Source: a virus (taxonomy: Duplodnaviria; Caudoviricetes). Taken from it: 64,000 bases of DNA. A program made the translations under genes and the position numbers. The stretch is from the IMG/VR virus record IMGVR_UViG_3300037424_001220, positions 3,109 through 67,108 of that record; one strand, given 5' to 3'. Of the stretch, positions 1 to 64,000 are shown piece after piece; position 1 is the first letter of the stretch; each line of letters begins with the position of its first letter. The notes beneath the pieces were generated by a model. The model worked only from the letters and a program-made list of their open reading frames with translations, made no database searches and was not told where the DNA came from.

Positions 1-238
1 CTCCGCGGCTGGCAGTTGGGTCTTCGAGGCGATCATCACTCGGTTGTCGGCGACGACGCAATCGATGTGGACTCGATTCCTGGAGTGGCAGACCGGCTCC
101 GCCAACATGGTTCACTACGGACCACGTGCGGCTCCGGCTGAGACGTTGTCCGGGACCGTCGTCGTGAAGATCACGGGACAGGCCACGAACAACGGTGAGC
201 TGACGGGCACGGACTTCGTCGTGGAGTTCCTCCCGTGA
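1..238 (+). CDS. C-terminal part of a probable virion structural/tail protein, truncated by the window start
   Basis: Frame is open from position 2 (SAAGSWVFEAIITRLSATTQ...) to TGA at 238; beta-rich composition; overlaps the next start codon. Confidence 0.5.
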   Translation, partial: SAAGSWVFEAIITRLSATTQSMWTRFLEWQTGSANMVHYGPRAAPAETLSGTVVVKITGQATNNGELTGTDFVVEFLP

Positions 239-576
239 CTGTGAATCTGAGGACAGCCGAGGACCTCGAAGCGTTTCAGTTCTGGTGGCATGCGATAGTC
301 TTCGGCTCACCACGACTCGGCTTGCGACGCGGCGAGATGGAGCTTCGCCGCAAGCTGATGGGCATCAGCCGCCCGGCCGGAGTGGACCAGTACTCCCGCG
401 TCCTTCTGGGACCGTGCTCTGTTGCGCTGCAAGAAGGGGAACGGCTGCTCCTACTGGAGTGCTTCGGGGCCGTAACGTGGCAGGCAGCCGTAGCCGCGCA
501 CGTGCTCAGGGCGGTGCGGCTCCTGGGTGCCACGGTGCCCCCCACCGCCGGGGCCGGGGTGCCCGCCCTGGGTTAG
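235..576 (+). CDS. hypothetical protein
   Basis: GTG overlaps the upstream stop (GTGA); 113 aa; followed by a GC-rich non-coding block. Confidence 0.55.
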   Translation: MTVNLRTAEDLEAFQFWWHAIVFGSPRLGLRRGEMELRRKLMGISRPAGVDQYSRVLLGPCSVALQEGERLLLLECFGAVTWQAAVAAHVLRAVRLLGATVPPTAGAGVPALG

Positions 577-887
577 CCGGGGGCCGCCCCTTGGCCTAGC
601 CGGGGGCCGGGGGGCCGGTAGGGTGGGGGGTACCCCCCGCGCGACCCCAGGAGCCGCCTAGGAACCCTCCTTTTTAGGCCACTGGGGACTCCTGGGCGGA
701 GTTTTGGCCCGCCGCTGGGGTGTTGCCCCCTGGGTGCCCGCCGGAGCACCGGGCCGCCCCGGGTAGCCGGGCAGTTCTCGGAGCTTTTGGGGTGCTTCTG
801 GGGTGCCCCTCACTGCCCGCAGACACGAAAAATGGGGGCCGTCCCCCAGGTGCCGGAACGTGCGCACCTGGGAGACGGCCCCCAGTC

Positions 888-1781
888 CTATCGACCACTA
901 GCTCTGTTGAACGCGGCGAGAGCCTCGCCGTCCTCTGCGAGGCCGGTTTGCCCGGGCCATGACCAGACCCAGAAGATTGTCCCTGAACGCCCGGGCAGTC
1001 GGCCGAGCTTTGCCCATGTCTCGATCTGCGTCTCGACGGATCCGTTGCGCGACACCGCTCGAAGATCGTAGCCTTGTCCGAGGACAAGGTTCCAGGTTGG
1101 ATGATCAGTGTACGCGGTCACGCACTGCGAGAGCTTCTTGCCTCCGATGCCAGCCCAGTCGTAGCACGATACGCCGAAGTAGTCGACTGCTGGCCGCTCG
1201 TTGCCGACGCGGTCGATGCCCTCGAAGAGGACCGTGCGAAAGCCTGCGTTGCGGACGATCGTGATAGCCTCGTCTCGAAGCTCTCGCGGGATGCCGTTGT
1301 GCAACGGCTCATCCACGACGTAGACCCCAGCGAGTACGCCCGCACGTCGCAGAGGCTCCATCCAAGCGAGCGTCGCTTGCCAGCCTCCGACCGAAGACGC
1401 CACGACTCCGCGCATCTTGAACTGGGAACCCGGACGTTGGCTCTTCTGGCCAATCTCGACACCCCATGTGTCACGAGGATTGCCGAAGACGTGGTGTGCC
1501 GAAACGATCGCGACCTTGCCGTTGGCGAACAGCGCTGACGCGACCACGTTGGCGTCGTCGTCGTAAGTCGGCACGATGAGAACGACGTTGCCGCCGTTGG
1601 CGGCGACCGATGGCGTGTCTGCGCTCTCGGCGAAGGCTCCGAATATCTGCCGGGGTAATGTGGCCAACGGCATCGGTGCGTCGGGAGTGGGTTCGTTGCC
1701 GGGAGTGGTTGGCCCAGAGACGGAGCCACCACAGGCCGAGACGATGACGAGAGCGAGTACGACGAGTCCACGATAGCTCAT
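888..1781 (-). CDS. lipoprotein with a glycoside hydrolase-like (TIM barrel) domain
   Basis: Hydrophobic signal plus lipobox (LVIVSA-CGG), Pro/Thr linker, VYVVDEP acid/base-like motif, GGAGG upstream on the minus strand. Confidence 0.55.
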   Translation of the reverse strand: MSYRGLVVLALVIVSACGGSVSGPTTPGNEPTPDAPMPLATLPRQIFGAFAESADTPSVAANGGNVVLIVPTYDDDANVVASALFANGKVAIVSAHHVFGNPRDTWGVEIGQKSQRPGSQFKMRGVVASSVGGWQATLAWMEPLRRAGVLAGVYVVDEPLHNGIPRELRDEAITIVRNAGFRTVLFEGIDRVGNERPAVDYFGVSCYDWAGIGGKKLSQCVTAYTDHPTWNLVLGQGYDLRAVSRNGSVETQIETWAKLGRLPGRSGTIFWVWSWPGQTGLAEDGEALAAFNRASGR

Positions 1782-1861
1782 TGAATCCTCCTAAGGATCG
1801 AGAGTCCGTGCCGGTGCCCCACGCTAACGTTCCCAAGCGAGTGTGGGACACCGGCGCTGAC

Positions 1862-2185
1862 CTACGACCTCCTTTCTCTCTTGCGTCTCAGCACGCGCAT
1901 CTCGGGTTCCTGGTTCCGGAAGTGCTGACCCTTCTTGCCCGGGTGTGCGTTGATGGACTTGACGGCCTCACCGAGTTCGTGTAGAACGCGGTGCACAGCG
2001 GTCCAGCGGCCCGGTCTCTTCGGGAGACCGAACCGTGCCTCTAGGTGATCCGAGAAGGCACGAGCGTTGCCAAGGACAACGTCACCGTTCTCGGACTCCC
2101 AGATGAACTGACGCTTTCCGTTCTCGACACCGGCATACGAGGTGATGATGGCATCGAGGATCTCCGACCGGTCGAACCACCTCAC
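1862..2185 (-). CDS. hypothetical protein
   Basis: GTG start overlaps the TGA of the upstream gene (VRWFDRSEILDAII...); the ORF-track version is over-extended. Confidence 0.55.
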   Translation of the reverse strand: MRWFDRSEILDAIITSYAGVENGKRQFIWESENGDVVLGNARAFSDHLEARFGLPKRPGRWTAVHRVLHELGEAVKSINAHPGKKGQHFRNQEPEMRVLRRKRERRS

Positions 2186-2589
2186 GGGAGGTTGCTCTTG
2201 CCCGAACTGTAGCGACCGACTTGGGTCAGGCGCTCCGACACCTTGGCGGTGTCCTTCTCGCCCAAGATGAACTCCACGTCGATGACGTCGCCGCTGTTGA
2301 GCCCGTCCCAGTGAGCGGCGACGTAGCGATGAGCCTCGGCCACGGTGCGCGGGGGACGATTCCAGCTGAACGGGTCGTGGCGAATTTCCCCGCCTTCGAG
2401 TCGACCGAACAGCACCAGCGGATACGTGAAGCCGAAGCCCGCTCGACGGAGCAGGTACTCCTCGGCAAGTCCCTGGCCCGTCGCGAGCCATTCGGGCGCG
2501 TTCGGAGTCTCGCTTGGGGCCATGAGGATCCCGAAGCACGGGATGGCGGTGCTGCGGTCGCGTACCTCGAAGAGCTTGATCTGCATCAT
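2182..2589 (-). CDS. hypothetical protein
   Basis: 135 aa ORF with AGAAAGG upstream; codon pattern like neighbouring genes. Confidence 0.6.
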   Translation of the reverse strand: MMQIKLFEVRDRSTAIPCFGILMAPSETPNAPEWLATGQGLAEEYLLRRAGFGFTYPLVLFGRLEGGEIRHDPFSWNRPPRTVAEAHRYVAAHWDGLNSGDVIDVEFILGEKDTAKVSERLTQVGRYSSGKSNLP

Positions 2590-2729
2590 CGATCCTTTCT
2601 GATCTGGCGGATCTCGCGGATGAATCCGCCGAGCCCCGTTCCCAGGTCCTTGAAGAAGCGTCCACCGAACAGGAGCACCACGATCGCCGACACGACGACC
2701 AGTTCAGGTACCCCCAGACCGAATGGCAT

Positions 2730-2996
2730 CTACCTGTCGCTCCTCATGGCGAGGAGAGCGGCCAGCTCCTGCTCCTTACGCTCGATGCTGCGGTCCAGGG
2801 TGACGCGCTTCTCGATGTTGACGCGCTCGGTCTGGCTGAGGGACAGCTCTGCGATGACGAAGCTGCGTAGCCGCTCCATCACTGAGCTCGGGGTCTCCGA
2901 GGGTCCTACCTGTGCGGTGGCCTCGACGTGGACGTGCGAGAACGGCTTGCCCTCGGTCGGACCGTTGGCGCGGAACGAGACGGACGTGATCTTCAT
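2730..2996 (-). CDS. hypothetical protein with C-terminal coiled coil
   Basis: AGGAG ribosome binding site; 88 aa. Confidence 0.6.
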   Translation of the reverse strand: MKITSVSFRANGPTEGKPFSHVHVEATAQVGPSETPSSVMERLRSFVIAELSLSQTERVNIEKRVTLDRSIERKEQELAALLAMRSDR

Positions 2997-3017
2997 GGTT
3001 TCTATCTCCTCTTTTGA

Positions 3018-3248
3018 CTACCGTTCCTTGGGATTCTCCGCCGGGTTGTTGAGACTCCTCACGATCTGCTCCAGCGCCTTGGCCTGTCGCTCTTGGGCAG
3101 CCGCGATCCTCTCGGTGGCGTCGGCGATTCTTTGTTGGACCCCTCTGCCATCATACCCATCAGTCAGTCGCGGGGCCGTGAAGAAAAGCAACGCGATCAT
3201 GATGATGAGGACGATGGACCCCATCACATTCATCAGTACTCGCTTCAT
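3018..3248 (-). CDS. small membrane protein (N-terminal TM helix plus coiled coil)
   Basis: MKRVLMNVMGSIVLIIMIALLFF; AAGGAG upstream. Confidence 0.6.
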   Translation of the reverse strand: MKRVLMNVMGSIVLIIMIALLFFTAPRLTDGYDGRGVQQRIADATERIAAAQERQAKALEQIVRSLNNPAENPKER

Positions 3249-3595
3249 CTCTTCTCCTTGCTTGGATGGACAACGGTTGGCGCGACCTGACGTTGTCGTT
3301 CTTGCGGCACGTGAACGATGCGAACTAGTCTTTCGCGACGGCTCCACCTCCTTGCTTCTCGACAACTGGACACGAAGATGTCGACGTGGCGCCCACGAAC
3401 CAACCCTCCAACGTCGTGGACCATGCGCTCGCCGAAACCCTCGATGTCGATGATGGAACCCAATGGGAGAACGCTGGGGTCGGCTGCGACCGTGAAGCCG
3501 ACGACGGGCTGAGTGCCCGCCTTAGTTGCGTGGCCCCGCTCTACATCGCAGCCGACTGCGTACATCGTGATGACGAAAAGTGTCCCTACGGTCAT
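3245..3595 (-). CDS. 3D (Asp-Asp-Asp) domain protein, peptidoglycan-related
   Basis: VAADPSVLPLGSIIDIEG...VHDVGGLVRGRHVDIFV matches the 3D domain signature. Confidence 0.8.
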   Translation of the reverse strand: MTVGTLFVITMYAVGCDVERGHATKAGTQPVVGFTVAADPSVLPLGSIIDIEGFGERMVHDVGGLVRGRHVDIFVSSCREARRWSRRERLVRIVHVPQERQRQVAPTVVHPSKEKR

Positions 3596-4365
3596 GCGAG
3601 TTCCCCCTTCGGCCTCTCGCCACCGATGGCGTTAGCCTTGAGATTGACCGCGTCAGCAGCGGCGTAGCCTCTGCGGTGTCCTTCAGCGTTGGCATCACCA
3701 CGGGAGCCGTGGATCACCGCTGCTCTACGTGTGTTCTCCGCCATCCACTCCTTTAGCGCCCGCTCCGACTTGTTGAAGCGGATGAGAGCTACGCTAGTAG
3801 CGGATGCTTGTGCCTTGCGTTCTGCCTCGTAGCGTTCCGCTAGCCTCACGGTGAACGCGAGTACGTAGGAGGCCTTGAAGCCGTCGCAGTTTGCCTCGAG
3901 ACCTTGGATGCGGCACTCCTTCACGTAGTCCAGCCGTGCCCTGATGGCCATGCGAAAGATGAGACGCTGAAGGGTGACGATCATGTACTCAGCCACCTCT
4001 GCATCCGACTTGCGCCCGATGAGCGTCAGTGTGTTGGAGTGTTGGTGCACCATGATACGGCAGAAGTGAGCCTTGGCGACGATGCCGGCAAGGCGTTCGA
4101 CCCAAGCGACACGGGCCTTCTTGTGGCGCACACCATCCTTCTCGGCTCCGTCGTACTTGCGGTAGTCGATGTGATGTGGGCCGACGGGCTCCTCGAGTTC
4201 CATCTTCTCGAACTCGATGTCCGTCATCTCGATCTTGTGCTTGAGCAGCAGCCGCTGAATCATCTCAGCAAAGGCTTCGGCCTCTGCTTGTGATCCGATC
4301 TTCTCGGCTGAGTCAGCATGTGCCTTCAGCTTTCGAATGCGATCCAGCACCTTCTCGTCAGCCAA
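3592..4365 (-). CDS. DUF2786-family protein
   Basis: N-terminal KVLDRIRKLKAHA...AEAEAFAEMIQRLLLKHKI; C-terminal GHRRGYAAADAVNL. Confidence 0.7.
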   Translation of the reverse strand: MADEKVLDRIRKLKAHADSAEKIGSQAEAEAFAEMIQRLLLKHKIEMTDIEFEKMELEEPVGPHHIDYRKYDGAEKDGVRHKKARVAWVERLAGIVAKAHFCRIMVHQHSNTLTLIGRKSDAEVAEYMIVTLQRLIFRMAIRARLDYVKECRIQGLEANCDGFKASYVLAFTVRLAERYEAERKAQASATSVALIRFNKSERALKEWMAENTRRAAVIHGSRGDANAEGHRRGYAAADAVNLKANAIGGERPKGELA

Positions 4366-4768
4366 GATTATCCTCCTTCTCCTTCAGTTGGACGATGATC
4401 TCGTCCACGAGGCCGTCCACCGCTTGGAGTGGGCCACCCTCCTCGGACAACTTGTTCATCATGATGCGCGCAGCTTCTTTCTGAATAAGGTAGTTGACCA
4501 CTCGAGAAGAGGATCCGTACAGCCGCGCGAAGTTCTGGGTCTTGGCGCAGCCATGGCACGTGTGCCAGTTGTAGTAGACACCGGTGAGGCAATGGATGCA
4601 TCGGGGATGATTCTCACGGCGGCGACCGCAACTGACGCAACGCCCCAGCACGATGCGCCACCAGATGCCTACTGGCGGCCACGAGCCTTCCTCCATCCGC
4701 CAGAGGATGGCGATGAAGGCAAGGCTCGCGAGGATGGTGAAGACGAACGCCCCGACGGCGCTCACCAC
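4358..4768 (-). CDS. hypothetical protein (N-terminal TM, Cys-rich)
   Basis: Overlapping start/stop with neighbours; CxxC pairs. Confidence 0.5.
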   Translation of the reverse strand: MVSAVGAFVFTILASLAFIAILWRMEEGSWPPVGIWWRIVLGRCVSCGRRRENHPRCIHCLTGVYYNWHTCHGCAKTQNFARLYGSSSRVVNYLIQKEAARIMMNKLSEEGGPLQAVDGLVDEIIVQLKEKEDNLG

Positions 4769-5010
4769 CGCCTCAGTCCGGCGGAGAGGCGCTCACCCAT
4801 ACGTTCGAAGGACGTGAATGCCCGGTCGGTGTACTCGATGGCCACGGCACCGGGCTCGTCCGGATCACCGATGGCGGCGACGAGCTTCTGGCGGATCGGC
4901 CGCACGACGCGTCCGGTCGAGAACAGCATGTGCGGCGCGAGCGGACAGGACCCTCCAACGGGGATCACGCGGTGGCAGGTATTGCAGCGGTTCTTCTTGG
5001 CTCGGCTCAT
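4762..5010 (-). CDS. hypothetical small Zn-ribbon protein
   Basis: MSRAKKNRCNTCHRVIPVGGSCP; GGAGAAG upstream. Confidence 0.5.
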   Translation of the reverse strand: MSRAKKNRCNTCHRVIPVGGSCPLAPHMLFSTGRVVRPIRQKLVAAIGDPDEPGAVAIEYTDRAFTSFERMGERLSAGLRRW

Positions 5011-5214
5011 CTTCTCTTCTCCCCTCTCAGTTCCAGACGAAGCGCAACGGTCCAACACGGCGTGCCCGGTACCATGCGAACCCCCGGGTGCGACGAACGA
5101 CGAGTGATAACTTGTGGTGTAGTAGCCAATCGAAGTGATCGGTCACCTGAGCGTTCTCGTGGGCGAGAAAGATGAATCGCCGCGCGAGGAGATTGATACG
5201 GATGCGGGGCTCCA

Positions 5215-5589
5215 TCAGCTCTTGCTCTCGAGGATGGTGACCATTGGCTCAACGTCGGACGAGTGGTTGTCGGCGGAGCGCATCGTAGCGAGGTCTACGC
5301 AGCAGTGCTGCGAGTGATAGGAACCGGGCCCCGACGCGATGCCTGACGTGCCGCATCTTGGACAGGTCTCTGGTTTCGGCAGCGCTAGGAACCGCCAGTG
5401 GTGCATCCCTGGCTCCGAGAGGCGCTCCGCGTGCACAGCGCAGATGTTGTAGTCGCGCGAGCGAGGCTGTGGCACGAATCGGCCCTCGATCTCAACCACG
5501 TGCGCTTCGCACCACGTCTTGCCGACGGCCACATTCTGATCGGGCGTTGGATCACCGTTCTTGTCGATCCACTGGATCTCGCACTTCAT
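5215..5589 (-). CDS. hypothetical protein
   Basis: Starts MKCEIQWIDKNG after AAGGAGG, directly downstream of twister copy 1. Confidence 0.65.
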   Translation of the reverse strand: MKCEIQWIDKNGDPTPDQNVAVGKTWCEAHVVEIEGRFVPQPRSRDYNICAVHAERLSEPGMHHWRFLALPKPETCPRCGTSGIASGPGSYHSQHCCVDLATMRSADNHSSDVEPMVTILESKS

Positions 5590-5604
5590 GTCATCCTCCT
5601 TACG

Positions 5605-5666
5605 CCCGGGCTTGGGACCGAGCCGCGCATTACACGGTGCCACGGTGGTGGCACCGTGCCCTCTGC
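5605..5666 (-). ncRNA. twister ribozyme, circularly permuted (P5-like), copy 1
   Basis: Minus strand GCA GAGGG CACGGUGCCAC-CACC-GUGGCACCGUG UAA UGC GC G GCUCGG UCCCAAGC CCGGGC: P1 11 bp, P2, P4 and the conserved L4 loop; predicted cleavage between 5632 and 5631. Confidence 0.88.
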
Positions 5667-5670
5667 TCTA

Positions 5671-6765
5671 CTAGAAGGCCATCTCGAAGACCTTGCCCGC
5701 CGCACGCTCGGCTCGCACGCGCTCGTCAGCGTACGGAATCGACTTGGCGTGCTCGCTCAGGCCGTTGCCCATTCCCCAAACACTGGTCGGCGAGCCGTAC
5801 CAGTCCTCGTGCTTCTCGGCGAGGAGGTACCCCGCCTCGAGCGTCTTGCGGGGCACGCCGAGCGATCGCATGCCGAAGAGCTTGTCGAGCAGTTCGTCCT
5901 TGTCCGCGGCGATCTCGTGCGCCATGCACCGCTTGATCTTCGCTTCGTCCTCACTGGCCGACGCCGTCGCGTACGCCTTCAGCTCGACGCGGAGTTGCGA
6001 GAACGCCCGGTCGTCCGCGTTGCCCGTGTGACGAATGCGCAACTCGCGCACTCCCTCGACGCCCCACACGTTGTGGTTGCCACAGATGTAGGAGTAGAGG
6101 AACGTGAGAAGCCAGAACGCCTTGTCGCCGACCTCGGAGTTGGCCACCATGAACCCACGGCTGAGTCCGCCACCGGGCAACGACTCGAAGACGCGGCGGT
6201 CGTTGTCCACGAGGAACGCGAAGACGTCGTGGTCGCTGGCGTACAGGCCACGCGTCTTACCACCGGACACCAGATCCGTTTCCGGCGCGGGCTGCCATTC
6301 CTTCGGGAGATTCATGAGCCGCTGCGTGATGTCGCGGTCCCAGATGCGAGAGTACCCGGTGCCCGTGAAGGCGCGGATGGCCGTGGAGCCGTTGACGTCG
6401 AGCAGGAGCTTCGCGCTGTCCAGGTCCTTGCCGCGTTCGGCGAGACCGTAGTTGATGTTCTGCGCGGCCAACTCGGCCGGGAGGTCACGCATGTAGTCCG
6501 TGGGCGCACCGATGCGAGCGCAGAGCTGGCCGAAGCTCCAGTGCGTGAAGGAGGCGGGAGTGTTGGTCTTGCCGAGCAAGCGGATGTTGCCGCGGTCGGC
6601 CTCGACGCGGAGGTCGCTGTAGCGAACGTAGTTGCTCTCGCAAGCGCGACGCGTACGGGCATCGACGGCGGAGTGGAGCTCGGCGATGGAACCGAACGAC
6701 TGATCGGCCGGACGCGAAGCCCACTGGTTCGAAGCCTGCGAGAGAACGGAGTTCGTGGTGGTCAT
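5671..6765 (-). CDS. DUF932-family protein
   Basis: FTHWSFGQLCARIGAP, YSRIWD, GLYASDHDVFAFLVD, NSEVG, ICGNH motifs; AGGAG upstream. Confidence 0.75.
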   Translation of the reverse strand: MTTTNSVLSQASNQWASRPADQSFGSIAELHSAVDARTRRACESNYVRYSDLRVEADRGNIRLLGKTNTPASFTHWSFGQLCARIGAPTDYMRDLPAELAAQNINYGLAERGKDLDSAKLLLDVNGSTAIRAFTGTGYSRIWDRDITQRLMNLPKEWQPAPETDLVSGGKTRGLYASDHDVFAFLVDNDRRVFESLPGGGLSRGFMVANSEVGDKAFWLLTFLYSYICGNHNVWGVEGVRELRIRHTGNADDRAFSQLRVELKAYATASASEDEAKIKRCMAHEIAADKDELLDKLFGMRSLGVPRKTLEAGYLLAEKHEDWYGSPTSVWGMGNGLSEHAKSIPYADERVRAERAAGKVFEMAF

Positions 6766-6908
6766 GGGTTCTACTCTCCTGGATAGCCGGCGTACCGAGA
6801 CGAGTGGATTCTCATCTGGGCAAACCAGCGGTTAAGAGGCAACTCGCCGCCTCCCCTCCCTCCGCCACATACAAAAGGGTGTGACGGAGGAAGGGCAGCC
6901 GATGCGAA

Positions 6909-7412
6909 CTACGACTGGTCGGTGTTGTCGAGCTTCGACTCCTTGGCGTCGAGGTCGAAGTAGCTAGTGATCGGTCGCTCTGTGAGGACGGACTGGAGCT
7001 CCGCGGCCAACTCCGTCACCTCGGTGTAGAGCTTGATCGCCGCAACGGCGTCGGCCACATCACGGCCGGTGCTGCTCCAACTGACTTCGACTCTCGCTTC
7101 CCAGAACTCGATGCTCTGTCTGTTGTTGTCTGGGTTGGTAACACGCTTCTCCCAGACGCGATTGAAGCGAACGTAGAGGGTGGCGTTGATGCCCCATCCG
7201 CGCTTGTACTCGCAGCTCAACCCGTCGCCGTACTCCGGCTGACAGCCACGGATCGCGGTCTCGACGATGATGCGCTTGGCAGTCTGCACGGCCTCCTCAT
7301 AGGACAAGCCGTTGTTGAGTGCCCTGGTGTATGTCCGGCGCTTGGATTCCAACTCTCGTTCGGCCTTCTGCTCGTCGGTCTCCGGCACGGTCTGCGTTCT
7401 GTTCTTGGCCAC
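6909..7412 (-). CDS. hypothetical protein
   Basis: GTG start (VAKNRTQ) after AAGGGAG, downstream of twister copy 2. Confidence 0.65.
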   Translation of the reverse strand: MAKNRTQTVPETDEQKAERELESKRRTYTRALNNGLSYEEAVQTAKRIIVETAIRGCQPEYGDGLSCEYKRGWGINATLYVRFNRVWEKRVTNPDNNRQSIEFWEARVEVSWSSTGRDVADAVAAIKLYTEVTELAAELQSVLTERPITSYFDLDAKESKLDNTDQS

Positions 7413-7436
7413 GTTCTCTTCTCCCTTGTTTTGGCA

Positions 7437-7492
7437 CCCGGGCTTGGGACCGGGCTGCGCATTACACCCGGTGTCCACCGGGTGCCCTCTGC
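7437..7492 (-). ncRNA. twister ribozyme, circularly permuted, copy 2
   Basis: GCA GAGGG CACCCGGU-GGAC-ACCGGGUG UAA UGC GC AG CCCGG UCCCAAGC CCGGG; predicted cleavage 7464/7463; overlaps the upstream TAG. Confidence 0.9.
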
Positions 7493-8106
7493 TAGTCGTG
7501 GTCGAACGTCTCGACGAGAACCGGACCGACGCCGAGGCGCGTCTCGAGTTCAGCTGAGACGCGGCGACCACGGTTCTTGGACAGAGTGTAGCCCGTGCCG
7601 AAGCCGGCGGGCACGAGCGTGACGGGCCGCCCGGCGCGCAGCGCATCGGCTGACTTCTTGAACCAGTCGGGCTGAACCTTGAACGGCAGCCCCGGAACCG
7701 GGACTGACGTGGCGCGTTGCTGTCTTGCGGTGAGGCAACGCTCGTACTCGCCGCTAAGAAGCGCCTCCAGTGTGGAGTAGACGTGTCCGTACGCCGGCTT
7801 CTTGCCCGTTAGGCGGCACGAGTAGGCGTCCACGCCACGGCGGGTGAACGAGCAGTGGTCGACGAGAGTGTGTCCATCGACGAGGACACCATCGATCGCT
7901 TCAGCCTTCTCCCAAGCATCCTTTGGGTTGAGCTTGGCGACGTTGAGAACGATGTCGATACCGTTCTTCGAGAAGCTGACCCATTGGCCGTCCTCGCCCC
8001 AGGAAACTTGTCCGTCGTTGTACCCGATGCCGTTCTTGACGGTCCACTCACCGAGAGTCTGGCCGCTGCTGATCAACTTGGCCACCATCTTCTGGATCTT
8101 CGTCAT
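7492..8106 (-). CDS. hypothetical protein
   Basis: Starts MTKIQKMVAKL after AAGGAG; bracketed by twister copies 3 and 2. Confidence 0.65.
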   Translation of the reverse strand: MTKIQKMVAKLISSGQTLGEWTVKNGIGYNDGQVSWGEDGQWVSFSKNGIDIVLNVAKLNPKDAWEKAEAIDGVLVDGHTLVDHCSFTRRGVDAYSCRLTGKKPAYGHVYSTLEALLSGEYERCLTARQQRATSVPVPGLPFKVQPDWFKKSADALRAGRPVTLVPAGFGTGYTLSKNRGRRVSAELETRLGVGPVLVETFDHD

Positions 8107-8118
8107 CTCTTCTCCTTG

Positions 8119-8170
8119 CCTGGGCTTGAGACCAGACCGCGCATTACAGCGCCGAAGCGCTGCTCTCTGC
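8119..8170 (-). ncRNA. twister ribozyme, circularly permuted, copy 3
   Basis: GCA GAGAG CAGCGC-UUCG-GCGCUG UAA UGC GC GG UCUGG UCUCAAGC CCAGG; compensatory GAGAG/UCUC pseudoknot pair, CUGG/CCAG in P4, UUCG tetraloop; predicted cleavage 8146/8145. Confidence 0.9.
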
Positions 8171-8416
8171 TTAGTACTCGCTCGTTGCGATGGAGGCAAC
8201 CTCGTGCTCCATGATCTCGACTTCGCGGCCGTCGTCGAAGCGGATCGTGAAGCAGTCCATGTAGAGAGTCTTGCCCGTCTCTTCATCTTCGCTGGGGGTC
8301 TCTTCGCGAGAGAAGGCGACGAGCGTGCCCGTCTTGCCGGCATCGTCGGCCTGCGGGTGCTTGTCGCGGCTGAGGAACCCGTACATGTCGACCGTGCCAA
8401 CCTTGATCTTCGTCAT
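8171..8416 (-). CDS. hypothetical protein
   Basis: 81 aa; AAGGAG site; stop codon abuts twister copy 3. Confidence 0.65.
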   Translation of the reverse strand: MTKIKVGTVDMYGFLSRDKHPQADDAGKTGTLVAFSREETPSEDEETGKTLYMDCFTIRFDDGREVEIMEHEVASIATSEY

Positions 8417-8432
8417 CGTCTCTTCTCCTTCG

Positions 8433-8464
8433 CCCCGGGCTTGAGACCGGAGCCGCTCCTCTGC
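8433..8464 (-). ncRNA. degenerate twister-like element, copy 4
   Basis: GCAGAG GAGCGGCU CCGG UCUCAAGC CCGGGG keeps P4/L4 and the GCAGAG start but lacks the P1 hairpin and UAAUGC. Confidence 0.6.
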
Positions 8465-8706
8465 TAGACAGGGACCACCACTCGGGCAGGGTACCCGAAG
8501 CAGTGCACGACGTGGCCGTCGTCGAGTTGGTGCTCGAACTCGACAGGCTCCTCACCGGCCCACACCATGTTCGTGGGCTGCGCGAAGAAGATGCCGTTCT
8601 GCGCGGCCACGACCACGAGGTCGGGCTCGCCCTGACGCTCGACGATCTCACCGACGACGAAGCGGGGTCCCCGGGTTACGGCATGACGACGAGGATGGTG
8701 GCGCAT
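8464..8706 (-). CDS. hypothetical protein
   Basis: 80 aa ORF ending at the TAG that abuts twister-like copy 4; start uncertain (8706 or 8721). Confidence 0.5.
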   Translation of the reverse strand: MRHHPRRHAVTRGPRFVVGEIVERQGEPDLVVVAAQNGIFFAQPTNMVWAGEEPVEFEHQLDDGHVVHCFGYPARVVVPV

Positions 8707-8802
8707 GTTACAGACTCCCATACTTCTTGAGGAGGTGGGCGATTCTGCGAGCGATGCGTGCCCGCTGCTTCTTGCGTTCCGTCCAAGACTTGCGGCACAT
8801 GA

Positions 8803-8997
8803 CTAGCTCTCCTTCTCGATTTGATGTGGCGTGATCTCGAGAATCTCGTCGTCGACCTGCGCGTGCTTCAGTAGACCGACGAGGAGCACTGTGCCGTGTT
8901 TCTCGGTGCCGAGCACCTTAGCACGCTCCCGTGGCCACTTCTTGTTCGCCTTGAGCCAGACCACATCTCCTACCTTTACGCTTCGCTGCTTCTTCAT
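8803..8997 (-). CDS. small KOW/SH3-like protein
   Basis: SVKVGDVVWLK...RAKVLG; GGAGG upstream. Confidence 0.5.
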   Translation of the reverse strand: MKKQRSVKVGDVVWLKANKKWPRERAKVLGTEKHGTVLLVGLLKHAQVDDEILEITPHQIEKES

Positions 8998-9007
8998 GAT
9001 GTCCCTC

Positions 9008-9151
9008 CTAGACCAGTTCAACGAGCCAACCACCCTGGAGCTTCGAGACCGAGATCTCGACGCCAGCCGTACGGCACGCGTCCAGCAACGTGCTGAGCCG
9101 TTGTCCGCTGTACAACCAGACCTGACCGGTGACGACGAGACGCTCCAGCAT
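9008..9151 (-). CDS. hypothetical small protein
   Basis: MLERLVVTGQ after AAGGAG, downstream of twister copy 5. Confidence 0.55.
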   Translation of the reverse strand: MLERLVVTGQVWLYSGQRLSTLLDACRTAGVEISVSKLQGGWLVELV

Positions 9152-9163
9152 GATCTCTCCTTG

Positions 9164-9218
9164 CCCGGGCTTGGGACCGGGCTGCGCATTAGCACCGCTC
9201 GTGGCGGTGCCCCTCTGC
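9164..9218 (-). ncRNA. twister ribozyme, circularly permuted, copy 5
   Basis: GCA GAGGG GCACCGC-CACGA-GCGGUGC UAA UGC GC AG CCCGG UCCCAAGC CCGGG; predicted cleavage 9191/9190. Confidence 0.9.
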
Positions 9219-9220
9219 AC

Positions 9221-9415
9221 TTACTTGGACTTCTTCAGGACCACGGCTTTCGCCGCTTCGATCGCGGCTGCTCTACGCTGGTATTCAGGGCCGATGCGTC
9301 GGTCGCCGAAAATCACCTGAAAGCCACCACGCGGCGCGATGGACACGGAAACGGTGATGGAGCCGCTGCTGATGTGTGCCACTGCTCCACGGTCAAAGAC
9401 AACCACGTTGGCCAT
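9221..9415 (-). CDS. hypothetical protein, first gene of the minus-strand block
   Basis: 64 aa; AAGGAG site; flanked by twister copies 6 and 5. Confidence 0.6.
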   Translation of the reverse strand: MANVVVFDRGAVAHISSGSITVSVSIAPRGGFQVIFGDRRIGPEYQRRAAAIEAAKAVVLKKSK

Positions 9416-9427
9416 GATCTCTCCTTG

Positions 9428-9498
9428 CTCGGACTTGGGACCGGGCTGTGCATTAGACGGGCAGGAGGCCGCGTGGCCTCCTCATCCGTCCCCTCTGC
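9428..9498 (-). ncRNA. twister ribozyme, circularly permuted, copy 6
   Basis: GCA GAGGG GACGG...AGGAGGCC-ACGC-GGCCUCCU...CCGUC UAA UGC AC AG CCCGG UCCCAAGU CCGAG; compensatory AC/GU replaces GC/GC in the second pseudoknot; predicted cleavage 9455/9454. Confidence 0.88.
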
Positions 9499-10036
9499 TC
9501 TTCGGCACCTATACAAAGGTGCCACGGCCGTTCGCTGTGCGTTCGCGGGGTATGTGTGGGTCGTGGGACCGTGGGTCCTCGCCACTCCTCTATCGCCCTC
9601 TGGGTCTTGGGCACATGGTGCCTCGCCGTCATGGGGCTCTCGGGACGCGCTAGCTTGCTGGCCGTATGCGTACCCTGTTGCGTTGCCACGGGGGTTACCC
9701 GGGGGGTACGTGCGCGTTGCCTTTGTGGCCCGGGGGTATGGGTGCCCGCCGCACGGCCTACGCTGGCCCGTGCCTTGTGCACCCCGTATGCCCGGGGCGG
9801 CAACACTCGGCCCCCGGTGCGCCGGGGGCCTACTTGGGGGCCGGGGGCCGGGCTGGGTGCCCGGGGCTTCCCGCCTTGCTAGGCTTGCTTTGGGGTGCCG
9901 CCCCCGGGCTTGCCTACCGCCCTCCGCCCGGCTCCTGGTGTCCCGACAAAGCAAAGGTACATTGATTTAAGGGTAATGCCAAGCACAAAAGACAGAGGCC
10001 TATCAGTCACTTAGCGAGGCATCCTGGTAAGATGTT

Positions 10037-10062
10037 GGTGTGACTGGGATTACAGTCACACC
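10037..10062. promoter_or_regulatory. perfect 10-bp inverted repeat in the AT-richer divergent control region
   Basis: GGTGTGACTG-GGATTA-CAGTCACACC between the leftward and rightward gene blocks. Confidence 0.45.
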
Positions 10063-10599
10063 TTATTATGCCTTTTTCCTACAACGTCGGTGCTTTAGAA
10101 TGAGTCAGTTACAACCTTCCGCTCCCTGGCTCGCGCCAGCCTTGGCCTGAGTACCTATACCGACCCCCGAGTTATAGGTGCTCCTAGCTCGCTCCTCAGG
10201 AGGCGACTTTTCCGCCTGTCCCCCCGGACTCTCCCTGCTCGCGAGCGCTCGCGAATGAGGGGGAAAACCTTAGGAGTCCATCATAGCGAAGGACCTGGGG
10301 CTCCCCGGGGACTGCTGAAAAAGTCGCGTCTCAGGACTCCGCGTAGCTCGCGATAGGTCAGTGGTGAATACCTTGCTGGCCAAAACGGAAACGAGCTCCT
10401 TGGCAAGAGCCACAGAGGAAACCGACTCGCGAGCTACCACGCGATACCCCATACAAAGGTGCGGCAACCTGGGGTGCGCCAGCATCCCAGCTACTCCCCG
10501 GGGCTTGCTACCGCCACGCGAATCGCGGTACCTTGCAGGGCAAGCAACGTAAGGTTGCCCGGGGGCACAAGGCTCCCGGCCCCAAGGAGGGAAGAAAAC

Positions 10600-10992
10600 A
10601 TGGTCGAGCAGAAGAAGAACCCCACCGCTCCCGCCGGCAAGCCCGCGAAGAAGGCTCCCGCTCCCGCCGCTCCGAAGCTCGGGCGGTACATGAAGCGGTT
10701 CGTGGATGGCGCTCGCGGCGAGCTCCGCTTCACGGCTCTCGAGAAGAAGGACGGCACCGCGGAGTCCTACGCGATCCACGTGGTGCGTGGCGAGGACGGC
10801 AAGAAGATCAAGGAGCAGAGCCGTGGACGCGGGGCGAGCCAGAAGCACGCGAACTTCGAGGACTCCAAGAAGGCCGTCGACGCCAGCGTGGACTTCGCCG
10901 TGAAGCAGGGATGGACGGCCGTGGTGCCCAAGACCGGCGGGCGGAAGGACGCGTTCGATCTCACCGCGCTCCCGGCTCCCACCAAGAAGTAG
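10600..10992 (+). CDS. WGR-like domain protein with a Lys/Ala/Pro-rich N-terminus
   Basis: AAGGAGG site; GRGA..H and AVKQGW pattern; paralogous to 11449-11862. Confidence 0.55.
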   Translation: MVEQKKNPTAPAGKPAKKAPAPAAPKLGRYMKRFVDGARGELRFTALEKKDGTAESYAIHVVRGEDGKKIKEQSRGRGASQKHANFEDSKKAVDASVDFAVKQGWTAVVPKTGGRKDAFDLTALPAPTKK

Positions 10993-11026
10993 ATCTCGGC
11001 CTCGGCGGCGTCGTCGTTTGTGCGTG

Positions 11027-11070
11027 CGGCCCCGGAGGGTGCATCCCACCTCCGGGGCCGTTGATTTTTT
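11027..11070 (+). terminator. probable intrinsic terminator
   Basis: CGGCCCCGGAGG/CCTCCGGGGCCG 12-bp stem followed by TTGATTTTTT. Confidence 0.65.
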
Positions 11071-11109
11071 AGCTTGGGGTGCCTTGCCAAAATATGCTAG
11101 CGTGCGGGG

Positions 11110-11452
11110 CATGGCTCGTTTAACCAAGCCTAGAGCGTCCCAACTCTCACTCGAGTTCATGGTGTTGGGTGTCAGTTCTCCGCCACCGCCCCAAGATGCA
11201 CCTCCCGTTCCGGTTAACCCGGTGCGTGCGCTGGCTGCGCGGCTCAGTGCTGAGGAGGATCCCTGGTACCAGTGGGCTACGCGTCCTCGTGGTCCAAGAC
11301 AGCGGTACGAGGACGTGATGCTACAGATCCGTCGCGACCTCGCGGTCCTCAAGGAACCGAAGGAGTATCACCCCGATGACTCCTTCTACGAGAAACGGAT
11401 CGTTGCTTTCCGAGTGGAAGCTCTTGAGCTAGCGAAGGAGCTCGGTCTATGA
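11110..11452 (+). CDS. hypothetical protein
   Basis: ATG at 11110; stop overlaps the next ATG. Confidence 0.5.
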
Positions 11453-11862
11453 AGCAGAGCATCGTCTTCGAGTTGGATCAGGTGCGTTTCACCTTGGTCC
11501 TCGAGAAGTTGAACGATGGACGGTACTGTACCTCGGCTGTTCATTCCAAGTTTGGCCGTGGAGCTACCAAGACTCACGCCACTTACAAGGCTGCGTATCG
11601 ATGCTGGACTAGAATGGAGGCCGATGCGCTGAAGCTTGGATGGCCACGACGAGTGATCTCGCAGATCGATCTCCGTCCCCCTTCGCCCATGTTGCTCACG
11701 GAGGACGGTCGCAAGCTCTTCAGGGACTCTCGGACCGGTGAGTATCACGAGGACATCTCCTCCTCACGTCCCCTCCTTCTTGCTCGCGATCCTGTGGTGG
11801 CACAGCCTGCTGACGAGGAGGATCACTTCTTGATTGAGAGTCTGCCAAGGCCGACGCGTTGA
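11449..11862 (+). CDS. WGR-like domain protein
   Basis: RFTLVLEK...FGRGATKTH...ALKLGW; aligns with 10600-10992. Confidence 0.5.
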   Translation: MKQSIVFELDQVRFTLVLEKLNDGRYCTSAVHSKFGRGATKTHATYKAAYRCWTRMEADALKLGWPRRVISQIDLRPPSPMLLTEDGRKLFRDSRTGEYHEDISSSRPLLLARDPVVAQPADEEDHFLIESLPRPTR

Positions 11863-13685
11863 GACAAGGCAATCTCTTCGAGCATGTCTCGCAGGACCGC
11901 CCGGGCTGGCGTCCTCCGGACCCACCGAGTCTACGTGGCCGCTGCAAACGTGTCTTTCTAGACTTCGAGACGACCGGACTGCGGTGGTGGGGCGGTGACC
12001 GTCCTGTAGGACTGGCCGCTGCTACGCCGGATGGACACACGTGGTATCTACCCGTGGGACATGCCGGTGGGAACCTTGACGAGGAGTCCGTTCGTCGATG
12101 GATGCGGCAAGAGCTTCCAGGAATGGAAGTAGGCTTCTTCAACGCTCCCTTTGACGTGAACGTCGCCTACTCATGGGGTGTAGATCTCGAAGCTCTTGGT
12201 TGCCGTCTGTTCGACATTGGCAACTACGCTGCGCTTCTCGAGGAGGATCGATGGGCTAGCTCCTCGCTCGACTCGGTGTCCCTCCACTACTTGAACCACG
12301 GCAAACTCAGGACCGGGCTGAACATGGCCCGCCTGAAGGACTACCATGCCGCGGATGTGGCTGATTACGCGGAGAGGGACGTTCTGTTACTGACGGAGCT
12401 CGATCCGATCTTCAGAGGTAAGATTCAGGAACAAGAGCTCAATGTTGTTGCCGAACTAGAGAACGATCTCATCCCCGTTACGTGTTCCATGGTGCGCGAG
12501 GGAGTGCCCGTAGACGAGGAGAAGCTCCACAGATGGATAGCGCAGTCCGAGAAGGACTTCGTAACCTGCCTGTGGGAATTACACCGCATGACCGGGATGA
12601 AAGTGGCTGTGGGATCACACGCCTCACTCATCGAGCTCTTTAGGCTACTGAAGGTTCCTCCTCCAATCGGTGAGCCTGGATCACCGGAGGAAGGACGAAT
12701 CACCTTCAAGAAGGATCTGCTTCGGCACTATGACCATCCGGTTCTTAAGATACTCTACAAGGCCCGGATGCTCGCCAGCTTGCGTAGCAAATACCTCCTT
12801 CGCTATGCTGAGGAGGTCCGGCGCAATGGGCTCCTTCGCTACTCGCTACACCAAATGCGCGTGGACGACGATGGTGGCACCATCTCGGGACGGTACTCTT
12901 GTACGTCCTTCGGCACTGATCCTGATGAAGGGATCAATATCCAACAGGTTGCGGGCAAGAAGCATGCTCGCTACGTTGCCGATGATGCAGCGCTCTCCGG
13001 GTATAAGGTGCGTGAGCTATTCTTGCCTGCCGTTGGACAACTATCGTTAGATGCGGATGCGGACCAGATTGAGTACCGGTTCTTCGCACACTACGCACAG
13101 CCTCCTACCGTGATGGAGGCTTACCGAAAGGATCCACATACCGATTTCCACAATGTGGTGTGGGAGTTATTGAAACAGGTGAAGGGTGACATCACCCGTG
13201 ACCTGGTCAAGGATTGTAACTTTGCGGCACTCTACGGTGCTGGTGTGGACAAGTGGTCCCGCATGATGCAGATCTCCGAGAAGGAGGCTCGGAAGGTCTA
13301 CCACACATACCACTCACAGTTCCCCGAAGCCAAGAAGCTCCTTGAGCGGGCTTCCAACACCGCACGGAAGCGGGGCTTTGTGCGTACCATTCTCGGTCGT
13401 AGAGCGCGGTTCCCACGTAAGACACAACTCTACTCGGCGCTGAACCGTGTGATCCAGGGCTCGGCGGCCGACGAGATGAAGACCAAACTTCTAGCGTTGC
13501 ACAAGGCACGACGCGACACGGGCTTTAGGCTGCGCTTCACGGTTCATGACGAGGTCGTTGGTGACGTTCCGGATCTTGCCGCTAAGGAGCGTGTGAGGAC
13601 CATCCTCAACACGCAGATGTTGAACACCCGGGTGCCCCTCTTCTGGAAGGTGGGCACCGGGCCAAACTGGAAGGAGTGTAAGTGA
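11859..13685 (+). CDS. polA: DNA polymerase, family A (3'-5' exonuclease plus polymerase, no 5' nuclease)
   Basis: ExoI LDFETTG, ExoII FNAPFD, ExoIII YAERD; motif A DADQIEYR, motif B RDLVKDCNFAALYG, motif C VHDE. Confidence 0.95.
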   Translation: MRQGNLFEHVSQDRPGWRPPDPPSLRGRCKRVFLDFETTGLRWWGGDRPVGLAAATPDGHTWYLPVGHAGGNLDEESVRRWMRQELPGMEVGFFNAPFDVNVAYSWGVDLEALGCRLFDIGNYAALLEEDRWASSSLDSVSLHYLNHGKLRTGLNMARLKDYHAADVADYAERDVLLLTELDPIFRGKIQEQELNVVAELENDLIPVTCSMVREGVPVDEEKLHRWIAQSEKDFVTCLWELHRMTGMKVAVGSHASLIELFRLLKVPPPIGEPGSPEEGRITFKKDLLRHYDHPVLKILYKARMLASLRSKYLLRYAEEVRRNGLLRYSLHQMRVDDDGGTISGRYSCTSFGTDPDEGINIQQVAGKKHARYVADDAALSGYKVRELFLPAVGQLSLDADADQIEYRFFAHYAQPPTVMEAYRKDPHTDFHNVVWELLKQVKGDITRDLVKDCNFAALYGAGVDKWSRMMQISEKEARKVYHTYHSQFPEAKKLLERASNTARKRGFVRTILGRRARFPRKTQLYSALNRVIQGSAADEMKTKLLALHKARRDTGFRLRFTVHDEVVGDVPDLAAKERVRTILNTQMLNTRVPLFWKVGTGPNWKECK

Positions 13686-14248
13686 ACACGATCACAACGT
13701 ATACAGGCCGGGAGGTGAATCCTCTCGAGATGCAACCCGGTGACGTTTGCATCGAGGATCTCGCTCACGCTCTCGCGCTCTGCAACAGATTCGCGGGGCA
13801 CTCGCGCTTTCCGATCAATGTGGCACAGCACAGCATCCTTGTTTCACTGCTCTGCGACAGCAACCACGACCATGCTCTAGCTGGACTGCTCCACGACGGG
13901 AGTGAGGCGTACCTGGGCGACGTGACCAAGTGGCTGAAGAAATCCCCGGAGATGGAAGGCTATCGGCGTGCTGAGCACCGAGCGCAGAACTGCGTCTACG
14001 TGGCTTTCAATCTTCAGCCGTACTCGCGGGACACCGTCGAGTGGGCTGATCAGCTTGCGGTAAGATACGAGTTCGAGCTCGCCTTTGGCCGGGGACAGAA
14101 CGTCGAAGGGTATGGTGCCCCGAGCCATGGGGAGCGGGCTCGGCTATACCGTATGAGTGTCGAGAATCCACAACTGTGGAGGCCTTACATGACGTGGCAG
14201 GAATCTGAGATGGCATTCCTGCATCGCTTCAGAGACCTCACTCAGTGA
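13682..14248 (+). CDS. HD-domain 5'-deoxynucleotidase (YfbR-like)
   Basis: IEDLAHAL...NRFAGH...VAQHS...GLLHDGSEAYLGDV. Confidence 0.85.
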   Translation: MNTITTYTGREVNPLEMQPGDVCIEDLAHALALCNRFAGHSRFPINVAQHSILVSLLCDSNHDHALAGLLHDGSEAYLGDVTKWLKKSPEMEGYRRAEHRAQNCVYVAFNLQPYSRDTVEWADQLAVRYEFELAFGRGQNVEGYGAPSHGERARLYRMSVENPQLWRPYMTWQESEMAFLHRFRDLTQ

Positions 14249-14724
14249 GCCGTCCGATCATCGTCGGCGAAGGGCCAAGCCCTAGGTTCCTAAGAACACC
14301 GAACATCCATCCGCTCTTCGGCCCTCCAACCCGGGTGATCTGTGACCTCGCTGGTTTCAACGCCACGTCTGCGCGGCCGTTGAAGGCAAACGTACAACGC
14401 TACGTTTGGCTCAGGGGTCGTGCTCGTCTTGAGAACCTGTGCGCTCGGAAGTGGGACTTGAGGGAGGCGGAGTCGAAGGCAACACGTCTTCTCTACGAGG
14501 CTCCCTTCACCACGTTCATTCTTCTTGGTCGCAAGGTTGCCCGTGCCTTCGGCCGAAGGGATCAGCCGTTCTTTGAGCGACATCATCGCTCCCTGATGGG
14601 ACACGCTATCATCGTGATCCCACACCCCAGCGGCCTTAATCGACTCTATAACGAACCGGACATTCGCGCGAGGGCGGTCGGCATCCTAGCCGATTTTTTA
14701 TCCTTGCGTTCCACCAAAAAATAG
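14245..14724 (+). CDS. uracil-DNA glycosylase-like fold protein
   Basis: IIVGEGPS, ILLGRKVA, IPHPSGLNR motifs of the UDG superfamily. Confidence 0.65.
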   Translation: MSRPIIVGEGPSPRFLRTPNIHPLFGPPTRVICDLAGFNATSARPLKANVQRYVWLRGRARLENLCARKWDLREAESKATRLLYEAPFTTFILLGRKVARAFGRRDQPFFERHHRSLMGHAIIVIPHPSGLNRLYNEPDIRARAVGILADFLSLRSTKK

Positions 14725-14733
14725 TGCTATAAA
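14704..14733 (+). promoter_or_regulatory. possible sigma70-type promoter for the DNA modification cluster
   Basis: TTGCGT-18 nt-TATAAA with TG at the extended -10 position; local AT-rich patch. Confidence 0.45.
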
Positions 14734-14742
14734 GAGGTTCCA

Positions 14743-15633
14743 ATGTTGCAAACAGGCATGCCCAGCAAGGTCCTGGAGAGTTCCTTCTTCGAGACCGCCC
14801 GGGAACGCTATCAGATGATGCTCCGACGACAGGAGCGTTCCGGACCTGGATGGGGACCGGAGGGTTCTTGGTGGACCGAGGATCCGATCCTCGCCTCGTG
14901 GCGCTTCTGCAACGTGCACCGCGAGGACGACAGAACCACGGTCTGGTTCCGGGACAACATTCGTTCCAAGCTCCATGGCCTAAAGGTAGTTCAGGCCACC
15001 GTGGCGTTCCGCTGGTTCAATCGCATCGAGACTGGCGAGATCATCAAGGACATGCTCCTTGAGCCAAAGAGCTGGAACTGGCAGAAGGCACACAAACGTC
15101 TTCATGAGCAGCTCCGCTCTCGTGGTCACGCCGTGGTCACGGGTGCTTACATCATCAACGGGATGCCCGGTTACGCGAAACTCGAGGGAGTGCTGGCATG
15201 CATCGATCGAGCACTCCCTGTCCTCGACCGGCTCTGGCCGCAACTCGAGGGAGCTAACCTCGAGACCGCGCACACGCTCCTTCACCGCAACATCGTCGGC
15301 TTCGGCTCCTTCATGGCTTACGAGGTGGTCTCGGATCTTCGTTGGACCGATGCTCTCACCCCAGCCGATGCGCTCACGTGGGCCGTACCCGGGCCGGGCT
15401 GTGCTCGGGGTCTTGGTCGCGTGATGGCCAACGATCCCAACTTCTTCGGGAACTCCCTCGACGACCGCAAGACCATGTTCGAGCTGATGCATCACCTTCT
15501 GTACGTGTCCAGGACCGAGTGGCCGCGTGAGTGGCGTCGGTGGGAGATGCGCGAGGTCGAACATTGGGCTTGCGAGTTCGACAAGTACGAACGGGCTCGC
15601 GGCGGTTCTCGTCTCAAGAGGAGATACCCGTGA
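14743..15633 (+). CDS. aGPT-pyrophosphorylase / 5-hmdU DNA kinase helical-domain family protein (thymine hypermodification)
   Basis: WRFCNVHREDDRTT, FRWFNRIETG, GFGSFMAYEVVSDL, PGPGCARGL, EVEHWACEFDKY; neighbours a dUMP hydroxymethylase-like gene. Confidence 0.75.
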   Translation: MLQTGMPSKVLESSFFETARERYQMMLRRQERSGPGWGPEGSWWTEDPILASWRFCNVHREDDRTTVWFRDNIRSKLHGLKVVQATVAFRWFNRIETGEIIKDMLLEPKSWNWQKAHKRLHEQLRSRGHAVVTGAYIINGMPGYAKLEGVLACIDRALPVLDRLWPQLEGANLETAHTLLHRNIVGFGSFMAYEVVSDLRWTDALTPADALTWAVPGPGCARGLGRVMANDPNFFGNSLDDRKTMFELMHHLLYVSRTEWPREWRRWEMREVEHWACEFDKYERARGGSRLKRRYP

Positions 15634-16031
15634 AGGCTGAGAAGCGGGACCAGTTCATCGGGATCTACGTCACGCGTCAGGTGCGCCGTCTTCTTCAAGA
15701 GGAGGCCACCAAGCGGGGCGTCTCGATGTCGGTCTTGGCCTACAACTACATCGCCGATGGAATGGGCACCAAACGTGTTGATCTCATACCACGTAACGGT
15801 TCCCGGCCTGGGCGAAAGATGGCCATTCGTGGTCGTCTCTCTCCCATACTGCGCGCGGCCATCATCACGAGCCCGTTCACCAGAGCGGCGTTGGCCATGC
15901 GTGTTGGCCTGAGCAATAGGATGCTCACTCACATGGTTCGAGGAGAGGACGCTCCTCTGACAGAAAGCACCTTGGCCCGTCTTCGTATTCTGGCCAAGAT
16001 CTTGAAGCACACGGGAGAGGTTACGGAATGA
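15630..16031 (+). CDS. ribbon-helix-helix plus helix-turn-helix regulator
   Basis: FIGIYVTRQVRRLLQEEATKRGVSMSVLAYNYI (RHH); TRAALAMRVGLSNRMLTHMVRG (HTH). Confidence 0.6.
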   Translation: MKAEKRDQFIGIYVTRQVRRLLQEEATKRGVSMSVLAYNYIADGMGTKRVDLIPRNGSRPGRKMAIRGRLSPILRAAIITSPFTRAALAMRVGLSNRMLTHMVRGEDAPLTESTLARLRILAKILKHTGEVTE

Positions 16032-16819
16032 GGATCGTGATTCCAACGCGAGGACGCACTGGTCAACAACTCACGCTGAACGGCTCAGCATCGAGCTCTG
16101 GTCTACCAAAAGAGCTCTATCCCAACGTCACCATCGTCTGCCCGGCGGGTGAGGCCCGGTATCACACGACGCGTGTCCAGGTGGTGGCCCAGCCGGACGC
16201 TACGTGGACCATCGCACGTAAGCGTCGGTGGATTCTCGAGGAGCTGTGCGCCAAGGACGAGAAGGTGGTGATGCTCGATGACGATCTTCGCTTCTGCGTC
16301 CGCCGCGAGGACAATCCGATGTACTTCCGTAGCGCGAAGCCGGAAGACGTTCTTCGTGCTTTCAAAGAGCTCGAGGAGCAGCTCTCACCTCAGGTGCCGC
16401 ATGCAGGATTCGCCGCACGGCAGATGAGCATCAACCCGGCGGCACAACGCGGTGGATGGCAGACGGCCAAGCGCATGATGTACGTACTTGGCTACCACGT
16501 GCCAACGGTGCTAGCCAACGCGGAGCTCGGTCGGATCGAGACGCGAGAAGACTTCGATCTCACGCTTCAGCTCCTCGTGAAGGGCTTCCCCAACGCGGTG
16601 AGCTATACCTATCAGGTCGATCAGAAGATCGATCGTCCTGGTGGATGCACCGGCGAACGCACGTGGGAGCGCAGCAACGCTGACGCCCTGAAGCTCAAGG
16701 AGTACTTCCCCGAGTTCGTCAAGGTCATCGAGAAGAAGTACCGGGACAACACTCGGTTGGAGGTTCAGGTCCAGTGGCAAAAAATCCTTCGCGCCCACGT
16801 CAACAGCCCCCGTGGCTAG
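16028..16819 (+). CDS. TET/JBP-associated (GREB1/JGT-like) GT-A glycosyltransferase
   Basis: IVIPTRGR, VMLDDD, REDFDLTLQLLVKG, PGGC motifs. Confidence 0.75.
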   Translation: MRIVIPTRGRTGQQLTLNGSASSSGLPKELYPNVTIVCPAGEARYHTTRVQVVAQPDATWTIARKRRWILEELCAKDEKVVMLDDDLRFCVRREDNPMYFRSAKPEDVLRAFKELEEQLSPQVPHAGFAARQMSINPAAQRGGWQTAKRMMYVLGYHVPTVLANAELGRIETREDFDLTLQLLVKGFPNAVSYTYQVDQKIDRPGGCTGERTWERSNADALKLKEYFPEFVKVIEKKYRDNTRLEVQVQWQKILRAHVNSPRG

Positions 16820-17538
16820 GACCCCGGCTTGGCCGGGGTACAGGCTCCATCATCGCGAAGAACGGTGTGATCCTGAAGATCACGGATCGCGACGAGCTCT
16901 CTCTTCTCACCGGAACCACGGATGCGTTCGTTCCGGTGAACACATGGTGGCGCACCGGGCCGAACACCGTTGAACTGGAGATGCCTCGACTGATCGAGGC
17001 TACGGCAGCAGATGATCCCTATCCTCCGCTGAAGCACGGTCTCGAGACGTTGGCTCAGTTCCTTTGGTCACAGGACGACCTGACGCCACATCTTGGATGG
17101 CGTGAGAAGCTCCTGTCCCATCTCATCCGCATACGATGTACCTCAGGTGTTCGACACCTAGTCGAGAAGGATCTGCCCGAGGCACCAGATCGACAGTGCC
17201 GCATCCACGGTGATGCTACGCTGGCCAACCTGCTCTTCGACTCACAGCGCATGCGGTGGGTCTGGTGCGATCCACTACGGCGTCCCTACATACCCGGGGA
17301 TCCACTGGTTGACCTTGGCAAGATGTTCCAGTCATGCTGGGGCTACGAGCGGGTACTCATCGAGGACGCGACACCATCCCTAGACGAACAGATGGCCGAC
17401 CGCTTGGCCAACATCGCGGGGCTGAACTACGACGACGCGATGCGTTGGTGTCACGTGCACATCGTGCGGCTCCTGCCGTACCAGACTCGCCACGTGGCGG
17501 ATCGCTTCGTGGAGGTACTGACTGATGTGGGTCTTTGA
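16774..17538 (+). CDS. APH/choline kinase-like phosphotransferase
   Basis: IHGDATLANLLF, WCDP, DPLVDLGKMFQS; exact start uncertain. Confidence 0.75.
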   Translation: MAKNPSRPRQQPPWLGPRLGRGTGSIIAKNGVILKITDRDELSLLTGTTDAFVPVNTWWRTGPNTVELEMPRLIEATAADDPYPPLKHGLETLAQFLWSQDDLTPHLGWREKLLSHLIRIRCTSGVRHLVEKDLPEAPDRQCRIHGDATLANLLFDSQRMRWVWCDPLRRPYIPGDPLVDLGKMFQSCWGYERVLIEDATPSLDEQMADRLANIAGLNYDDAMRWCHVHIVRLLPYQTRHVADRFVEVLTDVGL

Positions 17539-17995
17539 TCTCGACGGTACGTTGCTTGACACCCGGCGGGCCGTGGAGGAGGCGTATCTCGCCGTCGGCG
17601 TGACGATGCCCCCGGGTGCTTGGGGAAAGCCTTGGGAGGAGTGGCTGAAGGAGGAGGACTTTCACCGCCGTAAGAACATCGTCTATCCCTTTGCCCTGGC
17701 CATCTACGGGAAGCGCCTCCCCCTACTGGCCCATGCTCTACGTCTACAAGCATGGGTCATCACGGGTGCGTCACATGAGGCGGCCAACGCAGTCAAGGAG
17801 GTGATGGAGCCTAAGCTTCGCATCGTTGTCACGGGAGCCACTCTTGCGCAGAAGGCCACGTGGCTCGATCGCCTGAAGCCTGGGGCCTACGTGGACGATA
17901 ACGCTGATGCACGTCTGTACATTTTTCAACGTACACAGTGGAGAGTCCTTTCTCCCGAAGAGGCTATCGAGCAGCTCGAGGAGGCGACCAGATGA
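17525..17995 (+). CDS. HAD-family phosphatase
   Basis: VFDLDGTLLDT motif I; ITG; YVDDN motif IV. Confidence 0.85.
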   Translation: MWVFDLDGTLLDTRRAVEEAYLAVGVTMPPGAWGKPWEEWLKEEDFHRRKNIVYPFALAIYGKRLPLLAHALRLQAWVITGASHEAANAVKEVMEPKLRIVVTGATLAQKATWLDRLKPGAYVDDNADARLYIFQRTQWRVLSPEEAIEQLEEATR

Positions 17996-18651
17996 GAGCG
18001 GTGGTCCTTGCCGCCGGCAACGGAGAACGATTCAAGTCCGTCTCTCCGCTGCCGAAGCCTTTCATTCCAATCCATCGCCCAGGTTATGGCACGGCGATGA
18101 TGATCGAGCACGTGCTGAACACCATCCCCTTCGGCATAGAGCGATACATGGCGGTGCCGGAGATGGCGATGCTCTACGCTCCTCTAGCCCGGTACATCCC
18201 TATTCGCGAGACGCGCAGTCCCGTTCACACGCTTCAGCAGGTGCTGGAACGAATGGAGGATGACTCGTCCCTTCTCCTGCTCGACTGCGACACCTTGGTC
18301 GACGAACGGGACCTCGACCGTCTGGTCTATCACGTCATGTACAACGGGTTCCCATGTGCGGTCGCCGTGACATCGGACGAGACGGACGAAAACATGAGCC
18401 GTGTCGACACGGTACCGCATCCAACGCGGTTCGTGGAGAAGCAGATGATCTCCAGATGGGGCATCGTCAGTGCCCGGGCGTTCAACAGCACGTCACGGCT
18501 CCGCCAGCTTCTTCAGTCCCAACCCGACGGCCCTCTCACTCCGCTGCTCGGCCTCTATGGTTCCTGCTACGCTTACATGATCCGGCGTCGTTGGGTGGAC
18601 TGGGGTACGCCAGAACGGCTCGTGGCATCGGGAGCGGAAGTGGCACGATGA
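17992..18651 (+). CDS. sugar-phosphate nucleotidyltransferase
   Basis: AVVLAAGNGERF...PKPFIPI; LLLDCD. Confidence 0.85.
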   Translation: MRAVVLAAGNGERFKSVSPLPKPFIPIHRPGYGTAMMIEHVLNTIPFGIERYMAVPEMAMLYAPLARYIPIRETRSPVHTLQQVLERMEDDSSLLLLDCDTLVDERDLDRLVYHVMYNGFPCAVAVTSDETDENMSRVDTVPHPTRFVEKQMISRWGIVSARAFNSTSRLRQLLQSQPDGPLTPLLGLYGSCYAYMIRRRWVDWGTPERLVASGAEVAR

Positions 18652-19655
18652 TCACTCTTCTCTACCAGAGCGCGTGGCCTCTAGGAGGTGGCACGTCTTT
18701 TACGGCGCATCTCTGTGCTACTTTTGCCACGAACTACGTTCCGTTCCGCGTGCTGCGTATCGCTGATCGAACCGAGCGTCGGCCTCGACAGCTAGCGGCG
18801 TACGGCTTTGAGTACCGGAACGTGGAACTCTCGGAGGTATTGCGTATCAACGATGGACCGATCCTGCATACGATCGGGGACCCGAAGCTGCCTGAAGAGA
18901 CCGCGAAGTCCCTAGCAGCCAAGTCGAACTTCTGGTCCACGTGCTTCGACTCCAACGAGCTGAAACTCTTCCCGCATTGGAAGTACTTCAATCGTAAGAG
19001 AGTGCTTCTCATCGGCGAGAGCAGCTTCGAGTACATGCCACTTGGCCACCTCGTGCCGATGCCGTACGTCAGACGTTATCCCGAGGAAACTGTATTGACG
19101 CCGCTTCCGCGTCGTTTCGGATGCAGCATCGCTCGCATCGGTAGCTCGAAGAACAGCGAGGTGCTGATGGAGGCCAATCAGCAACTGAGGGAGCAGAACC
19201 GTGAGATTGCGCTCCTCGGTCAGTGGGACCGGATGTGGCATTGGAGTAGGATCGCGAAGCGGTTCCCCGAGTACCCATACCCCGAGGCCACGGGTAAGGG
19301 TTACCCCAGACGGCTTGGCACGGCTCCGGAGATCTGTATCGATTACAGCCTGATGTTCGACATGTCGATCTTCGTGGCCGATGGAGGTCGTCCGCAGTAC
19401 TCCCTTCTCGAAGCGCTCGACGCCGGTGCGGTGCCGGTCATTACGCAGCAGTGGGCCAGCTACCCCGGTCCGTCGAAGGACTGGTCGATCGTCGTGAAGG
19501 CGAACCAGCAAGCGATTGTGGCTCGTTTCGGTGTACCCCGAGTCGTTGAGGACGAGGAGGTTCTTCTCAAGCGCCGTCTCGGTCAGACGTATCTTCGCTT
19601 CACACATGATTCGGCCAACGTGGCCCAAGAGTACGTAGACGTTCTCAACCGATAG
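18648..19655 (+). CDS. glycosyltransferase, GT-B fold-like
   Basis: N-terminal GGGTSFTAHL; C-terminal QYSLLEALDAGAVPVI. Confidence 0.65.
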   Translation: MITLLYQSAWPLGGGTSFTAHLCATFATNYVPFRVLRIADRTERRPRQLAAYGFEYRNVELSEVLRINDGPILHTIGDPKLPEETAKSLAAKSNFWSTCFDSNELKLFPHWKYFNRKRVLLIGESSFEYMPLGHLVPMPYVRRYPEETVLTPLPRRFGCSIARIGSSKNSEVLMEANQQLREQNREIALLGQWDRMWHWSRIAKRFPEYPYPEATGKGYPRRLGTAPEICIDYSLMFDMSIFVADGGRPQYSLLEALDAGAVPVITQQWASYPGPSKDWSIVVKANQQAIVARFGVPRVVEDEEVLLKRRLGQTYLRFTHDSANVAQEYVDVLNR

Positions 19656-19666
19656 GAGGGAAACCC

Positions 19667-20716
19667 GTGCGCGTGATCACTACCCGCAACGTTCAACAAG
19701 CTCTACCCCAGGCCGTTCGGCTGCTGGAGGAGGAAGGCATCTCCCGAAACAGCCGTAACGGCCCCGTGCTGGTCGCGCCGTGGCCAGTGACTACAGTGTA
19801 CGAGCGGCCGGAGGAGCGTGTCCTCTTCTGGCCACAGCGAGACGCTAACCCGGCGCTACATCTGTACGAGTCCTTGTGGATGCTGGCCGGACGCGAGGAT
19901 CTGGCTCCGCTGCTGAACTACGCGAAGCAGTTCGCCGAGTACTCAGACGACGGCCTTGCGCTCTGGGGAGCGTACGGGTACCGCTGGCGCGAGATGTTCC
20001 ATTGCGATCAGCTTTCCGTCATCGCGATGGAACTCCGTAAGAACCACGACGATCGTAGGTGTGTCATACAGATGTGGGACACCAGACTCGATCTTGCACG
20101 GCTCGGTCGTGACGTTCCATGCAACGTGATGGCGACGGTGCAGATCTCCGGAACCGGGGCGTTGGATCTCACGGTGTTCAACCGCTCCAATGACATCGTG
20201 TGGGGATGCTACGGTGCGAACGCCGTGCACTTCTCCTTTCTCCAGGAGTACCTCGCCCTTCTCGTCGGAGTTCCCATGGGCCGGTACACACAGGTCAGCG
20301 TCAACTGGCACGCCTATCTCAACACGTTCGAGCAGGTGCGGAAGATTCCCCACGGTGGAGGTAGGCTCTGGGATCCGAATTGGACCGAGAACGATCCTTA
20401 CGAGCAGAGGCTCGTACGGCATCTCTCGATGCGTTGTCTCGAGGATGAGATCACAGCTAACAGCGTGATCGACCATCTTCTAGCCGAAGAGGCACGTGGG
20501 TTCGATCGGCCGTATGAGCCCTATGATCGGTGGGACGATCTGGTTTACAGAGTCCTACACGCTCATCGTCTTTGGCGAACTCTACCCACGCCTGAGCGGT
20601 ACACCAGAGCACTGGCAGAGATGGAGGTCAACTCGATTCAGGGCTGGGATTGGACCTTGGCCATGCGCGAGTGGCTGACGCGGCGTTACACGAAGTGGCA
20701 GGAGAAGCAGTCATGA
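19667..20716 (+). CDS. thymidylate synthase-family enzyme, probable dUMP hydroxymethylase
   Basis: ESLWMLAG, YGYRW, DVPCN, RSND, GANAVHFS (Asn at the dUMP-specificity position), NWHAY. Confidence 0.85.
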   Translation: MRVITTRNVQQALPQAVRLLEEEGISRNSRNGPVLVAPWPVTTVYERPEERVLFWPQRDANPALHLYESLWMLAGREDLAPLLNYAKQFAEYSDDGLALWGAYGYRWREMFHCDQLSVIAMELRKNHDDRRCVIQMWDTRLDLARLGRDVPCNVMATVQISGTGALDLTVFNRSNDIVWGCYGANAVHFSFLQEYLALLVGVPMGRYTQVSVNWHAYLNTFEQVRKIPHGGGRLWDPNWTENDPYEQRLVRHLSMRCLEDEITANSVIDHLLAEEARGFDRPYEPYDRWDDLVYRVLHAHRLWRTLPTPERYTRALAEMEVNSIQGWDWTLAMREWLTRRYTKWQEKQS

Positions 20717-21177
20717 GTTGTAGTCGGTGCAACCAGCCGCACGCAGGCTCCTGCGACCCCAAGGACATCATGCGTCTGGACGCAGCGCGACGCGAGGTCA
20801 GAGAAGCCGTCAATCACCCATCGCACTACGGTGGCGATACTCCCTTCGAGCACGTCAAGGTCGCCGGGGAGATGGGGTGGGTGGCGAACGCGTTCATCTA
20901 CAACGCGACCAAGTACCTCTGGCGTCTCGGCAAGAAGGGTAAGCGGCTCGAAGATCTGCGCAAGGCAATCTGGTATCTCCAGCGCGAGGAGCAGCGACTC
21001 GCGTTCATCGAGGCTCTGGAGAAGAGCCCACTCCTGAACTCCAACGTCATCAGCAATGACGATGCTGCGTTCCTCGCTCGCCGCGATCGTCGCGAGGCGA
21101 CGTGCCTGGAGTTGGGCTGCGACACCATTAGCACTCCAGCAACCCACTCCGTCTACTGTCGGTTTTACGCGCCATGA
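20713..21177 (+). CDS. DUF3310 domain protein
   Basis: VNHPSHY...NATKYLWRLGKKG...EDLRKAIWYL. Confidence 0.85.
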   Translation: MSCSRCNQPHAGSCDPKDIMRLDAARREVREAVNHPSHYGGDTPFEHVKVAGEMGWVANAFIYNATKYLWRLGKKGKRLEDLRKAIWYLQREEQRLAFIEALEKSPLLNSNVISNDDAAFLARRDRREATCLELGCDTISTPATHSVYCRFYAP

Positions 21178-21339
21178 TGGAGTACGATTGCGGCTATCTG
21201 GTCGTTGGACTCGATGGAGCGCTCTACTACTTAGAGCACGTGCGCATGGTCTGGACGATCTTCAAGGCCGAGTTGGGGGGATTGAGGTGGTCGCAAACAT
21301 TCAGGAACCGTGGGACAAGGTGAAGAGAGAAGGTCGGAT

Positions 21340-21711
21340 GTGAACGAAGCATCGGTCACAAGCGTTCTCCTGAGTGTCCTACGTCATAGGCTCCCCGGAT
21401 TCGTCGTCCTCAAGCACAACGACGCCAAGACCGCAGGCATCCCGGACATCTCGGTCACTGGACGCGGCCTTACCACGTGGCTCGAGATCAAAGTCGGAGA
21501 GACGATCGAGAGTCGTATGATGCAGCAGATCATGCTCCAGCGCTTGTTCGTCGCTAGCCGTGGCGGTGCCTTCTACGTGCTCTATCGCAGCGACGGCGTA
21601 GTCATCTCACAACCAACTTTCCGCGACGTGTCACCTAGCATCACAGTTAGTCAGACACGCATGGACCATCAGTTCGTTCTTCAGTTCCTAATCGCGAGGC
21701 ATCGATGCTGA
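21340..21711 (+). CDS. PD-(D/E)xK nuclease (VRR-NUC/resolvase-like)
   Basis: AGIPDISV...WLEIK. Confidence 0.75.
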   Translation: MNEASVTSVLLSVLRHRLPGFVVLKHNDAKTAGIPDISVTGRGLTTWLEIKVGETIESRMMQQIMLQRLFVASRGGAFYVLYRSDGVVISQPTFRDVSPSITVSQTRMDHQFVLQFLIARHRC

Positions 21712-22472
21712 ATCTGACAAGACCACTGGTCATCCTCGACGTGGAGACCACAGGCACCCATCCCCAGGTGGATCGTGTGGTTCAGGTTGGGCTCGTGAAG
21801 ATTTACCCTGACGGACGCGAGGTGCCCTGGAAAACGCTGATCAACCCGTGCATACCCATTCCTCCTGAGGTCACCGTGGGCTGCCACGGCATCAGTGACG
21901 CGGATGTGGTTGACGCACCACGGTTCAAAGAGATCGCGCCCGTGCTCGCCGGTGGCATCAAGGATAGCGACGTTGGTGGTTTCAACGTCATGTTCGATCT
22001 TCAGTTCCTACGCGAGGAGTTTCGACGCGTCGGTGGACGCACTGTTCTTGATCATGTCAGGGTGGTCGACGTGTTCCGCATCTACAAGCAGAAACATCCT
22101 CGCAGTCTCGGCGACGCGGTGCGAGAATATCTTGGGCATGATCTCGAAGGAGCCCACGACGCTCTCGTCGACGCACAGGCTACCGTCGCCGTGCTGAAGG
22201 CGCAGCTAGAACGGCATCCGGATCTGCCGACCACGGTGGACGAGATGCACAAGGTGTTCTTCGAGACGCCGGCTGACGGCTTCCTTGACGCTGATGGGAA
22301 GCTGGCTTGGCGTTACGGACGTGCCACCATCAACTTCGGCAAGAATGCCACGATGCCACTCGAGTTCGCGGATCCGGGGTACCTTCGTTGGATTCTCAAC
22401 GGGGACTTCTCCGATAGTGTCAAGCGCATCGTTCGTGCGGCGTTGAACGGTCAGTTTCCAAGAAAGGGTTAG
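21705..22472 (+). CDS. DnaQ-like 3'-5' exonuclease
   Basis: ILDVETTG, GFNVMFD, AHDALVD (DEDDh); C-terminal INFGK...DPGYLRW. Confidence 0.9.
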   Translation: MLNLTRPLVILDVETTGTHPQVDRVVQVGLVKIYPDGREVPWKTLINPCIPIPPEVTVGCHGISDADVVDAPRFKEIAPVLAGGIKDSDVGGFNVMFDLQFLREEFRRVGGRTVLDHVRVVDVFRIYKQKHPRSLGDAVREYLGHDLEGAHDALVDAQATVAVLKAQLERHPDLPTTVDEMHKVFFETPADGFLDADGKLAWRYGRATINFGKNATMPLEFADPGYLRWILNGDFSDSVKRIVRAALNGQFPRKG

Positions 22473-22661
22473 TCACGATGCTTCGAACGGTCTGTCGCAT
22501 CTGTAACAAGGAGCGTTGGGCGCAGGGACGCGGCGTTCCCAAGGAGAACGTCTGCAAGCGATGTCGCAACGAGAAGCCGGTAAGGACGAAACTGCGCATG
22601 AAACGGATGAAGAAGCTGCCGCCAGCGCTTCCGCCTCCGCCGTCCAAGAAGAGGTCTCGTC

Positions 22662-22952
22662 ATGACCGGGGCTAGGGGCCGCGAGCACCGCTGCCAGGAG
22701 GCATCGCCGCTCTCACGTGGATCCTATATCGCGTGCAACGCTCCGGCCGTCACCGTGATCGACAACGGCGACCCACAGCCCTACTGGATGTGCGCTGCCT
22801 GCGCCGACCACAACGTCAGGAACCGAGGTGCGGTGCGGTTCGTGCCAGCGACGATGGCTGAGACTGAAGCTGATTGCTCCGAGACTGAAGCTGATCGCGC
22901 CGAAGAGCGGGAGCTTGCTGAGCACAACGAGTGGAAGGCTAGCAAACGATGA
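22662..22952 (+). CDS. hypothetical Cys-rich protein
   Basis: Overlapping start/stop chain; CxxC motif. Confidence 0.45.
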   Translation: MTGARGREHRCQEASPLSRGSYIACNAPAVTVIDNGDPQPYWMCAACADHNVRNRGAVRFVPATMAETEADCSETEADRAEERELAEHNEWKASKR

Positions 22953-23188
22953 GCACCAAGCGCGAAGGCATCCCCGAGTACGAGAAGGCCGACCTCGATG
23001 AGCCACTCTTTGTCCTACGGGCTCAGGACGTGATCGCCCCGATCATCGTTGAACTCTACGCTGTCCACCTTGCCGGACGACGCGGCCAGGGTGGTCAGGT
23101 CAACCAAGCGAAGGTTGAATCGGTGCGTAAGGCGGCGAGAGCGATGCGCGTCTGGCAAGAATCGCATCCAACGAAGGTGCCCGACTGA
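22949..23188 (+). CDS. hypothetical protein
   Basis: EPLFVLRAQD motif typical of small phage proteins; coupled start/stop. Confidence 0.6.
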   Translation: MSTKREGIPEYEKADLDEPLFVLRAQDVIAPIIVELYAVHLAGRRGQGGQVNQAKVESVRKAARAMRVWQESHPTKVPD

Positions 23189-23376
23189 TGGCCATGCTGA
23201 TCCTCTCGGACAACTACTGTCGGGACACCGTGGACGATAAGCTCATCATCAAGAATCTCACGCCTACTGAGGCGGAGAGTGCAGCGGACCACCTCAACAG
23301 TCTCGAGGACGGCGACGGCCCTTACTTCTATCGCGTCGTCGATGATGATTACACCCTCCACAAGTGGGAGCCATGA
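23188..23376 (+). CDS. hypothetical protein
   Basis: 62 aa; coupled start/stop. Confidence 0.55.
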   Translation: MAMLILSDNYCRDTVDDKLIIKNLTPTEAESAADHLNSLEDGDGPYFYRVVDDDYTLHKWEP

Positions 23377-23521
23377 TGAAGTGGTATCAGTGCTGGCCGA
23401 AGCGCAGTGCGTGGGAGATGACGTCCGAGGAGATCCGAGAAGGATGGGATCGCCTCGGACAGCGGCTGACCCTAGTCCTTTTGGTTCTGACGATCATCCT
23501 ATCCGCTGTCGGGTGGCTTCG

Positions 23522-23845
23522 ATGAGGCCTGAGCCTCTGCTCATCGAGACAATGCATCCAGTCGTCCGGGACTACATCCTTTGGGCGCTCGCGACGTTTC
23601 CCGACGAGACCCTGGAGCAACAAGCCATCCATCTCGTCAAAGAGACGCGAGAGCTTTGCGCCGACTCCACGCCCGAGGAGATGGCTGACGTGGCGATGCT
23701 CTCACTGCTGATCTTCTTCCGCACACAGAAACTCGCCCAGCGTCGCGGGGTCAACCTGCAAGAAGCCTTCGCCAAGAAGCTCGCCGTCAACAAGAAGCGT
23801 ACCTGGATCCGCTCCAAGGACGGAGACTACAACCATGAGCGATGA
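23522..23845 (+). CDS. MazG-like dATP/dGTP pyrophosphohydrolase (DUF550-like)
   Basis: HLVKE..E...EEMADV...KKLAVNKKRTW...DGDYNH. Confidence 0.7.
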   Translation: MRPEPLLIETMHPVVRDYILWALATFPDETLEQQAIHLVKETRELCADSTPEEMADVAMLSLLIFFRTQKLAQRRGVNLQEAFAKKLAVNKKRTWIRSKDGDYNHER

Positions 23846-24112
23846 CACCGCTCTTTTCATCGTGACACTGATCACTCTCATCGTCGGTGGGATCGCCGGC
23901 GCGAGATCAAGGAGGGTATCGTGAGAGGCAGCCGCGTCAAGCACCTTCGCGCTTGGTACAAGCGCACCACCGGAAAAGCACCGGGCAGATCGACCTACGT
24001 CCGTGAGATCCGTAACCGTCTCACGCGGCTCGTTACCGGGTACGAGTTCATCCCATCGCAGTGGCGGCGTCTGAAGAAGGCGTACCGGCGAGGACTCCTC
24101 AAGAGCTATCGA

Positions 24113-24435
24113 TGACCACCGCAAAGCTACGATTTCAGGCAGCCGTTGTACGTGTCGTGCGCCGTGGCCTCTACCCGGGGCCGCTCACCATCCTCAAGGA
24201 GAAGCAGCCCGGTAGCACACGACACTGCCTGAGTGCACGCGAGATTGCGTGGCGTAAGGAGACGCTCCTTGTTCTCGGTTGGAAGCGCCATCCTCGTGTA
24301 GTGGAATACGAAGCGGCGGTCAAGAAGTTCAACGACGAGTTTGACAGGGGTGATTGGAAAGAGACACGGCTCCTGATGAACACCGTTCGCAACCTGAAGG
24401 ACGGTCTCCCGAGATACCGATGGATGAAGCCATGA
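24113..24435 (+). CDS. hypothetical protein
   Basis: ATG at 24113 overlapping the previous stop; basic protein. Confidence 0.45.
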
Positions 24436-24610
24436 CGAAGCCGGTGACCGAGATTCACATCACACTGTACAAGGACATCTACTACATTCAATGTCCCAAG
24501 TGCCGATGGAGCCGGGGCTTCGGTACTCAGAGAGGAGCCGTGCAACATCTTACCGAACACTGCCTTCGCGTTCATCGGGTTCAGCTCTTTCTACCTCGCA
24601 TGGTGGCACC

Positions 24611-26365
24611 ATGACTTGGATCGAGCGGTCGCGACGTACACCGTATGCGCATCAGATCGTAGGAGTAGACTGGCTCGTCGATCTCGTTCGTCCCGAGGAG
24701 GGTCGCGTACTGCCCGGGGGCCTCCTCGTGGCGGATGAGATGCGCCTTGGCAAGACGAAGCAGGTCATCGACGCGGCGCAGGTTCTCTTCGAGCGGGACG
24801 AGATCGACACAGTCATCGTGGTGGCACCGAACTCGGTTCGTGACGTGTGGTACGATCCGGAGATGGGCGAGATCGTCAAGCACTCATGGATGGGCGCTCA
24901 AGCCGAAGTGACCGAGTATCATCAGAAGTGCCGAACGTGGTTGTGGACGCGGAACGGCGGCCCCGAAAGTAAGCGGACACTAAAGTGGCTGATCACGAAC
25001 TTTGATTTCATCCGCTCCCGCGTCAAGCGTATAGGCCGTGGATGGACCGGCCCACGGCTGGCTCCGCTACTTGCCACAGCCAACAAGAAGACGCTCCTCG
25101 TGATCGACGAGTCCTCAGCCGTGTCCAACTACCGCTCCTTGCAGACACGATCCATCCTTGCTTTGCGTCGACGGTGCGGACGCGTGTGGTTGCTGAACGG
25201 GACGCCCATGTCGGAATCGCTCGAGGACTACTATTCCCAAGCGCTCATCCTCGATCCACGCATCCTCGCTTGCTCTGGCAAGACCGAGTTCATGGCCCGA
25301 TACGCCGTCTATGGTCAGGTGGTCGCTCAGGTACAGACCAAGTGGGGGAAGCAAGAGATCAGATCCGTGGCCGGATGGAAGCACGCGCAACGGCCCGGGT
25401 GCTGCGAGGGAGTGCCGCCGTCGCTGCAACAGCAGATGCATGCATGGGACGGCATCGGTGACCTTCAGCAACGTCTCGCTCCATACGTGCTCCGTCGCGA
25501 GCGGAAGGATTGCATGGATCTACCGCCGAAGCTCGATCCGGTGATCCTTCGCGTCACTCTCTCGGACGAGAGCTGGCGCGTGTACAAGGAGCTCCGTGAC
25601 GAGTTCGCCGCGTGGCTGGGATCCAACACCGTTGTCCCAGCGGCTCAGGCTGGAGTGCGGGTTATGCGGCTTGCCCAGGTTTGCGGCGGATACGTGGGAG
25701 GCCTAGAGAGCCTCCTGGCTGCCGAGCCCTGCCCAGCATGCTCGGGTGCGGGGCAGGACTCCTCTGGGACCGGATGCGCTCGGTGCGCTGGGCTGGGTAT
25801 AGTGGCACCCCAGGGTGCCAAAACGCCGTCAACGCTGGAACTGGGCCGGGAGAAGCTGGACGTACTGATGGAGCACCTGGAAGGTCGACTACGAGAGGAT
25901 CCAAACGTTCGCGTTCTCATCTGGTGTCGCTTCCGCGCCGAGATGGATCGTCTCACGAAGGAGCTCTGCTCCTCGCTGATTCCACGAACCGTCTCCATTC
26001 ACGGAGGCCAAACACGAGAGGAGCGACAGGAGGCTCTTCGCGTCATGCACCCGGATGCGCCAGCATTCAAGGGACCGGCGGCGCTCACCGGAACGTTGGG
26101 CACCGGTAGCATGGGACTGAACCTTGCCGGGGCACACGAGGTGATTTACTACTCGAACGGATGGAGCTTGAAGCAACGGCTCCAATCAGAGGATCGGCCT
26201 GTCGGCCCCGGACAGACACATCCGGTGAGTTACCACGATCTCGTGGCCTGTGGTCCTCGAGGACAACGCACCGTCGAGCATGAAGTGGTGGCGGCGTTGC
26301 GGGCAAAGGAAGACCTAGCACGCTGGTCACGCGAGAAGTGGATCAGGATCTTGAAGGAGGAGTGA
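24611..26365 (+). CDS. SNF2-family helicase
   Basis: YAHQ, ADEMRLGKT, VIDES, LNGTP, IHGG, GSMGLNL, QSEDR motifs. Confidence 0.92.
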   Translation: MTWIERSRRTPYAHQIVGVDWLVDLVRPEEGRVLPGGLLVADEMRLGKTKQVIDAAQVLFERDEIDTVIVVAPNSVRDVWYDPEMGEIVKHSWMGAQAEVTEYHQKCRTWLWTRNGGPESKRTLKWLITNFDFIRSRVKRIGRGWTGPRLAPLLATANKKTLLVIDESSAVSNYRSLQTRSILALRRRCGRVWLLNGTPMSESLEDYYSQALILDPRILACSGKTEFMARYAVYGQVVAQVQTKWGKQEIRSVAGWKHAQRPGCCEGVPPSLQQQMHAWDGIGDLQQRLAPYVLRRERKDCMDLPPKLDPVILRVTLSDESWRVYKELRDEFAAWLGSNTVVPAAQAGVRVMRLAQVCGGYVGGLESLLAAEPCPACSGAGQDSSGTGCARCAGLGIVAPQGAKTPSTLELGREKLDVLMEHLEGRLREDPNVRVLIWCRFRAEMDRLTKELCSSLIPRTVSIHGGQTREERQEALRVMHPDAPAFKGPAALTGTLGTGSMGLNLAGAHEVIYYSNGWSLKQRLQSEDRPVGPGQTHPVSYHDLVACGPRGQRTVEHEVVAALRAKEDLARWSREKWIRILKEE

Positions 26366-26915
26366 TTTTGGGCACTCTATGGTTCGTTGCCGTACTCGTT
26401 TCGTTGCCGTTGGCTCGTTGGTTCTTCGGCTGGCTCAACAAGCCCAAGGACCTGTACATCGATCTCCGACGCATCAACGACGAGGACCGTGCCGCCCACC
26501 GCAAGGAGCTGTACGGTGACATCGAGTACCGCAACCGTGTCAAGAAGCGCATGCTCGAAGGTCTAACGATGGACCAGATGGCCCCACTCTATCTCGTGCC
26601 TAAGAAGGCTGAGATTGAGACCAAGTCCAAAAGGAAGACTCGTCGTCGCAACGTGCTCCCGATGACCAAGACGGGTGCGCTGCTGCTCGTCATCGCCATC
26701 ATAGGGTGCAATCAGCTACCGCCTCCGTCCATGCGACTCGTCGTCGAAAGAGTACTCGGGGCGTCCCGCATAATACTCATCGCCGAGGACGGAGCGCAGT
26801 GTCGCAGCGACGACTATCTCAATGCCGAGATGATCTGGAGAGCCGAGATCGGCAAGAAGTTCGAGTGCCACTGGCACCCGAAGTCAGCGCCTCTGCTCCC
26901 GGAGAGGCTCCGACC

Positions 26916-27185
26916 ATGAGCTGGAAGGCACCGCGTACCTGGGTTGCCGGTGGCGAAACGGTGACGAGAGCCAAGATCAACAAGAACATCGAAGATAACC
27001 TTCCTCCAATTGAGCATTGCACCCACTCCGACGGATACTACTACGGTCCTCCACCCGAGCCTCCAGCACCCGAGGTTCCCATCACGGCGGCTCTTCTCGG
27101 AGCGGCGGCGATGGCCGTCGATCTCAAGAAGCCCGTCCAACGACGATCGCTGCTCTTCCCGTGGCTGAGGAGGAACAAGGAATGA
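26916..27185 (+). CDS. small protein sharing the N-terminal module of the tail proteins at 62445 and 62726
   Basis: MSWKAPRTWVAGGETVTRAKINKNIEDNL versus MAWTAPRTWVDGEIVTAAMMNAHVRDNM; ATGA coupling. Confidence 0.6.
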   Translation: MSWKAPRTWVAGGETVTRAKINKNIEDNLPPIEHCTHSDGYYYGPPPEPPAPEVPITAALLGAAAMAVDLKKPVQRRSLLFPWLRRNKE

Positions 27186-27421
27186 TCTACGTTTTGGCGG
27201 GCAACGTCTCAGAGGCTTACCGCATCATGCAGGTCGATGCCAACATGCAACCACATGAATTCGTTGTCCTCCGCGATCCCCAGGAGCTTCGAGGTCTCAG
27301 AAACGCCACGGTCTACATCGTTGGTAGCGGCGAGGGCCGACGGGATCTAGAGGAGTGGAAATACCTCTTCCGACAACGGAGGTTCACCATTTACTACGGC
27401 GTTCCCGAGAGGAGAGCATGA
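27182..27421 (+). CDS. hypothetical protein
   Basis: MIYVLAGNVSEA; GAGG site; coupled start/stop. Confidence 0.55.
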   Translation: MIYVLAGNVSEAYRIMQVDANMQPHEFVVLRDPQELRGLRNATVYIVGSGEGRRDLEEWKYLFRQRRFTIYYGVPERRA

Positions 27422-27918
27422 TGGAGCGACGCAGCTTCCTGAAGCTTCTCGGGTTCGTCTCGGGCGGTGCCCTGCTCTCGGTGCCCGCCGTTGCCGAGGT
27501 CGAGCGTCTGGTCCTATCACCGGCCCTCGGGGCGACCTCACTAATGCCCCACGCGGACTTCTCCTTTCTGGTATCGGGAGTCGACATCGGCCCGTGGATC
27601 AACGACATCGTCATGCCCCGCGTCGATTACGAGCACATTGAAGTGACGTCCTTCGATGACGAGGAACGCCGCTTCATCCCGTCGCTGCGGCGCATGTCGG
27701 AACTCGACCTCGTATTCAAGGACCTCCCCCAGAACCGCTTCGAGCACCTTAGCGCTCTCCTCAACAAGCTCGACACGGTCGACTACAAACTGGTCCACCA
27801 CCTCTCGGGCTGGCGCTGGAGTGGACGCGCCTACATCAAGAGCCTCCTGTACAGCACCGACCAGCAAGTCTCGTGTACCTTCCAACCGACGGGACCGGCG
27901 GAGCTGATGACGATATGA
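27418..27918 (+). CDS. tail tube protein paralog with an N-terminal twin-arginine (Tat) signal
   Basis: MMERRSFLKLLGFVSGGALLSVPAVA, then a domain alignable by eye to the major tail protein at 55909. Confidence 0.65.
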   Translation: MMERRSFLKLLGFVSGGALLSVPAVAEVERLVLSPALGATSLMPHADFSFLVSGVDIGPWINDIVMPRVDYEHIEVTSFDDEERRFIPSLRRMSELDLVFKDLPQNRFEHLSALLNKLDTVDYKLVHHLSGWRWSGRAYIKSLLYSTDQQVSCTFQPTGPAELMTI

Positions 27919-28030
27919 GCTTTCTGATCGCGCTGCTTCTACTCGTGGCTTGCTGGTTCAAGCCCCTCTTCGTTATCGCCCTGTGCGCCGCGTGCTCGAC
28001 GATCCTCTTTTGGGAGAAGGTACAGAAGCG

Positions 28031-28696
28031 GTGACACCCGGGGACGCGGTGATCTACGACGCCGGGGCCGGCTTTGGTGCGGTGCTGTCAGCCCGGGTAG
28101 ACCATACGGCCCCGATGATTCTCGTACGGTGGCAGAACGGCCTGACGACCTTCCTCCATGCGGGGACGGTGATGCCGGCCGAATCGTTGTTCGTCGAAGA
28201 AAGGAGACGGATCTTGGGTAAGTGGACGGAGATGATGAAGGAGATGCACCCCGAGCAGAAGCCGCTAGACGGCGGGGAGAAGTACCAGGAGAGAGTGAAC
28301 GCGGCCAAGACTGAGTTCTCCGGCCTGGGACCGACGCCCCTCGCGGAGACGTACCTGAAGCTCCGGAACGAGCGGGACGAGATGGAGAAGGTCCGATCGA
28401 AGCTCGACTGTCGCATCGTGGCACTCGAGCAACTGATTACCGACTCCTTCGAGGCTAACGGTCTCGAGATGGTGCGCCTCCAGGGTGGAGGGTCCGTTGC
28501 CACGGAGGTCGAGCCGTATGCCGCCATCGAGGACCCCGTTGCGGTGAGACAGTGGGTCGTAGAGCGTGGACTCGAGTCGAGGCTGACGCTGCCCTGGCAG
28601 ACCCTGAATTCTGAGACGAAGGACATGCTGCTCTCCGAGGGCAAGGTGCCCCCCGGGGTGAAGCTCTTCGTGCGAACGAAGGTGGTGAAGCGGTAA
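28031..28696 (+). CDS. conserved phage protein with coiled coil, upstream of the SSB-like gene
   Basis: Coiled coil plus VPPGVKLF C-terminal motif; start uncertain (27950, 28031 or later). Confidence 0.6.
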   Translation: MTPGDAVIYDAGAGFGAVLSARVDHTAPMILVRWQNGLTTFLHAGTVMPAESLFVEERRRILGKWTEMMKEMHPEQKPLDGGEKYQERVNAAKTEFSGLGPTPLAETYLKLRNERDEMEKVRSKLDCRIVALEQLITDSFEANGLEMVRLQGGGSVATEVEPYAAIEDPVAVRQWVVERGLESRLTLPWQTLNSETKDMLLSEGKVPPGVKLFVRTKVVKR

Positions 28697-28861
28697 GCAC
28701 AACATGAAGTGCGAGTGCGGAGAGCAGCTTCGGGTGGTGGACACCCGGGCTGAGAACAACACGGTTCGTCGAGATCGGCGCTGCTTCACCTGCGGGCTGC
28801 GCTACATAACTGAAGAGACACGCGGGAATCCCGTTCAGAAGACCCCGAGGAGGGTTAGGAC

Positions 28862-29662
28862 ATGGCGACGAAGAAGGAAGTGAAGAAGGCCGTAGTCGAG
28901 GAGACCGCGGTTCAGACAGTCCCGGGTTCGGCGCTGCCGGCCTGGATCGAGCGTGGCGTGAAGGAGACCGGTGCGGAGCACATCCAGCCGGAGGACGTGC
29001 GCATGCCGCGTCTTCTCATCGCCCAGGGGCTCAGCCCCCAGGTGTTGAAGAACGATCCGGCGTTCATCCCGGGCCTCTCCATCGGGGACGCGTTCAACGA
29101 CCTAACGGGTGAGATCTACGGTGACGGCCCCATGACCGTAATCGTCGTGCGAGCGGATCCTCCGCGTTGGGTCGAGTACGATCCGGAGGATCGGAAGAAC
29201 ATCCTCGACCGCAACGTGCCCCACGGTGATCCGCGGACGCAGTGGACGGTCAACGAGGAGACCGGCGAGCGCGAGAAGCCCCGCGCGATGCAGTTCTACG
29301 ACTACGTGGTGATGATCGAGCACGGACCGGACGATGCCCAGGCACCGAACACGCTCGAGCCGGTGGCGTTCTCGTACAAGTCGACCGGCATCAATCACGC
29401 CAAGAGGCTCAACGCCTATCTGCGCCTCCGCCCGGGTGTTCCCATCTACGCGTTCCGCTACGAGCTGAAGCCGGTGCAGATGAAGAACGACCAGGGGACG
29501 TGGTTCCTGTTCGCGGTGCACCCGGCGGGCATCGTCACCGAGGACCAATACAAGGCGGCGAAGGAGATGTTCCAGCAGATCAAGCTGAAGGACATCGCCT
29601 TCGATCGCGGCGTCGTCGACGCGGCGGACCCGGACGCGCCGGACGCCGAGAAGGAGATGTAA
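28862..29662 (+). CDS. putative single-stranded DNA-binding protein
   Basis: DVRMPRLLIAQGLSPQV; aromatic-rich core; acidic C-terminal tail; strong codon bias. Confidence 0.55.
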   Translation: MATKKEVKKAVVEETAVQTVPGSALPAWIERGVKETGAEHIQPEDVRMPRLLIAQGLSPQVLKNDPAFIPGLSIGDAFNDLTGEIYGDGPMTVIVVRADPPRWVEYDPEDRKNILDRNVPHGDPRTQWTVNEETGEREKPRAMQFYDYVVMIEHGPDDAQAPNTLEPVAFSYKSTGINHAKRLNAYLRLRPGVPIYAFRYELKPVQMKNDQGTWFLFAVHPAGIVTEDQYKAAKEMFQQIKLKDIAFDRGVVDAADPDAPDAEKEM

Positions 29663-29871
29663 CAGGAGATCACGGGGGAGGGTGGCGTTGTCATCCCTCA
29701 GATGTGCGGAAGCCCGAGACGTACATCCCCAACCCGTGACGGGTGAATCGCGAGAGAGGCGACCTGGAACTCAGGAGCACGGGAACATGGTCGCTCCCAG
29801 AGGCCCGCTCGCGGGGCGAGGCGAAGAGCGGGAAAGTGGTCGTACTCTGCGCAGTGAGGTGATGTGCGATG

Positions 29872-29941
<70 letters not shown>

Positions 29942-30089
29942 GGAAGTGGGCCTCGCGCGTGGCCGCGACAAGCTCACGAAACAACTAGGACAGCCGATGC
30001 AGAGGGGTTCTCTTGCGGCTTCTCGCACCCGCGACATTACGCCCCCAAGGGGCAGCGCTACGGCGCAAGGCTGAAGCGGAGAAGCCGCG

Positions 30090-30518
30090 TTGAGGTCAAA
30101 ATTGAATCAAGATCCGACTCCGACTCCAACCCGAAAGATGAAAAAGCGTATTGGTCGTAAGCCGGGTGGGTCTGATGTATTGGAGAGGCTTTTAAAGGAG
30201 AGAGGCCAAGCTCCGGATGTGGTCTTTGACGGTAAAGAAGTTCGTCAGTGGACTAGAACCAGTGTCCTCTACGCTTGGGTTCGAAATGGGAAGGTGCTCT
30301 ACATCGGCAAAGGAGGGAACTCCACAGGAATTGGCCGTCCACTAACACGATCGCATCATGTCCTTCCAAGGATTCAAGACAGTGATCAACTTCTCGTTTG
30401 GTTTTTTGAAGATGATTATCACGGTGGGCTCTGTTCGGAAGAAACCCGTCTTATTCGTGAGCTCTGCCCTGTGATGAACAGAACACAGCGAGACCGTGGA
30501 CGGACATACGTATTGTGA
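30090..30518 (+). CDS. GIY-YIG nuclease domain protein
   Basis: VLYAWVRNGKVLYIGKG...R...EETRLIRELCPVMN; lower GC than neighbours; start uncertain. Confidence 0.7.
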   Translation: MRSKLNQDPTPTPTRKMKKRIGRKPGGSDVLERLLKERGQAPDVVFDGKEVRQWTRTSVLYAWVRNGKVLYIGKGGNSTGIGRPLTRSHHVLPRIQDSDQLLVWFFEDDYHGGLCSEETRLIRELCPVMNRTQRDRGRTYVL

Positions 30519-30809
30519 TAAGAGAGGACTGTCAGTGCTGGCTCATCCAGCTCGGCAGGGCAATCCGTCGCCGCGTTCTTGAGGAGCTGACCGATGAAGC
30601 TAGGACATGACTGCACTCTCGCGTGGTGCCCCCGCTGCCAGCGGCTCACCATGGCTACGATCGCACAGGGATGGTCAAGAGGTCTTCTCACTAACGACCG
30701 CTGGACCTGCGAGTGCGGTCTCGTTCTGCTGGACTGGCAGCGCACGCAAGGGGATCCCGTGGTCGTCAAGCCAAGAAAGGAACAGTTGAGGCTGTTCTGA
30801 GAGGTAACA

Positions 30810-31064
30810 ATGAAATACGTTTGGTATATCAACGTCTACACGGATCGTCGGAACCGGCGAACGGAGGTTCTGGTTCGCCTGATGGGGACCGAGAAACCAA
30901 CGCAGACTGAGGGTGTGGTGTCCGCGTTTGCATCTGTGGATCGGGTGGTCGAGGACCGCAAGTTCATCTCGGAAATGGAACTGCTCGCCTCCATGGAACC
31001 GGCACGGCTGGTTGCCTCAACCATCGAAACGATGCTCAACAGCATCGAGGAGATTCGCCCATGA
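30810..31064 (+). CDS. hypothetical protein
   Basis: GAGG site; coupled to the next gene. Confidence 0.55.
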   Translation: MKYVWYINVYTDRRNRRTEVLVRLMGTEKPTQTEGVVSAFASVDRVVEDRKFISEMELLASMEPARLVASTIETMLNSIEEIRP

Positions 31065-31330
31065 ACAAGTACGAGGTGACGCTTCGAGTCTCGACCGGCG
31101 GCAAGAAGCCCCGCGTCGTCACGCGCATCGAGCACGCCGTCCATGCACTCGATGCAGTCATGCAGTCCACCGTCAACCACTCCGGCGACAACGAGAGCGA
31201 GATCATCGAGCGAGTGCTTCACGTGGGGCCGGTCCTGGAGACCGCCCCCGAGGTCTCGACGCTGGCTAAGCTCCTTGGAGCGCAGTTTCAGCGGGACCAT
31301 GGTCTCGTCAACGACGAAGGCAAGTCATGA
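31061..31330 (+). CDS. hypothetical protein
   Basis: GAGGAG site; 89 aa. Confidence 0.55.
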   Translation: MNKYEVTLRVSTGGKKPRVVTRIEHAVHALDAVMQSTVNHSGDNESEIIERVLHVGPVLETAPEVSTLAKLLGAQFQRDHGLVNDEGKS

Positions 31331-31657
31331 GCGACGAGGACGCAGGAAGGCCCCGTGAGAGCGAGACAACGCAGGAGGGGCTGAAGGGACACACCGACAC
31401 CCGTTTCCCTCACGCTGACTGCTGCCCGCTCTGTGGAACAAGACGCACGGCCCTGCGCGACAGCGACCCGGCCGAACAGCACCGCGAGGAGAAGCCATGA
31501 GCAACGAGGACAAGCGGGTGAACGGACCATGCTCTAAGTGTGGGCATCTGAGAGTAAAGCATCAGCACGGTAAATGCGACGACTCTTCAACAAAGAACGG
31601 AGTATTCCACTGGCGGCCATGCTCATGCGCTAAGTGGGTGAAGTCAAAGGTGAAGCG

Positions 31658-32350
31658 ATGATCGAAGATCAGCAGGACAAGCGGCTGGAGGAGATGGCGC
31701 GGGAGTTCCTACATCGGCAATCCCGTGCAGCCGTTGGTTGCAGTGACCAACCCATCCTCATTGACCTGCTGCGCCAAGTCCAGCGCGAGGAGCGGGAGCG
31801 GCTGAGGAGCCTGACGCGCGAAGCCGCTGATGCCCTAGAGCGGTGCTCTACCCAGAGGCAAGCCGCTGAGGCCCGGCTCCGCGAGGTCGAGGTGGACCGC
31901 GACGAGCAGCACACGCAGTTGCTGCTCGTGAAAGCGGACAAGCTGCTTGCCGAAGCCAAGCTGGAGAAGGTCGAGGCGGCGCTGCGGGGTGATGGTGTCG
32001 TGAACTGGCAGGCCGACGGGCTAGTCCTGCCCTGCGGACGGTGCGGTGCGGTCGTCCCGTTCGGTTTCACGGTCCGAGACGAAGCGTGGAAGGAGCGAGT
32101 GCCCGAGGAGTGGAGGCTCGGTGTTCTGTGCCTGCCCTGCCTCGACTCGTGCGCGGCCCTTCCCTTGCGACTCGAAGACATCCAGGTCGTCTACTTCACC
32201 GGACGGGCGGGCACCATTCCGCTCATCCCGGCCCTACGCGACACCGCCCCGGCCGCGCAGCTCCTCGTAAAGGAAATCCTCCACGTCAAACCCCCAACAT
32301 GGCGTGATCGCCTTGAGAAGTTCAAGGTGGTCCTAAGGAAGCGATCATGA
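31658..32350 (+). CDS. hypothetical protein (coiled coil plus Zn finger)
   Basis: Coiled coil, then CGRC...CLPC; start uncertain. Confidence 0.5.
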   Translation: MIEDQQDKRLEEMAREFLHRQSRAAVGCSDQPILIDLLRQVQREERERLRSLTREAADALERCSTQRQAAEARLREVEVDRDEQHTQLLLVKADKLLAEAKLEKVEAALRGDGVVNWQADGLVLPCGRCGAVVPFGFTVRDEAWKERVPEEWRLGVLCLPCLDSCAALPLRLEDIQVVYFTGRAGTIPLIPALRDTAPAAQLLVKEILHVKPPTWRDRLEKFKVVLRKRS

Positions 32351-32764
32351 TCATCAGTCGATGCATAGGCGACGAACGCACCTGCGACGTGTGCGCGGCA
32401 CTGGACGGGTACGCTGATCCATTACCGCCGCACCAAGGCTGCAAGAACCCGGACGGGTGCCGGTGTCTGTCCTCGGATGAGATGCTCGTAACGGTCCCCG
32501 AGCTGCGCAACATTGGCATCGAGATCGACCTCACCCCGCTCGACATGTTAGTCAAGAACCTCCAGGACAAGGGCGAGGTGACCTTCGACGCTCAGTACGA
32601 CGACACTGACGCACGTCTCAAGGTCGGCGACCACGTCAAGATCACCACCGCGGGCTGGAACGTCGAGGCTATCGTAGACAGCATCACCATCACCCCGGTC
32701 GTCGACGGCGAGGAAGACCAGGTCGAGGCAACCATGCGCCCGATCTCCATGAAGGAAGAGACCC

Positions 32765-33655
32765 ATGAACAGCGACCTGGACAAGACACTGACAGCGATG
32801 AAGGAGCGAAGCTGGACGGTGATCCTTCTCGAGCCGGGAACCAAACGCCCCCAAGCCGGTCGCACCTGGGCAGAGTGCAGCACCCGGAGCGTGGCCGCCG
32901 CGAGGACGCACCTGCGCAGGGGAGGAGGCATAGGACTCGACGTCGCGGCTAGCGGCATCACCGTTCTCGACTTCGACGAGCCCGGTGCGCTCGGCGAGAT
33001 GGCGACCGAGCTAGGTTTCATCGTCCCCCCGGCCGTAACCTCCCCCTCCGGGGGCTGGCACGTCTACGTCGCGGCCGTAAAGGGTATGCCCGCCGTGATC
33101 GAGTGGAGAGGCCGGCGCGTGGGGGAGGTGATCCGCGGTCCGCGCCAGCACGTCGTTCTGCCGCCGTCGCCGTACCCCGGCAGCGAGAAGCGCGGTGTGC
33201 CCCCTGGTGGATACTACACATGGACCGGGGGCATAGACCCGATACAGCCTCCGTACGAGCTCCCCCCTGACTGGAAGCGGTACCTGCTGAACACGCTCCC
33301 GGATTGGATCGTGCCCACGCAGGACCACGGTCAGCCGAAGGCGGAGGAATGGGAGGGTCCCAGCCCGGAGGAGCTTCTCGCCAAGGCAGCGCAACAACCC
33401 TACGCGAAGCGCCGGGCTATGGGAATCAAGTTCCAGTGCCCGCGATGCGCCGCTGACGGACATGATCGGCACCGCGACAACGCGGTCGTGTTCAACAACG
33501 GTCGTTGGGCTTGCGCGTACGCACCGGGGGACCAGGACCACAAGAACGCCATCGGTCTGCTCCTAGGGTTCCAGCACGGCGTGAGCGAGGAGTTTGCAAA
33601 TCAACAGATAAGCGACGATGTGGCCCGTGAGATTCGCCAAAGGCTCGGGCTATGA
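32765..33655 (+). CDS. bifunctional DNA primase/polymerase (Prim-Pol) with C-terminal Zn finger
   Basis: GIGL...VLDFD, TSPSGGWHVY, HVVLPPS; CPRC...H...C. Confidence 0.85.
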   Translation: MNSDLDKTLTAMKERSWTVILLEPGTKRPQAGRTWAECSTRSVAAARTHLRRGGGIGLDVAASGITVLDFDEPGALGEMATELGFIVPPAVTSPSGGWHVYVAAVKGMPAVIEWRGRRVGEVIRGPRQHVVLPPSPYPGSEKRGVPPGGYYTWTGGIDPIQPPYELPPDWKRYLLNTLPDWIVPTQDHGQPKAEEWEGPSPEELLAKAAQQPYAKRRAMGIKFQCPRCAADGHDRHRDNAVVFNNGRWACAYAPGDQDHKNAIGLLLGFQHGVSEEFANQQISDDVAREIRQRLGL

Positions 33656-33896
33656 GACTTCACGTGCGTCTTCCGCGCAGCAGAAGGACGACGATGGTCT
33701 ACGTGAGGTCAACGCGGTCGTGTAGAAAAGGAGAGATAAGACTCACGTTCTCGGAGTCACTGGACGAGCTCGTGAGGTGTCCCCTCTTTCAGGCATATGA
33801 GTATGTGCTGGAGGCTTTCTTCAGTTTCTCTGGAAGGGAGTTCCGCGGCTACGTCACCAGACTCACCAAAGACTATCTTCAGATCAGGCTATCACG

Positions 33897-35087
33897 ATGA
33901 GCAACGACCCGATCGAAGTCAAGATCAAGAAGGCGATCGTTGACGAGAAGATCAGGCGGGCCGCGAAGGATCAGGTCGACAAGGACCGTCCCAAACCCCA
34001 ACTCATCATTCGAAAGGCGTCCGACGTCCCCGACGAACCCCTGGTCACGTACTTTGGTGGGCGTCTCACCAGCGGTGCCTTCCAACTCATGGTGGGACCG
34101 GGGGAGGCCGGCAAGGGAATGGGAAGCGTTGACGTAGTGGCGCGCCTTACGTTGGGGGAGTGCTTCCCCGATGAGCCGGGCAAGGGCCGCCCCCCGATGA
34201 ACGTGATGGTCTGTGTGACGGAGGACGCCGCATCCCGGGTCAAGGCGCGACTACGCGCAGCCGGAGCGGATCTGGAACGGGTGTTCTTCGTCGACGGACC
34301 TCCTCAGTCTAGGGGCGGACTCATAGTCCCGTCACCGATCGCGTTCGACGAGGACGCCGGCGTTCTCGTGGAGCGTGCTCGGGACCTGAAGATAGGGGCG
34401 CTGTTCCTCGAGACCACGGTCGAGCATCTTGGCGACCGCAACGGACACAGACAGCCAAGCACGAACAACGAGAACGAGGTTCGTCGCGCCTTAAGCCCGG
34501 TGATCGCCGCGTGCCGAGAAGTGAATCTGATCGGGTGGGGTGTCATGCACCCTAGAAAGTCAATGGACGGTGGAATAGAGGACTCGATCAGCGGCTCGGC
34601 GGGCTTTCGTAACGTGGCAAGAACGGCCCTGCACGTCTACCCCGATCCGACAGATGAGAGCGATGAGCGGTGGCGTCTTCTTCTCTGCTCCAAGTCTAAC
34701 TACCTTGCACGTAGACCACCGACATTGCGGTTTCGCATCGAGCCGTGGGATCAGAACCCCGCGGAGGGGCGCGTCGTGTGGGGAATACCGGGGCGTACGC
34801 TGGTGGACCCACGCTCGGCGGAAGAGATCTGGTCCGACATGGAGGCCAAGCGCTCCAAGAAGGATCGACGAGATCACGCCGTCGTGGAGGCCGAGGAGTT
34901 CCTTCGAACGCTATTCCAGGAGGGCCAGAAGCTCAAGGCTGCCGACGTAAGGAAAGCCGCGACAGAGGCTGGCATAGCGTGGCGCGCGATCGAGCGCGCG
35001 AAGAGTAAGATGAAGGTGAAGAGCGTTCGCGGTGAGTATCAGGGTCCTTTCCTCTGGGAGTTCTTGGAGGAGAAGGAGGACATGTGA
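33897..35087 (+). CDS. RepA-like AAA+ replicative helicase with C-terminal HTH
   Basis: Walker A GPGEAGKG; VCVTED; VMHPRK...SGSAGF..VAR; KSNY. Confidence 0.85.
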   Translation: MSNDPIEVKIKKAIVDEKIRRAAKDQVDKDRPKPQLIIRKASDVPDEPLVTYFGGRLTSGAFQLMVGPGEAGKGMGSVDVVARLTLGECFPDEPGKGRPPMNVMVCVTEDAASRVKARLRAAGADLERVFFVDGPPQSRGGLIVPSPIAFDEDAGVLVERARDLKIGALFLETTVEHLGDRNGHRQPSTNNENEVRRALSPVIAACREVNLIGWGVMHPRKSMDGGIEDSISGSAGFRNVARTALHVYPDPTDESDERWRLLLCSKSNYLARRPPTLRFRIEPWDQNPAEGRVVWGIPGRTLVDPRSAEEIWSDMEAKRSKKDRRDHAVVEAEEFLRTLFQEGQKLKAADVRKAATEAGIAWRAIERAKSKMKVKSVRGEYQGPFLWEFLEEKEDM

Positions 35088-35410
35088 CCCCAAGCGAGCG
35101 TAAGAAGGAGCTGGAGCGTATCAGCATGATGCAGATCCACGAGGACGCTCAGGCACGGCGATTTCTTCTAGCCATCCTCAAGGCAGCAGAACACTCTGGA
35201 GCGCGACGTTCACTGATACGACAGCTCGCTCTGGAAGCGAACATCTACTGGCGCAACATCGAGAGAGCCAGGAAACAAATGAACGTTTTCTCTGACGGAT
35301 GGCTCTCGAAACAGGAGCCGAAGATTCGGTGGTGGGCTCGCGAGTATGCCCCTCCCGAGATCGTTGAGCGTGTCACCCAGGTGCGCCTCCGCCGACGGCC
35401 CGGCGCCTAG
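35084..35410 (+). CDS. small HTH protein resembling the helicase C-terminal domain
   Basis: ANIYWRNIERARKQM versus helicase AGIAWRAIERAKSKM. Confidence 0.55.
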   Translation: MTPSERKKELERISMMQIHEDAQARRFLLAILKAAEHSGARRSLIRQLALEANIYWRNIERARKQMNVFSDGWLSKQEPKIRWWAREYAPPEIVERVTQVRLRRRPGA

Positions 35411-35443
35411 GTCCAGCATCGGGGCACCCTCGGCCGGGGGTCG

Positions 35444-35680
35444 GGTGTCATTGGCGGTCATAGGCGAATTCCCTTATTCTGCCTACCTTTTTGCGAATTT
35501 GGGGTGTTGGACCTAGGCAGAATGGGGGAATTCGAGGAGGTGCCCGGGGCGTTTTTCATAGAATTCCCTTATTCTAGCCTATGACCGCCAAAGGAATTCA
35601 AGGAAAGCCCAATAAATACCCAATGGCCGCCAATGACACCGCGAATTTCAGTATAGGGGAGGTTGGCGGTCATAGGCGAA
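35444..35680. repeat. cluster of direct and inverted repeats, candidate replication origin
   Basis: TTGGCGGTCATAGGCGAA at 35451 and 35663, with an inverted copy of its first 14 nt at 35578; GAATTCCCTTATTCT at 35466 and 35561; GGTGTCATTGGCGG at 35444 inverted at 35627. Confidence 0.6.
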
Positions 35681-35702
35681 ACGGCTTTACCCGGGCACCC
35701 CG

Positions 35703-36164
35703 ATGCCGCATCATTACGTCGTGGACGAGAATCGCAAACTCGAAGAGAGATCAAGAGTAATCCCTGATCCCAGGATGGGCGGAGGACTGCGACATGTCGG
35801 CCGCGCTCCTGGAGTGCTGAACAAGAAGACCAGGGCAGCGAATGCGATCCTTCAGGCTGGAGCGGAGGAGGTCGCGAGGAAGGTTCTCGATACCGCGACC
35901 AATGACTTTCGCGTTGTTCGTCGAAACGACGGTACGGTCATCGAGCAGCGGTGTCCTCTCTGTGGAGTAGGAGGCCAGCTTCGCGACGAGGAGATCCAGC
36001 TCAAGGCTCGTCTCGGTCTTCTTGATCGGACCGGAAACGGCCCATCGTCGAAGGTGGAGGTCAGCGAGGCTCCCGATGAATCGTGGATGGACTACGCGAC
36101 CGATGAGGAGCTGACTCAGTTTCTTGCAATTGCGGAAGCAGCACGAGCAAGGATGCCTGAGTGA
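35703..36164 (+). CDS. probable terminase small subunit
   Basis: GRAPGVLNKKT motif; directly upstream of and coupled to TerL. Confidence 0.6.
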   Translation: MPHHYVVDENRKLEERSRVIPDPRMGGGLRHVGRAPGVLNKKTRAANAILQAGAEEVARKVLDTATNDFRVVRRNDGTVIEQRCPLCGVGGQLRDEEIQLKARLGLLDRTGNGPSSKVEVSEAPDESWMDYATDEELTQFLAIAEAARARMPE

Positions 36165-37543
36165 GCACGGCCGTTACCACGCGGCCCAGCGGGAATGATG
36201 CTAAGGGTCGTATTGTCCTGGCTCGTAACCTTGCTTCCCGCGCTCCTATCCATCTCCTGAACCTGTTCCCGGAGTTCTCTGCTCCAACCTGGGCGGGATG
36301 GAGGGCCATTCTCGAGAAGCTTACACCACTTGTTCGCGAGTTCTACGCGATCTGCGGTCGCGGTGCTGGCAAGTCCCGGATCATGGCCATCATCGCCGTG
36401 TGCTTTGCCATCCGGCGCTACGACCGTGCCCCGGGTGAGCGCATCTACGTAGGAGTCTTCGCACCGGACCGCAAGCAAGCCCGGGTAGTGTTCCGCTACG
36501 TCCTGGGACTGTTTCACAGGAGTGCCTTGCTCAAGGGTCTCGTCGAGAGCGAGACCCGCGAGAGCGTCGACCTCACCAATGGGGTCACCATCGAGGTGAT
36601 CACGGCCTCAGCCAACGCTCCTCGCAGCCGATCCTACGCGCTCGCCATTATCGACGAGGCTGCGTTCCTACCCCAGGAGGAGTCGGCTAACCCCGATGTG
36701 GAGTTGGTGCGGGCTGTGCGTCCTGCCCTGGCCCGGGTGCGTGGCAGCATGCTTGCGGTCGTGGGCAGCCCTTACGCGCAGCGTGGGGTCCTCTGGGAGG
36801 CATGGCAACGCTACAAGGACAGTATGCCTGAGGACGTGGTGCTGGTCAAGGCCGCGACCACTGAGCTCAATCCGTCCTTCGACGTGCGTGCCATCGACAA
36901 GGCACGTGAGGAAGATCCGATCGCGGCGGCGACGGAGTACGACGCTGAGTTCCGCAGCGATGTGGAGGGCTACGTTAGCCTTGAGGTCATTCTGGCTTGC
37001 GTGGATAAGGGTGTCGCGGAGCGTGCCCCGAACCCGAGCACGGACTACTTTGCCTTCGTCGATCCTGCCGGTGGTAGCGGAACGGACAGCATGACGTTGG
37101 CCATCGCGCATAAGATGGAGGGCTTCATGGTCCTCGATGCCTTGCGCGAGATTCGTCCGCCGTTCTCACCGGAGCACACGGCAAAGGAGTTCGCTACGGT
37201 GCTGAAGTCTTATCACCTGGACAGCGTCACGGGTGACCGCTACGGTGGCGACTGGCCCAAGGAGGCGTTCTCGAGGCAGGACATCACGTACGAGCCTAGT
37301 GAGAAGAGTAAGTCGGAGCTCTACGTCGATGCGCTGGCTTTCCTCAACAGCCGTCGCATCAGGCTGCTTGAGCATGCGCGTCTTCAGACGCAGATCTCGG
37401 GGCTTGAGCGTCGGAGCGCGCGTGGTGGACGCGACAGCATCGATCACGGCCCGGGTGGACATGACGACTTGGCCAACGTGGCACTAGGTGTTGCGGCTAC
37501 GTTCCTCGATGAGTATGACTGGAACGGAGGTCTGGTGCTGTGA
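36161..37543 (+). CDS. terL: terminase large subunit
   Basis: Walker A GRGAGKS; Walker B IIDEAAF; nuclease FVDPAGG..D; HDDLAN. Confidence 0.92.
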   Translation: MSTAVTTRPSGNDAKGRIVLARNLASRAPIHLLNLFPEFSAPTWAGWRAILEKLTPLVREFYAICGRGAGKSRIMAIIAVCFAIRRYDRAPGERIYVGVFAPDRKQARVVFRYVLGLFHRSALLKGLVESETRESVDLTNGVTIEVITASANAPRSRSYALAIIDEAAFLPQEESANPDVELVRAVRPALARVRGSMLAVVGSPYAQRGVLWEAWQRYKDSMPEDVVLVKAATTELNPSFDVRAIDKAREEDPIAAATEYDAEFRSDVEGYVSLEVILACVDKGVAERAPNPSTDYFAFVDPAGGSGTDSMTLAIAHKMEGFMVLDALREIRPPFSPEHTAKEFATVLKSYHLDSVTGDRYGGDWPKEAFSRQDITYEPSEKSKSELYVDALAFLNSRRIRLLEHARLQTQISGLERRSARGGRDSIDHGPGGHDDLANVALGVAATFLDEYDWNGGLVL

Positions 37544-37869
37544 TGCGATGCCCCCGACGTGATGAGATCGGTCAGCGAGAGGTCGGCGTAGACAGCTGGC
37601 GCGATGACCAGACCTGCTCGTACTGCGGGAGCTTCAAGCCCGAAGACTTCATGGCGCATCTCGAAGCGGGCGACATCCGCATTGGTGCCACCGACAAGAG
37701 TTACAAGGTCTACGTTCACGGCCTCGGGCGCTTCGCGAAGTTCTACTTCCAGCACCTCGACGCTGGACAGCGCACCCGGTTCATCGAGTTGATGAATGGC
37801 AAGGACCTGAAGTTCGAGGGTGACATTGGCTTCTACGTGTTGCCCTTCTTCGTGGAGAGAAAAGCGTGA
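37540..37869 (+). CDS. conserved hypothetical protein between TerL and portal
   Basis: TCSYCGS, TDKSYKVYV, KFYFQHL; coupled on both sides. Confidence 0.6.
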   Translation: MMRCPRRDEIGQREVGVDSWRDDQTCSYCGSFKPEDFMAHLEAGDIRIGATDKSYKVYVHGLGRFAKFYFQHLDAGQRTRFIELMNGKDLKFEGDIGFYVLPFFVERKA

Positions 37870-39299
37870 GCGCTGACTCCTTCGGTCTTCAGAACCTGCC
37901 ACGTCCCAGTATCATGGACCATGGCGTGATCGCAACGCTTCGTGCCTTGGCATCCGACCTTGCCTCGCGCGCGAGCTTCGCGTCCAAGGCTGGGCTGACC
38001 TTCGGTGGCAAGCGCGACATCTACTCAGCGCTGGGCTATCCTAGCACTCTGACTCCGAAGGACTACCGGGACCGTTACCGGCGGGGAGACATCGCGGCCC
38101 GCATCGTCGAGGCCTTCCCCAAGGCAACGTGGCGCGAGGGCGCTGAGCTGATCGAGGACGAGGATCCGGAGCTCGAGACGGACTTCGAGCAGACCTGGGA
38201 GGAGTTGAACAAGCGCCTCAACATCTGGAACATGCTCAGCCGCGCGGACATCCTCGCGGGACTGGGTCGTTACGCCACGCTCCTCATCGGCGCTCGTGGT
38301 GAGGTGGACACCCCGCTGCCGAAGCTCGGTGGTCCCGACGGCGTGCTCTACCTTGCGGTGTACGGCGAGGACGAAGCGGAGGTGGACACGTTGGTTGAGG
38401 CCACCGACGATCCGCGCTTCGGGCAACCGTTGACCTACAAGATCAAGCGTCAGGGAACCCGCCGTCGGTCCATCGATCGCGTCGTTCACTGGACCCGGAT
38501 TCTACACGTGGCTTGCGACGTCCTCGACGAGCCGCTCTACGGGATGCCCCGTCTCGAGCGTGTGTGGAACCGGCTCGACGACCTCGAGAAGTGCTTGGGC
38601 GGTGGCAGTGAGGCGTTCTGGCTGCGCGTCCATCAGGGTACGCTGCTCAACGTCAACCCAGAGGTCAAGGTCGACAAGGCCGCGATCGACAAGCTCAAGG
38701 AGGAGGCCGAGGACTTCGTAAACGGCTTCAAGCGCTTTCTCACGCTTCGCGGTGTCGAGATGACCAACCTTGGCAGCGACGTCAGCAACTTCTCGCAACA
38801 GGTCACGTCACTGCTCAGCATCATCAGTGGTGCCACCGGTATCCCGCAGCGCATGCTCCTCGGCTCGGAGCGTGGTGAGCTAGCCAGCACGCAGGACAAG
38901 GAAAACTGGGACGATCGCGTTGCCGACCGACGCACCGAGTTCGCGGATCCTCTGGTGCGTCAGTTCGTGGATCGTCTCGTCGATGCTGGAGCGCTGCCGG
39001 AGCCCGAGGAGTACGAGGTGAGGTGGCCCGGCATCGAGGAGCTGAACACGAAGGAGAAGGCCGAGGTGGCGACCGCGTGGGCTGGTCTCAACTCGAAGGC
39101 GAAGGGTACCGTGGTTCTGCCCGAGGAGATCAGGGATCGCGTTCTCGGCCTGGAGAAGCTGACTCCCAAGCAGATCGCTGAAGCAGAGGCGTCCGCTAAG
39201 AAGAACACTCCGCCGCCCCCGGGTGTACCGAAGGACCCGAACGCGAATCCGAATGAGGATCCCAAGGACCCTGAAGCTCAGGTGGTGGTCGAGGACTGA
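37866..39299 (+). CDS. portal protein (DUF1073-like)
   Basis: Position; YRRGDIAARIVEAFP; ISGATGIPQRMLLG. Confidence 0.85.
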   Translation: MSADSFGLQNLPRPSIMDHGVIATLRALASDLASRASFASKAGLTFGGKRDIYSALGYPSTLTPKDYRDRYRRGDIAARIVEAFPKATWREGAELIEDEDPELETDFEQTWEELNKRLNIWNMLSRADILAGLGRYATLLIGARGEVDTPLPKLGGPDGVLYLAVYGEDEAEVDTLVEATDDPRFGQPLTYKIKRQGTRRRSIDRVVHWTRILHVACDVLDEPLYGMPRLERVWNRLDDLEKCLGGGSEAFWLRVHQGTLLNVNPEVKVDKAAIDKLKEEAEDFVNGFKRFLTLRGVEMTNLGSDVSNFSQQVTSLLSIISGATGIPQRMLLGSERGELASTQDKENWDDRVADRRTEFADPLVRQFVDRLVDAGALPEPEEYEVRWPGIEELNTKEKAEVATAWAGLNSKAKGTVVLPEEIRDRVLGLEKLTPKQIAEAEASAKKNTPPPPGVPKDPNANPNEDPKDPEAQVVVED

Positions 39300-39304
39300 G
39301 GTCC

Positions 39305-40282
39305 ATGAAGGCTTGGCAGGCCGTGCGGAAGGTGGCGGATGCCCACGAGTCGCGCTTTCGGCGCGTCGTCGAGGAAGCCGCGTCCGTAGGACAGGCCTCT
39401 CTGAACGCTGAGGCCGTGGCTGAGGGCTTCGAGCGCAACACGCCATCCATCGTGTCGGCGGCACTCCACGAGGCCGTCGGCGTCATGGGTACCGTGCTTG
39501 CGGTGGAGCTGATCCGTGAGTTGTCTTCTACGATGGAGGCCGCGGCCAAGACTGCGCTTCGTACGGCCAAGATCGCCGGCTCACTGCGTGCCGCACGGGA
39601 GGCTCCGATCGAGGGACTCTTCTTCGATCTGACAAACCCTGAAGCTGTGTTGTGGATTCAGCAGCACGGGGGAGACCTGATCGTCGGCATCACGAAGACT
39701 ACCCAGGCGGCCATCCAGCGCATTCTCATCCGCTCCTTCGAGGAGGGCATTCCGACGGGTGAGGCCGCTCGCATGATCCGGCCACTCATCGGACTGACTG
39801 ACGTTCATACGGATGCGGTGTTCAATCTGCGTCGAGCCATCCTTGGTTACAGGGACCGCGTTACGGGACGGATGGTGGGCGGCCCGGGCTCGAAGCTCTG
39901 GGCCGGGAAGACTCCGATCCGCGTACCAAGGGGCGGTGCCACGGCGGACTTCGTCGCGCGAAGGACGCAACAGTATGCGGCTCGTCTGCTGAACCTTCGC
40001 GCACGTATGATCGCTCGTACCGAGACCATGTCTGCTAGCAATGAGGGGCAACGGCAGCTCTGGCTTCAGGCACGTGAGCAGGGACTCATCGGAGCGGGAC
40101 AGACGAAGGAGTGGATCGTGACACCCGACGATCGGCTTTGTCAGATCTGTGCTCCGCTGAGTGGTGAGGTGCAGCTCGTGGACGAGGAGTTCTCCGTTGG
40201 GGTACTTTCGCCTCCGGCGCACGTCATGTGTCGCTGTGCCATGGGCCTCAGTGACAAACGGGCACCGCGGAAGGTTGCGTAG
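39305..40282 (+). CDS. head morphogenesis protein (Mu gpF / SPP1 gp7-like)
   Basis: RARMIARTET...KEW...DDRLCQIC...PPAHVMCRC. Confidence 0.9.
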   Translation: MKAWQAVRKVADAHESRFRRVVEEAASVGQASLNAEAVAEGFERNTPSIVSAALHEAVGVMGTVLAVELIRELSSTMEAAAKTALRTAKIAGSLRAAREAPIEGLFFDLTNPEAVLWIQQHGGDLIVGITKTTQAAIQRILIRSFEEGIPTGEAARMIRPLIGLTDVHTDAVFNLRRAILGYRDRVTGRMVGGPGSKLWAGKTPIRVPRGGATADFVARRTQQYAARLLNLRARMIARTETMSASNEGQRQLWLQAREQGLIGAGQTKEWIVTPDDRLCQICAPLSGEVQLVDEEFSVGVLSPPAHVMCRCAMGLSDKRAPRKVA

Positions 40283-40313
40283 AAGTTTGACCGGTAGAAA
40301 AGAGAGGGATGAC

Positions 40314-40760
40314 ATGGCACGAGGCAAGAAGAAGGCAGTCGTCGAGGAAGCTCCGGACGCGGCAGTCGAGCAGATCGAGACGCCGGAGTCCGTTCCCGAA
40401 GCACCGCCCGCGCAGGAGCCCGCGCAGGAGCCCGCGCAGGAGCCCGCGCAGGAGCCCGCTCCCGAGGCACCGCCGCCTCCGCCTCCTGTCGAGCAGCCCA
40501 AGCCGGAGCCGTCCGTGCACGTGGAGCGGCCTCCGTTGACTCTCCTCATCGCGGTTCCGGGTGTCACGCCTCCCTGGGAGCGCATCTACGCGAACAGTGA
40601 CAGCCCGGCGGACGAGCTCTGCCTGGGGTGCCACAAGTCCGGCGTGAAGGAGGGCGACATCATCGTGGTGCGCGAGACCAAGGGGTGGATGCACGAACCG
40701 TGCTTTCGGGCTTCACATCCTCAGTGGTACCCCGCTCCGCTGAAGCGGACGCGCGGCTGA
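40314..40760 (+). CDS. Pro/Glu-rich protein with a C-terminal Cys/His motif
   Basis: PAQE repeats; CLGC...HEPC. Confidence 0.55.
   Translation: MARGKKKAVVEEAPDAAVEQIETPESVPEAPPAQEPAQEPAQEPAQEPAPEAPPPPPPVEQPKPEPSVHVERPPLTLLIAVPGVTPPWERIYANSDSPADELCLGCHKSGVKEGDIIVVRETKGWMHEPCFRASHPQWYPAPLKRTRG
40407..40454 (+). repeat. 4 x 12-nt tandem repeat (CCCGCGCAGGAG, encoding PAQE)
   Basis: Four exact copies, in frame. Confidence 0.9.
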
Positions 40761-40771
40761 GGGACAACCAG

Positions 40772-42268
40772 ATGAAGCGCCACTTCTCGCTGCGTGGAGC
40801 GACGAGCGGGCCGTTCCGCTTGGAAACTCTCGAGGGTCGCGAGCATGTCGTCGTGCCCGTGGTCGCTCTCGTGGAGGGTGTCATCCACGCGTCGAATTCC
40901 GCAGCGCCTGAACTCGTTCTTGCCGAGGAGTTCAGCAGGACGATGATGTCGTGGAACGACCGGCCGGTGATGTTCAACCATCCGGTCGTCAACGGAGAGA
41001 CCGTCTCCGCAAACGACCCCATCGTGCTTGAGAAGTGGCGCATCGGCCGGGTGTTTCACACGGGCATCCAGGATAAGAAGTTGCTCATGGAGGCATGGCT
41101 CGATCCGAACCGTGCCGCCGTTGTGGACAGCAAGGCGGTCAAGCTCCTCGATGACGTTCGCGCTGGGAAGGTCGTTGAGGTGTCCGTTGGCGTGTTCGTC
41201 GCGTCCGAGGAGCGGATCGGCGAGTTCAACGGCCAGAGGTACGCGGGCATCTGGCGTGACATCATCGCTGATCATCTCGCCATGCTCGAGGAGGGCGCTA
41301 TCGGCGCTTGCAGCGTCGAGATGGGATGCGGTGCGCCGCGAGCAGCGGCGAAGAAGGAGGACGACACGATGACGTTGAAGGAGAAGTTCCTCGCGATGAT
41401 GGAGAAGTTCAAGTCTGCCCAGGAGGGGATGGCCGACTCCGACGTCCGAGGAGCTCTCGACCGTGCCCTCTTTGCCACCGAGCCCGCGTATCTCGGGCTG
41501 GTGGAGGTGTTCCCGGAGGACAAGCTCGTCATCTACGCCGTCGCTCCTGACGGTCAGGAGAAGTTCCTGGAACGGTCCTTCGAGATCGCCAGTGACCAGT
41601 CGGTCACCTTCGGTAGTGAAGTCACCGAGGTGAAGATGGTCACCAAGTTCGAGCCCGTAACCGCTTCGGCCGCTTCTTGTGGATGCGGCGGCCAGACGAA
41701 GCTCAATCCCGCATCCGCAGAAACGAAGGAGACCGACATGGAACGCAAGAAGGTCATCGAGGCGCTCGTCGCGAGCAAGAAGCAGTGCTTCAGCGCCGAG
41801 CAGCTCGAGAAGTTCGACGATGCTGCGCTCGCCACCCTGGAGGCCCACGTCAAGGCGGCGACGGAGACCACGCCTCCTCCGGCGGTGACTCCGCCGGCGA
41901 CGCCGGTGGTGGAGGAGAAGAAGGAGCCGGCGAAGGACGAGCCGCTCACCGAGGAGAAGGTGCTCGCGGCCTTCCCCCGTCTGAAGCAGATCGTCGAGGC
42001 TTCGGAGACGCGTGCCGCTGCGCAGAAGAAGGCGCTCGTCACGCGGCTGAAGGATGCGGCCAAGGGCTTCTCCGAGCCCGAGCTGACGGCCATGTCCATC
42101 GAGACGCTGGAGAAGATGGCGAAGTCCTTCGACGTGAAGGCTCCCGTCGACTTCAGCCTCAACGCCCCCGAGCCGCGTGCGGCGTCGGACGGTGACGAGA
42201 CGGTGCCGGATCCCCCCAGCATGCGGGACGCCATCCTGGCGTCGCGAGTGGCGAGGAAGGGCAACTAG
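40772..42268 (+). CDS. head maturation protease/scaffold (DUF2213-like)
   Basis: VALVEGV, PVMFNHP, VEVSVG, DHLAML..GACS...GCG; coiled scaffold C-terminus. Confidence 0.8.
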   Translation: MKRHFSLRGATSGPFRLETLEGREHVVVPVVALVEGVIHASNSAAPELVLAEEFSRTMMSWNDRPVMFNHPVVNGETVSANDPIVLEKWRIGRVFHTGIQDKKLLMEAWLDPNRAAVVDSKAVKLLDDVRAGKVVEVSVGVFVASEERIGEFNGQRYAGIWRDIIADHLAMLEEGAIGACSVEMGCGAPRAAAKKEDDTMTLKEKFLAMMEKFKSAQEGMADSDVRGALDRALFATEPAYLGLVEVFPEDKLVIYAVAPDGQEKFLERSFEIASDQSVTFGSEVTEVKMVTKFEPVTASAASCGCGGQTKLNPASAETKETDMERKKVIEALVASKKQCFSAEQLEKFDDAALATLEAHVKAATETTPPPAVTPPATPVVEEKKEPAKDEPLTEEKVLAAFPRLKQIVEASETRAAAQKKALVTRLKDAAKGFSEPELTAMSIETLEKMAKSFDVKAPVDFSLNAPEPRAASDGDETVPDPPSMRDAILASRVARKGN

Positions 42269-42341
42269 CCCGGCTCTCGTCTCCGACTGAGAACCCTGGT
42301 CCCCATCTGGGGGCCGTTTGAGAAGAGAAGGAGAACACAAG

Positions 42342-42776
42342 ATGGCACGCAACGTCATCGCCCTGATGGGCACTCCCGTGATCAACGAGGAGCCGAGCGC
42401 GATCGAGGCGCTCATCCCCGGACACCTCGTCGAGCTGACTTCGACGGGCGGCGTCCAGAAGTGCACCGACGATGCCGCCAACGTCGCGCCCTCGTTCGTC
42501 CTCGAGCGCGACGAGCTGGGAACCGGCATCGACACCGCATACGCGATCGGCGACAAGGTCAAGGTCGGCACCTTCAAGCCCGGCGACCGCGTCTACGCGT
42601 TCCTGGCCTCGGGCCAGAACGTGGCCATCGGTGCGTATCTCACGAGCAACGCTACCGGTCTGCTCACGGCCGCGTCCGTCGCCGCCGGCGTCCGTTGTGC
42701 CCGGGCGCTCGAAGCCGTCAACACCTCGGGTTCGGCCCCCGTCGCGGGTACCCGCATCCGCGTCGAGATCGTCTAG
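42342..42776 (+). CDS. head decoration/cement protein
   Basis: Position before the major capsid gene; Ala/Gly-rich beta protein. Confidence 0.7.
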   Translation: MARNVIALMGTPVINEEPSAIEALIPGHLVELTSTGGVQKCTDDAANVAPSFVLERDELGTGIDTAYAIGDKVKVGTFKPGDRVYAFLASGQNVAIGAYLTSNATGLLTAASVAAGVRCARALEAVNTSGSAPVAGTRIRVEIV

Positions 42777-42824
42777 TCGCACCGTCGATCGCGATCCAGT
42801 AAACCAAAGGTTCCAAGGAGGACC

Positions 42825-43895
42825 ATGATGAACACGAACAACGGTGCGGCCGTCCACGACGGACGCGCTTTCATGAGCGGCGCAGGTCGCTGGGCGGGCG
42901 AGCGTCTGATGAAGGCGCTCCGTGAGGGTCGGCCGATCTCGGCCAAGGAGCTCCGCACGCTCGACGTGCTCCGCAAGGACGAGTGGAAGGTCTACGATCA
43001 GGCCCTCATCGAAGAGGGCCACATGAGGCTCCGCGGCATCGCCGACCTGATCGCCGCCGGTCTCACCATCCCGGTTGCCAACGCACTCGGCAAGACGCTG
43101 ATCGAGTGGGAGAAGGTCTCCGACATGAACCCGGCGATCACCTCGCTGAGCGGCATCGACCGTTCCGAGGACGACCGACTGGAGTTCGTGCTGGACTCCA
43201 TGCCCCTGCCGATCACGCACAAGGACTTCAACCTCAACCTTCGCACGCTCGCCGCGTCGCGGGAGCGGGGCGAGCCCCTCGACACCACGCAGGCTCGCGT
43301 TGCCGGCCGTCTCGTCTCCGAGCAGCTCGAGTCCATCCTGTTCGCGGGCGGGCCGACCTTCGGTGGGAAGCCCATCTACGGCTACCTCACGCATCCCGAT
43401 CGCAACGTCGTGGACTTCACGGACAACCTCGCGTGGACCCACGCGAGCAAGACCGGGGCCACGATCCTCGCGGACGTCACCAAGATGAAGGTCGCCGCGC
43501 AGACGGACCGCTTCTTCGGGCCGTACCGGCTCTACGTTCCGGCTGGGTACGACTCCGTTCTCGACCAGGACTTCAAGGCCGAGAGCGATCTCACCATCCG
43601 GCAGCGCATCCTTCAGCTCGACGGCATCCAGAGCATCACCGTCGCGGATCAGCTCACGGCCGACAACGTGGCTCTCGTCCAGATGACCCAGGACGTGGTC
43701 ACCCTGGTCGATGGCTCGGGTCTCCAGACGGTGCAGTGGGACATCGAGGGGGGCTTCCAGATCAAGTTCAAGGCGTTCGCCATCCAGACGCCGCTCATCC
43801 GGTCCACCTCCAAGGTCAAGACGGTCACCACGTACTCCGTCGGCGGCTCCGCAACCACGAAGCAGTGCGGCGTCGTCCACTTGTCGCAGCTCTAG
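42825..43895 (+). CDS. major capsid protein (HK97 fold, encapsulin/Linocin M18-like branch)
   Basis: Size and position; strong GGAGG site and codon bias; PLPITHKDFNLNLRTLAASR; GPYRLYVP. Confidence 0.85.
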   Translation: MMNTNNGAAVHDGRAFMSGAGRWAGERLMKALREGRPISAKELRTLDVLRKDEWKVYDQALIEEGHMRLRGIADLIAAGLTIPVANALGKTLIEWEKVSDMNPAITSLSGIDRSEDDRLEFVLDSMPLPITHKDFNLNLRTLAASRERGEPLDTTQARVAGRLVSEQLESILFAGGPTFGGKPIYGYLTHPDRNVVDFTDNLAWTHASKTGATILADVTKMKVAAQTDRFFGPYRLYVPAGYDSVLDQDFKAESDLTIRQRILQLDGIQSITVADQLTADNVALVQMTQDVVTLVDGSGLQTVQWDIEGGFQIKFKAFAIQTPLIRSTSKVKTVTTYSVGGSATTKQCGVVHLSQL

Positions 43896-44022
43896 GCCGC
43901 TTCGGGCGGCCGACTGAGGCGTCCCTCAGCTAGTCGCCCGGGGCACGGACGCATCGATCGAAGGAGTGATCGGTGGCCCCGGGGTTTCGTCGTAGACGTA
44001 AGGGAAGGAGAGGACTCCACTA

Positions 44023-45537
44023 ATGGCCGCGCCGACCTTCGTCCAGGAAGCCGAGACGACCTGGACGTCCGCTACCTCGAAGGCGACGGGGACGTTCTCA
44101 GTTCTCGCTGGGGACATCCTCGTCGCCGTCATGGTGGTCGAAGATGCGTCTCCACCGACGGTCAACGCACCGACGGGTGGCTCGCTCACGTGGGAACCAA
44201 AGCAGCTCTCTGACGTGTCGAGTAGCTGCCCGGTCGGCATCTGGACGGCGGTCGTTGACACGAACAAGTCGATGGCAGTGACGTTCTCGCTTCAGGGATC
44301 CGCTCACTACTTCGGCGGCAACGTGTTCACGTTCCGCAATTCCGACGGTGTGGGAGCGTCGAACAAGGCGCAGACTACAGGCGCGCCGTCGGTGAACGTG
44401 ACGACGACGCAACCGAATAGCGCAATCGTCGTCGTCAATGGAGACTGGGACGCTGATGATGGAGCCTCGAGAACGTGGCGCACCGCTGATGCTGGCGCGC
44501 TGACGGAGCAAAGCTACAACCGAGTCATTGGCAACTACACGATCTACATTGGGTATCACGCCGACGCTGGTGCTGTGGGCGCGAAGGCGGTAGGGCTGTC
44601 AGCCCCATCCGCGCAGACCTACACTGTTGCGGCGGTCGAGGTCAAGGGAACGGCCGGAGGAGCGGTATCCGGCTCCTTGAGCTCTACTCTTGCGGCTCTT
44701 ACGGCTTCAGGCACGGGAACCGTCGCGGTGAGCGGTGTAACTACTGCGACGTTGGGTGCTCTTGCTGTCGCGGCCTTGGGGACCGTTGCGGTTCAGGGAT
44801 CGGTAGCAACGCAGCTTGCCAATGTCACGGTCTCCACATCGGCAGCGGTCGCCGTCCAGGGGACCGCGAGTTCGACGCTCAATGTTGCGACCGTAACAGC
44901 CTCGGGCACCGTGGGAAGCACCCCGATAGAGGGTGTGCTGGCACAGACGCTCGCTGTGGCCTCGGTCTCAGCGGCCGGTGCGGTGGCTGTTACCGGAGCC
45001 GTGGTAACAACGCTCGGTGCGCTAGCCGCAACTGGATCCGGTGTGGTGCCCGTTACCGGAGCGACGGCGACAACGCTCGGTGCTCTGACCGCGACTGGAT
45101 CGGGTCAGGTCCCGGCCGTTGCCGTTCTCAGTCTTACGCTTGGGTCGCTTTCGGTCGAGGCTGCCGGAGTGGTCGGGTCAATCCCGATCGTGGGAAATCT
45201 GAGTGCTACCCTCGGGGCCTTGACGGCAAGCTCGACCGGAGTGGTGAGCGTCGCCGGAATGGCGAGCGTCGAACTTGGGGCGCTTGAGCTTGCGGCTGTC
45301 GGTCAGGCAACGGTGGCAGGGGACCTCTCAAGCTCGCTGGAGGTCTTGGCTGTTGCTGGTCAGGCGGACGTTCTCGTGCAGGGTCTCCTCGCGCAGACGC
45401 TCGCCGAGCTGACGTTGGAACCCATCGTCATCTGGCAACCTACGGAGCGCCCGGGTACCTCGCACTACGCGACACAGATCAGTGGACCTACGAGCACCGT
45501 CCTTGTGGGTTCGAAGAACATGACGGCGATGGCATAG
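44023..45537 (+). CDS. virion-associated protein with a long Ala/Thr/Ser/Val/Gly repeat region
   Basis: N-terminal beta domain followed by about 20-aa repeats of the form G.L..TL.AL.A.A.G.V. Confidence 0.65.
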   Translation: MAAPTFVQEAETTWTSATSKATGTFSVLAGDILVAVMVVEDASPPTVNAPTGGSLTWEPKQLSDVSSSCPVGIWTAVVDTNKSMAVTFSLQGSAHYFGGNVFTFRNSDGVGASNKAQTTGAPSVNVTTTQPNSAIVVVNGDWDADDGASRTWRTADAGALTEQSYNRVIGNYTIYIGYHADAGAVGAKAVGLSAPSAQTYTVAAVEVKGTAGGAVSGSLSSTLAALTASGTGTVAVSGVTTATLGALAVAALGTVAVQGSVATQLANVTVSTSAAVAVQGTASSTLNVATVTASGTVGSTPIEGVLAQTLAVASVSAAGAVAVTGAVVTTLGALAATGSGVVPVTGATATTLGALTATGSGQVPAVAVLSLTLGSLSVEAAGVVGSIPIVGNLSATLGALTASSTGVVSVAGMASVELGALELAAVGQATVAGDLSSSLEVLAVAGQADVLVQGLLAQTLAELTLEPIVIWQPTERPGTSHYATQISGPTSTVLVGSKNMTAMA

Positions 45538-45550
45538 GGGAGATCGACCC

Positions 45551-45952
45551 ATGGCGATTCAGCTTTCGGAAGCCGTTCGTAACGCAAGACTCGACGCGAT
45601 CGAGACGGCCATCGGAGTGAGCGCCGTGCTCAAGATCCGCTCTGGCGCGGCTCCGGCCAACGTCGCCGCAGCGGACAGTGGCACCGTGCTCGCGACGCTG
45701 AACCTCCCCTCTGACTGGATGGCCGCCGCTGCCACGGGCGCGAAGGCGAAGGCAGGCACGTGGCAGGACGCCACCGCGGACGCCACGGGTACGGCGGCCC
45801 ACTTCCGCATCTACGCAACCGATGGGACGACGGCTCACATCCAGGGCACCGTGGGCCAGGGCACCGGGGATCTCTCGCTCGACAACACGTCCATCGTGGC
45901 CGGGCAGAGCGTGACGATCACGGGCTTCACCCTGACCGACGGCAACGCCTAA
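45551..45952 (+). CDS. virion structural protein
   Basis: RNARLDAI...GTAAHFRI...GTGDLSLDNTSIVAGQSV, a common phage structural pattern. Confidence 0.7.
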   Translation: MAIQLSEAVRNARLDAIETAIGVSAVLKIRSGAAPANVAAADSGTVLATLNLPSDWMAAAATGAKAKAGTWQDATADATGTAAHFRIYATDGTTAHIQGTVGQGTGDLSLDNTSIVAGQSVTITGFTLTDGNA

Positions 45953-45963
45953 GGAACGCGCAC

Positions 45964-46305
45964 GTGAGCGTGTTCTACCTGAAGCGTGGCGATACCCGTC
46001 CGGTGATGGAGGTTAACCTCCTTGATCCGGACGGGACTGCCCACGATCTGACCGGCTCCACAACCTACAAACTTCACGTCAAGATCAGGGGTGTTGCTTT
46101 CACTCGCGATATGGTGCCTGACGCTGATCCGGCGTTGGGTATCCTTCGCTACACGTGGCTCGACACGGATTGGACGACCGGGACTCCCGTGCTGGCGCGA
46201 GGTACATACAGCATGGAGTACGAGGTCGTTGGTCCTGGGGGCGCTCGGATGACTTGGCCCAACAACGGCTACGATCAGTTGGTCGTGACCGCTGACATCG
46301 GTTAG
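45964..46305 (+). CDS. BppU N-terminal-like Ig-fold protein
   Basis: FYLKRGDTRP...HDLTG...GILRYTW..D...GTY.MEYEV. Confidence 0.65.
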   Translation: MSVFYLKRGDTRPVMEVNLLDPDGTAHDLTGSTTYKLHVKIRGVAFTRDMVPDADPALGILRYTWLDTDWTTGTPVLARGTYSMEYEVVGPGGARMTWPNNGYDQLVVTADIG

Positions 46306-46319
46306 AGGACGGTGTAATC

Positions 46320-46862
46320 ATGCCCTTGACTCTTGTGGCCACTCCGGGTTCGGCGACCGCCAACTCGTACGCGACTGTTGAAGAGGCGGATACCTATCAT
46401 GAGGGTCGTCTCTTCTCGTCGTGGGCTGATGCGGACCCGGATGTAAAGATCTCGGCTCTGGTGATGGCTGCCCGTTTGCTCGATGCAACACCTGGAGCCT
46501 GGACTGGAGCTCCGACGGACGCGGTTCAGGCTCTGGGCTGGCCGCGCATCGGCATGCTCAGCCGCAATGGTTTCGCTCTGCTCGAGACGGAGATCCCTGT
46601 GGATCTGAAGAACGCTCAGGCGGAGTACGCGGATCAATTGATTGCGTCGAACATCACGGCAACGAACGATGCTGTTGCCCAGGGCATCAGTCGGGTCAAG
46701 GCTGGCCCAGTCGAAGTCACGTTCAAGGAGGGGCTCACGCAGGAGACCGCGATGGCCGCAATGTTGCCGGATGCGGTTCGTCTCTTGCTGGTGCCTTCAT
46801 GGCTGATCGATCCTAGGGAAGCGGAGTCCGCCTTCAGCGGTCTCGTCTTCGAAAGTCTCTAG
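46320..46862 (+). CDS. head-tail adaptor (DnaT-like family)
   Basis: ANSYATVEEADTYH...QALGWPR...LKNAQAEYA. Confidence 0.8.
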   Translation: MPLTLVATPGSATANSYATVEEADTYHEGRLFSSWADADPDVKISALVMAARLLDATPGAWTGAPTDAVQALGWPRIGMLSRNGFALLETEIPVDLKNAQAEYADQLIASNITATNDAVAQGISRVKAGPVEVTFKEGLTQETAMAAMLPDAVRLLLVPSWLIDPREAESAFSGLVFESL

Positions 46863-47285
46863 ATGGCACTTGTTGACATCATCCGGAACGCGGTTCATAC
46901 CGCGGACTTGGTCACCAAGTCCGTCCAGGAACCTGTGAGCTTCGAGGCTTGGACCGGACAGACCCCTCTCGGTGCTGCAACCTATGCTCCCGTGTTGCTG
47001 CCGAAGCCGAAGGCACTCGTTGAGCACAAGGCACATCTTCGTAAGCTGTCCGATGGCCGCTTCGTTGAGGTGAAGACGAAGCTGACGTTCCTTGAGGTGA
47101 TCGCAAATACTACGCCGCTCAGTCCGCTTTCTCCCCGTGACAATCCGGTTGATCCTCGGGACAAGTTCACCACGGCAAACGGCGTGACGGGACCGATCGT
47201 TGATGTTACGGGGATGCAGGATGCCGGCAAGGGACGTCCTTTCCTCCTCGAGGTCTTTCTCGGTGGCACCAGCGGCACTCGATGA
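46863..47285 (+). CDS. head closure protein (putative)
   Basis: Position and size after the adaptor gene. Confidence 0.6.
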   Translation: MALVDIIRNAVHTADLVTKSVQEPVSFEAWTGQTPLGAATYAPVLLPKPKALVEHKAHLRKLSDGRFVEVKTKLTFLEVIANTTPLSPLSPRDNPVDPRDKFTTANGVTGPIVDVTGMQDAGKGRPFLLEVFLGGTSGTR

Positions 47286-47935
47286 AACTCTCCATCCTCT
47301 GCGTAACCCGGGCTCAGCGTCGCATTCTACCTTTAGTGGAACGGATGCTGGACTTGTCGTTTCGCAACGTGGAATGGGAGTGTGTGCTCGCGGCTGACGG
47401 GAAGGATGCGTTTGTTGAACTGGAGTACCTGAGTCATTTCGCTCGGGTCATTCAGGTGGAGTCCGCTGGCTACGTCGAGAGCGTCTTGGACGAGGCGATC
47501 GGAGCCTGTCGAGGGGAGTACGTTCTTCGGCTCGACGATGATGAGAGTGTTAGTCCAACGATGGTGCGGTGGTTGGACCGTTCGGCCTTCATCGCGGAGC
47601 CCCACTGGTGCTTCTCTCGTGCTTGGTTGTGGCAAGACCCTGGGCACTTTCTCCGCATGGAGCCCTTCTGGCCCGATTACCAAACGCGTCTCAGTCTTAA
47701 GTCTTGGTCCGGGGGTCGCAGTCTTGTTCACCAGGGCAGTCCTCACGGCTTGGGGCATGTGGCTCCTGCGGCCATCGAGCACCACAAACTGTTGCTCTGG
47801 TCCTACAGAGAGCGTTTGGAGCACGTAGCCCATTACGATCGATTGAGCTCAGGGGCTGGTCAGGCTTCTCGAGAATTCTATCTTCCGGAGGAGCTTCCGA
47901 GTCTGGTGATCAACTCCTGGGCGGTGATGCGATGA
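47282..47935 (+). CDS. glycosyltransferase family 2-like
   Basis: KLSILCVT, ADG, GEYVLRLDDDE, PDYQTRL. Confidence 0.8.
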   Translation: MKLSILCVTRAQRRILPLVERMLDLSFRNVEWECVLAADGKDAFVELEYLSHFARVIQVESAGYVESVLDEAIGACRGEYVLRLDDDESVSPTMVRWLDRSAFIAEPHWCFSRAWLWQDPGHFLRMEPFWPDYQTRLSLKSWSGGRSLVHQGSPHGLGHVAPAAIEHHKLLLWSYRERLEHVAHYDRLSSGAGQASREFYLPEELPSLVINSWAVMR

Positions 47936-48711
47936 TTCGGATTCAGCATCTTGAGACCGACGTCACGACGGCGTGTCAGTTGTCATGCGTCGCTTGCAAT
48001 CATCACGTTCCTCTTCATCGCGCGAAGGGACCGCAACACGCTTCGGTGGAGCAGGTCGAAAGGGACCTCACTCATCTGGCTTCGATCCTACACACCCACC
48101 TTTGGGCCGCGATCGGTGGCGAGCCGCTGCTGAATCCGAAGCTCGTCAGCATCCTAGTGGCAGCCCGTCGTTCCGGTGTGATGGATCGCATCGAGGTCTG
48201 GACTAACGGGCTGATGCTGCCCTGGATGAAGGACGACTTCTGGGCAGCTTTCGACGTTCTGGTGCTCTCGGTGTATCCGGGAACTCTTCGTGAGAAGGCA
48301 ATCGAAGCCGTTCAGCAACGTTGTGGGGACTCAGGAGTTGAGTTGGCACTGATTCGGCGCCCCGGGTTCAGGGCTTTGCTGGAGGAGACTCCGAGTGGTC
48401 GAGAACGCACGCTGGACAAGTATCAGCGGTGCTTTTTCCGCTCCTACAGCCGCGTTGCCAACCAAGGGTACTTCTACACGTGCTGTTGCGCTCCGCACAT
48501 GCCGGTGCTTCTTACCAACAAGCCCCCGGGTACGGATGGTGTTGCTATCGAGGGTCTAACCGAGGAGAGTCTGCGTTTGTACTTGGAGCAGGCCGAGCCC
48601 TTGAGCGTGTGCTCAGTGTGTGCTGGAGGCGACGATCGAGCCGCGAATGTGCCGTGGCGGGAAGAGCGAGATCCGGTACGCTGGATCGTCGCAAGCAAGG
48701 GAGAACGGTGA
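47932..48711 (+). CDS. radical SAM enzyme with C-terminal Twitch/SPASM-like Cys cluster
   Basis: CQLSCVAC (Cx3Cx2C), IGGEPLLNP, VWTNG; C...YTCC...CSVC. Confidence 0.9.
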   Translation: MIRIQHLETDVTTACQLSCVACNHHVPLHRAKGPQHASVEQVERDLTHLASILHTHLWAAIGGEPLLNPKLVSILVAARRSGVMDRIEVWTNGLMLPWMKDDFWAAFDVLVLSVYPGTLREKAIEAVQQRCGDSGVELALIRRPGFRALLEETPSGRERTLDKYQRCFFRSYSRVANQGYFYTCCCAPHMPVLLTNKPPGTDGVAIEGLTEESLRLYLEQAEPLSVCSVCAGGDDRAANVPWREERDPVRWIVASKGER

Positions 48712-49502
48712 TGGAAGCCAGTGAGATTCGGCGTCGGATCGGGCGTCGTGTGATCGCGGCGGACTTCGGGAAGGACTGGTTCAACATGGTCTGCAAGGAA
48801 CTGGCTCTTCAGTCCAGGATGCACCGCAAGGTGTGGGAGCTGGTCTCGATCGCGCAGGTCTACCGGGACTCCATCGGAGAGGGGGGCCGCGTGATCGGCT
48901 TCGGTGTTGGCCGCGAGCCTCTTCCTGCGTGGTTCGCTCAGCAGGGAGCAACGGTGCTCGCGACCGACAAGCCGGAGGCGGACTACTGGCTGCCTGACCA
49001 GCACGCCAAGTCCCGAGAGGAGCTGCCTTACAAGGGCATCTGCGAGAGAAGGATCTTCGACAGAAACGTGTCGTTCGTTCCGGTGGACATGACCGATCTG
49101 GAGAAGACGCCTCTGCCGTGGAACTTCGATCTCACGTGGTCGGCCTCGTGCTTCGAGCACCTCGGGTCCATCGCCCTTGGGCTGGACTTCTTCTGCTCGC
49201 AGATGAAGCTTCTTCGTCCTGGGGGCGTCGCGGTTCACGTGACGGAGTACAACTTCCTCAGCAACGATGCCACCCTGGAGGCTCACAACCTCGTGGCATT
49301 CAGGAATCGGGACTTCGAGGAGCTGCGCCAGCGTCTTGCTCGTCAGGGGGACACTCTGCTGCCCTTCGATGCCTCGGGAGGCTCGTCGGAAGCTGACCTC
49401 TTCGTGGATGAAGCACCATATCAGGCTGAGCCTCATCTCAACCTGCGTCTCGCCGGCCACTCCTTTACGTCCGCCCTGCTGATCGCTCAGCGAGGAGCGT
49501 AA
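48711..49502 (+). CDS. class I SAM-dependent methyltransferase
   Basis: VIGFGVGRE, VLATD, FDLTWSASCFEHLG, LLRPGGVAVHVTE. Confidence 0.85.
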   Translation: MEASEIRRRIGRRVIAADFGKDWFNMVCKELALQSRMHRKVWELVSIAQVYRDSIGEGGRVIGFGVGREPLPAWFAQQGATVLATDKPEADYWLPDQHAKSREELPYKGICERRIFDRNVSFVPVDMTDLEKTPLPWNFDLTWSASCFEHLGSIALGLDFFCSQMKLLRPGGVAVHVTEYNFLSNDATLEAHNLVAFRNRDFEELRQRLARQGDTLLPFDASGGSSEADLFVDEAPYQAEPHLNLRLAGHSFTSALLIAQRGA

Positions 49503-49503
49503 G

Positions 49504-49968
49504 ATGACCGAGACCGGCATTGAGATGCTCAAGCTCTTCGAGGCTTTCATGCCCAACGTCTATCTGGATGCGGGCAAGGAGCCGACGATCGGCTACGGGC
49601 ATCTCATCAAGCCCGGGGAGGTCTTTGGTACTCTGACCGAGCCGCAAGCCGAGGATTTGCTGCGTCAAGACGTAGCGAGTCATGAGGCTGACATGCGTCG
49701 TCTCATCAAGCGTACCTTGACGGGGACACAAGGAGACGCTCTTTCATCGTTTGTCTTCAACATCGGAGCTCAGCAGTTCCGCACTTCGACAATGCTGAGG
49801 CTACTCAACACCGGAAGACCAAACGCTGAGGTCGCCGATGAGTTTACGAAGTGGGTTCTCGTCAAGAACAAGCGTGAGCGTGGACTCGTGCGGCGTCGTC
49901 GTGCTGAGGCAGTGTGCTTCCTCGGAGCGAACATCAAGCTGATCCGGTTCGTGTACCAAGAAGCCTAA
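49504..49968 (+). CDS. endolysin, GH24 lysozyme
   Basis: E-x8-D-x5-T triad (EAFMPNVYLDAGKEPT), TIGYGH, ALSSFVFNIG, GLVRRRRAE. Confidence 0.92.
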   Translation: MTETGIEMLKLFEAFMPNVYLDAGKEPTIGYGHLIKPGEVFGTLTEPQAEDLLRQDVASHEADMRRLIKRTLTGTQGDALSSFVFNIGAQQFRTSTMLRLLNTGRPNAEVADEFTKWVLVKNKRERGLVRRRRAEAVCFLGANIKLIRFVYQEA

Positions 49969-49985
49969 GAAAAGAGGGTTTGAAG

Positions 49986-51290
49986 ATGCGAAAGATGATC
50001 CTGTTCGGACTGTTGCTGTTGGGACTGAGCACCGTGTCGGCGGAGGCCCAGGTCGTCGGATACGGGAAGAGCGCGACCGGCGGGTTGAACAAGATGACGT
50101 GTCTCGTCAAGGACAGCATCGACGAGTGCTTCACCAGTGGTCGCGCCTCGAACCTGAACATCATCTTCTCGAAGGGCGAGGTCGAGGGACCTCCCGGGTT
50201 CCGCTACGTCGGCTCCAACGTCACCATCGACGGCTGCGCGAACGGGCAGAACGGTGTCACGATCAACCAGCCCGCGGACGGCAAGCGGGGGATCATCGTG
50301 GAGGGTCCCGCTTCCAACGTGATCGTCCGGTGCCTTCGAAACCAGGGCAATGAGGGCGGAAAGAAGAGCGGCTTCGCGACGGAGTTCGATCTGCTCGCAA
50401 TCGATGGCGGCAGCGGCCTCGTGTCGAACGTGTTGATCGACCGTGTGACCGTGGTCGGCTCAACCGACGGGGCGCTAGACATCACGGGCAACGTGTCCGA
50501 CGTGACGATTCAGCACTCGTTGCTCTACGGCACTCCCCTCGGCCAGCTCATCAAGTACGACCCTCGGAAGCGCATTACGCTAGCGTACAACGTCTATACC
50601 GGCAACGGCGAGCGCAACCCGCAGATCAAGGGTGATGCACAGAGCATCGACTTCGTCTCGAACATCGTGGTTGCAAACACGATCTCTCGGGACGGTGTCG
50701 GCAACGTCTTCGATCCGTATGGGCTGAGGATCTACACCGGGGCCTCCGGTTCCGACTCCCCTGGCAAGCCGTCGGTCAACGTCGTGGGCTCGTACTTCTC
50801 TGGGTCCAAGGCGATCGAGCTACTCGATGGGCCGGACGTGTGGCTCTCGGGGAACACGTGCGTCGGCTTTGCGTGTCCTGCGTCTACTCGCTCGACGCCT
50901 GTTTCCGTCCCGGCTGAGTTCGCGACGCCGACCTTGCCACTCGCCGACGTGGTGGCCCAGGCCGGTTCGCCGAATCGTACGGTGCGGGACACGGCGGTCC
51001 TGGCTTCGGTGGCTGCCCTGGTCGGCGGAACCCCACCGCCGCCTCCCCCTCCGCCTCCTCCGGCTTGCCCTACGTGTCCCGTGGGTCAGGCTTGCACCGA
51101 TCCGGCGGTGGGCTGCGTGCTGGTGGAACCCGAACCCTGTCCCGAGTGCCCGCTGGTCAAGGCCCCGGGTGACTTCTCGTACACGAGTACGTGCACGAAT
51201 CCTCGGGTGACCAGAACGATCAACGCCGATAGGTCCGTGAAGATCGTCGTCGATCGGGGCACCTGTACGATCATGATCGCGGTTCAGTAG
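49986..51290 (+). CDS. secreted pectate lyase-like right-handed beta-helix protein
   Basis: Sec signal (...VSAEA); GYGKSATGG; NVIVRCLR; DGALDI...VTIQHS; RNPQI; Pro linker. Confidence 0.75.
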   Translation: MRKMILFGLLLLGLSTVSAEAQVVGYGKSATGGLNKMTCLVKDSIDECFTSGRASNLNIIFSKGEVEGPPGFRYVGSNVTIDGCANGQNGVTINQPADGKRGIIVEGPASNVIVRCLRNQGNEGGKKSGFATEFDLLAIDGGSGLVSNVLIDRVTVVGSTDGALDITGNVSDVTIQHSLLYGTPLGQLIKYDPRKRITLAYNVYTGNGERNPQIKGDAQSIDFVSNIVVANTISRDGVGNVFDPYGLRIYTGASGSDSPGKPSVNVVGSYFSGSKAIELLDGPDVWLSGNTCVGFACPASTRSTPVSVPAEFATPTLPLADVVAQAGSPNRTVRDTAVLASVAALVGGTPPPPPPPPPPACPTCPVGQACTDPAVGCVLVEPEPCPECPLVKAPGDFSYTSTCTNPRVTRTINADRSVKIVVDRGTCTIMIAVQ

Positions 51291-51316
51291 GAGTCCCCAG
51301 AAAGAGGGAGGGTGTC

Positions 51317-52588
51317 ATGTTCCGACGACAGATGTGGTTGTGGCTCCTCGGTGTTGTTCTGATCGTTAGCTGCGGTCCCATCATCATCCCCGGTCCGAAG
51401 CCGGAGAAGAAGTGCCCGGGCTCGTGTCCGGTGGGATCGGAGTGCAAGGATCCGAATCTGGGGTGCCAGCCGATTCCTGCGCCGGGGCCGGTCTGCCAGG
51501 AGGGACAGCATCACAGCTGCTATCACTGGCCGACGGGTTCCTCCACCTGGGTCTACGCGTGTCCGGTGTACGATTCGGATGGCGGTGTGATCGACGTGCT
51601 CAACGTCCTCGACCCTGCGACGTGTCCGGCGAAGCCCGAGCCGAAGCCGATTCCGGCGTCGTGCGCGGACCTGACCTGTCCGGAGCCCGACGACGATCCT
51701 CGCAAGACCGAGTGCCGCGAGACCCCGAACGGACCTCTGTGTGTCATGCCGACCCCGCCGCCTCCGGGTGAGACGAACTGCGATGGTGAGCCCGGGCCGC
51801 TTCTCCAGCCGAAGCAGTTCCTCAACAGCTACGGTGATGCCGTCAACAAGGTGATGGCTGCGCGTACGGGCTGCGCGATCGGGAGTGACTGCAAGCTCGG
51901 CAATAAGACGCTTCAGGTTTGGAACCGCGAGGTCGTCGCGGATCTGCGTGAGCGAGGCATCTGCGCTGGACAGCACAAGCCGAGCCACACCGATGAGATC
52001 GCGGTCGCCAAGGACCGGACCTCTGTGCGCCAGTCTTATCACATCGGCGCGGGAGACGATGGTTCAGGCGATGCGCCGCCGGGAGGGAATCGCCGCGTCG
52101 TCTGGGCACCCGGGGCGGTGCGTGCGGCGTATAGCGCTCCGGCTGGGCCTCCTCCTGAAGATGGGTGCACAGCACCGGTCCCTCCGAAGTGCGACCGGTA
52201 CAACCTCAAGGCGCACCAGAAGACGAACGACGCAACATGTCTCGTCTACAACGGGACAGACGCGAAGCGTTGGGATGGGTCCACGGTCACGGGCTACTGC
52301 GACTCCGTCGGCTTCGTGAACCGTCTGCACTGCCCGCCGAGGCTGGAGTGCGAGGTTCCTCCGAACCCGAAGGCCGTGAAGTGTGGGGAGCGCGTCGCGT
52401 GCGAGGCCATTGCGACGAGTGGCAAGCCGGATGGCAAACCCATCTGGAAGAGCGACGGGATGGTCAACCTGACCGACAACCCCTTCTTGGCAACCTGCAC
52501 CAACTGTACGTGGTTGGAGATCTGCAACGCTGACGGAACGGGCTGCGGGCGGTGCGTGATCGACAAGAACACCGGACAGTGTTCATGA
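51317..52588 (+). CDS. Cys/Pro-rich secreted lipoprotein
   Basis: Lipobox LIVS-CG; many Cys spread along the whole length. Confidence 0.7.
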   Translation: MFRRQMWLWLLGVVLIVSCGPIIIPGPKPEKKCPGSCPVGSECKDPNLGCQPIPAPGPVCQEGQHHSCYHWPTGSSTWVYACPVYDSDGGVIDVLNVLDPATCPAKPEPKPIPASCADLTCPEPDDDPRKTECRETPNGPLCVMPTPPPPGETNCDGEPGPLLQPKQFLNSYGDAVNKVMAARTGCAIGSDCKLGNKTLQVWNREVVADLRERGICAGQHKPSHTDEIAVAKDRTSVRQSYHIGAGDDGSGDAPPGGNRRVVWAPGAVRAAYSAPAGPPPEDGCTAPVPPKCDRYNLKAHQKTNDATCLVYNGTDAKRWDGSTVTGYCDSVGFVNRLHCPPRLECEVPPNPKAVKCGERVACEAIATSGKPDGKPIWKSDGMVNLTDNPFLATCTNCTWLEICNADGTGCGRCVIDKNTGQCS

Positions 52589-52971
52589 CTGAGCACGCTG
52601 ATCCAACGATCCTTCATCACCGAGAGACTGACCTTCCGGGTTCCGACTTCCGGCGGGCTCGACACTGCGAGGAGCGTGAGGTGATCATCAAGAGAAACGG
52701 AACAACTGCGAAGGTGATGATCGCTCTCGCGGCGATCTGCTTCCCGATCATGCTCACGATCATCGGGGCTCTTGTGGTGCGGGACCGTGCCAGCGTCGAC
52801 GCGGATCTCGCATCGCTGAAGGCCGCGAAGGAGGCACAGGCTCTTCAGATCCAAGCAGTCGTGACGATCCAGCAACGGGTGCTCACAGACCTCGCGGAGA
52901 TGAAGGCAGGACTCAAGGACAACGGGAACAAGCTGGATATGGTTTTGTTTGAAACCAGGAGGGCGAAATGA
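52585..52971 (+). CDS. membrane protein with one TM helix and a coiled coil (lysis region)
   Basis: VMIALAAICFPIMLTIIGALVV followed by heptad pattern. Confidence 0.6.
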   Translation: MTEHADPTILHHRETDLPGSDFRRARHCEEREVIIKRNGTTAKVMIALAAICFPIMLTIIGALVVRDRASVDADLASLKAAKEAQALQIQAVVTIQQRVLTDLAEMKAGLKDNGNKLDMVLFETRRAK

Positions 52972-53558
52972 ATCCGCAAACCAAGGCACTGATCCTGCGC
53001 TACCTCACCGGAGCAGCCGTTGCGGCTCTCGGCGGTGCCGTCGGAGCTGCCACCACAATGCTCGATGCCGGCTCCGTGACCGACTACAGGACGTTGGGCG
53101 CTGCGATGATCGCCGGTGCGCTTCTGGCTTTGCGTCTCTGGGTCGCGAAGCAGACCGCGGGCTTCGCCTCGATCATCGGCTTGCAGAAGTCTCTCGACGA
53201 CAAGCTGGTGGAGAGCCCCGACAACGAAGGTGGGCTTCTCTACAAGGAGTTCCTGCCGGACTTGGAGAACGGATCGGCTGACCGCCCGGCTCTGTTCGCC
53301 ATGGACGGCTCTGGCCTGGAAGGTCCGGGCATGGTCGAGGTTCGCAGGTTCTCGGACCCTCGACTCCAAGAAGCGGTCGAGAGCGTCTTCCTGGCCAGCG
53401 GGTTCAAGAACGGTGCCGTCATCAACGTGGACCTGAACGGAGAGATCCGCGCGGGGCTCGTCGTCAAGAAGGGCGGGCATCTCACGTTCAGTGGATTCCT
53501 GGCGAAGAAGCCTCACCAGAAGATCGAAGGACTGGCACAGGTCGCCTTCGGGTTCTAG
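52968..53558 (+). CDS. holin-like membrane protein
   Basis: Two N-terminal hydrophobic helices; lysis-region position. Confidence 0.45.
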   Translation: MNPQTKALILRYLTGAAVAALGGAVGAATTMLDAGSVTDYRTLGAAMIAGALLALRLWVAKQTAGFASIIGLQKSLDDKLVESPDNEGGLLYKEFLPDLENGSADRPALFAMDGSGLEGPGMVEVRRFSDPRLQEAVESVFLASGFKNGAVINVDLNGEIRAGLVVKKGGHLTFSGFLAKKPHQKIEGLAQVAFGF

Positions 53559-53571
53559 GGGAGTAGGGAAG

Positions 53572-53802
53572 ATGCCGAGGACGCGACGACGGCGGGCCAA
53601 CGATCGGAGACGAGAGGCCGAGCAGCGCCGCATTGCAGCTGAAGCTCTTGATCGTGCCCGCCGTGTGGAGAAGGAAGATCTCGGTCGATACGTCAAGGCT
53701 GTCTATCGTTCTCGCGCGGGGGAAACTATTCACGCACGTGATGGCCGCGCCTACATCGTGCAATCGGATGGCTCACTCGTCAGAAAGGAAGGGATGCTGT
53801 GA
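53572..53802 (+). CDS. small basic hypothetical protein
   Basis: Arg-rich N-terminus; stop overlaps the next GTG. Confidence 0.45.
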   Translation: MPRTRRRRANDRRREAEQRRIAAEALDRARRVEKEDLGRYVKAVYRSRAGETIHARDGRAYIVQSDGSLVRKEGML

Positions 53803-55037
53803 CTCCGTACAACCCTACGTTTGATGAGACCGGGATTCGGATCAGTAACGGGAGGCGGCTCCTCTGGATCGGTGACGCCGTGGCCTCAACCGGATTCGCG
53901 CGTTGCACTCATCAGACACTCGATGTACTGCGCAAGACCTGGGACGTGGCTGTTCTCGGACTCAACTACCTGGGTGATCCGCACCGGTATCCGTACCCTA
54001 TCTACCCGGGTTGGCCCGGCGGTGACGGCTTCGGCTTGGGTCGAGTCGAGCACGTGATAGCCAGCGTGAAGCCGGACCTCGTAGTTATCCAGAACGATCC
54101 GTGGAACATCCCCGAGTACATGAAGCGCATCAAGGACATTCCGGTCGTAGCCTCGATGCCGTTGGATGGCAAGAACTGTCAGAGCAAGTGGCTGAACGGT
54201 CTGGCATTGGCCATCTTCTGGACGGAGTTCGGGCTCTTGGAGGCCCGCTCAGGTGGCTATACCGGGCCGGCAGCCGTGGTTCCGCTCGGTGTGGATCTCG
54301 AGATGTACAAGCCCGTTGACCAACTAGAAGCACGGCGTAGGGTAGGACTTCCTGAGGAACTGCTCGACAAGTTCATCATCGGCAACGTGAACCGCAACCA
54401 GCCACGCAAGCGGTTGGACCTGACGATCGAGTACTTCGCGGCGTTCACAGCCCGGGCACAGGCCGAGGACGCTTATCTTTTCCTGTTCGTCGCGCCGACC
54501 GGCGAGATGAGCTACGACGTCGAGCAGTTGATGCACTACTATGGCTTTAAAGGAGCCGGCAAGCGTCTTATCCTGGTTCAGCCCGAGATGGGCTACGGCC
54601 AACGGGAGGAGACGCTATCGTCCATCTACTCGTGCTTCGACGTACAACTCTCTACGACTCAGGGAGAAGGATGGGGCCTGACCACGATGGAGGGGATGGC
54701 CTGTGGGGTGCCTCAGATCTTCCCTGACTGGTCGGCTCTTGGTGAGTGGGCCAAGCCAGCGGGGATGGCCATACCGTGCTACGACACGGCGGTGACCTCG
54801 AACAATCGGATCAACATCCTTGGTGGAATTCCTGATCGGACGCAGACCGTGGAGGCACTTCATAACTGCTACGCCTCTTGGAAGCTGAAGAAGGCCGCCG
54901 ATCACTACGATGTTGCCTCTGTTAGGACCGTTCTTGAACAGCATCGGGAGCTCGGGATCCAACTCGTTGCTGATCCGCGGTACCGGTGGTCCTCGATTGG
55001 TGCATCCTTCGAGATGGCACTTGACACGGTGAGCTAG
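53799..55037 (+). CDS. glycosyltransferase family 4-like (GT-B)
   Basis: STGFAR, GNVNRNQPRKRLD, STTQGEGWGLTTMEGMACGVPQI. Confidence 0.9.
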   Translation: MTPYNPTFDETGIRISNGRRLLWIGDAVASTGFARCTHQTLDVLRKTWDVAVLGLNYLGDPHRYPYPIYPGWPGGDGFGLGRVEHVIASVKPDLVVIQNDPWNIPEYMKRIKDIPVVASMPLDGKNCQSKWLNGLALAIFWTEFGLLEARSGGYTGPAAVVPLGVDLEMYKPVDQLEARRRVGLPEELLDKFIIGNVNRNQPRKRLDLTIEYFAAFTARAQAEDAYLFLFVAPTGEMSYDVEQLMHYYGFKGAGKRLILVQPEMGYGQREETLSSIYSCFDVQLSTTQGEGWGLTTMEGMACGVPQIFPDWSALGEWAKPAGMAIPCYDTAVTSNNRINILGGIPDRTQTVEALHNCYASWKLKKAADHYDVASVRTVLEQHRELGIQLVADPRYRWSSIGASFEMALDTVS

Positions 55038-55460
55038 ATGTCGAAGCAGATCAAGCTCGTTGGACTCAAGGAGATGCAGCGGGAGATCGCCGGTATAGCG
55101 CGGCGGTTTCCTACCGAGATGCGTCGCGCCTTGTACCTTGAGCTTGAGATCAACGTGATGACTCGTTCGAAGAAGAGCTTTGTTCCCGTTGATCAGGGAC
55201 CGATGAGAGCCTCCGGTTTCGTGGACATGGCCAAGGAGGGCCTCTCGGCCCGCTTCGGGTTCGGTGGACCAGCGGGTAGTGGAAACGTCGGTGGCGAGAC
55301 GAACACAGAGGACGTTGGCTACGCGATCATTCAGCATGAGACTAAGTCCTTCCAGCACACAGTCGGCCAGTGGAAGTTTCTCGAACAGCCCACCAACGAG
55401 TGGATTGCCGTGGCCGCTAAGAATCTTGCAGGACGGGTTCATCTGGACCGGCAGCGCTAA
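55038..55460 (+). CDS. neck/tail completion protein (HK97 gp10-like)
   Basis: VPVDQGPMRASG...YAIIQHE...GQWKFLEQP. Confidence 0.8.
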   Translation: MSKQIKLVGLKEMQREIAGIARRFPTEMRRALYLELEINVMTRSKKSFVPVDQGPMRASGFVDMAKEGLSARFGFGGPAGSGNVGGETNTEDVGYAIIQHETKSFQHTVGQWKFLEQPTNEWIAVAAKNLAGRVHLDRQR

Positions 55461-55477
55461 GACTGAGAGGATTGGCG

Positions 55478-55885
55478 ATGGCCTTCTATCTTTGGATTCG
55501 ACCACTGCAAGAGCCTTTTGATCTTGGCATCGACGAGAAGGGTCGTGCCCGGGTTGCCTTCAATGTGACGACGCGTAAGACGCCGTCAACTACGCTCATC
55601 GAGGAGTTGGCCAAGATCTTGGCCACTGCTGGCGTCGGGGCCTACGGCACCGTTGTCTTCGGCTCGAGCATGGCCGCGATTCCCGGTACCGCAGGACCGT
55701 TCGTTACGATCATCGAGTACAGCGGCCAGAGCCCGTTGTATACGCACAACTCGCCGTCGCCGTCGTATCAGCAACCATCCGCTCAGATCGTCACACGAGC
55801 CGCTAGCTACGCCGTCGCGAGAGCGACAGCCCGGGCAGCCTACGATGCTCTTGCTGTCGTAAACAACCTCACCGTTACTCCGTAG
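55478..55885 (+). CDS. tail terminator-like protein
   Basis: Position before the tail tube; PSAQIVTRA..Y..AR..A..AYDAL. Confidence 0.65.
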   Translation: MAFYLWIRPLQEPFDLGIDEKGRARVAFNVTTRKTPSTTLIEELAKILATAGVGAYGTVVFGSSMAAIPGTAGPFVTIIEYSGQSPLYTHNSPSPSYQQPSAQIVTRAASYAVARATARAAYDALAVVNNLTVTP

Positions 55886-55908
55886 GCTTCCCAAAGGAGA
55901 AGGACACA

Positions 55909-56337
55909 ATGCCCAACGCAATCTCGGCGCAGGGAACGCTGGTCGCTCGTGCGCCCATCGCTACACCGACGGTGTTCGCCACGATCGGCGAGCTTCGCAA
56001 CATCACGCCTCCGCCTCTCATGCGGAACGCGATCGAGACCACGAGCCACAACGAGGAGGAGGAATCGTTCGTCGTTGGCATCCGCCGCAAGGGTGAGATG
56101 ACGATGGAGATCGGATACGTGCCCGATCTCGCGACGCACGATCACCTCACCGGGCTCACCAAGGCATGGCTCGACGGCAGCCGCGACATCTACAAGATCA
56201 CGTACCCGGATGGCACTCAGTGGTTGTTCTCGGGCTACGTGACCAACATCGGTCCGAGCGCCCCCGTGGACGACGGGCTCACGGCCGAGGTCACCATCCG
56301 TCCGACCGGCGTCATGGAGTTCGTCACCGCTCCGTAG
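55909..56337 (+). CDS. major tail (tube) protein
   Basis: IETTSH, GIRRKGEMTMEIGY, YKITYPDGTQWLFSGYV, AEVTIRPTG; AAGGAG site. Confidence 0.88.
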   Translation: MPNAISAQGTLVARAPIATPTVFATIGELRNITPPPLMRNAIETTSHNEEEESFVVGIRRKGEMTMEIGYVPDLATHDHLTGLTKAWLDGSRDIYKITYPDGTQWLFSGYVTNIGPSAPVDDGLTAEVTIRPTGVMEFVTAP

Positions 56338-56398
56338 TTCGTTCAACAGTCGAGGCACCCGGGCCTAGAGCCGGGATCGAAGAAGGAGGGACGCACGA

Positions 56399-56773
56399 AT
56401 GGACGCCCAGGAGAAGATCGAGTCCGTGGAACCCCGGAAGATGCTGACCGCCGAGGACATCTTGTCTGCCGATGACCTTCAGGTCGTGGAGGTGGATGTG
56501 CCGGAGTGGGGTGGAGTTGTCAGGCTCCGTCCCTTGACGGCTCAGCAGGCGATCAAGTTCGCAGAGGAAGCGAAGGAGAACAAGGGAGCTCTTTCGGCTG
56601 TCAACGTTGCGGCGATGTGCATCGTGGATGCGACCGGCAGCCCGATGTTCAACGCTGAGCAACTCGAGAAGCTGAAGAGCAAGAGCCTTCGTGCCATGAT
56701 GCGCATCCAGAAGGAGGCTCTTCGGATCAACGGGCTCGACGAGAAGGCCGAGACGGCAACAAAAAACGTCTGA
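56399..56773 (+). CDS. tail assembly chaperone G
   Basis: VDVPEWGGVVRLRPLT; position between tube and tape measure genes. Confidence 0.85.
   Translation: MDAQEKIESVEPRKMLTAEDILSADDLQVVEVDVPEWGGVVRLRPLTAQQAIKFAEEAKENKGALSAVNVAAMCIVDATGSPMFNAEQLEKLKSKSLRAMMRIQKEALRINGLDEKAETATKNV
56761..56767 (+). other. -1 programmed ribosomal frameshift site (A AAA AAC) producing the G-T chaperone
   Basis: In-frame X XXY YYZ heptamer before the TGA; the -1 frame is open into the 56842-57189 ORF (KRLRRGGARRFAYRLALHLG...). Confidence 0.85.
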
Positions 56774-57189
56774 GGCGGGGCGGTGCGCGACGATTTGCGT
56801 ACCGTCTCGCCCTTCATCTGGGATACGCTAATGTAGATACGATGCTGCGTGGAATGACCTCGCAGCAGTTCGTGGAGTGGCAGGTCTTTGGTGACCTTGA
56901 GCCGTTCGCTGCTGAGCGTGACGACTATCGTACCGGTTCGTTAGTCAGGGTCATCGCAAACGCGCATCGTAGTTCGCGTCGACATCCCACACCATACACT
57001 CTTGAGGAGTGCACCCCACGGTTCGGAGATCTTTCGAAGGCACAGAAGCGGCCGGTTCAGTCGTGGCAGATGATGAAGGCGATCGGACAAGCCATGGCTG
57101 AGAGTTCTCAACGGAAGCCAGAACGCATCATTGGCAGGAGACTAACAAGTGGTAAGCATCGGTCAGATCTTCGGGACGATCGATCTTGA
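56768..57189 (+). CDS. tail assembly chaperone T, frameshift extension
   Basis: MTSQQFVEWQVF..LEPF...RDDYR pattern. Confidence 0.75.
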
Positions 57190-60100
57190 CGACAAGTTCT
57201 CCAAGAAGCTGATTGGAGCTGGCGGCAAGCTCGAGAAGTTCGGTCGAGACCTTCTACCGGTGTCTGCCGCGTTAACCGCTGCTGGGGGCGCAGCGGTGTT
57301 CATGGCTGCAAAGTTCGAGACGTCCTTGACTCGTATGGTGTCTCTTGCTGGTGTGAGCCAGAATGAACTGGAGGGTGTGAAGCAGCATATCCTCGATTTG
57401 GCTCCGGCGGCCGGTGTCGGCCCCCAGGCACTCGCGGAAGCTATGATGATGATCTCGTCCACGACGAGTGATACCACTGTTGCTCTCGAGATCCTCGACA
57501 CCGCTGCGAAGGGTACCGCTGCTGGTCTTGGTGAAACCGTGGATGTTGGCAAGGCTTTGACCGCCATTGTCAATTCATATGGTTCTGCGAATATCACCGC
57601 TGCTAGAGCCGCCGACATTCTCACGAAGGCGGTGCAGGATGGCGGCGCTGAGGCGACGGAGTTGGCTCCGGTTCTGGCCAACGTGATTCCTCTGGCCGCG
57701 CAGCTTGGCATCAGTTTCGAACAGGTTGCTGCTAACATCGCTACTGCAACGAAGCTTGGTATCCCGGCAGCGGAGTCCGTTACGCAACTCTCCTCTGTGA
57801 TGACTGCGATGTTGAAGCCAACGAAGGAGGGTGCTGAAGCTCTTGCGAGCATCAACCTGTCATATGGGGAACTGCGCGAGATGGCAGGCAAGGACCTCCA
57901 GGACACCCTGGCTCTTCTTGTCGAACGGTTTGGTGACAACAAGGAGGCTCTCGCTCAGGTCTTCGGTCGGATCGAGGCTCTGCGCAATGTCATGTCAACT
58001 GCCGGGCAGCAGGGAGCAATCTACGCAGAGGAGGTCAAGCGCATCACGGAGTCTCATGGTGCACTGGAGAAGGCATCGAAGGCTGTCGAGGGCACGACCG
58101 CGCATACGTGGGCACAGATGCGAGCCTCGGTGGAGGTGTTGGCCATTAAGCTCGGTGATCAGCTTGCACCGTCATTCGAGAAGGTGATCGAGGCAGCGAA
58201 GCCTCTCATCGAGGTGGCTGTCGGTCTCGTGGCTGAGTTTGCTGAACTACCTCAGCCCGTTCAGACTGGTACCATCGCGGTGCTTGGCCTCGTGGCTGCT
58301 CTGGGGCCGGTGTCCTACGCCGTCGGTACGCTCACCACTGCTTTTGGAACTCTACAGTCAGCGCTTGGTGTCACACTGCTTCCGACGATTGGTTACGTTG
58401 TGGTGGCCATTGGAACGTTCATCATCGTCAAGGAGGTTGCTGACTGGTTGCTCGATCTCTTCCCTGTTGTTCGGGAGATGGCGACGGCTTTCACGGATCT
58501 CGGTCTGAGGATCTTGGGAGTTTCTACGGCGTTGGAGGCATACAACAAGAGTCAGGAAAAGGGTGTCGATGCCACCGCGAACATGACGGAAGAGCAGAAG
58601 CGGGTTCTTGAACACTTCAAGGCACAACAACAGATCGTAAAGGACACCGAGGATGCGTTTGCCGCCGTGGCTACGGTGAACGAGAAGGTGGTCACTGCAA
58701 CGACAAAGACCGGTGCGGCCATGAAGGCTGCCACGACGTTGACCACGGCTGACATCGCGGCAAAGCTGAAGCAGAACGCTACGACAGAGCTTCTTAGTCA
58801 GGCTACCCAGATGCTCGGTGAACCGGTTAAGGACGTAGCAACCGCGACAAAGGTATTGGCTCTTGCGGAGTCAATGAGCGCCGAGGGCATGAAGAAGGCC
58901 GCTCAGGTTGCGAAGGATCACGCTACCGAGATGTTGACCCTCAAGTTCGCGACCGAGGGTCAGGCTTTCCAACTCTCTCAGGCTGACAAGGAACTCAGTC
59001 AGTACTTCTCGACGTTGCGCTCGTTCAAGCTCGTGGATTTCACGAACGATCTGCTCGATGTCAACAAGGCTCTTGGCCAGGGACCGGAACTTGATCCTGC
59101 CGTGATTCAAGGAAAGATCAAGGCGATCAACTTCGCACCGAGCCTTGGGTCTTCTCTCAAGGCATCGTTCTCGGCTGCGGTCAAGGATCTGCCCAATGTC
59201 ATCCTTCAGGCCTTCCAGGGTGGTGGTGATGTGGGCAAGGCGATTGGTGCGCATCTCGGTGGAAGCATCGGCACCACGTTAGGTGAGAAGCTGGGCCCGA
59301 AGCTGGGCGACGTGCTTGGTAAGTCTCTGGGTGGAGCCGTTGGATCCATCATGGGTCCAATCGGTTCCATGGTCGGCTCTATGCTTGGCGACCTCGGAGG
59401 AAAGCTCGTCGGCAAGCTCGGCATCGGTGGGAACAAGGAAATCATGAAGTTGAATGATCTCCGGGACAAGTTCCTTGAGACCGAAGGAGGCTTCGAGGCT
59501 CTTCAGAAGAAGCTCGTTGGGCTAACGGACCAAGACCTCGTCAAGAAGATCTTCGACGCCAAGACGGTCGAGGACTTCAACGGCGCGGTCAGCGAGGTCA
59601 TGGCACTGCTCGACATGCAGACCCAGGCTCAAGAGAAGCTCCAAGGTGCGATCGAGGAGTACGGGATTACCACAGCAGAGCTAGGGCCAAAGTGGGCTCA
59701 GCAGCAAATGGACGAGCGTGCGTTATCACTGCTCGAGAAGTGGAAGCTGCTCGAAGCTGCGGGCGTTGGTGTTGGGACTCTCCTGGAGAAGATGGGTCCC
59801 GACATGGCCGCTTTCGTCCAGGAGTCCATCACCGCCGGCACCGCCATCCCCGAGGCCATGCGTGGTGTCGTGGAGAAGCTGATCGAGAGCGGTCAGTTAC
59901 TCGACGAGAACGGTGAAGCCTACACGTCGGTCGAGGACGCTGGTGTCACCTTTGCCACGACGATGGAGGAGAAGTTCGTCTCACTGCTTGACAAGATCAC
60001 GCAGATGGTGAATGCCCTTCTCGGTATTCCAACTGAGGTCAACACCAACGTCAATGTTCATACTCGCTACACGGATTCGGGTGACAACGCCCGTGATGGC

Positions 60101-60322
60101 GGCGAGGACAACGACCCTGCGACCCCGTTTGCTACCGGTGGCATCGTGACTCAGCCCACTTTTGGACTCGTTGGTGAGGCTGGTCCCGAGGCGGTCATCC
60201 CGTTGGATCAGTTGCCCAGTCTGATGAGTGGCTCTAGCGCTACGTTCAGTCCAGCGCAGATGAGCATGCTTCAGGCTGCCATCACCAGCGCAATTCGTGA
60301 TGCTCTTCTCCAGGCAAGTTGA
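57149..60322 (+). CDS. tape measure protein (TP901-like)
   Basis: 1057 aa, helical; TP901-like core; C-terminal FATGGIVTQPTFGLVGEAGPEAVIPL. Confidence 0.92.
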   Translation: MVSIGQIFGTIDLDDKFSKKLIGAGGKLEKFGRDLLPVSAALTAAGGAAVFMAAKFETSLTRMVSLAGVSQNELEGVKQHILDLAPAAGVGPQALAEAMMMISSTTSDTTVALEILDTAAKGTAAGLGETVDVGKALTAIVNSYGSANITAARAADILTKAVQDGGAEATELAPVLANVIPLAAQLGISFEQVAANIATATKLGIPAAESVTQLSSVMTAMLKPTKEGAEALASINLSYGELREMAGKDLQDTLALLVERFGDNKEALAQVFGRIEALRNVMSTAGQQGAIYAEEVKRITESHGALEKASKAVEGTTAHTWAQMRASVEVLAIKLGDQLAPSFEKVIEAAKPLIEVAVGLVAEFAELPQPVQTGTIAVLGLVAALGPVSYAVGTLTTAFGTLQSALGVTLLPTIGYVVVAIGTFIIVKEVADWLLDLFPVVREMATAFTDLGLRILGVSTALEAYNKSQEKGVDATANMTEEQKRVLEHFKAQQQIVKDTEDAFAAVATVNEKVVTATTKTGAAMKAATTLTTADIAAKLKQNATTELLSQATQMLGEPVKDVATATKVLALAESMSAEGMKKAAQVAKDHATEMLTLKFATEGQAFQLSQADKELSQYFSTLRSFKLVDFTNDLLDVNKALGQGPELDPAVIQGKIKAINFAPSLGSSLKASFSAAVKDLPNVILQAFQGGGDVGKAIGAHLGGSIGTTLGEKLGPKLGDVLGKSLGGAVGSIMGPIGSMVGSMLGDLGGKLVGKLGIGGNKEIMKLNDLRDKFLETEGGFEALQKKLVGLTDQDLVKKIFDAKTVEDFNGAVSEVMALLDMQTQAQEKLQGAIEEYGITTAELGPKWAQQQMDERALSLLEKWKLLEAAGVGVGTLLEKMGPDMAAFVQESITAGTAIPEAMRGVVEKLIESGQLLDENGEAYTSVEDAGVTFATTMEEKFVSLLDKITQMVNALLGIPTEVNTNVNVHTRYTDSGDNARDGGEDNDPATPFATGGIVTQPTFGLVGEAGPEAVIPLDQLPSLMSGSSATFSPAQMSMLQAAITSAIRDALLQAS

Positions 60323-62445
60323 TGAGTCTGTATCCTGAACCCGTGTTCCCAGAGGCTGTTCGAGTCGACGCATTCATGCGTCGGTTCGTTCTGTGGACGG
60401 AAGAGAGCAACGCGATCGTGTACGATCCCTCTACCAGTGTCCCAGGAATCACCCCTGGTGACATCGTAGCCACGGGCACAGCGGGAACGGCCCGATCCGT
60501 TCAGCAGTCGGACAGTGAGTTCGACCGTTGCTACGTTGAATTTGTTGTGACGCAACTCGGTGTTGGCTTCGGTAAGGGTATCGGGTTGAGTCACGTCTAC
60601 ACGGCGGGTTCGTTTACGGCAATCGACTTCGCTCTCAACATCACGGCTGGGGCTGCCTGGAACATCTACGAGAACAACGTTCTCAAGCTCGCCGGTTCGG
60701 CCGACGTGGTTCTCGGTGATGTGTTTCGCATTGAGGCGGCAAATGGTGCGGTGAAGTTCTACCGCAACGGTACCCTACTCTACACGTCTACTACGACTCC
60801 GATCTACCCTCTCTTCGCGTTTGCTGACTGCTTCGCGGTCGACGGCCGATTCGATGACGTGGTGTGGGCACAGTGGATTGAGTTGCCAGACCTGCAACTT
60901 CGCGGCGGAATCACGATCAAGCGTGGGATGCAGGGCACCACGATGCGAGACCGTGTGGCCACCACGGGCACGCTAGCGTTCCAGTTGGACAACAGTGCTG
61001 ACAACTCTGCCGGACTTCTTGGGCTCTACTCCCCGAACAACGCGAATGCTCTTGAGGACTGGCATCTTGGTACACCGGTCCGTTGCATCATCACATACCT
61101 AGCGATCGAGGAACCGGTCTTCGTTGGACAAGTGGAAAATATCATCCCTGAGTCCGGACGGTTTCGAGAACGTAAGGTTGAGGTGTCGTGTGTGGACTGG
61201 ATGAATGAGGCCTCTCTGTCGAAGGTTCGTGGTCTTACGGTTCTAACGAACGTTCGTTCGGATGAGGTTTTCTCGGCCATCCTGTCTGCGGTTGAACGAC
61301 AACCCGCCGCGATCGTTGCTCAGATTGGAGGTGACTCGTATGCCTACGCTCTGGACAACGCTCTGGCAGAGACCTCAGTCATGTCGGAGTTTCAGGCACT
61401 TGCTCAGTCGGAGTTGGGATACGTGTTCGTTCGCAGGGATGGCACCTTGGTCTTTGAGAGCCGGCATCAGAGACCGAATACGTTGGCACTCGCTGAGAGC
61501 TTCGATGACTCTGACATTGATGATGTGAATCCTGGTCGTGGTCGATCGTCAATCATCAACAGAGCTGAGGTTCAGGCACATCCTCGCCGTGTAGACACGG
61601 CTGCTACATCGGTTCTGTTTTCTTTGGCCTCTATTCCCAGAATTGAGAGGCAAACGTCTCAGGTGTTCTCTGCCCCGTACCGCGACCCTGATGCTAGAGC
61701 TACTCGTGTTGGTGGTGTGGAGATGGTTCAACCGGTCCTTACAACGGACTACCTTTTCAACACTTCAGAGGATGGCACCGGCATCGACATCTCCTCGCAG
61801 CTCTCCGTTTCAGCTATCTATTACGCCAATGCTGCGGAGGTGACGGTACTGAACAACGGTCCGATGGACGGGTATCTGCGTAAACTTCAATGCCGTGGGA
61901 AGGGAATCTACTCGTACGAGACGATCAAGGTTCGCGCTGACTCGCAGCCGTCGAAGGATCGATACGGCGAGAGCAGCCTCAACTTCGACATGCCCTATCA
62001 GGCTGATGTAACCATCGCCAAGGACGCGGCTGAGTTCATGGTCAATCAGGCCAAGGACGTTCTTACACCCGTGGACGCTCTTACGTTCATCGCGAATCGT
62101 GAGGATCGTCTCATGCGCGCGGCGCTTCGGTTGGACATCAGTCACAAGGTACATGTTGAAGAGACTGTCATCGGAGGTGAACCGTTTCTACCTGTCGGGG
62201 AGCTGAACCAGTCCGTCTCGGCTCTGGACTTCTTCATCAACTCGGTCTCGATCTTCATTGGTGAGCGTGGCATCATCCGTTGCACCTGGGGCTTAGCTCC
62301 AGGCGATCCCTTCAACTACTGGATTCTTGAGCGTGATGGATTCACTGAACTGGATCAGACAACCCGATTGGCCTACGGAGCTTTTGTTGCAGGGTGGGTC
62401 CTGGACAGTTCGGTCCTTGGAACCGGAACGAGGGTGAATCAATAA
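60319..62445 (+). CDS. distal tail/baseplate hub protein with an N-terminal SPRY/ConA-like domain
   Basis: Position after the tape measure; GDVFRIE...VKFYRNGTLLYTS; hub-like C-terminal part. Confidence 0.65.
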   Translation: MMSLYPEPVFPEAVRVDAFMRRFVLWTEESNAIVYDPSTSVPGITPGDIVATGTAGTARSVQQSDSEFDRCYVEFVVTQLGVGFGKGIGLSHVYTAGSFTAIDFALNITAGAAWNIYENNVLKLAGSADVVLGDVFRIEAANGAVKFYRNGTLLYTSTTTPIYPLFAFADCFAVDGRFDDVVWAQWIELPDLQLRGGITIKRGMQGTTMRDRVATTGTLAFQLDNSADNSAGLLGLYSPNNANALEDWHLGTPVRCIITYLAIEEPVFVGQVENIIPESGRFRERKVEVSCVDWMNEASLSKVRGLTVLTNVRSDEVFSAILSAVERQPAAIVAQIGGDSYAYALDNALAETSVMSEFQALAQSELGYVFVRRDGTLVFESRHQRPNTLALAESFDDSDIDDVNPGRGRSSIINRAEVQAHPRRVDTAATSVLFSLASIPRIERQTSQVFSAPYRDPDARATRVGGVEMVQPVLTTDYLFNTSEDGTGIDISSQLSVSAIYYANAAEVTVLNNGPMDGYLRKLQCRGKGIYSYETIKVRADSQPSKDRYGESSLNFDMPYQADVTIAKDAAEFMVNQAKDVLTPVDALTFIANREDRLMRAALRLDISHKVHVEETVIGGEPFLPVGELNQSVSALDFFINSVSIFIGERGIIRCTWGLAPGDPFNYWILERDGFTELDQTTRLAYGAFVAGWVLDSSVLGTGTRVNQ

Positions 62446-62726
62446 TGGCATGGACTACTCCGCGAACGTGGCTCGCCGGTGAGCTCGTCAAGGAGGGCGA
62501 TCTCAACGCGCAGATTCGTGACAACCTTGGTGTCCTCAAGACTCCACTTACCGATGCCGGCAAGATCATCGCTCTGTCTGCTACGTATGTTGATGACCTC
62601 TCCGGAACCAATCTCACCGGAGTTGCTAAGCTCGGTGCAGCCAACGACTACACCGCAGGACTCCAGAACTTCAACGCTGGAGCGACAACCCGGTTCGTCG
62701 CTCCCATCGGCCCGGACAAGTACTGA
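62445..62726 (+). CDS. small tail protein (WxxPRTW N-terminal module)
   Basis: 93 aa; aligns end to end with the N-terminus of the next gene. Confidence 0.7.
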   Translation: MAWTTPRTWLAGELVKEGDLNAQIRDNLGVLKTPLTDAGKIIALSATYVDDLSGTNLTGVAKLGAANDYTAGLQNFNAGATTRFVAPIGPDKY

Positions 62727-63610
62727 TGGCTTGGACCGCTCCTCGAACGTGGGTCGACGGCGAGATCGTAACCGCCGCGATGATGAATGCCCACGTCCGC
62801 GACAACATGACTGTCCTCAAGACCCCGATCTCCAATCTTGGTCGTCTCACCGGTCTCAGTTCCACGACCGTAGACAACCTCTCCGGGGTCAATCTTACGG
62901 GGCTTGTAGCCACGGGAGCGGGAGTCAACCACACTGCTGGAAGGCAGCGCTTGACCGGCACCTCGCTGATGCGGCTGCCAGTCGGAACGGACAAGTGGTT
63001 TGGTACGAAGGGAGTGGACGCGGCTGGGATGTGGGTGGAAGGAACGGATCTCCACAACATCTCCAGTGACCACACAACCGAGTGGAGGTACCCGGGCACT
63101 CTGGTCGGCTCGGTAGGAGTCGGATCCGCTGGTAACTTCTGGATCGAAGGCAGCTTCGCACACTACATTGATGCCAGTGGAGACGAGCGCATCATCGATT
63201 CCACGGCCACCGGGCATAGCGACTCGAACTCGTCACTAGGAACTCTTTGGGTTGAGACGTACGTACATTGGATTCGTGAAACTTCCGTCACCGAGCAGGT
63301 CGGCCACTCGGATGTTACTCATGGGGACCACAACGATCACGCGGACCACACGGACCACAACGACACCGGGCCACACGGGGATAGCAGTGTGCACACGGAC
63401 ACGGGTTCGCCGCACAACGACAGCCCGGGAACTCATATCGATCATACTGACGTTGGACACGCTGACGTTCCGGCTGTTCACTCGGACCACACAGACCACA
63501 CGGACCACGACGATCACACGGATTCCGGAGCACATGGGGATGTCACCTCACATTCTGATTCCACTCCTCACACTGACATAGCGGCTGACTCGCGACCGAT
63601 TGTTGTATGA
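62726..63610 (+). CDS. tail-associated protein with a C-terminal His-x-Asp repeat region
   Basis: WxxPRTW module; 20 HxD motifs in residues 194-284. Confidence 0.8.
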   Translation: MAWTAPRTWVDGEIVTAAMMNAHVRDNMTVLKTPISNLGRLTGLSSTTVDNLSGVNLTGLVATGAGVNHTAGRQRLTGTSLMRLPVGTDKWFGTKGVDAAGMWVEGTDLHNISSDHTTEWRYPGTLVGSVGVGSAGNFWIEGSFAHYIDASGDERIIDSTATGHSDSNSSLGTLWVETYVHWIRETSVTEQVGHSDVTHGDHNDHADHTDHNDTGPHGDSSVHTDTGSPHNDSPGTHIDHTDVGHADVPAVHSDHTDHTDHDDHTDSGAHGDVTSHSDSTPHTDIAADSRPIVV

Positions 63611-64000
63611 GCGTCGAGGTCAATCTTGTTGGTCGTCGCTGCGGTTCCAACAATGGGGCGCTCTCGTGTGTCTACTGCTATCTTCCTCTCAAGGCGCGAG
63701 AGGAGGAGCAGCTTCAGCCCGTCAACCATGAGGCAATCCATCTGGCTGTTGAGGCTGAGAATCCACGTAAGGGAGAGGGGTTCCAGTTGTTTGGAGGCGA
63801 ACCGTTGCTGGCGCGTCTCGAGGACCTGGAACGCATCTTCGCCTGGGGTCTTGAGAAGTACGGCAAGAACGGTATCCAGACGAGTGGACGCCCCATCACC
63901 GAGAAACATCTTGAGCTCTTCAAGAAGTATAAGGTCAACGTCGGCTTCTCCATCGACGGACCTGAAGAGTTGAACGATGCTCGATGGGCTGGGTCTACGA
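63607..64000 (+). CDS. radical SAM enzyme (anSME/SPASM peptide-maturase-like), truncated by the window end; not in the ORF track
   Basis: Manual translation: MSVEVNLVGRRCGSNNGALSCVYCYL...FQLFGGEPLL...GIQTSG...VGFSIDGPEELNDAR; ATGA overlap with the HxD gene. Confidence 0.85.
   Translation, partial: MSVEVNLVGRRCGSNNGALSCVYCYLPLKAREEEQLQPVNHEAIHLAVEAENPRKGEGFQLFGGEPLLARLEDLERIFAWGLEKYGKNGIQTSGRPITEKHLELFKKYKVNVGFSIDGPEELNDARWAGST

What the first reader, a model, noticed from the sequence alone, without database searches (positions are those of the whole stretch)
5605..9498. Array of circularly permuted twister ribozymes between early phage genes
Seen: five intergenic elements on the coding (minus) strand share the order GCA-GAGGG-[P1 hairpin]-UAA-UGC-GC-[P4 stem with UCCCAAGC loop]. 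Four begin at or within a few nt of the upstream stop codon, copy 6 heads the block with no upstream gene, and all end a few nt before the next Shine-Dalgarno. P1 sequences differ completely but always pair (11, 8, 6, 7 and 5+8 bp; one UUCG loop). Both pseudoknots covary: copy 3 has GAGAG with UCUC, copy 6 has AC with GU. Established: this is the twister core (U|A cleavage, general base G in GAGGG), with ends opened between P4 and P2 as in type P5. Inference: the phage self-processes its polycistronic early transcript into gene-sized units. In this permutation each upstream piece would keep the P1 hairpin as a 3' cap with a 2',3'-cyclic phosphate, and each downstream piece would start with a 5'-OH plus the P4 hairpin, giving nuclease-resistant mRNAs without host RNase III/E. 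Such ends are RtcB substrates, so circular mRNAs are also possible.
Basis: partly seen in the sequence, partly recalled or inferred. Interest (0 to 1): 0.95.

Follow-up and report, generated by a model that had tools for sequence, protein, structure and literature searches.

The report
Twister ribozymes between phage genes
Five copies of a known self-cutting RNA (the type-P5 twister ribozyme) plus one broken copy sit between small genes of an uncultured phage and probably cut one long message into shorter ones; this layout recurs in many phages and was proposed in 2011, so it is a clean example, not a new kind of element.

Summary
All five fold into P2/P1/P4. A sixth copy (8432-8464) has lost P1 and the cleavage site.

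Each copy starts 0-4 nt after a stop codon, except the first, which has no gene upstream. Each is followed by a Shine-Dalgarno sequence and a start codon.

The arrangement is not special to this phage. The same signature occurs in 77 IMG/VR stretches. Arrays reach 19 copies in one contig and 16 copies within 8 kb of a Vicinamibacterales chromosome. Across 134 distinct copies, 98.5% of structure cells pair, and both pseudoknots pair in 100%.

This scan had already reported the same arrangement in at least seven other phage genomes. Perreault et al. 2011 proposed transcript processing by clustered ribozymes in prophages.

Self-cleavage of the polycistronic transcript is therefore likely but untested here. 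Nuclease-resistant ends and circular mRNAs remain speculation: the phage has no RtcB, and the 3' products show no robust 5' cap structure.

Verdict: a new member of a known kind, of modest interest.

The parts
9427..9499 (-). It has a bipartite P1 (5+8 bp) and the T2 variant AC/GU. Predicted cleavage is between U9455 and A9454. No gene lies upstream.
   Evidence: Rfam 38.6 bits, E 1.7e-4; own model 55.6 bits; fold; GC3 test of upstream ORFs
9163..9219 (-). Twister-P5 copy. It starts 1 nt after the TAA stop at 9221-9223. Predicted cleavage is U9191|A9190. AAGGAG and the ATG at 9151 follow.
   Evidence: Rfam 55.3 bits; fold; sequence
8432..8464 (-). Decayed copy. GCAGAGG is joined directly to the P4/L4 hairpin (UCUC variant). 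P1 and the UAAUGC cleavage segment are deleted, so it is predicted not to cleave.
   Evidence: Sequence; alignment with the five intact copies; fold keeps only P4; no Rfam or own-model hit
8118..8171 (-). Twister-P5 copy with a UUCG-capped P1 and the T1 variant GAGAG/UCUC. Its first base is the last A of the TAA stop (8171-8173). Predicted cleavage is U8146|A8145.
   Evidence: Rfam 48.1 bits; fold
7436..7493 (-). Twister-P5 copy, the best-scoring one. It overlaps the TAG stop at 7492-7494. Predicted cleavage is U7464|A7463.
   Evidence: Rfam 59.9 bits; own model 76.5 bits; fold
5604..5667 (-). Twister-P5 copy with an 11-bp P1, located after the tandem TAG TAG stop of the DUF932-like gene. Predicted cleavage is U5632|A5631.
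   Evidence: Rfam 51.7 bits; fold
5215..9415 (-). Ten minus-strand genes punctuated by the ribozymes: 9415-9221 (64 aa), 9151-9008 (47), 8997-8803 (64), 8800-8708 (30), 8706-8464 (80), 8416-8171 (81), 8106-7492 (204), 7412-6909 (167), 6765-5671 (364, DUF932-like) and 5589-5215 (124). All but the DUF932-like gene lack family matches.
   Evidence: ORF list; GC3 0.69-0.88 against GC2 0.29-0.49 in every gene; PHROGs and Pfam; tblastn to DUF932 proteins of cultured phages
9500..10450 (.). Non-coding region of about 950 nt upstream of the first ribozyme, presumed to hold the promoter of the leftward operon. Plus-strand genes run rightward further on; the first long one starts at 11859.
   Evidence: ORFs here lack the coding GC pattern; gene orientation; the promoter scan gives nothing on the minus strand

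Best explanation
These are five functional type-P5 twister self-cleaving ribozymes, plus one deletion relic, built into the intercistronic spacers of the promoter-proximal 4 kb of the phage's leftward operon of small accessory genes. As the operon is transcribed, each element folds: P2, the P1 hairpin, then P4, whose loop closes pseudoknots T1 and T2. It then cuts itself between U and A of UAAUGC by internal transesterification. Predicted products are a roughly 50-nt leader and pieces of 264 nt (1 gene), 1045 nt (5 genes), 682 nt (1 gene) and 1832 nt (2 genes), followed by the rest of the operon. Each upstream piece ends, just after its stop codon, in GCAGAGGG plus a GC-rich P1 hairpin with a 2',3'-cyclic phosphate. 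Each downstream piece starts with a 5'-OH about 35-45 nt ahead of its own strong ribosome-binding site. The likely benefit is that each unit gets its own stability and a translation start freed from upstream context. What is shown: family membership, structure, strand, and placement here and in about 200 other copies. What is inferred: cleavage in vivo. The downstream benefit is a conjecture.
For: Five Rfam hits lie above the curated cut-off and none elsewhere in the genome. MFE folds equal the family structure. All strictly conserved core segments are present: GCAGAG, UAAUGC and the L4 loop UCCCAAGC or its covarying variants. In 110 unique copies from IMG/VR plus the window, the T1 middle pair is G-C 91 and A-U 19 with no mismatch. 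The T2 pair is A-U 72, G-C 28 and G-U 10 with no mismatch, although the search pattern allowed mismatches. On 134 distinct copies aligned by a model that did not contain the pseudoknots, 98.5% of cells pair against 71.6% in shuffles and 29-48% when partners are slid. T1 and T2 pair in 100% of cells, with compensatory changes. All copies lie on the coding strand. Of the 110 copies, 96 abut the stop of an ORF of at least 30 aa, 103 are followed by SD, start and an ORF of at least 30 aa, and 91 have both. Junctions in the window without a ribozyme are tightly coupled (gaps of 1-10 nt), so the ribozymes mark unit boundaries. Published precedent: clustered hammerheads flanking genes in prophages cleave about 2-kb polycistronic RNAs in vitro, and in one case in vivo (PMC3088659). 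The same role has been suggested for twister (PMC6765202).
Against: There are no RNA data, the host is unknown, and cleavage has not been tested for any of these copies. The head copy scores only 1 bit above Rfam's cut-off. A terminating ribosome on the abutting stop codon would cover the 5' strand of P2 and T1, so cleavage efficiency in vivo could be lower than in vitro (inference). The stabilisation idea is weak. The 3' products fold no better than shuffles (z -0.6 to +1.3), and P4 sits behind 8 unpaired nt. From memory, RNase J1 degrades the 5'-OH product of glmS. Fourteen of 15 phages with a related DUF932 gene do without ribozymes, so the function is dispensable.
Confidence: 0.8

Rival explanations
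1. The main role is evolutionary rather than RNA processing. The conserved ribozyme-plus-RBS module serves as a short shared sequence at which accessory genes are swapped, duplicated or lost by recombination (cassette boundaries). Cleavage would be secondary or merely tolerated.
For: The repeated unit extends beyond the ribozyme into the RBS: two copies share GCAAGGAGAGATCATG and three share AAGGAGAAGAGA. The dead copy and the copy at 8171 also share the first 12 nt of otherwise unrelated ORFs. One junction carries a deletion derivative. Flanking genes are extremely diverse: 224 unique proteins fall into 180 clusters with a median of about 100 aa. Ribozymes are absent next to most DUF932 homologues.
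Against: Recombination sites would not need conserved catalytic nucleotides, compensatory changes in five helices, or 100% pairing of two pseudoknots. P1 differs completely between copies, which leaves only about 8 and 20 nt of shared sequence. The strict sense orientation and stop-to-SD placement point to function at the RNA level.
Confidence: 0.1
2. Cleavage is conditional and acts as a translation-gated switch. Because the ribozyme starts at or inside the upstream stop codon, a terminating or queued ribosome prevents P2 and T1 from forming. The junction would then be cut only when the upstream gene is poorly translated, tying mRNA fate to translation.
For: In 38 of 110 copies a TAG stop supplies the first G of GCAGAG. 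In 72 of the 96 copies with an upstream ORF of at least 30 aa, the stop ends within 2 nt upstream of that G or overlaps it. All four gene-preceded copies in the window lie 0-4 nt from the stop.
Against: Tight spacing is expected anyway in compact phage genomes. Twister folds and cleaves fast in vitro (rates of about 2.4 per min in PMC5408937, Table 1) and could act before the first ribosome arrives. The leader copy has no upstream ORF yet is conserved in form. No direct evidence exists.
Confidence: 0.07
3. The cut pieces are rejoined by a host RtcB-type ligase into circular or spliced mRNAs.
For: Twister products carry the 2',3'-cyclic phosphate and 5'-OH ends that RtcB joins (established chemistry). 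RtcB is widespread in bacteria: 10 of 14 control genomes have it.
Against: The phage encodes no RtcB. Perreault et al. looked for spliced or circular products of clustered hammerheads and found none (PMC3088659). Nothing in the sequence brings the two ends of a unit together: there is no P5-like pairing between flanks.
Confidence: 0.02
4. The elements are inactive relics or plain structural hairpins (exonuclease blocks or terminator-like) that only resemble twister.
For: One copy is demonstrably decayed. The head copy is barely above Rfam's threshold.
Against: Every catalytic-core position is intact in all five. Selection keeps both pseudoknots paired through compensatory changes across more than 130 distinct copies. 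Plain hairpins would not need that.
Confidence: 0.02

Closest known systems
Type-P5 twister self-cleaving ribozyme (Rfam RF02684, clan CL00120; class of Roth et al. 2014, reviewed in PMC5408937)
   Same: Same core, same helices P1, P2 and P4, same pseudoknots T1 and T2, same U|A cleavage site, and the same permutation with P1 closed by a loop and the ends where P5 would be. All five copies pass Rfam's curated threshold.
   Different: Nothing structural differs. There is no P3 or P5 stem, both of which are optional in the family. P1 is long and GC-rich (6-13 bp). One copy has an internal loop in P1.
Clustered hammerhead ribozymes flanking genes in prophages (Perreault et al. 2011, PMC3088659)
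   Same: Several self-cleaving ribozymes on the coding strand flank single genes or short gene blocks of variable identity in phage DNA. The proposed role is processing of long phage transcripts into operon- or gene-length mRNAs. Circular or spliced products were already considered.
   Different: The ribozyme class differs (twister, not hammerhead). Here, and in the 12 array loci tested, every ribozyme is Twister-P5 (97 of 97 Rfam hits). Placement is very regular, from stop codon to Shine-Dalgarno.
Twister arrays reported earlier by this scan in other phage genomes (e1-5891544, e1-5891554, e1-5770504, e1-3390987, e1-945832 type P5; e1-5751813 type P1)
   Same: The same element, the same stop-to-RBS placement among small genes of a promoter-proximal operon, and the same conclusion.
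   Different: This array is smaller (5 intact copies against 6-30). It includes a leader copy with no upstream gene and a deletion relic.
Synthetic ribozyme insulators and ribozyme-assisted polycistronic expression (pRAP, PMC9872166)
   Same: A self-cleaving ribozyme (twister in pRAP) is placed between cistrons so that each is expressed from its own processed mRNA with its own RBS.
   Different: Those are engineered constructs with measured effects. Here the effect on expression is only inferred.

Membership tests
Twister ribozyme, type P5 (RF02684) | Score at or above the curated gathering threshold of the family covariance model, over the full model length | tested here: met
   Five hits of 38.6-59.9 bits against a cut-off of 37.6, all spanning model positions 1-58
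Twister ribozyme, type P5 (RF02684) | Helices P1, P2 and P4, supported by covariation | tested here: met
   MFE folds of all five copies. Across 134 distinct copies, P1 pairs in 96.2%, P2 in 100% and P4 in 99.6% of cells, and 14 of 16 nested pairs show changes on both sides.
Twister ribozyme, type P5 (RF02684) | Double pseudoknot: T1 (GGG of GAGGG with CCC of loop L4) and T2 (RC after P2 with GY of L4) | tested here: met
   Both variants in the window are compensated: GAGAG/UCUC and AC/GU. There are 0 mismatches in 110 copies and 100% pairing in A2, with pseudoknots that were not part of the aligning model.
Twister ribozyme, type P5 (RF02684) | Conserved core nucleotides in L1 and L4, and the U|A cleavage dinucleotide next to P1 | tested here: met
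   GCAGAG, UAAUGC and UCYCAAG are invariant in all five copies. The catalytic guanine lies near the 3' end of type-P1 constructs (G45 or G48, PMC5408937), which is consistent with the GAGGG segment. That assignment was not tested.
Twister ribozyme, type P5 (RF02684) | Circular permutation: P1 closed by a loop and termini between P4 and P2 | tested here: met
   Order P2-5', P1 hairpin, UAA, P2-3', T2, P4. The flanks show no P5 pairing.
Twister ribozyme, type P5 (RF02684) | Site-specific, Mg2+-dependent self-cleavage giving 2',3'-cyclic phosphate and 5'-OH ends | not testable with these tools
   Requires in vitro transcription and cleavage assays
Ribozyme-punctuated phage operons (Perreault et al. 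2011 type arrangement) | Several self-cleaving ribozymes on the coding strand flanking genes or short gene blocks in phage DNA | tested here: met
   Five copies within 3.9 kb of a virus record, all sense to ten genes with coding GC3 signal. The layout recurs in 77 IMG/VR stretches.
Ribozyme-punctuated phage operons (Perreault et al. 2011 type arrangement) | The polycistronic RNA is actually cut at each ribozyme | not testable with these tools
   No transcript data for this uncultured phage

The most novel reading that the evidence does not exclude
The ribozyme plus its Shine-Dalgarno (and sometimes the first codons) is a portable, self-insulating expression cassette that phages copy from junction to junction. 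Because it starts inside the upstream stop codon, its cleavage is gated by translation termination, so each accessory gene's mRNA fate depends on how well its upstream neighbour is translated.
Probability: 0.08. Interest if true: 0.55.

Novelty: new member of a known kind. Interest (0 to 1): 0.27.

Why it matters
The biological role of twister ribozymes in bacteria and phages is still described as speculative (PMC5408937, PMC6765202). Regular arrays like this one are good material for testing that role, for three reasons. The cleavage sites are predictable to the nucleotide. One junction carries a natural dead copy as an internal control. The same design (ribozyme, then RBS, then gene) is what synthetic biologists build on purpose. 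This window adds one more example to a pattern that this scan and the literature already hold, so by itself it opens no new question.

Tried and rejected
- Megablast of the 4.3-kb block against 50,697 cultured-phage records found nothing, so no annotated close relative exists.
- PHROGs and Pfam on the ten flanking genes matched only the DUF932-like gene.
- I looked for conserved ribozyme positions next to DUF932 homologues. Of 15 loci, only L089 has Twister-P5 copies (two, flanking the gene), and no locus has any other Rfam ribozyme class. The ribozymes therefore do not travel with that gene.
- My own covariance model R1 was narrower than Rfam's: it gave 19 bits to one L089 copy and missed the other, both of which Rfam calls. 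I therefore relied on Rfam for membership.
- A search for phage-encoded RtcB was negative.
- The sigma-70 promoter and terminator scan found nothing useful on the minus strand.
- The CYTTTGTATR motif (3 sites) did not extend into a longer shared element, so I do not call it a promoter.
- Folding the predicted 3' products to test the '5' hairpin cap' idea gave no structure beyond chance.
- I could not read Roth et al. 2014 or Weinberg et al. 2015 (not held). I therefore cannot say whether pure Twister-P5 arrays of this regularity were already described there.
- The CHiTA survey of natural twisters does not discuss phage context.


Full report
**What is there.** The window is bases 3109-67108 of a 67,108-base IMG/VR virus record estimated to be 93% complete. 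Rfam 15 at its curated thresholds reports five RNA matches in the window. All are Twister-P5 (RF02684), full length, on the minus strand: 7438-7493 (59.9 bits), 9165-9219 (55.3), 5606-5667 (51.7), 8120-8171 (48.1) and 9429-9499 (38.6, against a cut-off of 37.6). Relaxing the search to E<=1 adds nothing, and the whole record has no further copy. A strict signature (GCAGAGRG, 8-38 nt, TAATGCRC, 3-8 nt, GGTCYCAAG) matches five times against zero in 100 dinucleotide shuffles.

Thermodynamic folding of each copy alone returns the family's nested structure: a 3-bp P2, a P1 hairpin, and a 5-6-bp P4 with an 8-nt loop. A sixth element at 8432-8464 keeps GCAGAGG and the P4/L4 hairpin but lacks P1 and UAAUGC. 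It is a deletion relic that cannot cleave.

**Context in the window.** Ten minus-strand ORFs between 9415 and 5215 show the codon-position GC pattern of real genes in this 61% GC genome: GC3 is 0.69-0.88 and GC2 is 0.29-0.49. The long ORFs between 9453 and 11352 do not show it. The block therefore begins after about 950 nt of non-coding DNA. Genes from 11859 onward run rightward.

Four ribozymes start 0-4 nt after a stop codon, and two of them share a base with it. The copy at 9499 has no gene upstream. Each copy is followed within 2-14 nt by an AAGGAG-type Shine-Dalgarno sequence and a start codon. Junctions without a ribozyme (9008/8997, 8803/8800, 8708/8706) are tight, translationally coupled joints. 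The predicted cleavage products are therefore not all gene-sized. They are a leader and pieces of 264 nt (1 gene), 1045 nt (5 genes, across the dead copy), 682 nt (1 gene) and 1832 nt (2 genes), followed by the remainder of the operon.

Nine of the ten proteins match no Pfam or PHROG family. The 364-aa protein is DUF932-like.

**Is it a selected structure?** The same signature occurs in 77 stretches of IMG/VR contigs. In 110 unique copies, the T1 middle pair is G-C 91 times and A-U 19 times, and it is never mismatched. The T2 pair is A-U 72, G-C 28 and G-U 10, and it is never mismatched, although the pattern allowed any combination.

A covariance model built from 12 equal-length copies found 229 matches in these stretches and the same five in the window. 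On its alignment of 134 distinct copies, 98.5% of cells form standard pairs. Column shuffles give 71.6%, and sliding the partners gives 29-48%. Eighteen of 21 pairs show changes on both sides. T1 and T2, which were not part of the model, pair in 100% of cells. Copies outside the strict pattern add further compensations, for example GCG/CGC and GUG/CAC in P2, and GAAGG with UCCU in T1. Relatedness among copies inflates such counts. The slid-partner control and the independent pseudoknots argue that the signal is real.

**Placement is a rule, not an accident.**
- Of the 110 copies, 96 abut the stop codon of an ORF of at least 30 aa on the same strand. In 38 of these, a TAG stop supplies the first G of the core.
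- 103 copies are followed by SD, a start codon and an ORF of at least 30 aa.
- 91 copies have both.
- The flanking proteins are small (median about 100 aa) and very diverse: 224 unique sequences fall into 180 clusters.
- The few recurrent families include DUF932, in several independent loci, and DUF2786/DUF7168.
- Arrays are often larger than here. Rfam finds 19 copies in three stretches of one 90.6-kb contig (L042, L058, L080), 11-12 in L030, L038 and L054, and 16 within 8 kb of a Vicinamibacterales MAG chromosome (L110). All 97 Rfam hits in 12 array loci are Twister-P5 and no other ribozyme class.
- In 185,579 species genomes the strict pattern occurs in only 15 stretches. These come from Clostridia, Acidobacteriota, Proteobacteria, Desulfobacterota, Patescibacteria and others. 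This subtype therefore looks concentrated in phage-derived sequence, although I did not normalise for collection size, and its hosts are diverse.
- The ribozymes do not travel with particular genes. Of 15 viral loci with a DUF932 relative, only L089 has Twister-P5 copies (two, flanking the gene), and no locus has any other Rfam ribozyme.

**How it most likely works.** Family membership, strand and placement are shown. Cleavage between U and A of UAAUGC, giving a 2',3'-cyclic phosphate and a 5'-OH, follows from the established chemistry of the class (PMC5408937). I infer that this happens on the phage's leftward transcript.

In the P5 permutation, the upstream piece keeps only GCAGAGGG plus the long, GC-rich P1 hairpin directly after its stop codon. 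That is a plausible 3' exonuclease block. The downstream piece keeps AAUGC, the T2 strand and P4 ahead of its own strong RBS.

The repeated unit includes the RBS. Two copies share GCAAGGAGAGATCATG and three share AAGGAGAAGAGA, whereas the RBSs at ribozyme-free junctions differ. This fits a role as a self-contained 5'-UTR module, like engineered ribozyme insulators and the twister-based pRAP system (PMC9872166).

The specific claim of nuclease-resistant 5' ends is weak. The predicted 3' products fold no better than shuffles (z -0.6 to +1.3). P4 is not always kept in the MFE, and it sits behind 8 unpaired nt. From memory, 5' hairpins protect in E. coli only when nearly terminal, and RNase J1 degrades the 5'-OH product of glmS. 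Circular mRNAs have no support: the phage has no RtcB, and Perreault et al. looked for such products of clustered hammerheads without finding them (PMC3088659).

**Comparison with what is known.** Perreault et al. 2011 described multiple hammerheads flanking single genes or short gene blocks in prophages. They showed cleavage of about 2-kb polycistronic RNAs in vitro, and in one case in vivo. They proposed processing of long phage transcripts into operon- or gene-length mRNAs, and they mentioned circular or spliced products (PMC3088659). Later work states that hammerhead and twister ribozymes are commonly associated with phage genes and with other ribozymes (PMC4604425). It also suggests processing of polycistronic transcripts for twister (PMC6765202). 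I could not read Roth 2014 or Weinberg 2015.

This scan has already reported the same arrangement in at least seven other phage genomes, with the same verdict, and it noted the decayed copy of this window. The present case is therefore a new member of a known kind. It has two modest features of its own: a leader copy with no upstream gene, which would remove the 5'-triphosphate end of the whole operon transcript, and a natural dead copy.

**Verdict.** Novelty is low, and interest is about 0.27.

Noticed in passing
window 9505-9530, 6860-6900 and 10447-10462 (minus strand): A short motif, CACC(C)TTTTGTATRG, occurs three times, always on the minus strand. One site is 10 nt upstream of the first ribozyme, inside the hairpin GGCACC/GGTGCC. 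One is in the 143-nt spacer ahead of the DUF932-like gene, inside a longer imperfect hairpin. One is about 950 nt further upstream. It could be a promoter, operator or RNA signal of the leftward operon. The shared part is only about 14 nt.
   Followed up: partly
window 8396-8470 and 8086-8177 (minus strand): The dead copy and the copy at 8171 share the UCUC loop variant, the RBS AAGGAGAAGAGA and the first 12 nt of the downstream ORFs (ATGACGAAGATC). The two proteins are otherwise unrelated (BLASTP E 1.7). This hints at recombination or duplication of the ribozyme-RBS module, reaching into the start of the gene.
   Followed up: partly
L110 (Vicinamibacterales MAG chromosome OY762226.1), 1135-7796: Sixteen Rfam-level Twister-P5 copies lie within 8 kb of a 5.85-Mb bacterial chromosome, all on one strand and about one per 450 nt. 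This is the densest array seen here, and it gives a candidate host phylum (Acidobacteriota) for high-GC twister-array phages.
   Followed up: no
window 5671-6765; L089 6001-7140; L033 4473-5399; L057 9624-10535: DUF932-family genes recur as ribozyme-flanked genes in several unrelated phage contigs. In L089 the gene has a Twister-P5 on each side. DUF2786/DUF7168 proteins recur as well. Both are families of unknown function.
   Followed up: partly
window 9960-10140: An AT-rich island (about 52% GC in a 61% GC genome) lies inside the non-coding divergent region. It contains a perfect 10-bp hairpin (10037-10062) and the only sigma-70-like promoter match of the region, which is on the plus strand. 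It may be the control or origin region between the two arms.
   Followed up: no
window 5668-5673 (minus strand): The DUF932-like gene ends in a tandem stop, TAG TAG, immediately before the ribozyme.
   Followed up: no

Follow-up and report, generated by a model that had tools for sequence, protein, structure and literature searches.

Base J of kinetoplastids is a product of JBP and JGT, and the glucosyl-hmC of phage T4 is made by alpha- and beta-glucosyltransferases. TAGT, a phage family of DNA-base glycosyltransferases, is related to JGT. The window analysed here (the whole stretch of 64,000 nucleotides) comes from an uncultured phage known from one sediment metagenome, with a 93%-complete genome, and carries both a TAGT protein and a GT-B enzyme with a fold resembling that of T4 AGT. 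Our reading is that its operon probably replaces T, wholly or partly, by 5-hmU, which is O-glycosylated after replication with a sugar activated by the phage. As in base J and T4 glucosyl-hmC, the sugar would be O-linked to the hydroxymethyl of a pyrimidine in DNA. However, hmU is predicted to be made here from dUMP before replication and not by thymine oxidation as in base J, and the predicted donor sugar is phage-made and not host UDP-glucose.

Phage routes for sugar activation have also been described. In phages HY126, RB69 and DLP3, AfhE/AfhF provide UDP-arabinofuranose for DNA arabinosyltransferases (PMC13326640). The likeness to our locus lies in the APH/choline-kinase-fold anomeric kinase, the HAD phosphatase for a sugar bisphosphate, the MurU/RmlA-like nucleotidyltransferase, the GT-B enzymes for a hydroxylated pyrimidine that a thymidylate synthase homolog forms at the mononucleotide level, and the position beside a DNA polymerase gene. 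In contrast to that system, the predicted base here is 5-hmU (Asn177, Asp169) and not 5-hydroxycytosine (N177D, D169N), each of the three activities has a small protein of its own instead of a kinase-transferase fusion, the phage encodes no arabinose-5-phosphate isomerase, sequence similarity is confined to the kinase core, and the locus also has a GT-A and a PF18723 protein. Contig 53 (Pyle et al., bioRxiv 10.1101/2023.12.21.572611; Cell Rep 2024) has a bifunctional HAD-APH enzyme, a cytidylyltransferase and a GT-B, and all parts of the cassette were needed in E. coli for mono- and di-heptose on a hydroxymethylpyrimidine in DNA. Compared by described activities, the three sugar-activating functions and the GT-B are alike, whereas their 5hmC arises post-replicatively through a methyltransferase and TET, and here a dUMP hydroxymethylase would act before replication.

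The base-forming part of the operon resembles phages M6 and PaMx11 (PMC8989533), which share the dUMP hydroxymethylase (46%), the PF18723 protein (44% to gp50), the HD protein and PolA, and the phage backbone belongs to or near Mesyanzhinovviridae. In M6 and PaMx11, unlike in our phage, the route runs through a P-loop 5-hmdU DNA kinase and a PF18724 amino acid:DNA transferase, and their PLP, radical SAM, FAD or acetyltransferase tailoring is absent here, with glycosyltransferases instead. The only cultured phage found with the shared core is the Alphaproteobacteria phage PhiJL001, in which gp17-gp25 (AY576273) include a UDG-like ORF, PF18723 (gp19, 45%), TAGT (gp22, 29%), the synthase (gp24, 54%) and an HD protein, but which is without the kinase, HAD, nucleotidyltransferase and GT-B and has an Nmad5 protein (gp23). 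We found no analysis of PhiJL001 DNA modification in the literature consulted.

The locus consists of 12 translationally coupled genes, from PolA (11859) to DUF3310 (21177). Eight of the 11 junctions overlap by 4 to 46 nt, the PolA stop with the HD start among them, with gaps of 11 and 18 nt elsewhere. A preliminary description had listed eleven of these genes as mostly coupled; all eleven lie on the + strand at or near the coordinates given, and family assignments and coupling hold, but four starts had to be re-placed: RHH-HTH (GTG at 15630, with a GTGA overlap and the Shine-Dalgarno AAGAGGAGA upstream), nucleotidyltransferase (ATG at 17992), GT-B (ATG at 18648) and DUF3310 (ATG at 20713, with an ATGA overlap with the synthase).

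Table 1. Genes of the coupled operon, with positions in the window and the evidence for each assignment.
Feature	Position	Strand	Evidence
Family A DNA polymerase (PolA), first of the coupled block	11859..13685	+	PF00476 E 3.4e-48, phrog_17
HD-domain deoxynucleoside 5'-monophosphate phosphatase	13682..14248	+	phrog_318 'dNMP phosphatase' E 1.7e-36
Small UDG-superfamily protein, 159 aa	14245..14724	+	motifs VGEGPS and PHPSG
PF18723 (HMUDK_hel, former aGPT-Pplase1) helix-hairpin-helix protein, 296 aa	14743..15633	+	Pfam 127 bits (cut-off 25)
Putative regulator, 133 aa, ribbon-helix-helix-like N-terminal part and HTH-like C-terminal part	15630..16031	+	sequence pattern
TAGT-family GT-A glycosyltransferase, first of the insertion	16028..16819	+	PF20691 59 bits (cut-off 27.5), phrog_842 E 1.8e-39
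Small APH/choline-kinase-fold kinase	16774..17538	+	AF2 model pLDDT 91; sequence match weak
HAD-superfamily phosphatase, small helical cap	17525..17995	+	HAD motifs I-IV
Sugar-1-phosphate nucleotidyltransferase (NTP_transf_3)	17992..18651	+	PF12804 E 3e-9
GT-B glycosyltransferase, last of the insertion	18648..19655	+	AF2 model pLDDT 83, GT-B fold
Thymidylate synthase homolog, predicted dUMP hydroxymethylase	19667..20716	+	phrog_5131 E 1.7e-109
DUF3310 protein	20713..21177	+	PF11753 E 6e-10

Aligned to E. coli ThyA, the synthase homolog has Cys146, Asn177 and Asp169, and its DVPC motif places Asp at the Leu143 position, while the 5-hydroxycytosine signature D169N is not seen in this alignment. 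The combination of Asn177 for dUMP and Asp at the Leu143 position for hydroxymethylase activity has been defined previously (PMC13326640), and the identity to PaMx11 gp51 (46%), from a phage whose DNA bears a 5-hmdU derivative (PMC8989533), points in the same direction; the identity to PhiJL001 gp24 is 54%. The dUMP-type synthase and hmU synthesis proposed earlier thus fit the active site. PHROGs labels the families of the DUF3310 protein 'nucleotide kinase', and it may be a kinase for 5-hm-dUMP. The HD phosphatase would clear dTMP or other unwanted dNMPs, and the nearest relatives (L004, L005, L006) have its homologs at the corresponding place. HMM scans gave no match to the 133-aa protein, so that its reading as RHH-HTH is one of sequence pattern only; its homologs occupy the same slot in these relatives.

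For the 296-aa protein the family assignment had been left between a kinase and an amino acid:DNA transferase. It is PF18723, an ortholog of PaMx11 gp50 (44% identity), and a control scan with PaMx11 proteins placed gp46 in PF18724 and gp50 in PF18723; the protein is neither PF18724 nor a P-loop kinase. The earlier placement in the helix-hairpin-helix 'aGPT-Pplase' superfamily stands, but the protein is not the kinase itself. A census by HMM covered 71 viral loci with good flanks. PF18723 is partnered by a TAGT GT-A in 30 of them, a P-loop kinase in 34 and a GT-B of the type seen here in two, and in none of the 71 do GT-A and P-loop kinase occur together beside it. The partner has changed type at least 6 to 8 times along the PF18723 tree, where the window falls within a well-supported clade that unites 11 loci of the kinase type with two of the GT type. 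From gene neighbourhood alone, we propose that PF18723 is a shared module that would recognise or flip the hmU base for the adjacent group-transfer enzyme, elsewhere the P-loop 5-hmdU kinase. The in vitro activity of the PaMx11/M6-type kinase and transferase without the PF18723 protein (PMC8989533) counts against such an adaptor role. The slot held by the P-loop 5-hmdU kinase in the nearest relatives is filled here by the UDG-like protein. Its own Pfam UDG match is below threshold (E 0.003), but seven of eight family members match PF03167 (best 1.5e-6) and both its motifs are invariant across the family; homologs lie upstream of PF18723 in PhiJL001 and elsewhere in the kinase-type relative L005.

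The gene order in L004-L006 is HD, kinase, PF18723, RHH-HTH, synthase and DUF3310, and the window therefore has a clean five-gene insertion (16028-19655) of TAGT GT-A, kinase, HAD, nucleotidyltransferase and GT-B. The predicted target of the GT-A is 5-hmU in DNA: all of 33 homologs keep its DDD motif (84-86), and in the 30 GT-A loci of the census its homologs adjoin both PF18723 and the synthase. A Pfam scan gave no match for the GT-B protein, but Foldseek with its model retrieved GT4-type enzymes and T4 alpha-glucosyltransferase (TMq 0.64-0.68), and homologs lie directly beside PF18723 and synthase, without GT-A, in L051 and L100. Both DNA-type glycosyltransferases expected from the preliminary description are thus present.

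For the small kinase we predict phosphorylation of a sugar phosphate at its anomeric position (C1). The HGDxTxxN and DP motifs of the kinase are invariant, and hhalign links it modestly to the RB69 gp52 kinase domain (probability 61%, E 8e-5). The HAD phosphatase, predicted to strip the distal phosphate from a sugar bisphosphate, keeps its motifs (DLDGT, TGAS, K110, YxD) invariant in the family alignment and follows the kinase in five of five other contexts. Viral fusions of the nucleotidyltransferase fold with APH or HAD exist. BLAST found no similarity of HAD and nucleotidyltransferase to RB69 gp51 or gp53, which, like the modest link of the kinase to RB69, counts against our main reading. 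So does the lack of an encoded sugar-phosphate isomerase, which leaves the substrate of the route undefined. Another metagenomic phage (L122) carries all eight of TAGT, kinase, HAD, nucleotidyltransferase, PF18723, synthase, HD and GT-B, reordered; the trio of kinase, HAD and nucleotidyltransferase is next to synthase homologs also in L119, L120 and L123 and is present in L124, where the retrieved stretch is without a synthase.

It could be argued that the kinase and nucleotidyltransferase are a LicA/LicC-like pair making a CDP-alcohol (choline, ethanolamine or similar), and the final group on DNA or its sugar would therefore be phospho-linked and not a second sugar. The kinase fold is indeed closest to choline/ethanolamine kinases in VIA-align (Z 14-16.0; 3dxq Z 16.0, LicA 4r77 Z 15.4), sugar kinases following at Z about 13, and the transferase belongs to NTP_transf_3, the Pfam family of LicC. 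However, the proven RB69 arabinose-5-phosphate kinase domain gives choline-kinase matches too (PMC13326640 Table 1), so these cannot discriminate between sugar and choline. The transferase family profile favours sugar-1-phosphate enzymes (RmlA 2.6e-9, then GlmU, UGPase, HddC and MurU; LicC only 4e-5), the HAD phosphatase would have no obvious place, and Pfam and NCBIfam scans of the cluster genes gave no match to a LicD-type or CDP-alcohol phosphotransferase, the cluster having two glycosyltransferases instead, which makes a CDP-alcohol route quite improbable. The phospho-linked sugar suggested in the preliminary description is likewise unsupported, since neither a base kinase nor a phosphotransferase turned up.

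The head-tail and lysis genes include two further glycosyltransferases (47282-47935, weak GT2; 53799-55037, GT4), and they could use the cassette sugar too, which counts against our main reading. They agree with the idea that the cassette, together with one or both of the operon glycosyltransferases, decorates something other than DNA, for example virion proteins or a polymer of the host surface, in which case the 5-hmU of the DNA would be bare or glucosylated from host UDP-glucose only; the GT-B fold by itself also names no acceptor. We find this unlikely, as the cassette is translationally coupled within a replication and nucleotide operon, its genes accompany the synthase homolog (in L122 also PF18723) across unrelated phage backbones, homologs of both glycosyltransferases directly adjoin PF18723 and synthase in other phages, and TAGT enzymes glycosylate DNA bases. 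Nor does the cluster appear partly inactive or less capable than predicted, with a synthase yielding only dTMP or unmodified 5-hm-dUMP. The P-loop kinase of the nearest relatives is missing here, and PF18723 might therefore be left over from a kinase pathway since lost, but every gene retains all its catalytic motifs, the coupled reading frames are uninterrupted and supplied with ribosome-binding sites, and PF18723 with GT-A and without kinase recurs in 30 loci, leaving such decay very unlikely.

Under our reading of glycosylated 5-hmU, the synthase homolog would, from its active-site signature, convert dUMP to 5-hm-dUMP, the DUF3310 protein and host kinases may bring it to the triphosphate while the HD phosphatase keeps competing dNMPs down, and PolA would incorporate it. 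By analogy with AfhE/AfhF (HY126, RB69) and the heptose cassette of HAD-APH and cytidylyltransferase, the small kinase would phosphorylate C1 of a host sugar phosphate, after which the HAD would remove the distal phosphate and the nucleotidyltransferase make the NDP-sugar. The two glycosyltransferases would put the sugar on the 5-hmU hydroxyl in DNA, either on separate sites or sequentially to give a disaccharide. The hmU-for-T replacement with a self-made sugar suggested earlier is supported, each step being backed by an independent computation, and the sugar-activating logic has experimentally shown phage precedents in AfhE/AfhF and contig 53 (Pyle et al.). As noted before, the amino acid route is lacking: neither a PLP enzyme nor an amino acid:DNA transferase was found, and searches of the 93%-complete genome gave no P-loop 5-hmdU kinase, PF18724, PF18748 or dCMP deaminase. 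We found no report in the literature of sugar-decorated 5-hmU demonstrated chemically in any phage. All parts of the cluster are of known kinds, and it is their combination that is rare. If the reading is true, the glycosylated 5-hmU DNA would shield the phage from host nucleases.

It is most likely that the operon analysed here gives rise to DNA containing 5-hmU, which is then glycosylated with a sugar that the phage itself activates. The window comprises bases 3109-67108 of a 67,108-bp IMG/VR virus record with a completeness estimate of 93%, and within it 12 plus-strand genes, the first encoding the family A polymerase (11859) and the last DUF3310 (21177), are tightly packed, with overlaps of 4-46 nt, gaps of 11 and 18 nt, and a GGAG-like ribosome-binding site upstream of nearly all starts. 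HMM scans upheld the gene list of the preliminary description, except that the ribbon-helix-helix/HTH-like gene is recognised by sequence pattern only, and four gene starts were corrected (15630, 17992, 18648 and 20713). The kinds of parts and the pathway logic are already published; what is new is that they are assembled on the thymidine branch, that the trio of kinase, HAD hydrolase and nucleotidyltransferase is split, and that a kinase or a glycosyltransferase alternates around the PF18723 gene.

Genes of the proposed modification operon, in order, with position in the window and basis of assignment
Product	Position (nt)	Basis
HD dNMP phosphatase		phrog_318
Small putative UDG-superfamily protein	14245-14724	
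PF18723 protein	14743-15633	HMUDK_hel
133-aa protein with ribbon-helix-helix-like and HTH-like parts	start 15630	sequence pattern only, no HMM match
TAGT GT-A	start 16028	PF20691, phrog_842
APH-like kinase	within insertion 16028-19655	
HAD hydrolase	within insertion 16028-19655	
Nucleotidyltransferase	start 17992	NTP_transf_3
335-aa protein	start 18648, insertion end 19655	without Pfam match
Thymidylate synthase homolog	19667-20716	phrog_5131, E 1.7e-109
DUF3310 protein	20713-21177	

The acceptor base is indicated by the synthase, which we read from its residues as a predicted dUMP hydroxymethylase. In an alignment with E. coli ThyA and phage homologs, Pro145 and Cys146 (the PC motif, E. coli numbering) are invariant, and the window protein has Asn at the Asn177 position (GAN), as do the synthases of phages PaMx11 and PhiJL001 and of the metagenomic phage fragment L122. 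Asn177 is associated with dUMP rather than dCMP as substrate, and an acidic or small residue replacing Leu143 admits water and leads to a hydroxymethyl product (PMC13326640). The D-V-P-C motif of the window synthase puts Asp at the Leu143 position, which was set by counting back from Cys146 as the MAFFT alignment is gapped there, and the same is seen in PaMx11 and PhiJL001. D169N together with N177D is the signature of the newly described 5-hydroxy-dCMP synthases (PMC13326640), the type of RB69 gp48; both marks are absent from the window synthase, D169N because Asp169 is retained, and Asn177 is likewise kept. With Asn177, Asp169 and Cys146 in place, the earlier assignment to the dUMP type stands, and a 5-hydroxycytosine or hmC pathway was rejected on the active-site residues. 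The synthase is 46% identical to that of PaMx11, in which DNA modification built on 5-hmdU has been demonstrated (PMC8989533), and 54% identical to that of PhiJL001, among cultured phages the closest one with the core gene set.

The 296-aa protein at 14743-15633 was assigned to PF18723 (aGPT-Pplase clade 1) and not to the amino acid:DNA transferases of PF18724, with 127 bits against a gathering threshold of 25 and residues 14-286 of 296 covered. Control scans sent the proven glycine:DNA transferase gp46 of PaMx11 to PF18724 (1.6e-27), its proven P-loop kinase gp49 to P-loop families, and its uncharacterised gp50, which shares 44% identity with the protein from the window, to PF18723. PF18724 had no match in the 296-aa protein or anywhere in the genome, in agreement with the earlier remark that no second amino acid:DNA transferase was seen, and neither a homolog of gp49 (the P-loop 5-hmdU kinase) nor PF18748 was found in the genome. 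Because homologs of the P-loop kinase, PF18748 and PF18724 are missing from the genome, the known phosphate-then-amino-acid route is absent. Contrary to the family name, the window PF18723 protein is neither fused to nor beside a P-loop 5-hmdU DNA kinase. A kinase fused with PF18723 has been reported in SP10 (PMC5889632, PMC8989533), and the kinase and transferase of phage M6 were active in vitro without gp55, the M6 PF18723 protein (PMC8989533).

The partners of PF18723 were surveyed in 115 IMG/VR loci fetched with the PF18723 protein and the synthase as queries and searched with proteins of the window and of PaMx11 and with HMMs made for this analysis. The census was restricted to the 71 loci in which the PF18723 gene is flanked by 3 kb or more on either side. 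A TAGT GT-A lay within 4 kb of PF18723 in 30 of these and a P-loop kinase accompanied it in 34 (12 of them also with the amino acid:DNA transferase), and the two occurred together in none of the 71. A homolog of the 335-aa protein was the partner in 2/71 loci, a UDG-like gene alone in 1/71, and no listed partner was present in 4/71. PF18723 is always accompanied by a dUMP hydroxymethylase and, apart from the latter two groups, by exactly one of several group-transfer enzymes. A maximum-likelihood tree of PF18723 (quick IQ-TREE version) requires a minimum of 6 to 8 changes of partner type. The window belongs to a well-supported clade in which 11 of the 14 loci are of the kinase type. In its closest relatives (L004, L005 and L006, 53-54% identity) the genes run HD, P-loop kinase, PF18723, RHH-HTH, synthase, DUF3310, followed by the next two genes. 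Compared to them the window therefore differs twice, by a UDG-like gene in the kinase slot and by an insertion of five genes (16028-19655) between RHH-HTH and synthase, the GC content of which (0.596) is the same as that of the flanks. A weak PF18724 gene adjoins the polymerase at 1-659 of L127, a contig shared with L005, far from the PF18723/kinase pair, and hypermodification genes can therefore be dispersed in this lineage.

In the UDG-like protein, motif A (GE-x-P) and motif B (HPS) are both invariant in the family. The window protein scored 18.1 bits against the Pfam UDG cut-off of 24.3, and PF03167 was matched by 7/8 relatives (best 1.5e-6). The gene caller of the source record gives an 88-aa product at 14245-14724; the longer 159-aa reading frame with its GTGA overlap is the better call, since three homologs span 95-100% of it. 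A full-length UDG-like frame is found at 6306-6776 of PhiJL001 (AY576273; family HMM, E 1.7e-19), where GenBank has only the 66-aa gp17, the start of which was probably mis-called in the 2004 annotation. We rejected the UDG-like gene as a glycosyltransferase-specific partner, as a homolog is also present elsewhere in a kinase-type relative. Downstream in the replication module, 23279-23845 encodes a dATP/dGTP pyrophosphohydrolase domain (PF04447, E 6.6e-8).

For the trio there are published precedents. In phage HY126, AfhE joins a nucleotidyltransferase and an APH-like kinase in one protein, the kinase phosphorylates arabinose 5-phosphate at C1, the HAD phosphatase AfhF strips the 5-phosphate, and AfhE then yields UDP-arabinose for DNA arabinosyltransferases (as summarised in PMC13326640); RB69 gp51-53 and DLP3 gp81-82 represent this same system (PMC13326640). 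A metavirome contig encodes a fused HAD-APH enzyme, a cytidylyltransferase and a GT-B, each of which was required in E. coli for 5hmC to receive one or two heptoses (Pyle et al., bioRxiv 10.1101/2023.12.21.572611). The window resembles the AfhE/AfhF route in having an intact APH-fold kinase, a HAD protein with catalytic motifs I-IV, and a nucleotidyltransferase that keeps the GxGxR loop and Lys of its family alignment, but its nucleotidyltransferase and kinase are separate genes instead of a fusion. It also differs from the phages with their own arabinose-5-phosphate isomerase, as no SIS or SIS_2 domain was found in the genome, and the starting sugar phosphate must therefore come from the host. 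The family profile of the window kinase aligned with RB69 gp52 over 73 columns (hhalign probability 60.7%, E 8.2e-5), covering the catalytic core and the shared D..K......GY[ED] stretch that follows it, and the window HAD and nucleotidyltransferase had no BLAST similarity to RB69 gp51 or gp53. ESM Atlas structural neighbours of the nucleotidyltransferase include viral fusions of its fold with APH and with HAD domains. The HAD protein bears a small helical cap. Its family profile aligned with sugar phosphatases in their N-terminal motif alone and is for that reason uninformative on the substrate.

The trio was absent from all 115 PF18723 or synthase loci, and its recurrence was established from contigs carrying homologs of the kinase and the 335-aa protein. 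L122 has the same eight genes as the window (TAGT, kinase, HAD, nucleotidyltransferase, PF18723, synthase, HD and GT-B), though arranged differently, and the trio occurs in four further phage contexts, near a synthase homolog in L119, L120 and L123, and with no synthase within the fetched stretch of L124. The trio-associated synthases of L119 (1204-2052) and L123 (15082-15954) have Asp at both the Asn177 and the Leu143 positions and, by these residues, look dCMP-specific with a dCMP hydroxymethylase signature, so that the sugar cassette appears to work in both hmC and hmU pathways. As it recurs across phage contexts, the trio acts like a transferable module that activates sugars for glycosylating DNA, irrespective of the pyrimidine involved. 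The kinase family counts 22 close metagenomic members and over 1,000 distant ones, most of them unfused proteins of about 250 aa. Among 50,697 GenBank phages, megablast with the cluster gave no match and tblastn with the kinase and nucleotidyltransferase nothing at E 0.01. Single-protein pattern scans of IMG/VR found no relatives of the kinase or the GT-A, but did find some for PF18723 and the synthase. A single DNA sequencing run contains the cassette; it stems from a sediment metagenome and is probably the source. No RNA sequencing run was listed as containing the cassette.

Both glycosyltransferases of the preliminary description were borne out. The JGT-like GT-A reached 59 bits for PF20691 against a gathering threshold of 27.5, and its DxD motif (D84, D85, D86) is invariant in 33 homologs. 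Homologs of the GT-A adjoin PF18723 and the synthase in 30 loci, and from this gene context it is predicted to act on a 5-hydroxymethylpyrimidine in DNA. The 335-aa protein was modelled as a GT-B fold of two Rossmann domains (pLDDT 83), with Foldseek matches to 7qsg (3.4e-8), PimA, BshA and MshA (GT4-type), and a TMq of 0.64-0.68 to the DNA enzyme T4 alpha-glucosyltransferase (AGT; 1y6f/1ya6). Searches of PDB sequences by phmmer gave chance-level matches only for this protein, the kinase and the UDG-like protein, and the family profiles of PF18723 and the GT-A found no solved relative in the PDB. In two loci (L051 and L100) the GT-B homolog directly adjoins PF18723 and the synthase without a GT-A. 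In other phages PF18723 has one or the other of these glycosyltransferases as its only partner, which leaves two options: both may act on 5-hmU, in the manner of T4's alpha and beta enzymes, or together they may assemble a disaccharide.

Other explanations fit the whole pattern less well. One is a LicA/LicC-like route to a CDP-alcohol. The kinase model (pLDDT 91) has an APH/choline-kinase fold, and VIA-align placed choline kinases first (Z 16.0-14), followed by maltokinase, glucosamine kinase and methylthioribose kinase at about Z 13; the nucleotidyltransferase family profile matched RmlA best (2.6e-9), then GlmU, UGPase, the heptose enzyme HddC and MurU, and LicC at only 4e-5. Choline-kinase and APH matches for the kinase domain and MurU and LicC matches for the transferase domain are also described for the sugar-activating proteins of RB69 and DLP3 (PMC13326640). 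That the cluster is partly inactive is likewise a poorer account: kinase, HAD phosphatase and nucleotidyltransferase are all present, as earlier described, with intact catalytic motifs, and the HGDxTxxN catalytic loop and metal-binding Asp166-Pro of the kinase are invariant in its family.

A non-DNA acceptor for the sugar is also a less fitting reading of the whole, in favour of which the structural module has two more glycosyltransferases. These lie among the head-tail/lysis genes, a weak GT2 at 47282-47935 (PF00535, E 3e-4) and a GT4 at 53799-55037 (PF00534, PF13692 and PF20706, 'GT4 in conflict systems'), and an NDP-sugar made by the phage could be a donor for them as well. Glycosylation of 5-hmU DNA remains our preferred explanation. 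Base J of trypanosomes is glycosylated 5-hmU. In phages, glycosylated 5-hmU has been predicted, but no chemical demonstration that a phage makes it in this way was found in the literature searched, a limited search that leaves its absence unproven.

Gene neighbourhood and the kinase fusion in SP10 suggest that PF18723 would be a shared hmU-recognising module. Going further, it is possible, if rather doubtful, that PF18723 is a general 5-hmU recognition or base-presenting subunit combined interchangeably with a kinase, GT-A or GT-B, here yielding an undescribed thymidine derivative in which 5-hmU is O-linked to a non-glucose sugar (pentofuranose or heptose), possibly a disaccharide from two unrelated glycosyltransferases. 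No demonstrated function of this widespread family was found in the literature searched, and the census offers a testable role for it. The cassette is compact (3.6-kb) and could supply new enzymes for 5-hmU labelling, and the resulting DNA would be expected to resist many restriction enzymes. A phage that made its donor sugar as well as the base accepting it would extend the cytosine-sugar chemistry found so far in T4, RB69 and the metavirome clusters by a thymidine branch.

What the first reader, a model, noticed from the sequence alone, without database searches (positions are those of the whole stretch)
27418..27918. Tail tube paralog with a twin-arginine export signal, encoded in the replication module
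Seen: N-terminus ERRSFLK + hydrophobic stretch + AVA cleavage-like site. The remainder aligns with the major tail protein: INDIVMPRVDYEHIEVTSFDDEERRFIPSLRRMSEL versus LRNITPPPLMRNAIETTSHNEEEESFVVGIRRKGEM, and TFQPTGPAEL versus TIRPTGVMEF. Established: Tat exports folded proteins. Inference: a periplasmic or secreted tube-fold protein made before late genes, perhaps a superinfection-exclusion factor, a decoy for tail-sensing defences, or an Hcp-like secreted ring.
Basis: partly seen in the sequence, partly recalled or inferred. Interest (0 to 1): 0.7.

Follow-up and report, generated by a model that had tools for sequence, protein, structure and literature searches.

The report
Export-tagged copy of phage tail tube
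An uncultured sediment phage carries, among its replication genes, a fast-evolving optional copy of its own tail-tube protein behind a twin-arginine (Tat) export leader, and also encodes a small TatA-like export-channel protein; no paper I searched describes this design, and its function, possibly blocking rival phages at the cell envelope, is untested.

Summary
Window 27418-27918 (+) is a real 166-aa gene. Residues 1-26 form a textbook Tat-type leader: RRSFLK, 17 uncharged residues, then AVA. Residues about 44-166 are a diverged copy of the phage's own lambda-type tail tube protein at 55909-56337 (BLASTP E 4e-8; profile-profile 96%; predicted fold matches siphophage tubes at Z 9-10).

Only about 11 relatives exist among 1.8 billion representative proteins. 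All start at the RR motif, and the leader is their best conserved part (59% versus 31% identity). The gene is optional. It evolves much faster than the true tube gene (about 40% versus about 78% identity between two phages). It sits in non-structural gene arrays in all three informative contexts.

New here:
- The phage also encodes a 47-aa TatA-like protein (2586-2729, minus strand). The one other phage with the collinear paralog has one too.
- Two further phages of the same tail group carry a circularly permuted Tat-tagged tube copy.

Export, timing and function are untested. My best guess is an envelope-located tail mimic that excludes superinfecting phages. This scan has noted the same design before on other DNA. 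I found no paper describing it.

The parts
27418..27918 (+). Tat-leader tail-tube paralog, 166 aa (P0001). The start is ATG 27418 or ATG 27421; homologs begin MERRSFLK, which favours 27421.
   Evidence: ORF and translation. GC3 0.79. Eight relatives among 1.84 billion representative proteins, all aligned from residue 1-2. Similarity to them starts at M-E-R-R.
27418..27495 (+). Tat-type leader, residues 1-26: n-region MME, RRSFLK motif, 17 uncharged residues, AVA.
   Evidence: R4, R5, F7 and L8 are invariant in 11 family members. The h-region is 12-17 uncharged residues with mean Kyte-Doolittle 1.1-1.9. The leader shows 59% mean pairwise identity against 31% for the tube domain. TIGR01409 scores 11.3 bits, below its 16.7 cut-off; 5 of 9 members match it, best E 0.0013. 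PF10518 matches 5 of 9 members, best E 0.021.
27496..27546 (+). Variable linker, residues 27-43. It begins with the semi-conserved E-[VI]-E-R.
   Evidence: 22% mean pairwise identity and gappy. pLDDT is below 50 at residues 38-43.
27547..27915 (+). Tail-tube-fold domain, residues about 44-166.
   Evidence: hhalign of A1 against TTP alignment A3: probability 96%, E 4e-9, 106 columns. Foldseek PDB top hits are lambda gpV, YDC107 and monocin tubes at E about 1e-5. VIA Z is 9-10 over about 125 residues. The ESM Atlas model aligns residues 41/43-166 to Phage_TTP_12 clusters at TM 0.64-0.69.
55909..56337 (+). The phage's genuine major tail (tube) protein, 142 aa (P0002); the parent type of the paralog.
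   Evidence: Pfam Phage_TTP_12 7.7e-12 and Phage_TTP_11 1.7e-9. phrog_158 1.6e-16. More than 246 close homologs in metagenomes.
2586..2729 (-). 47-aa TatA-like protein: a transmembrane helix containing P-E-L, an LLFGG hinge, and an amphipathic helix LGxGLGGFIREIR.
   Evidence: Pfam TatA_B_E 22.1 bits against a cut-off of 21. The 12 best NCBIfam hits are all TatA/TatE models, E 3e-6 to 6e-3, all below their curated cut-offs. phrog_29532 E 4e-4. AGGAG lies upstream and an ATGA overlap joins it to the next gene. A counterpart exists in G001.
26338..26919 (+). First gene of the coupled array. It has an N-terminal hydrophobic helix and an internal lipoprotein-like stretch (MTKTGALLLVIAIIGC).
   Evidence: Translation. 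No Pfam or PHROG hit. The reading as a membrane protein or lipoprotein comes from the sequence only.
26916..27185 (+). 89-aa ORF. Its first 29 residues copy the N-termini of two tail genes (at 62445 and 62726). A Pro-rich linker, a short hydrophobic patch and a basic tail follow.
   Evidence: BLASTP within the window: E 4e-6 and 3e-5. No family hit. ATGA overlaps on both sides.
27182..27421 (+). 79-aa protein of unknown family, translationally coupled to the Tat-tube gene.
   Evidence: It is not conserved next to homologs elsewhere.
27915..28034 (+). 39-aa very hydrophobic ORF. It overlaps the Tat-tube stop (ATGA) and ends in a GTGA overlap with the next gene's likely start at 28031.
   Evidence: Translation, sequence, no PHROG hit. 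It could be a non-coding frame.

Best explanation
Shown: the gene is a diverged, optional paralog of this phage group's lambda-type tail tube protein. It has gained an N-terminal twin-arginine leader and sits in a translationally coupled array of small genes in the replication module. Several of those genes look membrane-directed. The phage also encodes a minimal TatA-like protein but no TatC.

Inferred mechanism: the protein is made with the early or middle genes and folds in the cytoplasm. Its RRxFLK leader takes it to the host TatBC receptor. It then crosses the cytoplasmic membrane, and the phage TatA-like protein adds translocation capacity. It ends up either free in the periplasm or wall zone, or tethered by an uncleaved leader.

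There it acts as a mimic of the tail tube. True tube subunits polymerise around the tape measure protein and dock on the tail tip. An envelope-located copy would therefore meet those parts of a second, related phage as it tries to deliver its genome, and block entry. That would be superinfection exclusion, or equally protection of progeny from wasting themselves on infected cells and debris.

The confidence of 0.4 is for the whole chain, function included. That it is a real Tat-leader tube-fold protein I put at about 0.85. That it is exported I put at about 0.7.
For: - Homology to the tube protein: BLASTP E 4e-8. The family profile hits the true tube genes of many relatives at E 1e-5 to 5e-8. 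hhalign gives 96%.
- Fold.
- Leader: invariant RR-x-F-L in 11 of 11 members, at residues 3-5. The h-regions are 12-17 uncharged residues, which I judge too short for a normal membrane helix. The leader is the best conserved part. Tat-signal HMMs match 5 of 9 members. The start codon sits at the conserved position.
- Tat link: a TatA-like ORF in this phage and in G001, the only other full genome with the collinear paralog. Nineteen of the other 20 related records surveyed have no match. The twentieth, G020, has only a 13.2-bit hit inside a 323-aa ORF, which I discount.
- Accessory and fast-evolving: it is absent from G002, which is 95% complete and has a 78% identical tube gene. It is about 40% identical between G000 and G001, whose tube genes are about 77% identical.
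- The early modules of G000 and G001 are otherwise almost unrelated, while the tail module is shared. This ties the gene to the tail type rather than to replication.
- Non-structural context in three lineages: helicase and PrimPol here; QueE and GTP cyclohydrolase in G001; cold-shock domain and RNase_T exonuclease in L028.
- Recurrence: two more phages of the same tube group carry a circularly permuted Tat-tagged tube copy.
- Precedent for envelope-level blocks of genome entry: the periplasmic HxsA effector (PMC13128918).
Against: - No export, timing or exclusion data exist, and the host is unknown. No RNA run holds the sequence, so expression could not be examined.
- P0001 scores 11.3 bits on TIGR01409, below the 16.7 cut-off.
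- The AxA cleavage site is not conserved: several members have H or R at position -1. Whether the protein is soluble or anchored is therefore open.
- G019 and G020 carry a Tat-tagged tube copy without any TatA-like gene. TatA is therefore not a required partner, and the co-occurrence rests on two related phages.
- The phage shows no integrase and has its own replication genes, so it is probably virulent. Exclusion genes are best known from prophages, though by my own knowledge T4 and T5 also have them.
- Fast evolution could also mean relaxed constraint.
Confidence: 0.4

Rival explanations
1. It is an exported Hcp-like ring or short tube with a structural or carrier role in the envelope. Examples would be part of a phage-built conduit, a scaffold for other exported phage proteins, or a lysis or egress accessory working with the TatA-like protein and the small hydrophobic neighbours. 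In this reading it does not act on other phages.
For: The complete tube domain is retained, with acidic character like true tubes: pI 4.5-5.4 against 4.5-5.6. Hcp structures also match at Z 7.2-7.5. By established knowledge, Tat can carry folded and oligomeric cargo. The gene is coupled to small membrane-looking ORFs.
Against: The neighbours are not conserved next to homologs. The gene is optional within the phage group, which does not fit a core structural or lysis role. The tube domain is poorly conserved, at 31% mean identity. Oligomerisation could not be tested.
Confidence: 0.15
2. It is a decoy or sponge for a host defence that recognises tail tube protein, or that guards the envelope against tail-like weapons such as tailocins.
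For: Tube-derived sequence made ahead of the structural genes (position). Fast evolution and patchy presence are typical of counter-defence genes. That a tail tube protein can trigger a defence (DSR2) is my own recollection and was not checked here.
Against: The tube-sensing defence that I recall is cytoplasmic, so an export leader would remove the decoy from the place where it is needed. Defences that act during genome entry strike before any phage gene is expressed. No defence partner is identifiable because the host is unknown.
Confidence: 0.12
3. It is not exported. The RR leader is a cytoplasmic or membrane-targeting peptide, and the protein regulates or caps the phage's own tail assembly, for example by delaying tube polymerisation. 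Alternatively, it is a decaying duplicate.
For: P0001 is below the Tat-signal HMM cut-off. The cleavage site is not conserved. The gene is a homolog of the assembly subunit.
Against: RR-x-F-L is invariant, and the leader is the best conserved part over 11 members that are otherwise about 30% identical. That pattern indicates selection on the leader itself. The frames are intact in all members. TatA-like genes co-occur with it. A second, permuted family keeps the same kind of leader.
Confidence: 0.1

Closest known systems
Lambda gpV-type siphophage tail tube proteins (Pfam PF16461 Phage_TTP_12 / PF16460), including this phage's own P0002
   Same: They are homologous over about 106 columns (hhalign 96%). 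The predicted fold is the same (Z 9-10). Both are acidic. Core motifs are kept: I-E-x-T, the RR after the hairpin, W...Y, and P-T-G.
   Different: It has a 43-residue Tat leader and linker that tube proteins lack. It is encoded among replication genes, not between the tail completion and chaperone genes. It is optional. It evolves about three times faster. No Pfam tube model reaches significance on any member.
Hcp/TssD of type VI secretion
   Same: Hcp is a tube-fold protein that leaves the cytoplasm. The structural match is Z 7.2-7.5.
   Different: Hcp has no signal peptide and is fired through the T6SS, not exported by Tat. There are no T6SS genes here. The match is weaker than to phage tubes. 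No Pfam Hcp model was listed for any member.
Envelope-located superinfection exclusion proteins (TP-J34 Ltp, T5 Llp, HK97 gp15, T4 Imm/Sp, P22 SieA)
   Same: These are small phage-encoded proteins sent to the envelope. They are optional and fast-evolving, lie outside the structural module, and act on incoming phage at the genome delivery step. Titles and abstracts of PMC3952083, PMC9586334 and PMC10883804 were seen; further details come from my own knowledge.
   Different: None of them is known to be a copy of a virion protein, and none is known to use Tat. No sequence relation was found. An exclusion phenotype is not shown here.
HXS defence effector HxsA (PMC13128918)
   Same: It is a periplasmic protein that stops phage DNA entry. 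This shows that the periplasm is a workable place to block genome delivery.
   Different: It is a bacterial system, not a phage one. [quoted passage not shown]
Tat substrates with strongly conserved leaders (e.g. periplasmic hydrogenase small subunits)
   Same: They share the RR-x-F-L-K motif followed by a Gly/Thr-rich h-region. The family profile's best PDB sequence hit is the leader of the Desulfovibrio Fe-only hydrogenase small subunit, but at E 1, which is not significant.
   Different: There is no cofactor-binding domain, and no conserved chaperone gene lies next to it.

Membership tests
Tat (twin-arginine) signal peptides (TIGR01409 / PF10518) | Consensus S/T-R-R-x-F-L-K near the N-terminus | tested here: met
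   P0001 has E-R-R-S-F-L-K at residues 3-9. RR-x-F-L is invariant in 11 of 11 members, with RR starting at residue 3-5. The motif occurs once in the 94,094 six-frame ORF residues of the window.
Tat (twin-arginine) signal peptides (TIGR01409 / PF10518) | Moderately hydrophobic, uncharged h-region of about 12-20 residues after the motif | tested here: met
   17 uncharged residues in P0001 and 12-17 across the family, with mean Kyte-Doolittle 1.1-1.9.
Tat (twin-arginine) signal peptides (TIGR01409 / PF10518) | Score at or above the curated HMM cut-off | tested here: not met
   TIGR01409 scores 11.3 bits against a cut-off of 16.7 for P0001. Five of 9 members match at E up to 10, best 0.0013. PF10518 matches 5 of 9, best 0.021. 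I therefore call it Tat-type by motif, not a curated-model member.
Tat (twin-arginine) signal peptides (TIGR01409 / PF10518) | Signal peptidase site (small residues at -3 and -1) | tested here: inconclusive
   A-V-A before E27 in P0001. Aligned members have H, R or no equivalent at position -1. SignalP and TatP were not available.
Tat (twin-arginine) signal peptides (TIGR01409 / PF10518) | Export depends on TatBC and on the twin arginines | not testable with these tools
   Needs fractionation in wild-type and tat-mutant cells, and RR-to-KK variants.
Lambda-type tail tube proteins (PF16461/PF16460) | Significant match to the family model | tested here: not met
   No Pfam tube model is listed for any of 9 members even at E up to 10. 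phrog_158 matches only at E 0.0099. Homology shows up only through the phage's own tube protein and profile-profile comparison.
Lambda-type tail tube proteins (PF16461/PF16460) | Tube fold (beta-sandwich with long hairpin and one helix) | tested here: met
   AF2 model with pLDDT 76. All top Foldseek and VIA hits are tube proteins, at Z 9-10. The independent ESM model gives TM 0.64-0.69.
Lambda-type tail tube proteins (PF16461/PF16460) | Encoded in the tail module and assembled in the cytoplasm (no signal peptide) | tested here: not met
   It lies 28 kb upstream of the tail genes, between the helicase and the primase, and carries an export-type leader.
Hcp/TssD | Hcp family match and T6SS gene neighbourhood | tested here: not met
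   No Pfam Hcp model is listed. The neighbours are phage replication genes. Structural similarity is only Z 7.2-7.5, below that to phage tubes.
Superinfection exclusion proteins | Expression blocks infection by a second phage at or before genome entry | not testable with these tools
   The phage and host are uncultured. Only circumstantial features are seen: envelope targeting, optional presence, fast evolution.
TatA/TatE (for the 47-aa ORF 2586-2729) | Match to TatA_B_E above Pfam's gathering score, and the TM helix - FG hinge - amphipathic helix layout | tested here: met
   PF02416 scores 22.1 bits against a cut-off of 21. The layout can be read directly from the translation. Caveat: all NCBIfam TatA/E hits (E 3e-6 to 6e-3) are below their curated cut-offs. 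The G001 counterpart scores 20 bits, just under Pfam's cut-off.

The most novel reading that the evidence does not exclude
Phages of several lineages run a previously undescribed envelope programme. They graft Tat leaders onto copies of their own virion proteins: here a collinear tube copy, and in sister phages a circularly permuted one. Some also bring their own TatA to raise export capacity. The exported mimics bind the tape measure or tail tip of later-arriving related phages. This would be a new, mimicry-based class of superinfection exclusion specific to tail type, and the first viral use of the Tat pathway with a virus-encoded translocase subunit.
Probability: 0.3. Interest if true: 0.85.

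Novelty: new variant of a known kind. Interest (0 to 1): 0.72.

Why it matters
Tail tube proteins are known only as cytoplasmically assembled virion parts or, as Hcp, as T6SS projectiles. The Tat pathway is not known as a route for phage proteins. A 2026 review of Tat mentions phages only in passing.

Three things would follow from a phage that exports a copy of its own tube protein and also carries a TatA-like gene:
- Virion folds would be seen to be reused as envelope-located effectors.
- It would give a testable model of how exclusion can be made specific to a tail type, through mimicry of an assembly interface.
- It would add a virus-encoded subunit to the biology of Tat.

The finding is also practical for annotation. 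These genes would otherwise be labelled 'hypothetical', or mislabelled as a second major tail protein.

Tried and rejected
Ring formation and binding to tube or tape measure are therefore untested.
- Sequencing runs: one DNA holder (sediment metagenome) and no RNA holder listed, so expression could not be examined.
- tblastn of P0001 against 50,697 GenBank phage records found nothing at E up to 1. The TatA-like ORF also found nothing, but it is a short query with low power.
- Pattern scans found no relative of the family in GTDB genomes or JGI metagenome contigs. The full alignment A1 was too variable to scan with.
- The word-indexed protein search found only the query itself, or six proteins when given the profile, two of them new (P0131, P0132).
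- The conserved-partner idea (a chaperone or membrane partner next to the gene) was rejected. Upstream and downstream genes differ in every homolog contig.
- An internal start at M43, which would give a leaderless tube domain, was rejected. That Met is not conserved, and the leader is under the strongest conservation.
- An upstream GTG start at 27355 was rejected, because similarity to homologs begins at M-E-R-R.
- The promoter and terminator scan of 24-31 kb found nothing above chance.
- Host identification failed. There are no tRNAs, the nearest cultured terminases are only 22-27% identical, and no integrase was found.
- Tai/Tab tail-assembly-interference systems were considered and set aside. 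In the passages I searched, Tai is not described as a tube homolog.
- Literature searches for Tat plus tail tube, Tat plus exclusion, a phage TatA and an exported tube paralog returned nothing relevant.

Full report
**What is there**

Window 27418-27918 (+) is an intact 166-aa ORF (P0001). Its third-position GC is 0.79, typical of coding sequence in this 60% GC genome. The start region reads GGAGAGC-ATG-ATG. The first ATG overlaps the stop of the upstream gene, and the stop of P0001 overlaps the ATG of a 39-aa hydrophobic ORF. Six consecutive ORFs from 26338 to 28696 are joined by 4-nt start/stop overlaps, so the gene looks like part of one translationally coupled array. No promoter-like or terminator-like site above chance lies nearby.

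The window is 64 kb of a 67,108-bp IMG/VR viral record estimated 93% complete. One DNA run from a sediment metagenome holds it.

**Tube paralogy**

- The phage's major tail protein (55909-56337, P0002) is a lambda-type tube protein: Phage_TTP_12 7.7e-12 and phrog_158 1.6e-16.
- P0001 residues 61-165 align to P0002 residues 29-140 at 27% identity, E 4e-8. A search of the whole genome record with P0001 recovers the tube gene at E 1.2e-5.
- A profile of the P0001 family hits the true tube genes of relatives at E about 1e-5 to 5e-8.
- Profile-profile comparison with 18 tube proteins of this phage group gives 96% probability, E 4e-9, over 106 collinear columns.
- An AlphaFold2 model (pLDDT 76, pTM 0.68) matches only tube-fold proteins. 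Foldseek finds lambda gpV, YDC107 and monocin MttP at E about 1e-5. Viral models match at E 1e-7. VIA gives Z 9-10 over about 125 residues with T1, phiXacJX1 and lambda tubes.
- The independent ESM Atlas model aligns residues 41/43-166 to Phage_TTP_12 clusters at TM 0.64-0.69.
- No Pfam tube model reaches significance on any member. This is a divergent offshoot, most simply a duplicate of this phage group's own tube gene.

**The leader**

Residues 1-26 read MME-RRSFLK, then 17 uncharged residues, ending A-V-A. The exhaustive representative search found eight relatives among 1.84 billion proteins. Two more came from later searches. All 11 align from their first residues.

- R4, R5, F7 and L8 are invariant.
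- RR sits at residue 3-5 in every member, followed by 12-17 uncharged, moderately hydrophobic residues.
- Similarity among homologs begins exactly at M-E-R-R, and residues upstream in the same frame are unrelated. This fixes the start and rules out a start downstream of the motif.
- The leader is the best conserved part: 59% mean pairwise identity, against 22% for the linker and 31% for the tube domain.
- Tat-signal HMMs match five of nine members (TIGR01409 best E 0.0013; PF10518 best 0.021). P0001 itself scores 11.3 bits, below the 16.7 cut-off.
- The AxA site of P0001 is not conserved, so cleavage is uncertain. A tethered form is possible.

**A phage TatA-like gene**

A 47-aa ORF at window 2586-2729 (minus strand) matches Pfam TatA_B_E at 22.1 bits, against a cut-off of 21. 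All 12 of its best NCBIfam hits are TatA/TatE models (E 3e-6 to 6e-3), though all fall below their curated cut-offs.

Its sequence shows the TatA layout: a transmembrane helix containing P-E-L, an LLFGG hinge, and an amphipathic LGxGLGGFIREIR helix. It has an AGGAG site upstream and is ATGA-coupled to the next gene. No TatC is encoded, so host TatBC would be needed.

**Distribution**

- Another 62-kb phage (G001) has the collinear paralog, about 40% identical. Its tube gene is about 77-80% identical.
- Apart from the structural module, G000 and G001 share almost nothing at E 1e-5. G001 also has a TatA-like ORF, at 20 bits and a pairwise E of 3e-5.
- G002 is 95% complete and has a 78% identical tube gene. 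It has neither the paralog nor a TatA-like ORF.
- I surveyed 21 IMG/VR records of 30 kb or more that carry this tube family. Only G001 has the collinear paralog, and only G001 has a credible TatA-like ORF.
- G019 and G020 carry a different Tat-leader protein (P0133). It begins M-N-R-R-T-F-L-Q, and its residues 41-97 match tube residues 86-140 while residues 103-184 match tube residues 2-73. It is therefore a circularly permuted tube copy. Its leader and linker align to those of P0001 at E 0.003. No other record has it.
- In total, 4 of 22 records (4 of the 11 that are at least 85% complete) carry a Tat-tagged tube copy, in two architectures.
- The TatA link is suggestive but weak. Both TatA-like genes occur with the collinear form (1 in 55 by chance among the 11 near-complete records). 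The two phages are related, however, and the permuted-copy phages lack TatA.

**Context**

In all three informative contexts the gene lies among non-structural genes:
- SNF2 helicase and PrimPol here.
- QueE, GTP cyclohydrolase and an NrdR-like zinc ribbon in G001.
- Cold-shock domain and RNase_T exonuclease genes in L028.

The immediate neighbours are not conserved, so there is no fixed partner gene. In this phage the neighbours include an ORF whose first 29 residues copy the N-termini of two tail genes (E 4e-6 and 3e-5), a protein with a hydrophobic N-terminus and a lipoprotein-like internal stretch, and a 39-aa hydrophobic ORF.

**Interpretation**

Shown:
- It is a tube-fold paralog with a conserved RR leader.
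- It is optional and fast-evolving.
- It sits in early-type modules.
- TatA-like genes occur in two phages that carry it.

Inferred:
- It is exported by Tat.
- It is made before the structural genes.
- It works in the envelope.

I favour a tail-mimic role against later-arriving related phages. The reasons are its tie to the tail module rather than the replication module, its patchy and fast-changing nature, and the fact that tube subunits naturally bind the tape measure and tail tip, the parts that enter the envelope. The overall confidence is 0.4. The rivals are an Hcp-like structural ring, a decoy for defences, and a non-exported assembly regulator, each with lower odds.

**Novelty and earlier notes**

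Seven literature searches found no description of a Tat-tagged virion protein copy or of a phage TatA. This scan has noted the same design before on other DNA: tube, sheath and capsid copies with Tat leaders, one case with a phage TatA, and one circularly permuted tube family. Those are unverified AI notes. I checked only the analogous points on this phage group.

Noticed in passing
L124:991-1560 (-) = G019:C1:36490-37059; also G020:C1:43563-44093: Two phages with the same tube family carry a 186-190-aa protein with a Tat-type leader (MNRRTFLQ...), followed by a circularly permuted tube domain in which the C-terminal half comes first. It lies next to an HNH-like gene. No TatA-like gene is found in these records.
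   Followed up: partly
window 26916-27185 (+): An 89-aa ORF whose first 29 residues (MSWKAPRTW...) copy the N-termini of the tail genes at 62445 and 62726 (E 4e-6 and 3e-5). A Pro-rich linker, a short hydrophobic patch and a basic tail follow. It is a second tail-derived module, two genes upstream of the Tat-tube gene, and is not found next to homologs elsewhere.
   Followed up: partly
window 26338-26919 (+): A 193-aa ORF with a hydrophobic N-terminus and, after a very basic stretch, an internal Met followed by a lipoprotein-like signal (MTKTGALLLVIAIIGC). It could be one two-helix membrane protein or two nested products. It has no family hit.
   Followed up: no
That system has a rSAM-matured His-x-Ser repeat effector that blocks phage DNA entry from the periplasm (PMC13128918). 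Here the pair sits at the end of a phage tail module and is shared with G002 (61-69% identity).
   Followed up: no
window 2182-2589 (-) and L005:754-849: The gene that is ATGA-coupled downstream of the TatA-like ORF (it begins MMQIKLFEVRD) has a homolog directly downstream of the Tat-tube gene in another metagenome contig (79% over 24 aa, E 3e-13). G002 has this gene too (57%), without TatA or the Tat-tube gene. It has no family hit.
   Followed up: partly
window 10000-37000 versus G001 and G002: The three near-complete phages share the head-tail module (35-86% identity), but their replication and DNA-modification modules are almost entirely unrelated at E 1e-5. G001 has QueE/FolE-type 7-deazaguanine genes where this phage has a thymidine-modification-like cluster.
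   Followed up: partly
window 28704-28883 (+): A 59-aa NrdR-like zinc-ribbon protein (PF22811, 27.0 bits, just under its 27.2 cut-off). It is one of the very few early genes shared with G001 (47% over 43 aa), and in both phages it lies shortly downstream of the Tat-tube gene.
   Followed up: no
window 27950-29662 (+): Pam3 gp33-like (DUF7307; labelled 'minor head protein' in PHROG 13900) and Pam3 gp34-like proteins sit in the replication module. The first probably starts at GTG 28031, not at the TTG 27950 of the longest ORF.
   Followed up: no
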